36,252 nt of DNA, taken from positions 1-36,252 of the IMG/VR virus record IMGVR_UViG_3300016656_000168. One strand, given 5' to 3'. Source of the stretch: a virus (lineage: Duplodnaviria; Caudoviricetes). Below, one piece after another: positions 1-36,252 of the stretch (position 1 is its first letter; each line of letters opens with the position of its first letter). Under the pieces are notes generated by a model. The model did no database searches. It saw only the letters and a list, made by a program, of their open reading frames with translations, and was not told the DNA's origin. The position numbers and the translations under genes were made by a program.

Positions 1-10
1 TGCGTAGCTT
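1..10 (+). repeat. Terminal direct repeat TGCGTAGCTT, left copy (possible cos or assembly overlap)
   Basis: Identical to 36243-36252 and just upstream of the terminase genes. Confidence 0.85.
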
Positions 11-85
11 GTCCGACCGCGCGCGCGCTCCCACGCCGAAAATCTGCGCTGCCATGGCACGTAGCAGGTTCTCGCACGGTGCCTG

Positions 86-403
86 ATGGCACGCGCCGCC
101 CCCACCCAAGCCATTCTGGACGTCGAGTACCTCGAGGGTCTGCTCGAGGACGCGGAGGAGACCTTCAAGTCGGCCGAGGGCGTCGCGCGGGTGCAGGCCC
201 TGCGTCTGGTGCGCGACCTTAAGGCCGAGCTGGACGGAGCACGGGCCGTTGAAGCGGCCCGGGCGGTGAACGAGCAGCTCACCGTTGACGGTTTCCGTGT
301 TCAGTTCGCCGCCCGGTGTCGGGACCTGGCCACCCCCGACCTCGAGCTTGCGGTGTCGGAGTACCTCCTGCGCCACCCCGGCATGAAGCTGGTGGTGGAG
401 TGA
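86..403 (+). CDS. Putative terminase small subunit
   Basis: 105-aa helical protein immediately upstream of terL with a GTGA overlap. Positional call only. Confidence 0.5.
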   Translation: MARAAPTQAILDVEYLEGLLEDAEETFKSAEGVARVQALRLVRDLKAELDGARAVEAARAVNEQLTVDGFRVQFAARCRDLATPDLELAVSEYLLRHPGMKLVVE

Positions 404-1851
404 AGCGGGTCCGCACCCACGCGACCGCGGGGGAGGCGGAGGCGGTGCGCCTCGCCGGCCTCGGGGTTGAGCGGCAGCAGCTCGCGCTCCTCGAGCACCC
501 GCGGCTCACCCTCCCCCAGCGCGCCTTCTGCTCGCACACGTCGAAGTCGCTCCTCTGGCTGGGCGGCAACTCCATCGGCAAGAGCTACGCCCACGCCTGG
601 GACATCGTCCACTTCCTCCGGGGGACCCACCCGTGGCGCGAGACGCCGCGCCCGCCCGTGGAGATCCTGGTGGCCGGGTACAGCTACGCCCAGATGGACC
701 CGCTGCTGGCGAAGCTGTGGGCCCTCGGACCCCGCTCGGAGCTGGACCCGAAGCTGTACTACCGGCAGGGACAGGGGATCCGCGGGTACAAGGAGCCGGT
801 GCTCCGGCTCGTCCGCGGTCCCGGCGCCGGCTCGGTCGCCTACCTGGTCACGTACAAACAGGGGGCCCAGCGCATCATGGGCTTCCAGGGCCACCGCATC
901 AGCCTGGACGAGCCGCCGCCCCAGGAGGTGTACCGCGAGGCGCTGCCCCGCCTGAACCGCCACCGCGGCGAGCTCCGGGTGTCGATGACCCCGACGTTGG
1001 AGTCCCCGCCACTCGACTACATCGAGGAGGAGCTCAAGGCCGGGAAGCTGGACCTGCTCCAGACGAGCTACAACCGGGCCAACATCACGGTGCAGGGCGG
1101 CCTGGTGCCGTGGGCCTGGAAGACCGACGAGGAGATCGAGAAGGACCTCGGCAAGTACGACGCCGAGGAGCGCCCGATGCGCGAGCACGGCCACCTCCGG
1201 CCGGCGCTCATGGGGCGTGCCCTGGAGAAGGTGACCTCGGCGCACTTCACGGACGAGCCCCTCCCGGACGGGGACTGGCTCCTCGCGGTGGGCATCGACC
1301 ACGGCACCCGGCCCGGACGCCAGTGCGCGGTGCTCGTGGCTCTGGAGATCAACACCGGCGCCCTCTGGCTCCTGGACGAGACGCCCGACACCGGCCAGGC
1401 CACCACCACCGAGGACGACGCCAAGCACATCCTGGCGATGCTGGACCGGTGCGACGTCAAGTGGGAGGAGGTCGACTTCTGGGTGGGCGACCGCGCGACG
1501 TCGGACAGCTTCTGGGGGGACGCGAAGTCGAACATCGACCTCCACGCCGAGCTGGCGTCCCTGCTCGGGCTCACCCAGCGCGAGCTCGGCGCGCGTGGCC
1601 TCCGCATCCAGACGGCGCGGAAGAACAAGGGCAGCCCGCGGCGCGGCGTGGCGGCGCTGAACAACCTGGCGGGCAAGGACCTTTTCCGAGCGCGAAAGCG
1701 CTGCGTGCGGTTCGACGCGGCGCGGCGCGAGTGGAAAGGGGAGAAGGCGTCGCACCACAAGGACGTCGTCGACCCGATCCGCTACGCCCACCTCCGGCTC
1801 CTGGACGCCTCGAGGTCCTCGGCGAAGTCCTCGTCCGGCCGCATGGAGTGA
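400..1851 (+). CDS. terL: Terminase large subunit
   Basis: Walker A-like GGNSIGKS, Walker B ISLDEPP, coupling motif SMTP, nuclease motifs VGIDHG and KDVVDPIRYA. GTG at 400 overlaps the upstream TGA. Confidence 0.93.
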   Translation: MKRVRTHATAGEAEAVRLAGLGVERQQLALLEHPRLTLPQRAFCSHTSKSLLWLGGNSIGKSYAHAWDIVHFLRGTHPWRETPRPPVEILVAGYSYAQMDPLLAKLWALGPRSELDPKLYYRQGQGIRGYKEPVLRLVRGPGAGSVAYLVTYKQGAQRIMGFQGHRISLDEPPPQEVYREALPRLNRHRGELRVSMTPTLESPPLDYIEEELKAGKLDLLQTSYNRANITVQGGLVPWAWKTDEEIEKDLGKYDAEERPMREHGHLRPALMGRALEKVTSAHFTDEPLPDGDWLLAVGIDHGTRPGRQCAVLVALEINTGALWLLDETPDTGQATTTEDDAKHILAMLDRCDVKWEEVDFWVGDRATSDSFWGDAKSNIDLHAELASLLGLTQRELGARGLRIQTARKNKGSPRRGVAALNNLAGKDLFRARKRCVRFDAARREWKGEKASHHKDVVDPIRYAHLRLLDASRSSAKSSSGRME

Positions 1852-1894
1852 GACCCCCAATTGGGGGTCCCAGCCCCGAGACCCCCAATTGGGG
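1850..1894. promoter_or_regulatory. Tandem palindromic site, GAGACCCCCAATTGGGG x2
   Basis: 17-bp direct repeat at 1850-1866 and 1878-1894. The first copy is part of the perfect palindrome GACCCCCAATTGGGGGTC (1852-1869). Lies between terL and portal. Confidence 0.6.
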
Positions 1895-1932
1895 TATTTC
1901 CGGACTCCGCGCACTGCCCTACGGTCCGGGCC

Positions 1933-3462
1933 GTGAGCGACGCCACCGTCCACCGCTACGACTGCCCGCCGTTCCCGGCCGACCTGGGCGACGCCGCGCG
2001 GTGGGAGCACGGGCGCCTGCGTCGGCGGCTGCTCGCTGGCCAGTGGGGGCCGGACCTGGAGCTGCGCCTCCGGCAGCACTTCGGCCTGGTCCGGCGCATC
2101 ATCCTGGGCGCGAAGAGCCTGGCGAAGAACCGCTTCCGCAAGCTGTGCCTTGAGCTGGCCTGCAACTACCACCGGGCGCCGCTGGCCCGCTGGACCGGCG
2201 GCTCCCTCGACGCCATGTTCGGGCGCGCGGGCCTGGTCTCCCGCGTGGGGCTGTGGCCGATGATGCGGCGCGTCCAGACCGAGCTCATCGGGCTGCGGGA
2301 GATGTACCTCCGCCCGAGCTGGTCGCCCGAGTTGGACCTGCCGGTGGTGCGGAAGGTCACCCCCGACGTGGTGACGGCCCGGGCCTACGCCTCGGCGCCG
2401 AACACGCCGGTGGAGATCCGGGAGCTCCGCTGGCGCGACCTTGACGGGTGGAGCGGCTGGACCTGGGACTGGCTCTCGATCGCCGACGTCGACCACCCCT
2501 TCTACCGGGTCGTCGAAGCGAAGGCCGATGGGAAGGACGGGGCCGACCTCACCGAGAAGGCGCTCACCCGCAAGCTGAGCGACGGCGACTACCCCTACCG
2601 CTGGACCGAGGGCGCCCGCGCTGGCCGCCCCTTCCTCCCGTACATCGCCTACCACGCGATGCGAAAGGAGGCGCTGTTCGACCCCTACGAGGGGATCGAG
2701 GTGGTGGAGGGCTCGCTCGACGTCGCCGCGGCCTACACCTTCCTGCAGCACGTGATCTTCAGGGCCTCGTGGCCCCAGCGCTACGGGATCGGCGTCTACG
2801 TCCCGGGCGCCACGCCGAAGCAGACCGCCGCCGGCCCCCGGTCGGAGATGCCCACCGACGTCACCTCCTTCCTCCACTTCGACGTGGACCCGAACGTGCA
2901 GAACCCGCTGGTGGGGCAGTTCGCCGCCGGGTGTGACCCGGAGATGCTGGCGCGGGTCGTGGGGATGCTCGAGCGGACCGTGTCCGACTTCGACGGCCTC
3001 GACCTCTCGCACATCGCCGTGCGCGACACCGCCAACCCGGCCAGCGCCGAGGCGCTCTCCATCACCCGCGAGGGGAAGCGCGAGGCGCAGAACCGGTACC
3101 GCGAGGAGCTGAACCCCTCCGACGTCGAGACGCTGGAGAAGCTCGCGGCCGTCTGCAACATCGAGGGGTGGGACGTCGCCCTGCCCGAGAGCGGCTTCCT
3201 GGTGGACTACCAGGCCATCCCGCTCTCCCCCGAGGAGGCGGACGGCAAGCGCCGGCACAACGCCGAGCTCATCGCCCAGGGCCGCCTCTCCATCGTGGAC
3301 GCCTACCAGTCCGAGCACCCGGGCACGACCCGGGACGAGGCGATGGCGGAGCTGAACCGCATCGCCGAGGACAACCGGCGCTTCAACGTGCAGCCGGGCA
3401 CCGCGCCCACGGCGTCGCACGTCAACCCCAACCCGGGCGCCGGTGCGCCCGCGGGAGCCTGA
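1933..3462 (+). CDS. Portal protein
   Basis: About 510 aa directly after terL, with a portal-like C-terminus (SAEALSI...LSIVDAYQSEHPGTTRDEAMAELNRIAED). Start uncertain: GTG 1933 chosen, ORF open from 1861. Confidence 0.82.
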   Translation: MSDATVHRYDCPPFPADLGDAARWEHGRLRRRLLAGQWGPDLELRLRQHFGLVRRIILGAKSLAKNRFRKLCLELACNYHRAPLARWTGGSLDAMFGRAGLVSRVGLWPMMRRVQTELIGLREMYLRPSWSPELDLPVVRKVTPDVVTARAYASAPNTPVEIRELRWRDLDGWSGWTWDWLSIADVDHPFYRVVEAKADGKDGADLTEKALTRKLSDGDYPYRWTEGARAGRPFLPYIAYHAMRKEALFDPYEGIEVVEGSLDVAAAYTFLQHVIFRASWPQRYGIGVYVPGATPKQTAAGPRSEMPTDVTSFLHFDVDPNVQNPLVGQFAAGCDPEMLARVVGMLERTVSDFDGLDLSHIAVRDTANPASAEALSITREGKREAQNRYREELNPSDVETLEKLAAVCNIEGWDVALPESGFLVDYQAIPLSPEEADGKRRHNAELIAQGRLSIVDAYQSEHPGTTRDEAMAELNRIAEDNRRFNVQPGTAPTASHVNPNPGAGAPAGA

Positions 3463-3464
3463 CC

Positions 3465-4082
3465 ATGGCCGAGATCGACGACAAGGAGCTCGCCGAGCTC
3501 CGCAAGCAGGCGAACAACGCCGCGAAGAACGCTGCGATGGTGGAGGCCCTCCAGGCCAAGCTCGCCACGGCCGAGACCGCCGCGGCCCGCGTCGCCGAGC
3601 TCGAGGCCGAGGTGACCACCTTCAAGGCGGCCCAGGTGGAGGCGACCTTCACCGGCGCCGGCATCAGCGACGCGAAGATCCGCCGCGTCTTCCAGCTCGA
3701 GTTCGACGAGCAGGCGGCGGGCGAGGGCGGGCAGAAGGACCTCGGCGCCTGGCTCAAGGGCCTGGTGGAGGCCCCGGCCGACAAGCGCCCCGCCCACCTG
3801 GCCCCGTTCCTCCCCGCCCCCGGCAAGGCCGCCGGCGGGGCCGGTGGCAACGGTGCCGGGACCGGCGCGGGGCAGCGCCGCGGCGTCCTCGGCGACGAGA
3901 ACAAGAACACCCGCGGGGTCGAGGACCCGGCGCCCGAGTTCACCCCCGAGAAGATCGCGAGCATGACGCCCCAGGAGTTCGCCGCGGCGCTCCCCCGCCT
4001 CGCCCAGGCCGAGCCCGCGCTCGCGGGCTTCCAGCTCCCCCCGAGCCTCCGCCCCCCCGCCGGCGCCACCGCCGGGTCCTGA
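3465..4082 (+). CDS. Capsid scaffolding protein
   Basis: Coiled-coil N-terminus, Gly-rich linker and C-terminal FTPEKIASMTPQEF motif; sits between portal and capsid; GGAG upstream of ATG. Confidence 0.75.
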   Translation: MAEIDDKELAELRKQANNAAKNAAMVEALQAKLATAETAAARVAELEAEVTTFKAAQVEATFTGAGISDAKIRRVFQLEFDEQAAGEGGQKDLGAWLKGLVEAPADKRPAHLAPFLPAPGKAAGGAGGNGAGTGAGQRRGVLGDENKNTRGVEDPAPEFTPEKIASMTPQEFAAALPRLAQAEPALAGFQLPPSLRPPAGATAGS

Positions 4083-4113
4083 CCCACCCCTCTGACTCTC
4101 TGGAGACACGACC

Positions 4114-5037
4114 ATGATCAAGACCGGATCCGGCGGCGGCGAGAACAGCCTCGTCTCCGCGGCCGCCATCAAGTTCCTGCAGCTCTACCTCGCCGACCGC
4201 GCGTCCCTGCGCGGCCACCCGGCGCTGGTGTACCTGAACCAGTTCGGCGCCGGCAAGGTGGGCCTGGGCTCCGGCACCGCCCAGTACACCATCTGGGGCC
4301 TCGACGGGTACGACGCGATGCAGTCGACCTCCGAAGGCGCGACCCCGTCCGAGGACGCGCTCACCAACGCGCTGAAGACCGCGACCTGGGCCCGCAAGAC
4401 CCTGCGCCGCGACCTCTCGGACGAGATCCGGTCCCTCGACCAGACCGGCGTGCTCAACCCCATGCGCCTGGCGCAGGACGGCTTCGGCGCCGCGATGGTG
4501 ACCCTCACCAACGTCATCGCCGCGCTCATGTCCGGCTTCAGCGTCCAGAAGGGCTCCTCCGGCGTGGTCTTCAGCCACGACCTGTGGATGCTCGGCAAGG
4601 GCGCGCTCATCGAGGCCGAGGTGCCCGGGCCGTACCTGGCCCTGCTCCACCCCAACCACTTCGCGGACTGGATGACCGACCTCGAGAGCCGCGGGGGCCT
4701 CACCCAGTGGCGCCCGGCGGCCGCGGAGATGCAGGTCCTCAAGGGTCCCGGCTTCCAGGGCACCTACGACGGCGTGGACATCATCACCACCAACCGCGTC
4801 CCGACCTCCGGCAGCGACAAGGTGTCCGGCATCTTCGGCCGCGGGGCCATCGGGTACGTCGAGCAGGAGGTGGTCTTCGGCGAGGAGGCCATCATCCTGG
4901 TGAAGGAGGGCCCGATCGCCGTGGAGCTCTCCCGCGCCGCCGCCGGCGCCGGCTACAGCTCGGTGGTCACCAACTACCGGGTGGGCGCCGCCGAGATCGA
5001 GGACGCCCGCGGCGTCGGCCTCCTGGCGCTGCCGTAG
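4114..5037 (+). CDS. Major capsid protein (HK97 fold)
   Basis: 307 aa after the scaffold, with capsid-like motifs YLALLHPNHFADW and GTYDGVDIITTNRVP, strong codon bias and a GGAG RBS. Confidence 0.85.
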   Translation: MIKTGSGGGENSLVSAAAIKFLQLYLADRASLRGHPALVYLNQFGAGKVGLGSGTAQYTIWGLDGYDAMQSTSEGATPSEDALTNALKTATWARKTLRRDLSDEIRSLDQTGVLNPMRLAQDGFGAAMVTLTNVIAALMSGFSVQKGSSGVVFSHDLWMLGKGALIEAEVPGPYLALLHPNHFADWMTDLESRGGLTQWRPAAAEMQVLKGPGFQGTYDGVDIITTNRVPTSGSDKVSGIFGRGAIGYVEQEVVFGEEAIILVKEGPIAVELSRAAAGAGYSSVVTNYRVGAAEIEDARGVGLLALP

Positions 5038-5044
5038 GCCCCCC

Positions 5045-5827
5045 ATGAAGACGATGCGCAACGCCGCCGCCGGCCTCGAGGAGGGCACCGTCCTCCAGGG
5101 CCGGCGGCCCGCCGCCCCCCCGACGCCCAAGCCCGTCCTCAAGATGGACGCGCAGCACAACTTCGTCTTCCTGTACCACCCCGACGCCTGGGACGTCATC
5201 GTGCCCGAGGAGGGCTCGCCGCGCCTCGTGCCGCGGCTCCGCCGGTTCCACTTCGAGCCTGGGGTGGCCTGCGTCGAGGCGGTGAAGGGCGCGGCGGACG
5301 GGGACCCCACCCGCGCGCTGCACGAGGCGGCGAAGAAGGGCTGGCAGCAGGTGCCGCGTGACCGCGAGGTCACCGCCCACGGCAGCCAGTACGACGACTA
5401 CGCCCACCAGTTCGACGGCCACAAGGGGCCCGTGACCCTCTCGGTCTGGGAGCGCCCCTACGTCCGCGGCGGGAACGTGGTCATCGACTTCGACCAGGAG
5501 GGCTGGCACGCCTTCCTGATCGGCCTGGTGGACGACGGCGTGGTGCCCCTGCCCGACCGCGCGGTCCGCCGCGCCGTCGAGCTCGAGATGAAGACCGCGA
5601 TGCGGCGGCACCAGACGTCGGCGGAGAAGTCCGCCGGCGCCTCGGCCATCGCCGAGATGTACGAGACGAAGGTCAAGGCCTTCGAGGTCCACGAGGGCGG
5701 CCGCAGCCGCCCGGCCCCCGGCCGCGGGGCCCCGGGCCGCCCGCCCGCCGCTCCCCCCAAGGCCACCGACGCCACCCGCGGCGACGACCCCACCCCGCGC
5801 CGCAAGGCGGAAGGAGATCCCCAGTGA
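5045..5827 (+). CDS. Hypothetical head-region protein
   Basis: 260-aa ORF with strong GC3 bias, in the structural operon. Confidence 0.7.
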   Translation: MKTMRNAAAGLEEGTVLQGRRPAAPPTPKPVLKMDAQHNFVFLYHPDAWDVIVPEEGSPRLVPRLRRFHFEPGVACVEAVKGAADGDPTRALHEAAKKGWQQVPRDREVTAHGSQYDDYAHQFDGHKGPVTLSVWERPYVRGGNVVIDFDQEGWHAFLIGLVDDGVVPLPDRAVRRAVELEMKTAMRRHQTSAEKSAGASAIAEMYETKVKAFEVHEGGRSRPAPGRGAPGRPPAAPPKATDATRGDDPTPRRKAEGDPQ

Positions 5828-6054
5828 AGGACGACGAGATCCAGCTCCAGCGCACCGCGCTGGTCAAGCGCCGCAAGGCGACCCTCGAGGGCGCCCGCGC
5901 GGCGCACCGCGAGGCCGGCAGCCTCCTCGCGGCCGCCGAGCACGCCGACGTGAAGCTCCTCAAGCTCGTGCTGGAGAAGGCGGTGAAGTCCGTCCATCTC
6001 CTCGACGAGCTCGTGGAGGAGGACCCCACCGTCACCGTCACCGAGGAGGAGTAG
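5824..6054 (+). CDS. Hypothetical coiled-coil protein
   Basis: 76 aa, GTGA-coupled to the upstream gene, GGAG RBS. Confidence 0.7.
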   Translation: MKDDEIQLQRTALVKRRKATLEGARAAHREAGSLLAAAEHADVKLLKLVLEKAVKSVHLLDELVEEDPTVTVTEEE

Positions 6055-6057
6055 CCC

Positions 6058-6708
6058 ATGGGCACCGCCGCCTCGCGCTTCCTCACCAAGGTCAGCCGCG
6101 CGCTGGTGGGGTTCGGCCTCATCGTGCGGACGTCCACCACCTCCGTCCTCTCGTCGGACCCCACGATCACCGCCGGCTCCGCGGCGCCGAGCGAGAGCGA
6201 GCCCAACGGCTCGCTCTACCTCCGCACAAACGGCCGCTCCTACACGCGGGTGGGGAGCGCCTGGCGCGACGACAAGATCCAGCGCACGCTCGTCACCATC
6301 ACCGCGGCCCAGCTCCGCGCGCTCCGGGCCACGCCCGTCACCCTGCTCGCGGCGCCCGGCTCCGGGAAGTTCATCGAGCACGTGTCGTCGCACTGGTGGA
6401 TGGACTACGGCACGGTGGCCCACTCGGCGCCGTCCAACGCCGGCGACGACATCGGCCTCCGCTACACCGACGGGTCGGGGGCGGTGGTGGCGACGCTCGA
6501 GGCGAACGGCTTCATCGACGGCTCCTCCGACCAGCACCGCATGGTGACGGGCGGCGCGGCCACCCCGACCTCGGCGCAGAGCCTGGCGCCGGTGTCGAAC
6601 GCCGCCCTCGTCGCCCACAACGTGGGCGCCGCGGAGTTCAGCGGCACCGGTGACGGCGTGCTGAAGGTCGAGCTGTTCTTCCGCATCCGCGACCTGGAGC
6701 CCGCGTAG
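6058..6708 (+). CDS. Virion structural protein (possible head decoration or fibre)
   Basis: 216 aa, Ser/Thr/Gly beta-rich, with a GSLYLRTNG motif common in phage fibre and decoration proteins. Confidence 0.6.
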   Translation: MGTAASRFLTKVSRALVGFGLIVRTSTTSVLSSDPTITAGSAAPSESEPNGSLYLRTNGRSYTRVGSAWRDDKIQRTLVTITAAQLRALRATPVTLLAAPGSGKFIEHVSSHWWMDYGTVAHSAPSNAGDDIGLRYTDGSGAVVATLEANGFIDGSSDQHRMVTGGAATPTSAQSLAPVSNAALVAHNVGAAEFSGTGDGVLKVELFFRIRDLEPA

Positions 6709-6711
6709 GCC

Positions 6712-7461
6712 ATGGGCGCCGAGGAGACCCGGTACAGCGTCGCGTGGGCCGGCCCCGAGCTCCTGGAGCGGGGTCGGTCCAACGTGGTCCGCTGTCCGGT
6801 CTTCCGGTCCAACGCGGCGGTGGTCCCCACCGCCTACGCCCTCACCGTCTACGGGCCTGACGGCGCGGTCCTCGCCACGCCGTCGGTCTCCGTCGTGAGC
6901 AGCGCCGCCCAGGCCACGCTCTCGGCGGGGACCATGACGTCCTGGGAGTACGGCGAGGGGTACCGCCTCGAGTGGACCCTCACCCTCGACGGCGTGGCGG
7001 ACCACGTCTTCCGCCGCGAGTGCATCGTGGGGAAGTACAACTGGACCCTCACCGTCACCGTCGAGGACCTCTGGAGGGGCCGGCACTCCGACCTGCCGGA
7101 CCTCGTGGTCGGCGGCGCCGCCGGCCTGCAGGACTACCTGGACCAGGTGGTGCGGGAGTTCGTCCACGACCTCCGGCAGCAGGGGAGCCTGGCCCACCTC
7201 GTCGCGAGCGGCGAGGACTTCCGCTACGTCATCATCTACCGGACCCTCGCCGCCGTCTTCCAGGACTTCAAGCTCGTCCCGGACGGTGAGGCGAAGTGGG
7301 GCCCCGACGCGGCCCGCTACGAGAAGAAGGCCGCGGACGCCTGGGGCAAGCTCTCCTTCAAGTACGACTCCGACGAGGACGGGCAGGCGGAGACCACCCG
7401 CCGCCCCGCCGCCGGCGTCACGTTCCTCGCCAGCTCCGGCGACGGCTGGGAGTACCTGTAG
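6712..7461 (+). CDS. Putative head-tail connector or adaptor
   Basis: 249 aa; N-terminal Ig-like segment (YRLEWTLT) plus a helical adaptor-like C-terminus; position between head and tail genes. Confidence 0.55.
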   Translation: MGAEETRYSVAWAGPELLERGRSNVVRCPVFRSNAAVVPTAYALTVYGPDGAVLATPSVSVVSSAAQATLSAGTMTSWEYGEGYRLEWTLTLDGVADHVFRRECIVGKYNWTLTVTVEDLWRGRHSDLPDLVVGGAAGLQDYLDQVVREFVHDLRQQGSLAHLVASGEDFRYVIIYRTLAAVFQDFKLVPDGEAKWGPDAARYEKKAADAWGKLSFKYDSDEDGQAETTRRPAAGVTFLASSGDGWEYL

Positions 7462-7902
7462 ATGCCCGCCGTCACCGAGACCGAGGTGCGGCAGTACGTC
7501 GAGGCGCGGCTCGAGGCGCTCTCCGGCTGGACCGCATCCATCGCCCACCCGGCGTCGCTCGGAGCCGACCCGGCGCCCAACGCCCACCTCACCTTCGCGG
7601 TGGACGTCCCCACGTCCCGGGCGATGCGCCCGTCGACCGAGCGCCGGTCCGAGGGGACGACGCTGACCGAGACCAGCGTGGTGGTGCGCTTCCTCTCCCG
7701 GGTGAGCCCCAAGGCCCAGGTCACCTCCTACGAGGTCGGCCTGGCCGCCGAGCGCGCCGCCATCGCCGCGGCCATCTCCAAGCCGTCCCCGTTCGACTGC
7801 GCCGTGTTCTGGGTTGACACCCGGCGCGAGCGCCTCCCCGGCGGGGAGTGGACCCGCCACACCCTGACCTTCTCCGCCTACCACGCCTTGCCCATCGCGT
7901 AG
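7462..7902 (+). CDS. Putative tail terminator or completion protein
   Basis: 146 aa immediately before the tail tube gene; size and alpha/beta pattern fit. Confidence 0.55.
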   Translation: MPAVTETEVRQYVEARLEALSGWTASIAHPASLGADPAPNAHLTFAVDVPTSRAMRPSTERRSEGTTLTETSVVVRFLSRVSPKAQVTSYEVGLAAERAAIAAAISKPSPFDCAVFWVDTRRERLPGGEWTRHTLTFSAYHALPIA

Positions 7903-7911
7903 GAGTCCCCG

Positions 7912-8436
7912 ATGTCCCTCGCTCTCTGCCCGTTCGTCCCGAACGACGGGGTCTTCGTCATCTCCGACAACACCGGCACCCCGAAGACCTGGACCGTCCT
8001 CTACGAGAACGGCACCTTCAAGGCCGGCGACTTCTCCGAGGGCCAGCGCCAGCTCACCGCGTTCAAGGACAAGACCGGCGCGACCTACTCCATCCGGGCC
8101 ACCGGCTACATCGACGTCGAGTGGGAGTTCGAGGCGGACCTGGTGGGGTGGGCGGACGGCACGGACGCGTCGCTCGTCGACGTGATCGCCAAGCTCGGCA
8201 CCTGGTCCACCGCGGTGTCCATGCTCCCGACCGCCCGCGGCGGGTACGACGCCTACCTCCTGAAGTGCGTGTGGACCGTGGAGCGGTCGAACTACGCCGG
8301 CTCGGACGTCACCCTCACCCTGAAGTACAACGAGATCAAGTTCGGGATCGCCACCGGGGTCCCGGGCAAGATCCAGGTGAAGGGCACCGCCCGGATCATG
8401 AGCCACGACATCAGCGGCTCGGTGGCGTTCGCGTGA
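7912..8436 (+). CDS. Major tail (tube) protein
   Basis: 174-aa beta-rich protein before the chaperone and TMP genes; AGGAG RBS. Confidence 0.65.
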   Translation: MSLALCPFVPNDGVFVISDNTGTPKTWTVLYENGTFKAGDFSEGQRQLTAFKDKTGATYSIRATGYIDVEWEFEADLVGWADGTDASLVDVIAKLGTWSTAVSMLPTARGGYDAYLLKCVWTVERSNYAGSDVTLTLKYNEIKFGIATGVPGKIQVKGTARIMSHDISGSVAFA

Positions 8437-8900
8437 CCCGCGTCCCCCTCCTCGGCCGCGAGCACGCGGTGGTCCTCCCCGGCCAGATCGAGCGCATGGA
8501 GCTCGTGGTGGCCTGGGACCGCGCCCTCCGCCGGCGCGCGCCCGGCCTCGCCCTGTACCGGGCGGGCGCGGCGCTCGTCGGGCTGTGCACCCGCATCGGC
8601 CGCGCCGCGGGTGTCACCTACGGGGACAGCGGGTGCGACGCCCTGGTGTACGGCGGTGCCGTCTACAACTGGCTGGCGACCCCCCCGACCGAGGCAGAGC
8701 TCGAGGCCGACAAGGCGCGCGGGCAGCAGCCCCTCAAGGCCGCCTCGTTCGACCAGGCCGAGCTGCTCCGGGCGGCCGCGGCCATCTACGAGCAGATCGT
8801 TCCGACCCTGGTGCCCACGGACGCCGAGGTGAAGGCCAAGGCGGATTTCTCCGGGGCCGGAGGGGCGGGCTCGACCTCCTCGCCCTCCGGCTCTCCCTGA
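8433..8900 (+). CDS. Tail assembly chaperone (gpG-like)
   Basis: GTG overlaps the tube gene stop. Ends ...KAKADFSG, with slippery GGATTTC near the 3' end. Confidence 0.7.
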   Translation: MTRVPLLGREHAVVLPGQIERMELVVAWDRALRRRAPGLALYRAGAALVGLCTRIGRAAGVTYGDSGCDALVYGGAVYNWLATPPTEAELEADKARGQQPLKAASFDQAELLRAAAAIYEQIVPTLVPTDAEVKAKADFSGAGGAGSTSSPSGSP

Positions 8901-9103
8901 CCTGGGGTCACGGCGACCTGCGCTGGTTCGACAACCTCTCCCCCGACGACAAGGCCCTCGTGATGGCGTTCGACACCCTCCAGCGCGAAGGCCGCTCCGG
9001 GAAGGCCAACACGCCCCCGGGCGCCGCCGTCCGCCTGCCGGCCGCCTTCGAGGCTGCCCGGCGCCGGCGCGACGCGGAGCGTGCACGGGGGGGCGCCTCG
9101 TGA
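8843..9103 (+). CDS. Tail chaperone -1 frameshift extension (gpT-like)
   Basis: The -1 frame is open from GGATTTC (8843-8849) to the TGA at 9103 (LDLLALRLSLTWGHGDLRWFDNLSPDD...) and has no good independent start. Confidence 0.65.
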   Translation, partial: GFLRGRRGGLDLLALRLSLTWGHGDLRWFDNLSPDDKALVMAFDTLQREGRSGKANTPPGAAVRLPAAFEAARRRRDAERARGGAS

Positions 9104-9702
9104 GCCAGACGGTCTTCCGGGACGGGGACGTGACGGTCACGCTCACCTCGGACCTCGAGGCGATGGTGCGCCGGCTGGCGGACCAGGCGGCGGGGGGGAT
9201 CGTCTCCGTCCTCGAGGCGCACGCCGACGAGGTGGTGGCGAAGGCCCGGGCCGACTGGTACGGCCCGGGCGGGGTGGAGCGCGAGACGGGGCGGTCCGGG
9301 GACATCGTCCGTCGCACCACCATCTCCGAGCGAGAGGTCCGGGTCGGCGTGGTGAGCACCGACACCCGCGCCGCCGGGAAGAGCGGCAAGCTCGTGCCCC
9401 TGTACGTGCACCGCCCCGGCCGGCTGTCCACCGAGGTCCGCGAGATCACCCAGGCCGAGTACTACGAGGCCAAGCGGACCGGCACGGGCGCGGCGCTCGT
9501 CTTCCACGCGAAGCGCTCCTCCGCCGGCAAGGGGGTGGAGGCGGGCAAGTACTACCGGGTGGTGGCGAGCGAGCGGGCCAGCGACGGCCGGTACCTCGTG
9601 CCGCTGCTCCTCACCGGCCCCGTGAAGGCGAAGGTGAAGGTGCTCCTCCCCGAGCTCCACGCCCGCATCGTGGCGCGGATGAACGGAGGCGCCGGTGGCT
9701 GA
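9100..9702 (+). CDS. HK97 gp10-like neck or tail completion protein
   Basis: Pattern ADEVVAKARADW...VERETGRS...VRVGV with a C-terminal helix resembles the HK97 gp10 family. Confidence 0.55.
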   Translation: MSQTVFRDGDVTVTLTSDLEAMVRRLADQAAGGIVSVLEAHADEVVAKARADWYGPGGVERETGRSGDIVRRTTISEREVRVGVVSTDTRAAGKSGKLVPLYVHRPGRLSTEVREITQAEYYEAKRTGTGAALVFHAKRSSAGKGVEAGKYYRVVASERASDGRYLVPLLLTGPVKAKVKVLLPELHARIVARMNGGAGG

Positions 9703-11626
9703 ACAGGTCGGGATCGACATCGCCGCGCGCCTGGACAACTTCCGCGCCGAGCTGGCGAAGATCCCCGAGATCGGGGGCAAGGAGGCGAAGGCTCTTGCCG
9801 GCCAGCTCTCGCGCGAGATCCGCCAGGCCGAGCAGGCCGCGCGCCGGGCGGGCGGAGCCGCGAAGGACGCCGCCGGCGGGTACCGGGTGCTGGGCGACGC
9901 GGCGGGCAAGGCCGGCCAGTCGGGCGCGAAGCTCGCCGGCATCCTCGACGCGACGCTGGGGCCCGCGGCGGCCAACGCCTCCCGGTTCGTGAACGACCTG
10001 TTCGACGCCGTCGAGGTCGGGGCGCTCGCGGGCGAGTCCGCCGGCATCTCGCTGGCGACGCTGGGCACGGCGGCGGCGACGCTCACCGCGGCGGTGGGCG
10101 CCGGGTACCTCGCGTGGCGGAGCTACAACGAGGAGTCCGAGCGGGCGACGCTCATCGCTGGCGAGGTAGAGGCGGCGCAGAAGGCGATCGAGCCGCTCCT
10201 CCGCGACACCGCGGACGCGACGCTGGACCTGGCGGTGGCGACCGGGCTCATCACCGAAGCCCAGGCCGACCTCGAGCGCAACGCGGACCGCGCGTACCGC
10301 ACCTGGTCGGACGCTACCACCGAGACCCGGGACCGGCTGAACGAGGTGCGCGAGGCCTCCGCCGCCGTCTCCACCCAGCTCGTGGACAACAGCGAGGACT
10401 TCCGCGGGACGGGCCTCGCGGGCTGGTTCCTCTCCCAGGCGATCGACGGTCTCACGACCTCCTCGTCCGAGTACGCGGCCGAGGCCACCGCCCTGCAGGG
10501 CGCCCTGGACGACACAGTGAAGGTCCTCCGCGAGAACGTGGAGGTGACCGGGGAGGTCATCACCCTCGAGGACGAGGCGAAGCGGAAGAAGGAGGCCCTC
10601 ACCGCGGCGCTCAAGCGGCAGGCGGAGGCGGAGCGGATGGTCCGCGAGGCCCAGGCGGACGCGGACCGGCAGCGCGCCGCGTACAGCGCCGGGCTGGCCG
10701 AGGACGAGCGGCTCATCCTCGGCAACGTTGCCGCGCTCGACCAGCTCCACGAGAAGATCGTGGCGCTCGACGACACCCAGGAGGAGGCCGCCCGGCGCGA
10801 GGCGGCGCGCCTGCAGGCCGAGCTGGAGATGCGGGTGGCCAACGCCGAGGCGGCGGGCATGTCCACCCAGAAGTACGCCGAGGACGAGGCGGCGATCGCC
10901 ACCTGGCTCTCGGGCGAGCTCGCGAAGATCCGGGAGAAGGAGACCGCCGAGAAGGCCAAGGCGCGCGAGCTGGAGCTCAAGGCGAACGCGGAGACCTGGA
11001 CCCGGAGCGCCGAGCTGGCCAGCCAGGCCGCGGGCGCGGTGGGCGACGCCTTCGGCGCCATGCTGGACCGGCGGCTCACCATCCTGAACCGGCTCGAGAC
11101 CTACGCCCAGGAGTCCGAGGCCTTCCTCACCGAGGGGCAGAAGGCGGAGCTCGAGAAGCGCATCAAGCTCCAGCGGGACGCGGCGCTGCGGACCTTCGCC
11201 ATCCAGAAGGGCGCGGCGCTCGCCGAGGCGGCGGTCAACACCGCCTCCGCCGTCGTCGAGGCCCTCCCCAACATCCCCCTCTCGCTGGTCGTCGGGGGCC
11301 TCGGCGCCGCCCAACTGATCGCCATCGGCGCCGAGACGCCCTCCTTCCACGGCGGCGCCGGCCCCGACGAGGTGAACGCCACCCTCCTCCGCAACGAGGC
11401 GGTGCTCAACAGCCGGGCCACCGCCCAGCTCGGGGAGGAGGCGATCCGCGACATGAACGCCGGGGCACCCGCCGCCGCCGCGGGCGGGGACGTGTACCTC
11501 ATCAACCGGTACCGCCACCGGGACCTCGACGTGGTGATGGCCGACGCCTACGCGGCCGGCGGACGCTTCTCCACGCGGCTCCGGAACGACACCCAGTCCT
11601 GGCCCACCGGGTGGAGGCGCGGGTAG
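9695..11626 (+). CDS. Tape measure protein
   Basis: 643 aa, Ala-rich and helical, downstream of the chaperone, with the typical TMP C-terminal motif FHGG..PDEVNATLLRNEAVLN. Confidence 0.88.
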   Translation: MAEQVGIDIAARLDNFRAELAKIPEIGGKEAKALAGQLSREIRQAEQAARRAGGAAKDAAGGYRVLGDAAGKAGQSGAKLAGILDATLGPAAANASRFVNDLFDAVEVGALAGESAGISLATLGTAAATLTAAVGAGYLAWRSYNEESERATLIAGEVEAAQKAIEPLLRDTADATLDLAVATGLITEAQADLERNADRAYRTWSDATTETRDRLNEVREASAAVSTQLVDNSEDFRGTGLAGWFLSQAIDGLTTSSSEYAAEATALQGALDDTVKVLRENVEVTGEVITLEDEAKRKKEALTAALKRQAEAERMVREAQADADRQRAAYSAGLAEDERLILGNVAALDQLHEKIVALDDTQEEAARREAARLQAELEMRVANAEAAGMSTQKYAEDEAAIATWLSGELAKIREKETAEKAKARELELKANAETWTRSAELASQAAGAVGDAFGAMLDRRLTILNRLETYAQESEAFLTEGQKAELEKRIKLQRDAALRTFAIQKGAALAEAAVNTASAVVEALPNIPLSLVVGGLGAAQLIAIGAETPSFHGGAGPDEVNATLLRNEAVLNSRATAQLGEEAIRDMNAGAPAAAAGGDVYLINRYRHRDLDVVMADAYAAGGRFSTRLRNDTQSWPTGWRRG

Positions 11627-14600
11627 ATGTCGCTCCTCCAGCCCACCGCCGACCTCACCGTCCTCCTCGTGCCCCACACGGGGACTCTGGGGGTACCGCT
11701 CACCGGAACGACCGAGGCGGGGCCCCGCGCCGGCGCCCCCGTCCCGGCCACGCCCTCGGCGATGGTCCTCGAGGCCACCGGCGAGCTCGACACCACGCTC
11801 GACGACATCGAGATCGCGACGAGCCGCGCGGGCGGCATCGGCACGGCCACCTTCCGCTGGCGCTACGCCGGCGAGGGCCTCCGCTCCTGGGACCCGCCCA
11901 TCCTGATCACCGAGTGGGAGCACATCGACCGCTCCACCACCGCCGACTACTGGACCCGCTTCGACGGGGTGCGGCGCGCCTCGGGCCGGGTGGTCGCGGC
12001 CGCGGTCCGCGAGCTCGACACCGTGTACGCTGGGGTCCAGGAGGCCGACGGGGACTGGACGCTGGTGGAGGTGGAGCAGACGGGCGACGAGACGGTGGCC
12101 TCCATCTTCGAGGACCCGGACGGCCGGCTGATCGTCCTCTACACCTTCTCGGTCGCCACCTCGGCGTGCCAGCTGCGGATGCAGTACTCGGACGACGGCG
12201 GGGCCACCTGGACGCTCGGGTCGCGGGCCTGCCTCTCCCAGCCCCTCGGGGTCGCCGCGGCCGACATCCTCCGCATCCGTGCGCGGTGGTTCAAGGGCCG
12301 GGTGGCGGTGGTGCTCTGGCACCAGGACGGTGGCGCCGACCACCTCCTCCAGTACGTGAGCGCCGACGGGGGGGCCACGCTCACCGCGGTTGAGACGGTG
12401 GCCACCTCCGACGTCGCCGCGCCGGACCTGCAGGTCCGCGGGGACACCCTGTACCTGGCCACCATCGAGCGGGACGCCACGCTCTCGGCGTCCATCTACG
12501 TCCCCAAGCTCCGCAAGAGCAGCTCGCCCTCCACCCCGTGGACGGCCACCGAGTCGGTCACCGCCACCTCGCTGGCCGACGTCACCGAGTGGGGCGCGTA
12601 CTCGGGCGGCGCCTTCACCGCGGCGGAGTGCGCGCTGCTCGTCGACGACGACGGGGCGATCTGGATCTACGGGCGCGACTTCGACGGCTCGGGGACCAAC
12701 GAGACGGTGGTGGTCACCTCGTGGGAGGGCGGCGGGGCCTCGACCTGGTACACCCCCTACAAGGGCGGTCACCACCCCGACGGCGTCACCATCCACGCCT
12801 CGGGCGACGCGAGCACCTACCTCAAGGACCTCGCGGTGGTCCCCGAGCGCGGCCGCGCCATCCTGCTCCACCGCTACGGGGCCAACCCGGGGACCGGGGA
12901 CGACTCGCTCTGTGCCGCGTACCTGGGCGGCTGGTCGACCTTCGCCATGCCCGAGGACGCCTCGCTCAACCGGCGCGGCAACGTGTCCGGCTGGGAGGAG
13001 ATCTGGCTCGGCTTCGAGAAGCCGGGGGACATCACGGGGCACACCGAGGTGACCTCCGGGTCCCCGACGATCTCCCGGGTGGACGGCGGCGTGAAGGCCG
13101 TCGTCGCCGGCGGCGAGAGCTGGGTGTTCTACCAGCGGCCGACCCTGGGCGCCGACGCGGCGAACGGCATCCTCGCCCTCTTCCAGGTGATGGTGGAGGA
13201 CGGGGACGCCGTCCACGACGTGACGATCTCCGACGGCACCGACTGCTACGCGGTCCGGGTCACCGTCTCCCCCACCACCATCACCGTCCGGGACCTCGGC
13301 GCCGGCGTCGACCTGGGCACCCCCCTGTCCACCACCGACGGGGCGGACGGCGTCCAGATCCTCGTGGCGCTGTCGAAGCCCACGGGCGCCTGGTCGGCCG
13401 ACGTCGGGCACCTGGTCACGAAGTACCGCAAGAGCGGCCCCTGGGGCGGCGCGCTCAACCCCGGCCCGAACGCGGACCGCGTCTGGACGGACCTCGAGGA
13501 CTCCACCACCATCGCCTCCACGGCGGGCACCTACTCCGAGGTGAAGTCCGGCTTCGCGGCGGCGGGCACGGCGACGTGGCGGATGCGGGCCTTCGACTAC
13601 GGCGAGTGGATCGCCGGGGACGACCCCGCCGGCGACCCGGACCGCGGCCGCGCCTACTGCCCGGCGAGCTCGCCCGCCCACGTCGTCGAGGGCCTCCGCA
13701 TCCACGCCGTCGACGGCCCCACCTACCAGGGCGACACCTGGGACCACGCGTGCGAGCACGCGCACCCGGCCAGCGCGGTGGACGTCTCCGTGGCCCCGAG
13801 CCCGGCCCGGCGGTGGCGGTCCACCACCCGGGGCACGAACCAGGACCTGATCTGGGAGGTCGACCTCGGCTTCGACGCCGGCGACCTGGTGGGCGTGTTC
13901 GTGTCCGGCGCGAACTTCCGCAACGCCTCGGTCTACCGCGACAGCTCGGCCACCAACAAGATCGTGGACATCGACCTGGCGCTGTCGGGCGGCCTGGTCT
14001 TCACCCGCACCCGCGACCTCGTCATCCCCGGCCCGGGCGGCACCGAGGTGCCCTTCTACCTCCACGAGGGCCTCCTGGCGGGGGGCACCTTCTACAACGG
14101 CACCCTCTCCCGCCGCATCAAGGCCAACCGGGCGGGGAGCTGGCTCTCCGAGGGCTACACCGCCTACCCGTCCACCCGGGTGGTGCTCGAGAGCTACGAC
14201 GCCGGCGACGCTTCGAGCGGCAGCTCCGGCGAGCTCTGGAGCCCCACGGGCCTGTTCATCGCCCCGACCCTCCAGAGCACGAACCGGATCATGCTCCGCA
14301 TCCCGCCCCAGGACGTGGCGGAGGACTACTTCGAGCTGGGCTCCGTCATCATCGGGAACGTCCACCTCCTCACCCCCCAGTGGGGGAACGGGCGGGCGGT
14401 GGAGTGGGTGCCCCGCGTCCGGGTGTCCGAGACCCCCCGCGGCGGGCTCCGCGTCCAGCGCCTGGCGCCCCAGGGCCGCCGGGTCGAGGTGGGCTGGCCC
14501 CAGGGCCTGGACACCACCGGCCTGCACACCCAGGGCGAGGCGCCGGAGTGGATGACGGCCGGCTACACCGGGGCGCGCCCCTGGGCCTCGCCGCCGGCGC

Positions 14601-14854
14601 TCCTCTCCACGCTGGCCGGCATCCTGCAGACCACCGAAGGGCCGCGGCTCCCGGTGGTGCTGGCCCCCGGCGTCCGGCAGCAGGTCGGCGCCCCGACGGC
14701 GACCTCTCCCATCCGGATCGTCGACCCGTCCCGGCTCCTCTACAGCCGCATCCGCTCCGAGGTCCTCCGCGCGGACCAGGTCACGGGCAACGAGCACCGG
14801 GACCCCGGCGAGGTTTTCCGCATCCCGCCCCTCCGCTTCGAGGAGGTGGTGTAG
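11627..14854 (+). CDS. Large tail or baseplate protein with Asp-box (BNR) repeats
   Basis: 1075 aa, beta-rich, with SDDGGATW and SADGGATL Asp-box motifs; directly after the TMP. Confidence 0.75.
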   Translation: MSLLQPTADLTVLLVPHTGTLGVPLTGTTEAGPRAGAPVPATPSAMVLEATGELDTTLDDIEIATSRAGGIGTATFRWRYAGEGLRSWDPPILITEWEHIDRSTTADYWTRFDGVRRASGRVVAAAVRELDTVYAGVQEADGDWTLVEVEQTGDETVASIFEDPDGRLIVLYTFSVATSACQLRMQYSDDGGATWTLGSRACLSQPLGVAAADILRIRARWFKGRVAVVLWHQDGGADHLLQYVSADGGATLTAVETVATSDVAAPDLQVRGDTLYLATIERDATLSASIYVPKLRKSSSPSTPWTATESVTATSLADVTEWGAYSGGAFTAAECALLVDDDGAIWIYGRDFDGSGTNETVVVTSWEGGGASTWYTPYKGGHHPDGVTIHASGDASTYLKDLAVVPERGRAILLHRYGANPGTGDDSLCAAYLGGWSTFAMPEDASLNRRGNVSGWEEIWLGFEKPGDITGHTEVTSGSPTISRVDGGVKAVVAGGESWVFYQRPTLGADAANGILALFQVMVEDGDAVHDVTISDGTDCYAVRVTVSPTTITVRDLGAGVDLGTPLSTTDGADGVQILVALSKPTGAWSADVGHLVTKYRKSGPWGGALNPGPNADRVWTDLEDSTTIASTAGTYSEVKSGFAAAGTATWRMRAFDYGEWIAGDDPAGDPDRGRAYCPASSPAHVVEGLRIHAVDGPTYQGDTWDHACEHAHPASAVDVSVAPSPARRWRSTTRGTNQDLIWEVDLGFDAGDLVGVFVSGANFRNASVYRDSSATNKIVDIDLALSGGLVFTRTRDLVIPGPGGTEVPFYLHEGLLAGGTFYNGTLSRRIKANRAGSWLSEGYTAYPSTRVVLESYDAGDASSGSSGELWSPTGLFIAPTLQSTNRIMLRIPPQDVAEDYFELGSVIIGNVHLLTPQWGNGRAVEWVPRVRVSETPRGGLRVQRLAPQGRRVEVGWPQGLDTTGLHTQGEAPEWMTAGYTGARPWASPPALLSTLAGILQTTEGPRLPVVLAPGVRQQVGAPTATSPIRIVDPSRLLYSRIRSEVLRADQVTGNEHRDPGEVFRIPPLRFEEVV

Positions 14855-16671
14855 TGGCCCGCGACGTCCTCACCGCCGCCGACCAGCCCGTGCGCTGGCT
14901 GCTCGAGGTCCGCTGGGGCGGCGGGCTCATCCGCGTCTCGGACGCCGAGGTGGACGTGACCCGCGAGAACGGCGAGGTCCTCCACTTCGCCGACGCCTTC
15001 GCCGAGCTCCCCGAGACCGAGGAGGCGGTGGAGTTCATGGCCGGCAACGCGGGCCAGCTCTCCGTGCCCATCCGGGCGTTCTTCGACGTCGAGGGGACCA
15101 CGGTGGCCCAGCTCGTGGCCGAGGGCCACGCGCTCGCGGGCGCGCGCGCCGAGCTGGCCCGCTGGGTCGAGGGGACCACCTGGGAGGAGCGGCGCCCGGT
15201 CGTCGTCGGGACCATCTCCGACCCCGAGTGGGGGGACGAGGCCGACCCTGTCGGGTTCTCCATCGAGACCCGCCTCACCGAGGAGGCCGGCCTCACGCAC
15301 GCGCCGAGCTGGCGGGTGGACGGCTACACGTGGGCGCACGCCGACTCGCTCCTCGTCGAGCACCTCGGCGTCCCGTACCCGATCGTCTTCGGCCGGCCCG
15401 GGCGCCTCACCGGCGGTGCGGGCCGCCTGCCCACCCTGCCCAGCTTCGCCAGCGTCGACCTCAACGCCTGGATCCCCGGCTCCGTCGCCGTGTGGGTCGA
15501 CCGGCGCGACACCGACCCGGGGGGCTCGCATCCCGTCACCGAGTGCCGGTGCGTCGTCTCCTACGGCCACGTCACGGCGACCCGGGTGTACCTGTGCACC
15601 GAGGACTACCCCGAGGGGTACCGCTTCGAGGTGCGGACGGGGTTCGATGAGCTGGGCCAGCCCGTCTCGTTCATCCCGTGGTTCACCGTCGCCGGCCCGG
15701 CCGGCGCACCGGAAGACGACTACGACGGCGCGTACACCTACAGCTACGCCGGCACCGACACCGACCTCGTCGACTACTACGCGTTGGGGAACCCGTCGCT
15801 GGACGGCTCCTTCAACCAGAACGGGGACACGGTCCAGAACCGCCTCTACGTGGGGTGGCTGGACCCGGAGACCGATGGCGGGGGCATCACCGTGGACGGG
15901 GAGGAGGTCCGCACCGCGGACCAGGTCCTGGAGCTGGTGCTCGGCTTCACCGGCCTCGAGCTGGACCGGGGCCGCATCGCGGCCACCCGCCCGGCGCTGG
16001 CCTCCTTCGAGCTCGCCGGCGTCATCGAGCGGCGCGTGCGCCCCTGGGACTGGGTGCGGAACAACCTGCTCCCCCTGGTGCCGGTCTCGGTGGACACCGG
16101 GCCCCAGGGCCTCTTCTGGCACGTGTGGCGGGGCGACCTCACCGCCACGGACGCCGTCCTCGTCATCGACGCCGACTCCGACCCCGACGTGGAGCGGTCG
16201 TCTTCCATGGTCGAGGACAGCAGCCAGGTCGTGAACCGGATCACCCTCCAGTACGCGATCTCCCGGATGAAGGGCACCCACGTGGGGAGCGTGACCCTCG
16301 GCGCCGACGAGGACCTCGTGGAGGACTCGGACATCATCCGGTCGCACCCGGCGTGCACCACGTCCCGCGCCCGGTTCGGGGTACGGGAGCTCACCCTCGA
16401 GACCGCCATCGTCTACTCGGACGAGACCGCCTGGCGGGTGCTCGAGGCACTCGCCGAGCTCCGCGCGGTGCCCTGGCCGGTGGTCTCGTACGACGTCCCC
16501 GAGGCCCGCTACATCCGGGCCCGCCGGTGCCTCCCCGTCGCCGTCCAGGACAGCGCCATGGCGCTCTCCGCCCGGCCGGGCGTCCTCCTCGGCATCCGCA
16601 CCCGCGGGGACGGCCTCCTCACCCTCACCGTCGCCCTGCGCCCCGCGCTGCGGAAGGCGGTGCGGTCGTGA
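14854..16671 (+). CDS. Tail tip or baseplate hub protein
   Basis: About 605 aa, GTG overlapping the upstream TAG. Motifs GVPYPIVFG, VVNRITLQY and SRARFGVRELTLE are typical of tail tip proteins. Confidence 0.72.
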   Translation: MARDVLTAADQPVRWLLEVRWGGGLIRVSDAEVDVTRENGEVLHFADAFAELPETEEAVEFMAGNAGQLSVPIRAFFDVEGTTVAQLVAEGHALAGARAELARWVEGTTWEERRPVVVGTISDPEWGDEADPVGFSIETRLTEEAGLTHAPSWRVDGYTWAHADSLLVEHLGVPYPIVFGRPGRLTGGAGRLPTLPSFASVDLNAWIPGSVAVWVDRRDTDPGGSHPVTECRCVVSYGHVTATRVYLCTEDYPEGYRFEVRTGFDELGQPVSFIPWFTVAGPAGAPEDDYDGAYTYSYAGTDTDLVDYYALGNPSLDGSFNQNGDTVQNRLYVGWLDPETDGGGITVDGEEVRTADQVLELVLGFTGLELDRGRIAATRPALASFELAGVIERRVRPWDWVRNNLLPLVPVSVDTGPQGLFWHVWRGDLTATDAVLVIDADSDPDVERSSSMVEDSSQVVNRITLQYAISRMKGTHVGSVTLGADEDLVEDSDIIRSHPACTTSRARFGVRELTLETAIVYSDETAWRVLEALAELRAVPWPVVSYDVPEARYIRARRCLPVAVQDSAMALSARPGVLLGIRTRGDGLLTLTVALRPALRKAVRS

Positions 16672-16673
16672 AG

Positions 16674-17039
16674 CTACGGGTGACTCGCCTCCCAGGCCTC
16701 GCCGCAGGCGGCGTAGGCGTCCCGGTCGCAGCCGTGTTGCAGCGCGCGAAGCTGGCACTGCTCCAGGGACTCGTACTCCGAGGGGTTCTCTTCCCACTGG
16801 TGCAGTTGCTCGCACCCCTCCGCGTCGAACTTGGCCGACTTCGGATCGCACAGATCGGGGTCCACCTCGGCGCATTGCTCGTCCACGTCCTGGTGGCACG
16901 CCCAGTCCGGGGAGCCGTCGCCGCTGTTGCCTGTCAGCATCGGGTCCTCGCACTCGCAGGCCACCTCCCATCTCGCCTGGCAGAGTTGCCACTGCGTTGG
17001 GTCGGCGGGCAGGAAGCAGGCCGCGAGGACGAGAAGCAT
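16674..17039 (-). CDS. Cys-rich lipoprotein (moron, antisense to the late operon)
   Basis: MLLVLAAC lipobox followed by 10 further Cys; purine-rich RBS on the minus strand; more A/T-ending codons than neighbours. Confidence 0.72.
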   Translation of the reverse strand: MLLVLAACFLPADPTQWQLCQARWEVACECEDPMLTGNSGDGSPDWACHQDVDEQCAEVDPDLCDPKSAKFDAEGCEQLHQWEENPSEYESLEQCQLRALQHGCDRDAYAACGEAWEASHP

Positions 17040-17077
17040 CGGTTGTTCCCTCTCCCCCCACGTAACCACGGTGGACC

Positions 17078-17437
17078 ATGGCCGCGCACGATCTGACCCT
17101 CCCCACGATCCCCAGCCTCCCCTTTGTCGACGGGGGCACCTGCAGCTCGTCGGCCGGCAACGTCCGACGGGTCAACGTGACCCGGGACCGGGCGCTCGAG
17201 TACATCGTGACCGCGCACGCAGACGCGATCAAGGTCGCCATCCCGAGCAACACCTCCCCGCCGGCGGATGAGGCCTCGGGGGCGGCCCTGAAGTTCGTCA
17301 CGGTGCCGGCCTACGGGGACTACTCGTTCGTCATCGGGCCGAACAAGTCGGGGAAGGAGGCGCCCGCCCAGTTCTACGTCTTCAGCGCCACCGTCTCGGC
17401 GGCCTACTCGGTCGGCGTGTCCGAGGTGCGGCCGTGA
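17078..17437 (+). CDS. Hypothetical virion protein
   Basis: 119-aa beta-rich ORF in the tail region. Confidence 0.65.
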   Translation: MAAHDLTLPTIPSLPFVDGGTCSSSAGNVRRVNVTRDRALEYIVTAHADAIKVAIPSNTSPPADEASGAALKFVTVPAYGDYSFVIGPNKSGKEAPAQFYVFSATVSAAYSVGVSEVRP

Positions 17438-17562
17438 TCCGGTCGATGCGCCTCCGCTCCCCGGGCTCCACGAGCTCGTCGGGGCCCATCGTGCTGGGGA
17501 TGAACTTCATCCACTTCGGCTTCGCCTCGCTCACCGCCACCCTCACCGTCGGGATCCTCTGA
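17434..17562 (+). CDS. Small hypothetical protein (42 aa)
   Basis: GTGA-coupled ORF MIRSMRLRSPG...LTVGIL that fills the gap before 17565; not in the ORF track. Confidence 0.5.
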   Translation: MIRSMRLRSPGSTSSSGPIVLGMNFIHFGFASLTATLTVGIL

Positions 17563-17564
17563 CC

Positions 17565-18527
17565 ATGCCCACCCGCTACTGGACCGGCTACCAGGCCATC
17601 GCCTCCGCGGACGCCGCGGGGATCATGGCCGCGCTCGCCGCGGCGTTCGCGGTCACCACCGACCCGCTGTCCTCGGAGACCATCTCGGCGCTCACCTGGA
17701 CGCGGGACACCACCGCCGGGTCGGAGAGCATCTACTCCTCCGCCTTCGGCCCGCGGAACTGGCGCATCATCATCGCGGTGCACAACGCCAGCACCCCGTC
17801 GCCGTCCCCCACGATGGTGGGCACGGCCGACACCTACACCGCCGCGAACATCCTGATCGGCCTCTGCATCAACGCCAGCGGGGCCTACGCGGGCTGGAAC
17901 CAGGCCGCGCCCTTCTCCGGGTGCTCCTTCGCCGGGTACTACCGGTTCGCCCCGTCCGCCGCCGCGGTGAAGCTCGCGTGCATCGTCTCGGCGAAGGACC
18001 TGGAGATCGAGTACCAGACCTCCACCGCGGTCTACCACACCCACTTCGGCGCCATCCTGACCGCCCCCACCTCGCCGAGCGGGTATGCCGAGAGCGACGG
18101 TTACCGGTACGGCGGGATGGTGTCGGGGGCCTCGGGGGACATGGGCTCGACCTGGCGCACGAACACGGCGCCGAACGGCACCTCGCTGGGGTGGAACTAC
18201 ACCACCAACGGGATCAACCACGCCGGCATCTACGCCGTGGGCGGGACGACGTGGCAGCCGATCTCGCCGATGCACGCCATGGCCCAGACGCCCGACGCGG
18301 ACCAGTGCCTGATGGACGGCACCTACCACGGTGCCGCTGGCATCGCGTTCACCCGCTACGCCGCCCCCCGCTACGCGCTCGGAACCTGGTCCGGGGTGGT
18401 GGAGAGCCCCACCGGCCGGACCGGACAGGCCGTGGTGAGCCCCCCGTCCACCCACGTCGGGGTCCGCATCTCCAGCGGCGGTGACGCCGCCACGGAGCAG
18501 GCCGTCGTCTTCCGGAGGACCTACTGA
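17565..18527 (+). CDS. Putative tail fibre or receptor-binding-associated protein
   Basis: 320 aa rich in Thr/Ser/Gly/Tyr, at the end of the tail module. Confidence 0.6.
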   Translation: MPTRYWTGYQAIASADAAGIMAALAAAFAVTTDPLSSETISALTWTRDTTAGSESIYSSAFGPRNWRIIIAVHNASTPSPSPTMVGTADTYTAANILIGLCINASGAYAGWNQAAPFSGCSFAGYYRFAPSAAAVKLACIVSAKDLEIEYQTSTAVYHTHFGAILTAPTSPSGYAESDGYRYGGMVSGASGDMGSTWRTNTAPNGTSLGWNYTTNGINHAGIYAVGGTTWQPISPMHAMAQTPDADQCLMDGTYHGAAGIAFTRYAAPRYALGTWSGVVESPTGRTGQAVVSPPSTHVGVRISSGGDAATEQAVVFRRTY

Positions 18528-18733
18528 TGTTCGCCTCGTCCATCCTCGCCTGCGCCGAGGCCTTCGGCGACGTGACCGAGATCCAGGCCCCCACCGGCCA
18601 GGCCACCGCCGTCGCCGGCGAGCTCGAGGCGGCCGAGCGCGCCGACCTCGCCGCGCTGGTGGTGGAGGGGGCCGAGGCCCACCGCATGATCGTCGTCGCC
18701 GGCGGCGTCCCCTGGCCGTTCGGAGGGTACTGA
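18527..18733 (+). CDS. Hypothetical protein
   Basis: 68 aa, TGATG-coupled on both sides. Confidence 0.65.
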   Translation: MFASSILACAEAFGDVTEIQAPTGQATAVAGELEAAERADLAALVVEGAEAHRMIVVAGGVPWPFGGY

Positions 18734-19041
18734 TGCCCGAGAAGACCCCGAGCTGGCTGCAGCGGAGCATCACGGTCTCCATCCCGGCCGCGGCCCTCAT
18801 CGGCCTCGTCACCGTCCTCCTCGGCGGCGGCGCCTCGGCCGCCGGGGGCATCGTCACCCGGGACGGGGACCTGGACACCCTGCGCGAGGACGTGGCCGCC
18901 ATCGTGGCCGACGTCCGCGCCGAGCAGGACCGCCGCCTCACCGACCACGCCGCGGTGGAGGGGAAGGCGATCGAGGCCCTGGAGAAGCGCCTCGACCGCA
19001 TCGAGGCGAAGCTGGACCGCCTCCTCGAGGACCGGCGATGA
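18733..19041 (+). CDS. Membrane-anchored coiled-coil protein (lysis cassette)
   Basis: N-terminal TM (IPAAALIGLVTVLLGG) and C-terminal LEKRLDRIEAKLDRLLE; GGAG RBS. Confidence 0.68.
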   Translation: MPEKTPSWLQRSITVSIPAAALIGLVTVLLGGGASAAGGIVTRDGDLDTLREDVAAIVADVRAEQDRRLTDHAAVEGKAIEALEKRLDRIEAKLDRLLEDRR

Positions 19042-19367
19042 GCGCGCTCGAGGGGGCGAAGCGGGCGGCGGGGGCGACCGTGCGGGCCGGCCGGTGGGTC
19101 ATCGGCGACGACTCCGGGGCCCGGCCGTCCCGGAAGCTCCAGGCCCTCCGGTGGTACACCGTCGCCGTTCTGGTCGCCGTCGGAGGCGGGCACCTCCTGG
19201 AGCTGGACGAGGACCTCGTCCGCCTGGTGGTGGAGAAGCTCACCTGGGCCCTCGGGCTCACGGTCGGCGCCAACGCCCTGGGCGACCACGCCGCCGGCGC
19301 CGTCGCGAAGGTGGGCGAGGCTATCACCGAGATCGTCGCCGGCGGGCGGCGGGGGAGGGGGGAGTGA
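19038..19367 (+). CDS. Putative holin-like membrane protein
   Basis: 109 aa with two hydrophobic segments, shortly upstream of the endolysin. Confidence 0.55.
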   Translation: MSALEGAKRAAGATVRAGRWVIGDDSGARPSRKLQALRWYTVAVLVAVGGGHLLELDEDLVRLVVEKLTWALGLTVGANALGDHAAGAVAKVGEAITEIVAGGRRGRGE

Positions 19368-19552
19368 ATCTGCGCCCGGACTGGTCCAAGATCCCAGAGG
19401 TCACCGCCGTTCAGGCGAAGGCGATGGCCGAGCGCCTCGGGAAGGAAATCCGCGAGGCAGAGCAGCGCGCCCGCCGCGCCGAGGAGAAGCGCGCTCGGCG
19501 CCGTGCCCGCCGTCACGCGGTTCCTGGGCGCATCTGCCGGGGGCGGCCGTGA
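19364..19552 (+). CDS. Small protein homologous to the TMP N-terminus
   Basis: 62 aa, GTGA-coupled at both ends, strong GGAG RBS. Residues 2-39 match TMP residues 15-52 at 21/38 identity without gaps. Confidence 0.75.
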   Translation: MNLRPDWSKIPEVTAVQAKAMAERLGKEIREAEQRARRAEEKRARRRARRHAVPGRICRGRP

Positions 19553-20028
19553 GCGCCATCATCTGGCCCGAGCTCGCCCTCGACGACCCGCGGGTGGTGC
19601 GCACGCTCCGCCGCTGGGGCCACCCCTACGGCTGGGCGAAGGGCTCGCCCGCGACGGCGCTCCTCCCCGGCTCGGACCGGGACGACTCCGACTGCAGCGG
19701 CGAGGCCCAGGAGGTCCTCGTGGAGGCCGGCGAGCTCGACGCCGGGGAGCCGGACCGCAACAGCCGCGGCCTCGCGATGATCTGCGACCCCGTCGCCGAG
19801 GGGGACGAGCAGCCCTTCAACCTGGCCTTCTACGGGGAGGACAACCGCATCACCCACGTCATGGTCGTGGTGGGACGGAACGCCGTCCTGGGCGCCTCGG
19901 GCGGCCGGAGCACCACGCACGGGGACGACCCCCGGGCCTTCGTCCAGCTCCACCGCCTCCACTACCGCCCGGACCTCGTGTGCCTGGGCCGCATCAAGGC
20001 CGAGCACCGGCCCCGGAGCACCTCGTGA
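19549..20028 (+). CDS. NlpC/P60-family peptidoglycan hydrolase (endolysin candidate)
   Basis: GHPYGW...DCSG catalytic Cys motif and ITHVMVVVG catalytic His; next to membrane genes. Confidence 0.85.
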   Translation: MSAIIWPELALDDPRVVRTLRRWGHPYGWAKGSPATALLPGSDRDDSDCSGEAQEVLVEAGELDAGEPDRNSRGLAMICDPVAEGDEQPFNLAFYGEDNRITHVMVVVGRNAVLGASGGRSTTHGDDPRAFVQLHRLHYRPDLVCLGRIKAEHRPRSTS

Positions 20029-20366
20029 ACCTCGCCGCCCTGCCCCTCCTCTACATCGCCGCCCTCGGCCGCCGCGGCGCCCTCGCCGAGCTCCAGGCCA
20101 CCATCGCCGCGGCCGTGGCGGGCGGGGTCACCCGGGACGAGGCCGTGGACGTCGTCGCCGAGCTGCTCGACTTCCTCACGCCGATCGAGGACCTGCTCCC
20201 CGGCCACGTCGGCAAGCTTGCCGAGGAGGCCGTGGACGAGGCGATCGAGCGGACCGCGGCGCGCCTCGTGGACCTGGTGTTCCCGGACCCCGCGAAGGCC
20301 GAGGCCCGGCTCACCCGGCAGCGCCAGCGCCAGGCCCGGCGAGCGGCGCGACGGAAGGCGGCGTGA
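20025..20366 (+). CDS. Hypothetical protein
   Basis: 113 aa from GTG, GTGA overlaps at both ends, strong codon bias. Confidence 0.65.
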   Translation: MNLAALPLLYIAALGRRGALAELQATIAAAVAGGVTRDEAVDVVAELLDFLTPIEDLLPGHVGKLAEEAVDEAIERTAARLVDLVFPDPAKAEARLTRQRQRQARRAARRKAA

Positions 20367-20569
20367 CCCGCGCCCTTGTCACCGCGGACCTGCGCGAGGC
20401 GCGGAGGCTGGTCACCGCCGGCGCCCGCATCGCCGCCCGGGTCAAGCACGCCGCCCACCGCCGTGCCCGCCGCGCCCTACGTGACTGGCTCGCGCGAGGC
20501 CGCCGGGACCCCGACGTCTACGACACGCCGCCCACGCCTCGCCCCGGCAGCGGATGGGACGTCGCGTGA
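20363..20569 (+). CDS. Hypothetical Arg-rich protein
   Basis: 68 aa, GTGA-coupled. Confidence 0.55.
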   Translation: MTRALVTADLREARRLVTAGARIAARVKHAAHRRARRALRDWLARGRRDPDVYDTPPTPRPGSGWDVA

Positions 20570-20670
20570 CCTCCCTCCTCCACCACCTCGCCCACGCCCT
20601 CGCGGTGGTGGGCGTCTACGTCGCCGTCCTGGGGCTCGTGCTCCGGCGGCGCTTCACCACCAGGACCTGA
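20566..20670 (+). CDS. Small single-TM protein (34 aa)
   Basis: MTSLLHHLAHALAVVGVYVAVLGLVLRRRFTTRT; GTGA-coupled; not in the ORF track. Confidence 0.55.
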   Translation: MTSLLHHLAHALAVVGVYVAVLGLVLRRRFTTRT

Positions 20671-20676
20671 CCCCCC

Positions 20677-21351
20677 ATGCCCTCCCCGATGCCCTCCCGC
20701 CTCTCCCCCCCGATCTTCCTCGCCCTCCTCGCCACCCTCGGCATCGGCGGCGCCGCCGGCGGCCGCTACCTCGCCACCCGCCCGACCGGGCCCGAGCTCG
20801 AGCCGACCGCGCCCACCGTGGACCTCGCGCCGGTGGCCCCGGCGGTGGACCCGGCCCCGGTGGTGCCCGTGGAGCCCGCGCCGGTCGTCGCCACGGCCGA
20901 GGTCGCCTACACCGGCCACGAGTGCGACGCGGCGCGGGAGACCTACTGCGCCGGGCTCAAGGGCAAGTGGGCCGACGTCTCCGCGTGGTGCGAGGCGCAG
21001 AAGGCGGAGTGGGTCGCCTCGGGCGCCGTCACCGCCATCAACCCCTGCGCGAACCAGAAGTACGCGACGGACTCCTGCGTGGAGTGGGCCGCCGCGACGA
21101 AGCCGGTGGACCCGGCGTGCCCCGCGTACATGGACGCGATCAACGACGCGAACGACGCGCTCAACGCCGCCTGCCGCTACACCACCCGCAAGGGCGGCGT
21201 GTGCGAGGGCGTCATCCCGAAGCCCGCCGACCCGACGGCCCCGGTCAAGGTCGTGCCGCTGGACGACTGCCTCGAGGAGCACCGCGCCGAGCTCTCGGCC
21301 GAGTGCCAGAAGGCGATGGACGTGAAGGCGAGCGTCATCCACACGCGGTAG
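20677..21351 (+). CDS. Membrane-anchored Cys-rich protein
   Basis: N-terminal TM, Pro/Val linker and 10 Cys. The C-terminal AC...C.GV.P...CLEEH...LS.EC resembles the GLG1-type Cys-rich repeat. Confidence 0.72.
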   Translation: MPSPMPSRLSPPIFLALLATLGIGGAAGGRYLATRPTGPELEPTAPTVDLAPVAPAVDPAPVVPVEPAPVVATAEVAYTGHECDAARETYCAGLKGKWADVSAWCEAQKAEWVASGAVTAINPCANQKYATDSCVEWAAATKPVDPACPAYMDAINDANDALNAACRYTTRKGGVCEGVIPKPADPTAPVKVVPLDDCLEEHRAELSAECQKAMDVKASVIHTR

Positions 21352-21538
21352 GCCGGCGCGCCGCGGTCGGCGGCGGAGCTGGTGCCGCTGGCCCGGGCAA
21401 GCGGCCTGGGGGTGTCGGACCCGATCGCGCTGGGCCACTTGCTGTCCCGGGCGGGGTCGTCGCCGGCGCCGGGGTACCGGCTCTGGCGGGGGAAGGTGGG
21501 GGAGGCGCGGGGGTACGTGCTGCGCCGCGGGTGAGGGT

Positions 21539-21729
21539 CCGGCAGCGCTGCCGGTTGTGCGGGTTGTGCGGGTCCTGGGCCTGTCGGGGCCCGCACACCG
21601 CGATCGTGTGGGATCACCCGATCGGGGTTGAACGGTCGGTTTTCGACCCGTTGCGATTACACGTGGTAATGTTCATCTGGCCTACTCCAACGGTGGTTTT
21701 CCTGGACCCTGTGCGGGCGGCTGTGCGGG
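21539..21729. other. Putative attP with integrase arm-type sites
   Basis: Five TGTGCGGG copies (21556, 21565, inverted 21590, 21710, 21722) flank an AT-richer core with the inverted repeat ATTAC-ACGTG-GTAAT (21656-21670), at the 3' end of the integrase. Confidence 0.65.
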
Positions 21730-22872
21730 TCTCCGCCGCCCCCGGCGGACGACGTCGAGGCGGACGATCGCCCCGCCGCTCGCCTCCGCCTCCCGGGCGG
21801 GCGCCGGGAGCTCGGGCACGGCGCCGAGGCCCGAGGTGGTGAGCGCGGCCTCGAGGTCCGCCTCCACCGCCCGCCGGTAGTGCTTGAGCGCCACGGCCGG
21901 GGAGTGCCCCAGCATGGCCGCCGCCGTGCCCACGTCGATGCCCCGGCGGTACAGCTGGTCCACCGCGGCCCGTCGGAGGTCGTGTGGGGTCCATGGCGCC
22001 CCTGCGGCCTTCAGGTGGAGGTGGAGGAGCTCGCGGGCGCTGCCGGGGGTCCGCCCCAGCACCCATCCCTCCTCGGGGCCGGGGTGGAGGGCCATCCAGG
22101 CGCGGAGGGCGTCCGCGGCGGTGTCGGGGAGGGGGACCTGGCGGGAGCGGCGCTTGCCCACCACGGTGAGCCACATCCGGGTCGGGGACTCCCGCACGTC
22201 CCGTCGCCGGAGGCTCCCGATCTCGCTCACCCGGCAGCCCGTGCTCCAGAGGAGGAGGAGGTGGAGCCGGCTCGGCCCGCGGAGCTGGGTGAGCACCTGG
22301 GCGACCTGCTCCCCGGTCGGCCGGGGGTGATGGAGCTCGGGGAGGTGGACCCGGACCGCGGGCAGCACCCGGAGGGGGACGAGGGCCAGCTCCGTCCCCC
22401 AGCGCCAGGCCTGGCGCAGGATCTTCAGATCGGTCTCGACGCTCCGCGCGGCGCGCCCCAGGCGGAGGGTCTGGTCGCGGTACCGCTCGAGGGCGCCGCG
22501 GTCGAGCCGCTCGATGGGGACCGCCCCGAGGATGGTGGAGAGCCGGACGGCAGCGTTGCCGTAGCTGTCGATCGTCGCGGGAGCGAGGTCGGCGCGGTGC
22601 TCGATCGTCCCGTGCCAGAGGGAGAGGAGGTCCCGAACGGTGGTCACGTCGGCCTGGGTCGGCGTCACCACGCCGGCGACGAGCGCGGCCACCGCCTGGT
22701 CGGCGTCCTCGACGGTGCCCCACCCCGTCCAGAGGGTCTCGGTGCCCCCTCGAGCGTACCGCTCGGCCCTCCAGTACCAGCGCCGCTCGTCCCGCGGGTG
22801 GGGGCCGCGGATGACCCGCAGGCGGACCGGGCCGACGCTGCGAGGAGCTGGACGCCGGGGAGGACGGGCCAT
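21682..22872 (-). CDS. int: Tyrosine integrase
   Basis: Complete catalytic set: TGCRVSEI (R), GKRRSRQVPL (K), PHDLRR (HxxR), LGHS and KHY (Y). Confidence 0.95.
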   Translation of the reverse strand: MARPPRRPAPRSVGPVRLRVIRGPHPRDERRWYWRAERYARGGTETLWTGWGTVEDADQAVAALVAGVVTPTQADVTTVRDLLSLWHGTIEHRADLAPATIDSYGNAAVRLSTILGAVPIERLDRGALERYRDQTLRLGRAARSVETDLKILRQAWRWGTELALVPLRVLPAVRVHLPELHHPRPTGEQVAQVLTQLRGPSRLHLLLLWSTGCRVSEIGSLRRRDVRESPTRMWLTVVGKRRSRQVPLPDTAADALRAWMALHPGPEEGWVLGRTPGSARELLHLHLKAAGAPWTPHDLRRAAVDQLYRRGIDVGTAAAMLGHSPAVALKHYRRAVEADLEAALTTSGLGAVPELPAPAREAEASGGAIVRLDVVRRGRRRPAQPPAQGPGKPPLE

Positions 22873-23120
22873 CAGAGCCTCGAGGACCGGCGGAGCGTAA
22901 CCGGGGCCGTGGGGGCGACCGCCGCCGGCGCCGGGGGCGCGTCCAGCGGTAGCGCGGCGAGGACCTCCGCCCAGCGGTACACCCGGAGCCCCGAGGGGCC
23001 GCGCCGGGCGATGCCCAGGCCACGGAGCCAGTCCCGCACGGCCGCGTCACGTCCCGGCACCCGGCGGAGGACCTCGGCCTCCGTGAGGAGCTCGTCCGCG
23101 ATGGCGACCTGGACGGTCAC
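22872..23120 (-). CDS. Excisionase-like or small DNA-binding protein
   Basis: 82 aa (ELLTEAEVLRRV...VRDWL...RVYRWAEVLAAL) immediately upstream of int and coupled at both ends. Confidence 0.6.
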   Translation of the reverse strand: MTVQVAIADELLTEAEVLRRVPGRDAAVRDWLRGLGIARRGPSGLRVYRWAEVLAALPLDAPPAPAAVAPTAPVTLRRSSRL

Positions 23121-23536
23121 GCCGGAGGCCCCCACACCGCGGCCCAGAGGCGCGCCCACCACGGCTTCGGGCGGACGCGCTTCGGCGGGCGGACGCGCAT
23201 GGGGGTCCAGAACGGGCATCCGGTGACCCCCGGGATGCTCGTGCCGCGCCACCTCGCGGCCTCCTCCGTGGCGTCGAGGCGGTGGTCGCGCCCGTTGTCG
23301 CGCTGGAGCGGGGTGCGGTAGCGGGCGATGCCGAGGGCGCTGCTTCCCGTGGGAGGCGTTGGCGGCCACGGCGCGCAGGAGGGCCTCGCGCCGGGTCCCG
23401 TCGGACTCTTCCCCGCGTGCAACGCGAACCACTCGCCGGCGGGGATCGGCCAGCCGCGGTTCTCCACGCGCTTGTCGAGGTGGTGGATCGCCCACGCCCA
23501 CTCGGGCCACAGGGTCAAGGCGCGAAGGTCAGCCAC
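23117..23536 (-). CDS. ASCH-domain protein, apparently chimeric or truncated
   Basis: ALTLWPEWAWAI...KRVENRGW...FALHAGK is an ASCH N-terminal signature. It is followed by a 67-bp copy of ParB gene DNA read out of frame. Confidence 0.65.
   Translation of the reverse strand: MADLRALTLWPEWAWAIHHLDKRVENRGWPIPAGEWFALHAGKSPTGPGARPSCAPWPPTPPTGSSALGIARYRTPLQRDNGRDHRLDATEEAARWRGTSIPGVTGCPFWTPMRVRPPKRVRPKPWWARLWAAVWGPPA
23337..23403. repeat. 67-bp exact direct repeat, copy 1
   Basis: Identical to 25402-25468. Confidence 0.95.
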
Positions 23537-24111
23537 GGGCCACCTCCTCGAACGCCTCGATCGCCCAGTCCCACACCGGGTGCTGCTCGTCGTCGAGCCA
23601 GGCGTCGCGGCCGAAGTGCTCCGCGGCGGCCTCGGCGAGCTGGGTGTACTCGGGCTCGCCGGTGGCGGGGTCCCGGTAGCCGCCGTCCGCGATCTCCGCC
23701 CGCATCCACCGGAGGACGCCGGCCTTCTGCGCCTCGGCGCGCGGCGCCTTCCCGGTCCCGTCGCAGGTGGAGCACCAGGGCTCGGGCTCGCCCCGGTCGC
23801 CGGTCCCGGAGCAGCTCGGGCACGGACCGAGCCGAGCCTGCTCTTCGGCGTCCAGGAGCTCGGCGCAGGCGGTGCAGAGCCCCTCCTCCGCCCAGGCGCA
23901 GCCGCCCTCGCAGGCGTTGTTCTGGGTGCACCCGCACACCCGGCAGTAGTCCCCGGCCTCGAGGTCGAGGGCGGCGCCGAGGGTGTCGATGTGCTCGAGG
24001 AGCTGGACCATCTCCGCGCACGGGAGCTCGAATAGGGCGCCCTCGGCGACGCCGTCGCGGGCCATGGTCTTGAGCTGCAGGAGTCGGTCCTGGGAGACCA
24101 GGCGGCGTCCG

Positions 24112-24119
<8 letters not shown>
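23529..24119 (-). CDS. Zinc-finger protein
   Basis: CRVCGCTQNNACEGGCAW...LCTAC plus DnaJ-type CPSCSGTG and CSTCDGTG motifs; GAGG RBS before ATG 24119. Confidence 0.75.
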
Positions 24120-26147
<2,028 letters not shown>

Positions 26148-26151
<4 letters not shown>

Positions 26152-28037
26152 GGCTGGAGCCCCTCCTCCACCACGAGGGCCACCCGGTTCCCCAGGGGGA
26201 GCAGCACGTCCTCCGGCGCATCCTGCTCGAGGAGCACGCGGACCCGGCCGGTGTCGTCCAGCCGCGCCCGGACGACCCGCAGCCGCGGCGCCTCCGCGGG
26301 CACCCGCAGGCGCTCCCGGATGGACCGGATCACCTGGGCCCGGGTGCCGGGCGCCAGATCCTCCACCGCGTCCCGGTCGACCTTGAGCAGCTCGCCCTCC
26401 AGCGCGTAGTCCACGGAGAGGAGCTCGCGGTGCGCCGCCTCGAGGGCGGCGGGCTTCTGGAGCTGGACGAGGCGCTCGACCTCGGCGTGGACGTCGGCGA
26501 CGGGAATGGGAAACGGAAGGCCGAGGGTCTCGGCCATGCGAGAGAAGGCGGCCTGGAGCCGGGCGATGTCGTGCACCACCAGCCACCGAATGCGCTGGGC
26601 CGGCGTGCCCGACTCTGCCCCGCGCACCTCGTCCAGCACCGTGTGGGCGTCCTGGCAGAGCTGCGCGAGGTGGGCGGCCTCCTCCCGCTCGGCGAGCCAC
26701 GCGGAGGTGGCGTACCGGATGCGCTGGGCGGGGGTGTCGAGGTCAGGCGCGGCGCTGCAGGGGAGGGCGTCGAGGGCCTCGTTCGCGAGGTCGAGCGAGA
26801 CCTGCATGGCGTCGCGCTCGCGCCGCAGCTGTTCCTTCTTCTCCGCCAGCGTCTTCACGTCCTCGACGAGGAACTCGAGGGGGAAGAGCTCGGGGAGACC
26901 GAGCGTCCCGGCCAGGACCTCGGTATGGCGATCGTGCTCGTAGACCTGCCGCTGCAGCTTCCGCACCGCGTCCACGACCTCGGCGTCCGAGCCGTCGGGG
27001 TCGCAGCCCAGGAGGCCGCGGAGGGTCTGGAGGGGGGTGTCGGCCTCGACGTCGGCCCGGCGGATCTCGCGCGAGAGCTGGGCGGTGAGGGCCTTGGCCT
27101 CCCCGGCGCCGATCTTCTCCGCCGTCTTCGCCCGCCGGATCTCCGCGCCCACCCGGGCCGCCTGCTGTGCGCGGGTGGCGCGGCCGCCCACCCGCTCCTC
27201 GAAGGCGGCGATGAGGACGGGGAGCAGCGCGGTCCGCTGGCCGTCGCTGGCGCGGGCCCAGTCGTCCTGGCGCGGCCGGAGGCGCCCCCAGTGCCGGTGG
27301 CACATCTCGTGCCGGGCCACCCTGCCCTCGCATCCCGGCCACCGGCAGGCCGTCGCCAGCGTGCCCGTGGCCCGCCGTCCCCCGTTCCGGCGGCGGGCGC
27401 GGCTGGGGTCCGCCTGGATGCGCTGCGCCCACTGGCGGCCGAGCAGCTCGGCGTCCAGGTCGCCGGCGCCGATGGGGAAGTCGGGGAGCTTCTTCGCGCG
27501 GCTCCAGCACGTGTCGCAGACGTTGCGATGGCTCCTCGCGTTCTTGCAGGCGGGGACGGCGCACAGGCCGGCCCTTCGACGCGGTGTGGACATGGGGACC
27601 TCGGTGGGGGTGTGGGTGTCGGTGTCCGCGATGGCGCCCCCCGCCGCCGGAAGCGGGGCGGGGGGCGCGACAGTCAGGGCATCCGGCACCTCGGTGGGCG
27701 TCGGGAGAGGGGACCGGACCACGCGCAGCGCCGGGGGGGAACGGCGCTCGGTGGCTCTCGCCGCCGGCACGGCGGCCCGCTCCGGCGGGGGGACCGGCCG
27801 CGGGCGAGGACGGGGGGCAGGGGGCGCCCCCGCGTGGAGGTGGCGGAGCGGGCGCGCCCGGTCCTGCTCGATCGGGGCGGCGACGACGGGGCGGGCCTCG
27901 GTCCAGTCCACGAGCTCGCCGGCGTCGGCGAGGACGCGGTGGTGGAGCTCGCACAGTTCGAGCCGCCCGGCCTCCCGCGTGTGGTAGGAGCCCATCGGGG
28001 CGTGGGGGCAGCCGCGGGCGGCGCAGGCGAGGCTCAT
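26148..28037 (-). CDS. Mosaic Zn-finger and coiled-coil protein containing a TMP-like segment
   Basis: Three CxxxxC...CxxH/C motifs, a Pro-rich linker, repeats TPAQRIR and TLGLP, and IGAGEAKALTAQLSREIRRAD. A possible internal ATG lies at 27593. Confidence 0.75.
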
Positions 28038-28261
28038 CCGGCACGCTCCGGCAGGGCGTCCACCAGGGCGTGAAGGACGAGTCGGGCCTCCGCGGTGATG
28101 GGGACCCCCTTGCGAGCGGCCCAGGCCAGGCCGAACAGCGCCGCGTCGATGGGGGAGCGCTCGTGCTGGAGCTCGCCCTCGAGGAGGGACGTCATCACCG
28201 CCTGGGGGTCCACGCCGCCCGGGGGGAGGGTGAACAGCCGCCGGCGCGCCCCGGCGGTCAT
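28034..28261 (-). CDS. Hypothetical protein
   Basis: 75 aa, ATGA-coupled within the leftward operon. Confidence 0.6.
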   Translation of the reverse strand: MTAGARRRLFTLPPGGVDPQAVMTSLLEGELQHERSPIDAALFGLAWAARKGVPITAEARLVLHALVDALPERAG

Positions 28262-28395
28262 CGGGGGTCCGCCAGCCGGTAGAGGGTGTAGGCGAGCAGC
28301 ACGCCCACCAGGCCGGGGGCGACCCCCATGACGAAGACGAAGATCCACACCTCGAGGGCGCGGAGGGCACGCAGCGCGGCAACGACCAGGTCCAT
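28258..28395 (-). CDS. Small membrane protein
   Basis: MDLVVAALRALRALEVWIFVFVMGVAPGLVGVLLAYTLYRLADPR; GGAG RBS; coupled to neighbours. Confidence 0.6.
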   Translation of the reverse strand: MDLVVAALRALRALEVWIFVFVMGVAPGLVGVLLAYTLYRLADPR

Positions 28396-28649
28396 CACGA
28401 CTCCTCGCCCCACGCGGGGCTCCACAGCGGACAGGGGGACAGGTGCGAGGTGGGCCAGCCCCAGGCGTCCAGCTCGGCCTGGGTGTCCCGCCAGACCTGG
28501 GCCGCGCCCTCCGGGTCGCCGGCGAGCTCGCAGGCCAGCCAGTCCACGCCGTCCTCGCGGACGACGCAGGAGGCCCGGCACGTCGAGCAGTCCCGCACCG
28601 CGAGCGGGGCCAGCGCGGACGGCAGCGTTGCCGGGTGGCGCCGGCTCAC
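28395..28649 (-). CDS. Small Cys-containing hypothetical protein
   Basis: CSTC...C...CP motif; GTGA-coupled. Confidence 0.6.
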   Translation of the reverse strand: MSRRHPATLPSALAPLAVRDCSTCRASCVVREDGVDWLACELAGDPEGAAQVWRDTQAELDAWGWPTSHLSPCPLWSPAWGEES

Positions 28650-28879
28650 GCGCAGTCCTCGAGGCGGACCCGGTCCGCCACCGGCTGCAGCAGGTAGTCG
28701 GGGCAGCAGCACCCCGGCCGCCGCGCGCAGTCGGCCGAGCACCCGCCCCAGGAGGGACGCGCGCCGTTCAGCGTCGCCGCCACCCGCTCGGCGAGCTCGA
28801 TGGTGGAGAAGAGCGCCACGTCCGCCCCGGTGGGGTCGCGGAGGGTGGCGCGGGAGGTCGTCCAGGGGGAGGTGGGCAT
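28646..28879 (-). CDS. Small Cys-rich hypothetical protein (first gene of the leftward operon)
   Basis: 77 aa with CSADCARRPGCCCP, directly downstream of the putative PL region. Confidence 0.55.
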   Translation of the reverse strand: MPTSPWTTSRATLRDPTGADVALFSTIELAERVAATLNGARPSWGGCSADCARRPGCCCPDYLLQPVADRVRLEDCA

Positions 28880-28892
28880 CGGTGCATCTCTC

Positions 28893-28930
28893 GTAGCACT
28901 ACTCGGCCCGTAGTGCAAGGAGCACTAATG
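28893..28930 (-). promoter_or_regulatory. Putative leftward promoter and operator (PL/OL-like)
   Basis: AT-richer gap with inverted repeat GCACTAC-N7-GTAGTGC (28896-28916), another AGCACTA at 28921, and a TTGCAC -35-like hexamer on the minus strand. Confidence 0.55.
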
Positions 28931-29008
28931 CTGTACGTGATGGTGTAGGCTGTACTACGAAAACCAGGATGGGGTTGTGCGTGTCGTTTCCGTGACCCAG
29001 GGACGGAC

Positions 29009-29158
29009 ATGGACGAACAGGGGATGCACGTCAGGACGATCGTGCGAGTGACCAGGCTGCGGGGCTGGCGGCTCTACGTGGCCGCGGCGCTCGTCTGGAT
29101 GCTCTCGCCGAACGTGAAAGCGATGCTTACAGCTTCACCCGAGCTGGATCCACGATGA
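29009..29158 (+). CDS. Small hydrophobic protein (49 aa)
   Basis: MDEQGMHVRT...RLYVAAALVWML...; ATGA-coupled to 29155; not in the ORF track. Confidence 0.4.
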   Translation: MDEQGMHVRTIVRVTRLRGWRLYVAAALVWMLSPNVKAMLTASPELDPR

Positions 29159-29484
29159 CCGAGCCGGTGCCACCAACCGACGAGACCCGCGCGTGGGCGA
29201 CCGCGTTTCGGCTGCGTCGACTCCTGCACCAGGTGCTCCCGCACCTTTCCGGTCCGGCCCGGGAGGGCGTCGCCTACGCCCTCGCGTCCCTCGAGATTGA
29301 CACGCCCGCCGACCTTGCCGCGATGGAGCAGGCCGACGCCGCCGAGATGCGGTACGTCGAGCAGATGGCGACATGGACGGACGCCCATCCGTGCGAGCCG
29401 GTCGATGTCGTAGCGGCCCGTCAGGCCCGAGACCTCGTCCTGGCCCGGCAGCGGGAGCTCATCGGCGCGGCGCCGGCCCTCTGA
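29155..29484 (+). CDS. Hypothetical protein (immunity-region accessory gene)
   Basis: 109-aa ORF convergent with the repressor operon. Confidence 0.6.
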   Translation: MTEPVPPTDETRAWATAFRLRRLLHQVLPHLSGPAREGVAYALASLEIDTPADLAAMEQADAAEMRYVEQMATWTDAHPCEPVDVVAARQARDLVLARQRELIGAAPAL

Positions 29485-29680
29485 CCCACTGGGCGTAGGT
29501 GTTGTAGGGCGCGGTGCGGCCGAAGCGCCGGGCGTGCGCCTCGATCTCCGGGTAGCGCTCTCGGACGTAGGCCTCGAAGATGGGGCTGAAGATGTCGTCG
29601 TCCTGGCCCAGGCGCCGCCGCTCCTGGCTGTACTCGGCGTAGAGCTCGCGGACGAGCAGCTTCATCGTGTAGGCGTCCAT
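29459..29680 (-). CDS. Hypothetical protein co-transcribed with the repressor
   Basis: MDAYTMKLLVRELYAEY... (73 aa), TGATG-coupled to the repressor stop. Confidence 0.68.
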   Translation of the reverse strand: MDAYTMKLLVRELYAEYSQERRRLGQDDDIFSPIFEAYVRERYPEIEAHARRFGRTAPYNTYAQWVRGPAPRR

Positions 29681-30021
29681 CAGCGTCCCACCGCCTCGAA
29701 GCTCTTGGTGAGGGTGTCGGCCACGTAGGGGTCCACGCGGGGGAGCACCTGGGCCAGTCGGAGCAAGAGGGCAAGGCGGGGTCCATCGAGCTGGGCGACG
29801 GCGCCAAGGAGCACCCCGCGGTCGGAGTCGTCCAAGCCAGTGATGTGCATCTGTCCGCGGCAGCATTCCAACCACGCCTGCAGGACCGCCGTGGTGGTGT
29901 GCCGCCGCCCGACCTCGATCGCGGACACTTGCGGTTGTTCAAGACCAACAGCCTCGGCAAGTTCGGCCTGCGTCAGTCCGCGTCGAATGCGGAGATCGCG
30001 AAGCTGTGCTCCGAGGGTCAT
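29680..30021 (-). CDS. XRE-family HTH repressor (cI-like)
   Basis: LRDLRIRRGLTQAELAEAVGLEQPQVSAIEVGRR; divergent from a second HTH gene; no S24 peptidase domain visible. Confidence 0.85.
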   Translation of the reverse strand: MTLGAQLRDLRIRRGLTQAELAEAVGLEQPQVSAIEVGRRHTTTAVLQAWLECCRGQMHITGLDDSDRGVLLGAVAQLDGPRLALLLRLAQVLPRVDPYVADTLTKSFEAVGR

Positions 30022-30080
30022 GCAAGAGACTAAGGCGCCAGACCTTGACGCTGGTTTAGTGCTCGTAGTAGTAGTGCTGC
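30022..30080. promoter_or_regulatory. Divergent cI/cro promoter-operator region
   Basis: TTGACG (30045-30050) followed by a TAGTAGT -10-like stretch; TAGTGCT at 30057 and 30072, the same half-site as in the PL region. No SD before either ATG, so possibly leaderless. Confidence 0.6.
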
Positions 30081-30326
30081 ATGTTGTCACTCGGCGCGCT
30101 TCTTCGCCAGCACCGTGAGGTCGCCGGCCTGTCGCAGGTCCAGGTGGAGGAACGGACCGGCATCACGCAGGGTCACGTGTCGGCGATCGAGCGCGGCAGC
30201 CGTGCACCGTCTCTCGATGTGTTGCGCCGGCTGATTGCTCTGTACGACGTGTCTCCCGAGGCCGCCGGGGCGCTCTTGGTCTGCCCGCCTCCGGCCCCCA
30301 CGACGCCCGCCTCCGCCGCGAGCTGA
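30081..30326 (+). CDS. XRE-family HTH protein (Cro-like)
   Basis: LRQHREVAGLSQVQVEERTGITQGHVSAIERGSRAPS. Confidence 0.85.
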   Translation: MLSLGALLRQHREVAGLSQVQVEERTGITQGHVSAIERGSRAPSLDVLRRLIALYDVSPEAAGALLVCPPPAPTTPASAAS

Positions 30327-30334
30327 CCCGTGGC

Positions 30335-30664
30335 CTATTTCTTCTCCGCCTCGAGCTTGGCACGCACCTCGGCCCGGATCCGCTCCTCCAGCTCGATTCG
30401 CTGCCGGAGGGACCGCTCCTCGGCCTCGATCTTCACCCGCAGCACGGCCTCCAGCTCGGAGGGTGCCATGGTCGCGAGTTCCTCGGCCTCCGCCTCGGCG
30501 CGCCTGTCGGGGAGAAGGAACACCACCAGCCAGCCAAGCGGCCCCAGCACGAGCCCCCACACGAATCCGCTGCCCCCCTGGCCCTTGGACTGGCCGATGG
30601 CGTACCCGCCGATCGGCGAGACGACCCAGCCAACCACGATCGCCACGCACAGCCAGTCGCCCAT
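30335..30664 (-). CDS. Membrane protein moron (2 TM plus charged coiled coil)
   Basis: IGQSKG..GFVWGLVLGPLGWLVVFLLP motif, GGAGG RBS, antisense to the operon, flanked by a 12-bp direct repeat. Confidence 0.78.
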   Translation of the reverse strand: MGDWLCVAIVVGWVVSPIGGYAIGQSKGQGGSGFVWGLVLGPLGWLVVFLLPDRRAEAEAEELATMAPSELEAVLRVKIEAEERSLRQRIELEERIRAEVRAKLEAEKK

Positions 30665-30722
30665 GTCCGCCTCCGGTCGTGGTGGCCCTTACCCCCCTGC
30701 CCTCCTTCCGGCGAGCTGACCC

Positions 30723-31013
30723 ATGCGCCTCCACCTGAAGATCCTGGCCTCGGCCCGCCGGCACCACGTCGGCGTGGACGGGGTGCCCGTCTACGACGAG
30801 ACGCTGGACCAGGCGGCCTCGCGCCTGGTGGGGGAGGCCGCGGCCGGCCGGCAGCACCTCGAGGAGCGGGCGATGCTGCTCGACGAGCTCCGCCGGACCC
30901 GCGCCGAGCTCGGACTGCTCCACCGCGACATCTTCCTCCGGGGCGCGCTGGTGGGCGGGGCGATGGTGCTGGTCGCCGCGGTGGTGGCCGCGGCCGTCCG
31001 GGCGGCGCTGTAG
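30723..31013 (+). CDS. Hypothetical protein with C-terminal TM
   Basis: 96 aa with strong codon bias. Confidence 0.62.
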   Translation: MRLHLKILASARRHHVGVDGVPVYDETLDQAASRLVGEAAAGRQHLEERAMLLDELRRTRAELGLLHRDIFLRGALVGGAMVLVAAVVAAAVRAAL

Positions 31014-31196
31014 ATGTCCCGCCGTCGCCTCTGGCCGAAGCACGCCGTGCCCGTCTCGGCGGAGTCGGTGGAGCGCCTGCGGGTGATCCTCGCCGAGTAC
31101 GGCGGGGAGTCGCGTCGTGAGCGGGAGCGTTCGCACCCCTCGAAGGTGCGAGCCGTCGACCCCACAAGCAATCCCGACTGTGTGGGGAGCCGATGA
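31014..31196 (+). CDS. Hypothetical protein
   Basis: 60 aa, abuts the upstream stop and is ATGA-coupled to the MTase. Confidence 0.5.
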   Translation: MSRRRLWPKHAVPVSAESVERLRVILAEYGGESRRERERSHPSKVRAVDPTSNPDCVGSR

Positions 31197-32614
31197 GCGG
31201 CCCGGTCTTCGTCGACCCCTTCCTCGGCGCCGGCGCGGTGTGGCTCCGGCTCGTCGGCGAGGACCTCGTCCCGCCCGTGTCCTGGATGGGCGGGAAGCGC
31301 CGTCTCGCGACCGACCTCCTGCGGCTGCTCGAGCTCCGGCCCGGCACCGCCGTTCCCTGCCTGGTCGCCGACGCCTCCTGGTGGGGCTGGGTCTGGCCGA
31401 CCGTGATGGACCCCGAGGAGGGCCCGACGGTCAGCGCCACCCTCCGCTCGTGGCGTGGCGAGGACCCCCGCCAGCTCTGGTTCCGGCTGCGCGACGAAGG
31501 CCCGATGCGCGACCGACCGGCGGCCGCGGCGCAGCTCCTCTGGTTGCAGGCGCGCGCCGCGTCCGGGGTCCCGGTGTGGTGGGAGGGGACGGAGCGGCTC
31601 CACTTCGATGCGTGGGCGGAGTACTTCGGGTGGGGCGCCACCGAGCCGGCGACTCCCGACCTCCTCGCTTCGTCCGGGGACGGCCGCGATCGTCAGCCGG
31701 CGGCGGACCGTGGCTCCAACGGGCTGCGGAAGTGGGATCCAACCCGGCGGGGGCGCACCGGTCCGGCCAACCAGGCCCATGCGCCCGAGCAGGCCCACCC
31801 ACGGTTGCTCCAAGAGGCCTCTACGCAGGTCGATGATGCAGGGCAGCGCCAGGCGCGGGACCCGCGGCTCATGGCGGGCTCGGAGGGCTCGGAGGGCTCG
31901 GAGGGCTCGCGTACCGCGAACGCGAAGGGACGCATCGGAGGACCAGGGCGGCTTCTTGCCAGCGATGGACGCGGCGATCCGAGGCCCACCGGTCAGCGAA
32001 CCACGCGGGACGATCGCCTCCTCTCCTACGGCGGCGGCGAAGGAGAGGTCTACGCGGCCGGTCCGAAGGGCTTGGGGGGCGCCGGCGGCATCGTCGACCC
32101 CGGGACCATCGCGGGGCGCCTGGACGCGGTGCGAACTCGGCTCCTGAAGGGGAGCGGGGGTCCGGCGGCGCCGGGGAAGCAGGACGGCTGGTGTGCCGCT
32201 CGAGGCTGGCGAGCGCTGGCCGTCGACGACGTCGCTGACCGGATCGACCGCGTCCGGGGGCGTGGGCTCGGCCTCGCCTCCTTCGTCCACAGGGACGCCC
32301 AGGAGCTGACCCGGATCGCCGCGCCCCAGCTCCATCGGCGGGCGCTCGTCTACCTGGACCCGCCGTACCTGGGGGCCACCGGCTACCCCGTCACCTGTCC
32401 GCGCGAGGCCGTCCTCGAGGTGGCGGACACCTGGGCCCGCCACGGAGCGCGGGTGGTCCTCTCCGAGGCCGTCGATCTCGCCCCCGACCTCGGCGCCGGC
32501 TGGACCTCGCTGCAGCTCCGCTTCGGCCCGAAGCCGGAGTGGGTCACCGTCTACGGCTGCAACGCCGCGGCCGCGCTCCTTCCGCCGCTCGCGCGCCTCT
32601 GGGGGGCGGCGTGA
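31193..32614 (+). CDS. DNA adenine methyltransferase (Dam/D12-like, rearranged)
   Basis: FVDPFLGAGAV (motif I), WMGGKRRLA (motif X), LVAD (motif II) and VYLDPPY (motif IV), with a long low-complexity insert. Confidence 0.82.
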   Translation: MSGPVFVDPFLGAGAVWLRLVGEDLVPPVSWMGGKRRLATDLLRLLELRPGTAVPCLVADASWWGWVWPTVMDPEEGPTVSATLRSWRGEDPRQLWFRLRDEGPMRDRPAAAAQLLWLQARAASGVPVWWEGTERLHFDAWAEYFGWGATEPATPDLLASSGDGRDRQPAADRGSNGLRKWDPTRRGRTGPANQAHAPEQAHPRLLQEASTQVDDAGQRQARDPRLMAGSEGSEGSEGSRTANAKGRIGGPGRLLASDGRGDPRPTGQRTTRDDRLLSYGGGEGEVYAAGPKGLGGAGGIVDPGTIAGRLDAVRTRLLKGSGGPAAPGKQDGWCAARGWRALAVDDVADRIDRVRGRGLGLASFVHRDAQELTRIAAPQLHRRALVYLDPPYLGATGYPVTCPREAVLEVADTWARHGARVVLSEAVDLAPDLGAGWTSLQLRFGPKPEWVTVYGCNAAAALLPPLARLWGAA

Positions 32615-32757
32615 TCGCGATCCCATCCTGTCGCCACCACGGAGGCGCCGATGCCCATCGGTCGTGGCTCCTCGACATCGCGCTCTCGATGGCCCTCGCC
32701 GGCCTGGTGATCCTCCTGCTGTCCGCCGGGAACGGCGGGGGAGGGCGGCCGACATGA
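32611..32757 (+). CDS. Small membrane protein
   Basis: 48 aa with hydrophobic LLDIALSMALAGLVILLLSAG; coupled at both ends. Confidence 0.5.
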   Translation: MIAIPSCRHHGGADAHRSWLLDIALSMALAGLVILLLSAGNGGGGRPT

Positions 32758-33338
32758 CGACGCACGACGCTGGGGTCCGACCTCGAAGCCTGGACGGAGG
32801 CGGGGACCCCCCTGGGTTGCGAGACCCCGGGCATTTGACCGCCCCAGCCAGCTCCCCGCCCGGGCCGTCGGGAACGGGGGCTGCTGGAAGCCCTCGAACG
32901 GTCCACCTTCCCAGGCTGGTGCGGGGTCTGGTCCGCATCGAGGACCAGCTCCTCACGGTGGCGCAGGCCTGGGAGGTCTACGTCCGCCTGGGCGAGCTCC
33001 TCGAGCACGCGGACGACACCCGCGGGGCTCCGTGGCGCGGAGTCCGCGCCTGGCTCGACGGGCACTTTCTGGGGTGCACCACGCTCGCCGTGAGCCGCCC
33101 GGGTGGGCACCTGGAGCTCGCGGCCTGCCGTCGGGAGCGCCGGGGCCTGCTCATGGCTCGCGTCGGCACCTACGAGGTGGCGCTCCTGGTCCGGCACGCC
33201 CGGATGTGGTCCGGCTACTCCGTGCGGTACTCGCCCGGCCCCCTGGGCGCGCCGAAGGCCACGCCCACGGGGCGACGCTGGCGGGTGGACCGGGCCCAGG
33301 TGGACGAGATGCCCGCGCTGGCGTGGAGGGGGGCGTGA
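32754..33338 (+). CDS. Hypothetical protein
   Basis: ATG overlapping the upstream TGA; 194 aa; coupled to the HNH gene. Confidence 0.55.
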   Translation: MTTHDAGVRPRSLDGGGDPPGLRDPGHLTAPASSPPGPSGTGAAGSPRTVHLPRLVRGLVRIEDQLLTVAQAWEVYVRLGELLEHADDTRGAPWRGVRAWLDGHFLGCTTLAVSRPGGHLELAACRRERRGLLMARVGTYEVALLVRHARMWSGYSVRYSPGPLGAPKATPTGRRWRVDRAQVDEMPALAWRGA

Positions 33339-33742
33339 GCCGCCGCCGCTCCCCGGGCAAGCGGTCGTCCGCGTGGATTCGGCCGGAGAAGCGCTGGGCG
33401 ATCTACGAGCGCGACGGCTTCCGCTGCGTCTGGTGCGGGCAGGAGCCCGACCAGCTCACCCTCGACCACCTCTTCCACCGCCGCCACCGGTGCCGGGACA
33501 ACGAAGCCCGGAGGCTGGTGACGAGCTGCGTCCACTGCAACCTGTCGCGGAAGGACCTGGGGGTCGCCGACACCCTCCGCAACATCCGGGCCCAGGGCTT
33601 CGACGTGGAGGCCACCCTGCGCCGCCTGCGGACCGCGCGGTGGGTCCCGGTGAACCGGCGGGCGGGCGCTCGGGCGCTCGCCGCGGCGCGTGCTCGTGAG
33701 GCCCAGCTCGTGGAGTCGATGCGGGGGGAGGTGGTGTGGTGA
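33335..33742 (+). CDS. HNH endonuclease
   Basis: IYERDGFRCVWCG...LTLDHL...N...LVTSCVHCN. Confidence 0.88.
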   Translation: MSRRRSPGKRSSAWIRPEKRWAIYERDGFRCVWCGQEPDQLTLDHLFHRRHRCRDNEARRLVTSCVHCNLSRKDLGVADTLRNIRAQGFDVEATLRRLRTARWVPVNRRAGARALAAARAREAQLVESMRGEVVW

Positions 33743-34671
33743 GCGGCTACATGCGTGTGCCGTCCCGCGCGTGGGACCCGGAGCACTTCCAGGCTCGGTG
33801 GACCACCGCGAGCCCGGCGCCGGCCTGGTGGGTCGGCATCGACATCGCGTGGAGCATCGACCGCGAGGAGGTCCCGTCTGCTCGGGAGGCGGGGAGGCTC
33901 TGGGGCTGCTCGAAGAGCAAGGCGTCGGAGATCATCCGCGAGGCGCTGGCGGTTCAGCTGGAATGGGAGACCCGCGCGGACAAGCGGGCGTTCCTCCAGC
34001 GGATGCTCGCACGGGGCGAGGAGCGCCCCGAGGTGCGTGGACGTTCCGTGGACAAAACGCAGACCACCGAGCCCGAGTTGCAGGGACGCGACGCGGACAC
34101 CGGGCACACGGCAAACGCCGAGAATCCACAGAACGAGCGGACACCCGGCGGCCGAAGCGTGGACGAACCGCGGACGGACGGCGGACGCCTCGTGCGCGCG
34201 TCTTCCTTTCCACCAACCGCAACCGCAACCGCAACGGGGGGATCCGCGCGCGAGGAGTCGGACCGAGAGCCGGAGCCCCCTCCGACCCCGCCCCGGGTGA
34301 TGCCCGACGACCTCGGGGCCCTGATGCCCACCCTGCGGCACGACATGCTGACCCGGCTGGTCCGCAACGTCGGGGTGGAGGAGCCGTCGCACCTGCTGGC
34401 CATGACGGTGTCGCAGCTCGCCCACTCGCCGGGGATGGGCTGGGGCCCGGCTCGGGCCGTGGAGCGGGCGCTGGCGCTGGAGGGCTGGTCGATGGCCCAG
34501 GAGCCTGCCCGGGAGCCCAGGGCGAGGGGGAGGCCTGCGGCGGCGGACCCGGCTCCGCCTCGACCGCTGGGCAGCCCTGACCCCGCGTCGCCGGACTTCG
34601 ACCCCCGCGCCCTCGAGGAGCAGATGTTCGGCCCCCTCCCTCCCTTCAACCCCGCACCCGAGGCCAAGTAG
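33739..34671 (+). CDS. Putative replication initiator (N-terminal HTH, iteron-bearing linker, C-terminal HhH/alpha-CTD-like domain)
   Basis: HTH PSAREAGRLWGCSKSKASEII, low-complexity linker with DNA repeats and TATATAT, directly upstream of a loader-like gene. Confidence 0.65.
   Translation: MSGYMRVPSRAWDPEHFQARWTTASPAPAWWVGIDIAWSIDREEVPSAREAGRLWGCSKSKASEIIREALAVQLEWETRADKRAFLQRMLARGEERPEVRGRSVDKTQTTEPELQGRDADTGHTANAENPQNERTPGGRSVDEPRTDGGRLVRASSFPPTATATATGGSAREESDREPEPPPTPPRVMPDDLGALMPTLRHDMLTRLVRNVGVEEPSHLLAMTVSQLAHSPGMGWGPARAVERALALEGWSMAQEPAREPRARGRPAAADPAPPRPLGSPDPASPDFDPRALEEQMFGPLPPFNPAPEAK
34035..34186 (+). repeat. Iteron-like repeats (putative origin of replication)
   Basis: Roughly CGYGGAC units in two triplets with an 11-bp period (starts 34035, 34046, 34057 and 34157, 34168, 34179), plus copies near 34091 and 34136. 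Confidence 0.6.
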
Positions 34672-35295
34672 ATGGCCCAGCCCGAGACGATCGACCGCCT
34701 GCTGAACGACCTGGCGGACGCCTACGCCCGGAAGCCCGAGTGGGTGCGGGCCGTGCGCGGACCGTGGCAGCGGGGCCTCGGCGGCTTCAGCGACCAGGTG
34801 GTGCTGGCGGCGAAGGAGAAGGGCCTGCGGGAGCACGAGTTCGTGCCCACCCTGAAGGCCATGGTGGGGTACTGCGAGGAGCTCGGCAAGCGGGAGGTGG
34901 TGGTCCCGCGGGGCTGCGGCCGGTGCTCCCACGGCATCGTCGACGTGGTGCGCCACGTGGACGGCCCGCGGGGCATCGTCGCCGAGGAGCTGGCCACCCG
35001 GTGCACGTGTCCGCGCGGCCAGGTCCTCTCGGCGAGCATCGCCACCTACCCGGAGCAGGTGGCCCGCTGGGAGAGCTCGGGGGCGACCCTGGCCGTCTAC
35101 GTCCACCCCACCTACGAGCAGCGCCACCCGGAGACGGTGGGGCGGCATCGGGCCTGGGACGGGCGTGGGCCCCAGCGGGGCCGAGCGCTGGTGGCGGCGA
35201 TGACCGGCGGCGTCGACCCGAACGCCCGGGAGCGCCAGCGCTACCTGGACCAGGACCGGCTCCGCGAGATGGAGGAGGCCCACGATGTCGGGTAG
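34672..35295 (+). CDS. Putative helicase loader or inhibitor-like protein with Zn ribbon
   Basis: W...L.......V.AA......FVPT pattern of G39P-like or loader N-domains, then CGRC...RCTC; follows the initiator. Confidence 0.55.
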   Translation: MAQPETIDRLLNDLADAYARKPEWVRAVRGPWQRGLGGFSDQVVLAAKEKGLREHEFVPTLKAMVGYCEELGKREVVVPRGCGRCSHGIVDVVRHVDGPRGIVAEELATRCTCPRGQVLSASIATYPEQVARWESSGATLAVYVHPTYEQRHPETVGRHRAWDGRGPQRGRALVAAMTGGVDPNARERQRYLDQDRLREMEEAHDVG

Positions 35296-35935
35296 CACCT
35301 ACGTGGTCGGCGCCGATGCGGGGGAGTCGGCGGCCTGGGCGCTGGTCGAGCGTGTGGCTGGGCACCGACCGCGCCTGGTGCGGCTGGTGGAGGTCTACGG
35401 CTCGACCGACGACCTGTGGTACCAGCGGGCCCTCCAGGGCGCCGGCGTCATCGTGGCCGTGCTCGAGGAGCTCGGCAGCGCTGCCACGGCGTGCTGGGTG
35501 GAGATGCCCCCGGCGAAGTCGCGGGCCGACCGCCGAGGGAAGCGGCACAGCCAGGCGAGCTGGATCGGCCTGGGCGAGCGGGCGGGGGCGCTGCGGATGG
35601 CCTGGCGGGCGAAGGCCGGAGCGGTGGCCGAGGGCGTCGAGCCGAGGGTGTGGTGGGCGCCGTGGCGGGGGCAGGTGCGGCGGGGCAAGGACGAGCGGGA
35701 CGCCGGGGCCCATCGCATCGTCGAGGCCGGGCGGCTCGTGGCCGGGGCGGCCGAGCGGCTCGAGCAGGTGGCGAGCTCGGCGCGGCGAGTGGACTGCGCC
35801 GAGTCCATCCTCATCGCCGGCGCCGCGGCGCTGTCCGTGCTGCCCGAGCCGGACGAGCTGCTCCGTCCGGGACGGGTGCCGGCGTGGGCCGACGACTCGG
35901 CAGTGGGTCGTCTTCGCAGGGAGCGAGCTGTATGA
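35285..35935 (+). CDS. RuvC-like Holliday junction resolvase
   Basis: VVGADAG, CWVEMP, VEPRVWW and DCAESILIA motifs. Confidence 0.75.
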   Translation: MSGSTYVVGADAGESAAWALVERVAGHRPRLVRLVEVYGSTDDLWYQRALQGAGVIVAVLEELGSAATACWVEMPPAKSRADRRGKRHSQASWIGLGERAGALRMAWRAKAGAVAEGVEPRVWWAPWRGQVRRGKDERDAGAHRIVEAGRLVAGAAERLEQVASSARRVDCAESILIAGAAALSVLPEPDELLRPGRVPAWADDSAVGRLRRERAV

Positions 35936-36249
35936 GCGTCCTGTCCGTCTACCTGTCCCAACGGCTCCGGGGTCGCGACCGGCCGGCGATGGATCGCCTG
36001 GTCGTCACGCTGGACGAGCACGCGGAGGGCCTGACCCGGGACGAGCTGCGGAGGGAGCTCGGGCTCACCTACGCGGGCGTCGTCGACCTGGTGGCCCGTG
36101 CCGAGCGATCGGGCTGGGTCGTCGCTGAGCCGCGGCGCCGTGCCGGCCTGCGGTCGGTGCTGGTGTACCGGGCGCAGGTGCCGCCCGAGCTCGCGCGGCA
36201 ACGGGGGGGTGGGGGTAACCCCCCCCCTGGGGGGGGCCGGAGTGCGTAG
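35932..36249 (+). CDS. Winged-HTH protein (possible late regulator)
   Basis: GLTRDELRRELGLTYAGVVDLVARAERSGWV wHTH pattern; last gene before the packaging genes; its stop lies inside the terminal repeat. Confidence 0.62.
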   Translation: MSVLSVYLSQRLRGRDRPAMDRLVVTLDEHAEGLTRDELRRELGLTYAGVVDLVARAERSGWVVAEPRRRAGLRSVLVYRAQVPPELARQRGGGGNPPPGGGRSA

Positions 36250-36252
36250 CTT
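36243..36252 (+). repeat. Terminal direct repeat TGCGTAGCTT, right copy
   Basis: Identical to 1-10. Confidence 0.85.

Follow-up and report, generated by a model that had tools for sequence, protein, structure and literature searches.

The stretch of DNA analysed here, referred to as the window, is a complete IMG/VR virus record of 36,252 bases with a G+C content of 73.6%. Genes for a large terminase and an integrase are present, and the window belongs to an uncultured temperate phage, whose capsid-to-tail block is located on the plus strand. Neither the window DNA nor the tape measure protein (TMP) encoded in it gave a match to cultured phages; the terminase could be aligned with 14 records of cultured phages, mostly Arthrobacter phages, at around 24–30% identity. 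Searches of the window for Rfam families and tRNA genes returned no matches. The late operon of this phage contains a small gene, here termed the mini-gene, which is located directly before the gene for a lysin (Table 1). A gene of 62 aa is also called at 19364–19552 in a public protein collection.

Table 1. Coordinates of the genes and sequence features discussed in the text. Positions refer to the window, except in the last row, where they refer to the related locus L014.
Feature	Position	Strand	Description and basis
Candidate tail completion protein gene	9100..9702	+	200 aa; directly upstream of the TMP gene; synteny, structural model and weak fold match
TMP gene	9695..11626	+	643 aa; named from its place between G/GT-like chaperone frames and the gene for a 1075-aa tail protein, from its size and from its helical make-up
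TMP residues 15–52	9737..9850	+	Segment copied by the mini-gene; BLASTP, six-frame search and nucleotide comparison
Upstream gene	19038..19367	+	109 aa, weakly hydrophobic; stop codon overlaps the mini-gene start
Shine-Dalgarno-like run CGGGGGAGGGGGGA	19350..19363	+	Within the 3' end of the upstream gene; sequence
Presence/absence stretch	19360..19549	+	190 bases, replaced by 8 other letters in X4 record 16
Mini-gene	19364..19552	+	62 aa and stop codon; residues 2–42, copy of the N-terminal loop and helix of the TMP; residues 43–62, Arg-rich tail
Lysin gene, probable NlpC/P60-type peptidase	19549..20028	+	Homologues with PF00877; start codon overlaps the mini-gene stop
629-aa gene	26148..28037	-	Cys/His-rich N-terminal motifs; part of the leftward block of genes, at the end of which the integrase is encoded
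Third motif copy KIGAGEAKALTAQLSREIRRAD	27052..27115	-	Residues ~299–335 of the 629-aa early-region protein (P0025)
Extra motif copy in L014	15441–16100		N-terminal ~70 residues of a 220-aa protein; iE 2e-9

The mini-gene is tightly fitted between its two neighbours. Its GTG start codon forms a GTGA overlap (19364–19367) with the stop codon of the upstream gene, and its TGA stop codon overlaps the GTG start codon of the lysin gene in a second GTGA (19549–19552). A purine-rich site of the GGAGG type, GGGAGGGGGGAG, is located immediately 5' of the mini-gene, the start codon of which comes right after the purine-rich run, and we infer from its sequence that this run works as a ribosome binding site. 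The purine-rich run, taken as a strong ribosome binding site in the original prediction, and the coupling on both sides described there were found at the expected places. No promoter-like sites were detected within 17–22 kb, and the search for terminator-like sites in the same interval returned one weak site on the minus strand, compared with 0.7 expected. Ribosomes must pass the mini-gene to reach the lysin gene. The mini-gene is likely to be translated, since synthesis of the lysin would require ribosomes either to read through the mini-gene or to re-initiate after it, and since the purine-rich run now precedes the mini-gene while the lysin start follows the mini-gene stop. The product would be strongly basic, with 19 Lys and Arg compared with 8 Asp and Glu residues. 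Arg-rich stretches as strong as its tail (9 Arg in 23 residues) are found in 4.8% of the six-frame windows of this DNA, and searches for the origin of the tail gave neither a DNA match nor an off-frame match.

The original prediction had placed the mini-gene between a holin-like gene and the endolysin. The downstream half of this description is supported, as the neighbouring gene probably encodes an NlpC/P60-type lysin; the upstream half needs to be qualified, because the adjoining 109-aa protein has no strong membrane segment (maximum hydropathy over 19 residues, 1.35), and the clear single-pass membrane protein is encoded one gene further upstream (18733–19041; hydropathy 2.2). Searches of Pfam, PHROG and PADLOC assigned no family to the adjoining protein. 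The lysin, which is likely to be the endolysin of this phage, has no Pfam match itself; however, its homologues P0021 and P0022 (64–66% identity) carry PF00877 (NlpC/P60), and the DCSG and ITHVM columns are invariant in all nine aligned sequences. It also shows a weak match to a PHROG of peptidase-bearing minor tail proteins. When collections of viral, genome and metagenome sequences were searched for related loci with the lysin, either as a single protein or as an alignment (A3), nothing usable was returned; there was one match of 19 residues, in locus L003.

The similarity between the mini-gene product and the TMP was confirmed by several approaches. Residues 2–39 of the mini-protein align without gaps to TMP residues 15–52 with 21 of 38 positions identical, a count that was reported in the original prediction and that was reproduced here. 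BLASTP aligned residues 2–34 with the TMP (17/33 identical, 37 bits, E 9e-9), and a six-frame search of the virus record with the mini-gene as query returned 9737–9856 (E 3.8e-9). The Smith-Waterman score of 104 has to be compared with 35 ± 5 (maximum 57) in composition-matched shuffles, and none of 2000 shuffles reached the observed score, so the match withstands this control. Among 375 six-frame ORFs, the TMP ranks best after the mini-gene's own frame. Furthermore, a profile of TMP N-termini, from which the mini-gene had been left out, matches the mini-gene over profile columns 17–56 (hmmsearch iE 1.2e-8). At the DNA level, 74 of 114 nucleotides are identical between the mini-gene and the TMP gene of the same phage, with 25, 29 and 20 of 38 identities at the first, second and third codon positions, respectively. 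On this evidence, the mini-gene is a genuine and statistically solid copy of the N-terminal region of the TMP. The hydrophobic positions of the module (F/L16, L/W20, I23, P24, I/V26, A31, L/M34, L38 and I42) are all either identical or conservatively replaced in the mini-gene, whereas many polar positions differ.

The TMP, whose gene is preceded by two overlapping chaperone-like frames, has no Pfam family, and the window TMP alone as query found no viral locus. A three-row motif profile, compared with 1.84 billion representative proteins at a cut-off of E ≤ 1e-3, gave 78 matches, 64 of which are proteins of at least 500 aa in which the motif begins between residues 12 and 22. Another eight are shorter proteins with the same motif offset that continue like TMP N-termini, some of them on very short contigs, and the remaining six are the mini-gene, the 629-aa protein of the window, P0084 and three seemingly spurious repeat proteins. 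The motif is thus located at around residues 15–54 in 64 long proteins of a large uncultured TMP family, whose members have ~520–860 aa; the mini-gene, with its 62 aa, lacks this context. In an alignment of 61 of these TMPs, the overall identity to the window TMP is 21–37%, and mean column conservation is 0.76 for residues 1–40 compared with 0.25–0.31 for residues 121–480. The glycine of the I26-G27 turn is shared by all of 19 TMPs that were aligned and conserved in at least 90% of the 61, and the window TMP matches its family consensus in the motif. By these alignments, the segment reproduced in the mini-gene belongs to the block that is best conserved in this widespread family of uncultured TMPs. 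The structural genes of 30 related TMP-bearing loci are syntenic with 22–52% identity. Nothing significant was obtained when the motif profile was compared with PDB sequences (best E 0.016 over 14 residues), and the TMP N-terminus folded alone yielded a low pLDDT of 61.6, which allows no more than a rough helix-loop-helix map.

The TMP motif is also present in non-TMP proteins other than the mini-gene. The third copy within the window, which had been noticed in the original prediction, holds up well: 9768–9831 and 27052–27115 form a 64-nt inverted repeat that is 84% complementary and the longest in the window, and the copy lies in a well-supported coding frame on the minus strand (GC3 0.93–1.00). 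It is embedded in the 629-aa protein and shares 15 of 22 residues (E 1e-4) and 54 of 66 nucleotides with the TMP (dN 0.18, dS 0.29), as well as 16 of 25 residues with the family consensus; the mini-gene and the embedded copy are identical at 10 of 24 residues. Judged by its divergence, the embedded copy is much younger than the mini-gene. A TMP-only profile detected one further extra copy, in L014, among the 30 TMP-bearing loci, many of which are redundant or short, and a second motif copy was present in one of the five whole records searched (again L014). The L014 protein (P0115) consists of the motif followed by LLLLALLAGC, a lipobox, and a Cys-rich domain; the stop or start of its gene is coupled to the tail gene before it, and GC3 is 0.85–0.91 in this gene compared with 0.98 in neighbouring genes. 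P0084, a protein of 61 aa encoded on a 23.5-kb contig, combines the motif with an Arg-rich tail like that of the mini-gene. Searches of viral contigs returned no further loci for P0084 and P0115. Additional copies outside the TMP, for which the original prediction had proposed a search of related phage genomes, are thus present in related elements (L014, P0084); an orthologue of the mini-gene was not among them.

All four non-TMP copies are truncated in a similar way. They lack the first ~12–25 residues of the TMP, and the leading segment VVGIDIVARLD (profile columns ~4–15) is mostly or wholly missing; the first matching profile column is 17 in the mini-gene, 13 in P0084, 16 in the L014 copy and 26 in the embedded copy. 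Moreover, the I-G turn is replaced in the three free-standing copies, by V-T in the mini-gene and in L014 and by L-D in P0084. In a tree built from 68 sequences of the motif (45 columns), the mini-gene groups with the copy from L014, a position that carries a long-branch warning, and AU tests reject neither a single clade of the three free copies (p 0.72) nor a grouping of the mini-gene with its own TMP (p 0.62).

A structural role for the copied region is suggested by Staphylococcus phage 80alpha/SaPI1, in which residues 1–37 of the TMP gp56, a strand followed by a helix, bind to the tail completion protein gp51, a monomer, in the neck (PDB 9mu2), and the TMP N-terminus contributes to a bundle of five helices that includes the completion protein (bioRxiv 10.1101/2024.12.10.627806). 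According to the available text of two preprints, including the one just cited, a TMP N-terminus had not been seen in detail together with a completion protein before, and no completion protein was seen there in several other phages. In the window, too, the TMP N-terminus stands out, as conservation within the family is highest there, and the top structural match of the adjacent 200-aa protein is the 80alpha completion protein, albeit a weak one, with which it shows no sequence match. In contrast to the situation in 80alpha, the mini-protein would be a free copy of 62 aa, which lacks the first ~14 residues; these correspond in position to the 80alpha strand.

The adjacent gene (9100–9702) is a candidate for the partner of this region. 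In all TMP-bearing loci that include the DNA upstream, a homologue of this gene reaches exactly to the start of the TMP gene, and the model of the family has a pLDDT of 79.5. The structural search placed 9mu2_P, the 80alpha/SaPI1 tail completion protein, at the top of 48,161 chains; this is a weak match (Z 5.6, rmsd 4.6, 96/109 residues, 16% identity) and the sole one with a Z of at least 5, in a wide search in which Z values under 8 are commonly seen. The Atlas gave a weak lead to PF04883 (HK97 gp10-like) through a cluster in which 37% of the members carry this family; however, none of 19 family members matches the Pfam HMM PF04883 at E ≤ 1, and searches of Pfam, PDB sequences and Foldseek returned no match for the protein. 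The modelled protein thus weakly resembles a tail completion protein, which would make it a candidate partner of the TMP N-terminus. If this assignment holds, the hyper-conserved TMP N-terminus and the product of the neighbouring gene would be the two sides of a tail-completion interface. Complex prediction for this protein (alignment A6) and the mini-protein, run without controls, gave a score of 0.01 compared with a mark of 0.32, which is evidence neither way.

Comparison of public sequencing runs over 18400–20700 revealed that the mini-gene is not a constant part of this region. Six runs were listed, none of them of RNA. The region is unchanged in one run, which comes from the same study as the likely source of the window. 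A contig from a wastewater run (X4 record 16; 287 nt, depth 4) matches 19275–19359 with one difference in 85 positions and 19550–19743 with four differences in 194, and has eight other letters at the site in between. Whichever way they are read, these eight letters maintain the reading frame of the upstream gene as far as the TGA at 19550–19552 and place an ATG or TTG overlapping that TGA, so that the lysin start overlaps the stop codon of the upstream gene there. Because the eight-letter joint preserves both the frame and a start/stop overlap, the lysin is coupled directly to the upstream gene in this relative, and the first ten bases of the purine-rich run (19350–19359) precede the lysin start instead of the mini-gene. 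The mini-gene is an accessory insertion, which is absent from one contig of a near-identical relative (a single contig of 287 nt at depth 4). The site also varies in a third run (X3; ~92% identical upstream), since both contigs that reach it continue unlike the window: record 7 extends 94 letters past 19367, and record 12 covers 173 letters before 19550. Orthologues of the mini-gene were sought among proteins of similar length, where its own cluster was the only hit among 14 candidates, among longer proteins (0 of 649 candidates) and in the Atlas (no usable match). With regard to relatives, the gene is therefore absent from one close relative, and no orthologue was found in the databases searched.

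The base composition of the mini-gene is unusual for this neighbourhood. Its GC3 of 0.825 is the lowest there, compared with 0.96–0.99 in the neighbouring genes, and 10 of its 62 sense codons end in A or T, in agreement with the excess of such codons that had been described before; nevertheless, GC3 is higher and GC2 lower in the mini-gene frame than in either of the other two frames. The odd codon usage fits a gene that arrived as a cassette, and both this feature and the near-identical relative without the gene favour the original view of an acquired gene. Accessory genes inserted in the late operons of temperate phages are known as morons, and the classic ones possess their own promoter and terminator (PMC3594210, as far as the consulted part of that article goes). 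The mini-gene resembles morons in its absence from a near-identical relative, its atypical base composition and its position near lysis genes; however, it has no detectable promoter or terminator of its own and is translationally coupled on both sides.

Taken with the likeness to the TMP, these features are tentatively explained by a translated accessory mimic of the N-terminal loop and helix of the TMP, which would compete for the partner of that module; we give this reading rather less than an even chance. On this view, the insertion of the 62-codon gene in front of the probable NlpC/P60 lysin gene provided the phage with a soluble protein that imitates the TMP loop-and-helix and that would compete at the head-proximal end of the tail. 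By analogy with 80alpha, and in view of the weak resemblance of the neighbouring gene product, we infer that the TMP module serves as an interface for binding. With the hydrophobic positions retained and the first ~14 residues missing, a free copy would occupy part of this interface, or the TMP N-terminal bundle, and competition would be most likely at the bundle of completion protein and TMP. No description of a free-standing mimic of a TMP segment was found in a literature search that was not exhaustive. Few steps in the assembly of siphophages are understood as poorly as tail completion at the head-proximal end, and a natural free copy of a TMP segment would provide a ready-made probe for the completion interface. 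The variation between near-identical phages, together with the recurrence of the motif in other architectures, would offer a testable case of a structural-protein mimic as an accessory gene.

Somewhat unlikely, in our estimate, is that the mini-gene is a recombination relic, i.e., a 5' fragment of the TMP gene of a related phage that ended up behind the ribosome binding site and ahead of the lysin start, that is translated by the way or simply tolerated, and that has no function of its own. The failure to find an orthologue, the near-identical relative without the gene and the lowest GC3 of the neighbourhood would all be expected of a relic. The open frame extends for 272 codons, and since stop codons are rare in DNA of 74% G+C, its integrity proves little. 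The branch of the mini-gene in the motif tree is around four times as long as the median (0.71 compared with 0.19). The pairwise comparison with the TMP over 38 codons (NG86) yielded a dN of 0.376, a dS of 0.879 and a dN/dS of 0.43, and most of the amino-acid changes fall on the mini-gene side, as the TMP matches the family consensus. Because the TMP side is strongly constrained, this ratio leaves room for near-neutral evolution of the mini-gene; selection, for which the original prediction had considered a ratio near 1 as the sign of decay, is thus addressed by a value that is compatible with near-neutral drift of the mini-gene. In a permutation test, agreement between the mini-gene and the family consensus was concentrated in conserved columns (p 0.01), but this result was given no weight, since the same trend would be expected of a neutral relic whichever TMP it came from. 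The nucleotide identity and the dS imply that the mini-gene is not a recent copy of its own TMP, and the near-random third codon positions, compared with the better-kept second positions, indicate that the copy is either old or foreign. It is this divergence that also speaks, though not decisively, against a relic: the third positions are near random, yet the hydrophobic core positions have been kept, either identical or conservatively replaced. Exact four-base stop/start overlaps on both sides, with a start codon right after the purine-rich run, would likewise be surprising for a chance fragment, and independent non-TMP copies with the same truncation pattern are present in two other elements. 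Even a relic would document an unusually conserved N-terminal module of the TMP and a completion-protein-like gene that is syntenic with the TMP gene across a widespread group of uncultured phages.

Unlikely, and clearly more so than a relic, is an anti-defence decoy, the chief proposal of the original prediction, in which the mini-protein would titrate a factor of the host or of a prophage that recognises the TMP N-terminus, thereby sparing the TMP itself. Defences linked to the TMP do exist. Tab, encoded by Pseudomonas phage JBD26, acts on tail assembly via the TMP, and anti-Tab (JBD26 gp30), which is encoded between the terminase genes, binds Tab; the part of the report that was available does not describe anti-Tab as a TMP mimic (PMC10884400). 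SNIPE, a membrane nuclease, associates with TMPs at genome entry and probably binds them (PMC13190303), and since such defences can recognise conserved features of siphophage TMPs, a TMP-derived decoy is conceivable. The copied module is the most conserved one in the family and would be a plausible recognition target, the accessory nature of the gene and its variable site fit counter-defence genes, and with the N-terminal strand and the invariant glycine gone, the mini-protein could be recognised without taking part in assembly. However, as far as the consulted portions of these reports describe, sensitivity to Tab maps to the TMP C-terminus (PMC10884400), and escape from SNIPE maps to TMP residues 100–150 or ~300–400 (PMC13190303), not to the N-terminus. 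The analogy to Tab and anti-Tab drawn in the original prediction is therefore loose: Tab does act through the TMP, and anti-Tab is a small late-operon gene that protects its own phage, but Tab sensitivity resides in the TMP C-terminus and anti-Tab binds Tab, whereas the mini-gene is a TMP copy next to a lysin in a window in which no Tab-like gene was identified. No defence gene was recognised either: PADLOC (2023), which may predate Tab, matched none of 11 window proteins, and NCBIfam gave nothing relevant. Finally, a cytoplasmic product made late would be useless against defences that act at DNA injection.

A self-immunity pair, in which the 629-aa protein, with its embedded TMP-like helix of recent exchange, would block the tail assembly of related phages and the late mini-protein would neutralise the 629-aa protein while the phage itself grows lytically, is very unlikely. 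The same logic is found in Tab and anti-Tab and in Tai and Ati, a prophage pair that targets tail assembly and in which the late-expressed Ati binds Tai; in contrast to the system considered here, the available part of that report places the escape mutations for Tai in the central tail fibre, not in the TMP (PMC11364771). Both genes are present in the same phage, the 629-aa gene in the leftward integrase block and the mini-gene in the late operon, and the embedded copy is close to the TMP DNA and to the family consensus. Its low identity to the mini-gene (given above) is less favourable, and so is the 629-aa protein itself, for which neither a family nor a defence match was obtained and which has no relatives in the 30 TMP-bearing loci. 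At a similarly low level of probability, copies of the TMP N-terminal helix, whether free, membrane-anchored or embedded, might be a recurrent currency of conflict over tail completion, in which the 629-aa blocker would join the TMP/completion-protein bundle of invading phages and the mini-protein would be the antidote. If this reading were true, the two proteins would make up a hitherto undescribed type of defence and immunity pair, based on homotypic mimicry.

In mycobacteriophage Ms6, a small chaperone-like protein is encoded upstream of lysA. That the mini-protein is a comparable lysis helper, which aids the export, timing or activity of the lysin and owes its TMP likeness to historical accident, would fit its position next to the lysin gene, the GTGA coupling and its basic make-up, but is highly improbable, as searches of Pfam, PHROG and NCBIfam revealed no similarity to lysis protein families, and as the lysin evidently does not need the mini-gene, being coupled directly to the upstream gene in the X4 relative.

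The tape measure protein (TMP) N-terminus shows much stronger conservation within its family than the rest of the virion proteins. In the family alignment A4, column conservation is 0.76 across the N-terminal ~50 residues, compared with 0.25-0.31 over TMP residues 121-480, and the consensus of this region is MANxVVGIDIVARLDxFRAELAKIPDIGGKEAKALTAQLSREIK. A similar sequence is found in P0115, which is encoded by the related locus L014 and in which the TMP-N-terminus-like part is followed by a lipobox-like LLLLALLAGC motif and a Cys-rich region. P0115 may be a membrane-anchored form of the mimicry proposed for the 62-aa mini-gene product. The 629-aa early-region protein contains three CxxC...CxxH-like motifs rich in Cys and His, and TPAQRIR-type segments recur in it besides the embedded helix; searches of Pfam, PHROGs, PADLOC and NCBIfam gave no family match.

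Coordinates of the features discussed
Feature	Location	Strand	Remark
200-aa gene, conserved	window 9100-9702	+	homologues in related loci L004-L033
Conserved TMP-family N-terminus	window 9695-9860	+	alignment A4
102-aa protein	window 18733-19041	+	two genes upstream of lysin (probable NlpC/P60-type peptidase)
224-aa protein	window 20677-21351	+	final plus-strand gene before integrase
629-aa early-region protein	window 26148-28037	-	embedded TMP-like helix
P0115, 220-aa accessory protein among tail genes	L014 15441-16100		GC3 below that of neighbours

The 200-aa gene and its homologues lie between the two overlapping G/GT-like chaperone frames and the TMP gene, and their 3' end is always located at the TMP start. 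The top structural match of its predicted model is the tail completion protein of Staphylococcus phage 80alpha (Z 5.6, weak); for a candidate tail-completion-type gene, this position would be unusual.

In the 102-aa protein, the best holin candidate of the lysis cassette, a single strong membrane segment occurs together with an acidic/basic C-terminus that is coiled-coil-like. The 224-aa protein, for which no family was found, has a hydrophobic N-terminal segment and numerous cysteines; in this it resembles the secreted or membrane product of a moron.

Two identical 67-nt segments form a direct repeat, one at 23337-23403, in another frame within a 134-codon ORF, and one at 25402-25468 (spacing 2065 nt), in frame within a 664-aa minus-strand gene, where it encodes ...DGTRREALLRAVAANASHGKQR...; the repeat may have arisen by recent duplication, mark a recombination scar or be an artefact of assembly. 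The same 664-aa gene contains a GTCGGT repeat run (GTCGGTGTCGGTGTCGGTGTCGGTGT) at 25729-25774, which was detected as an inverted-repeat arm against 15729-15786.
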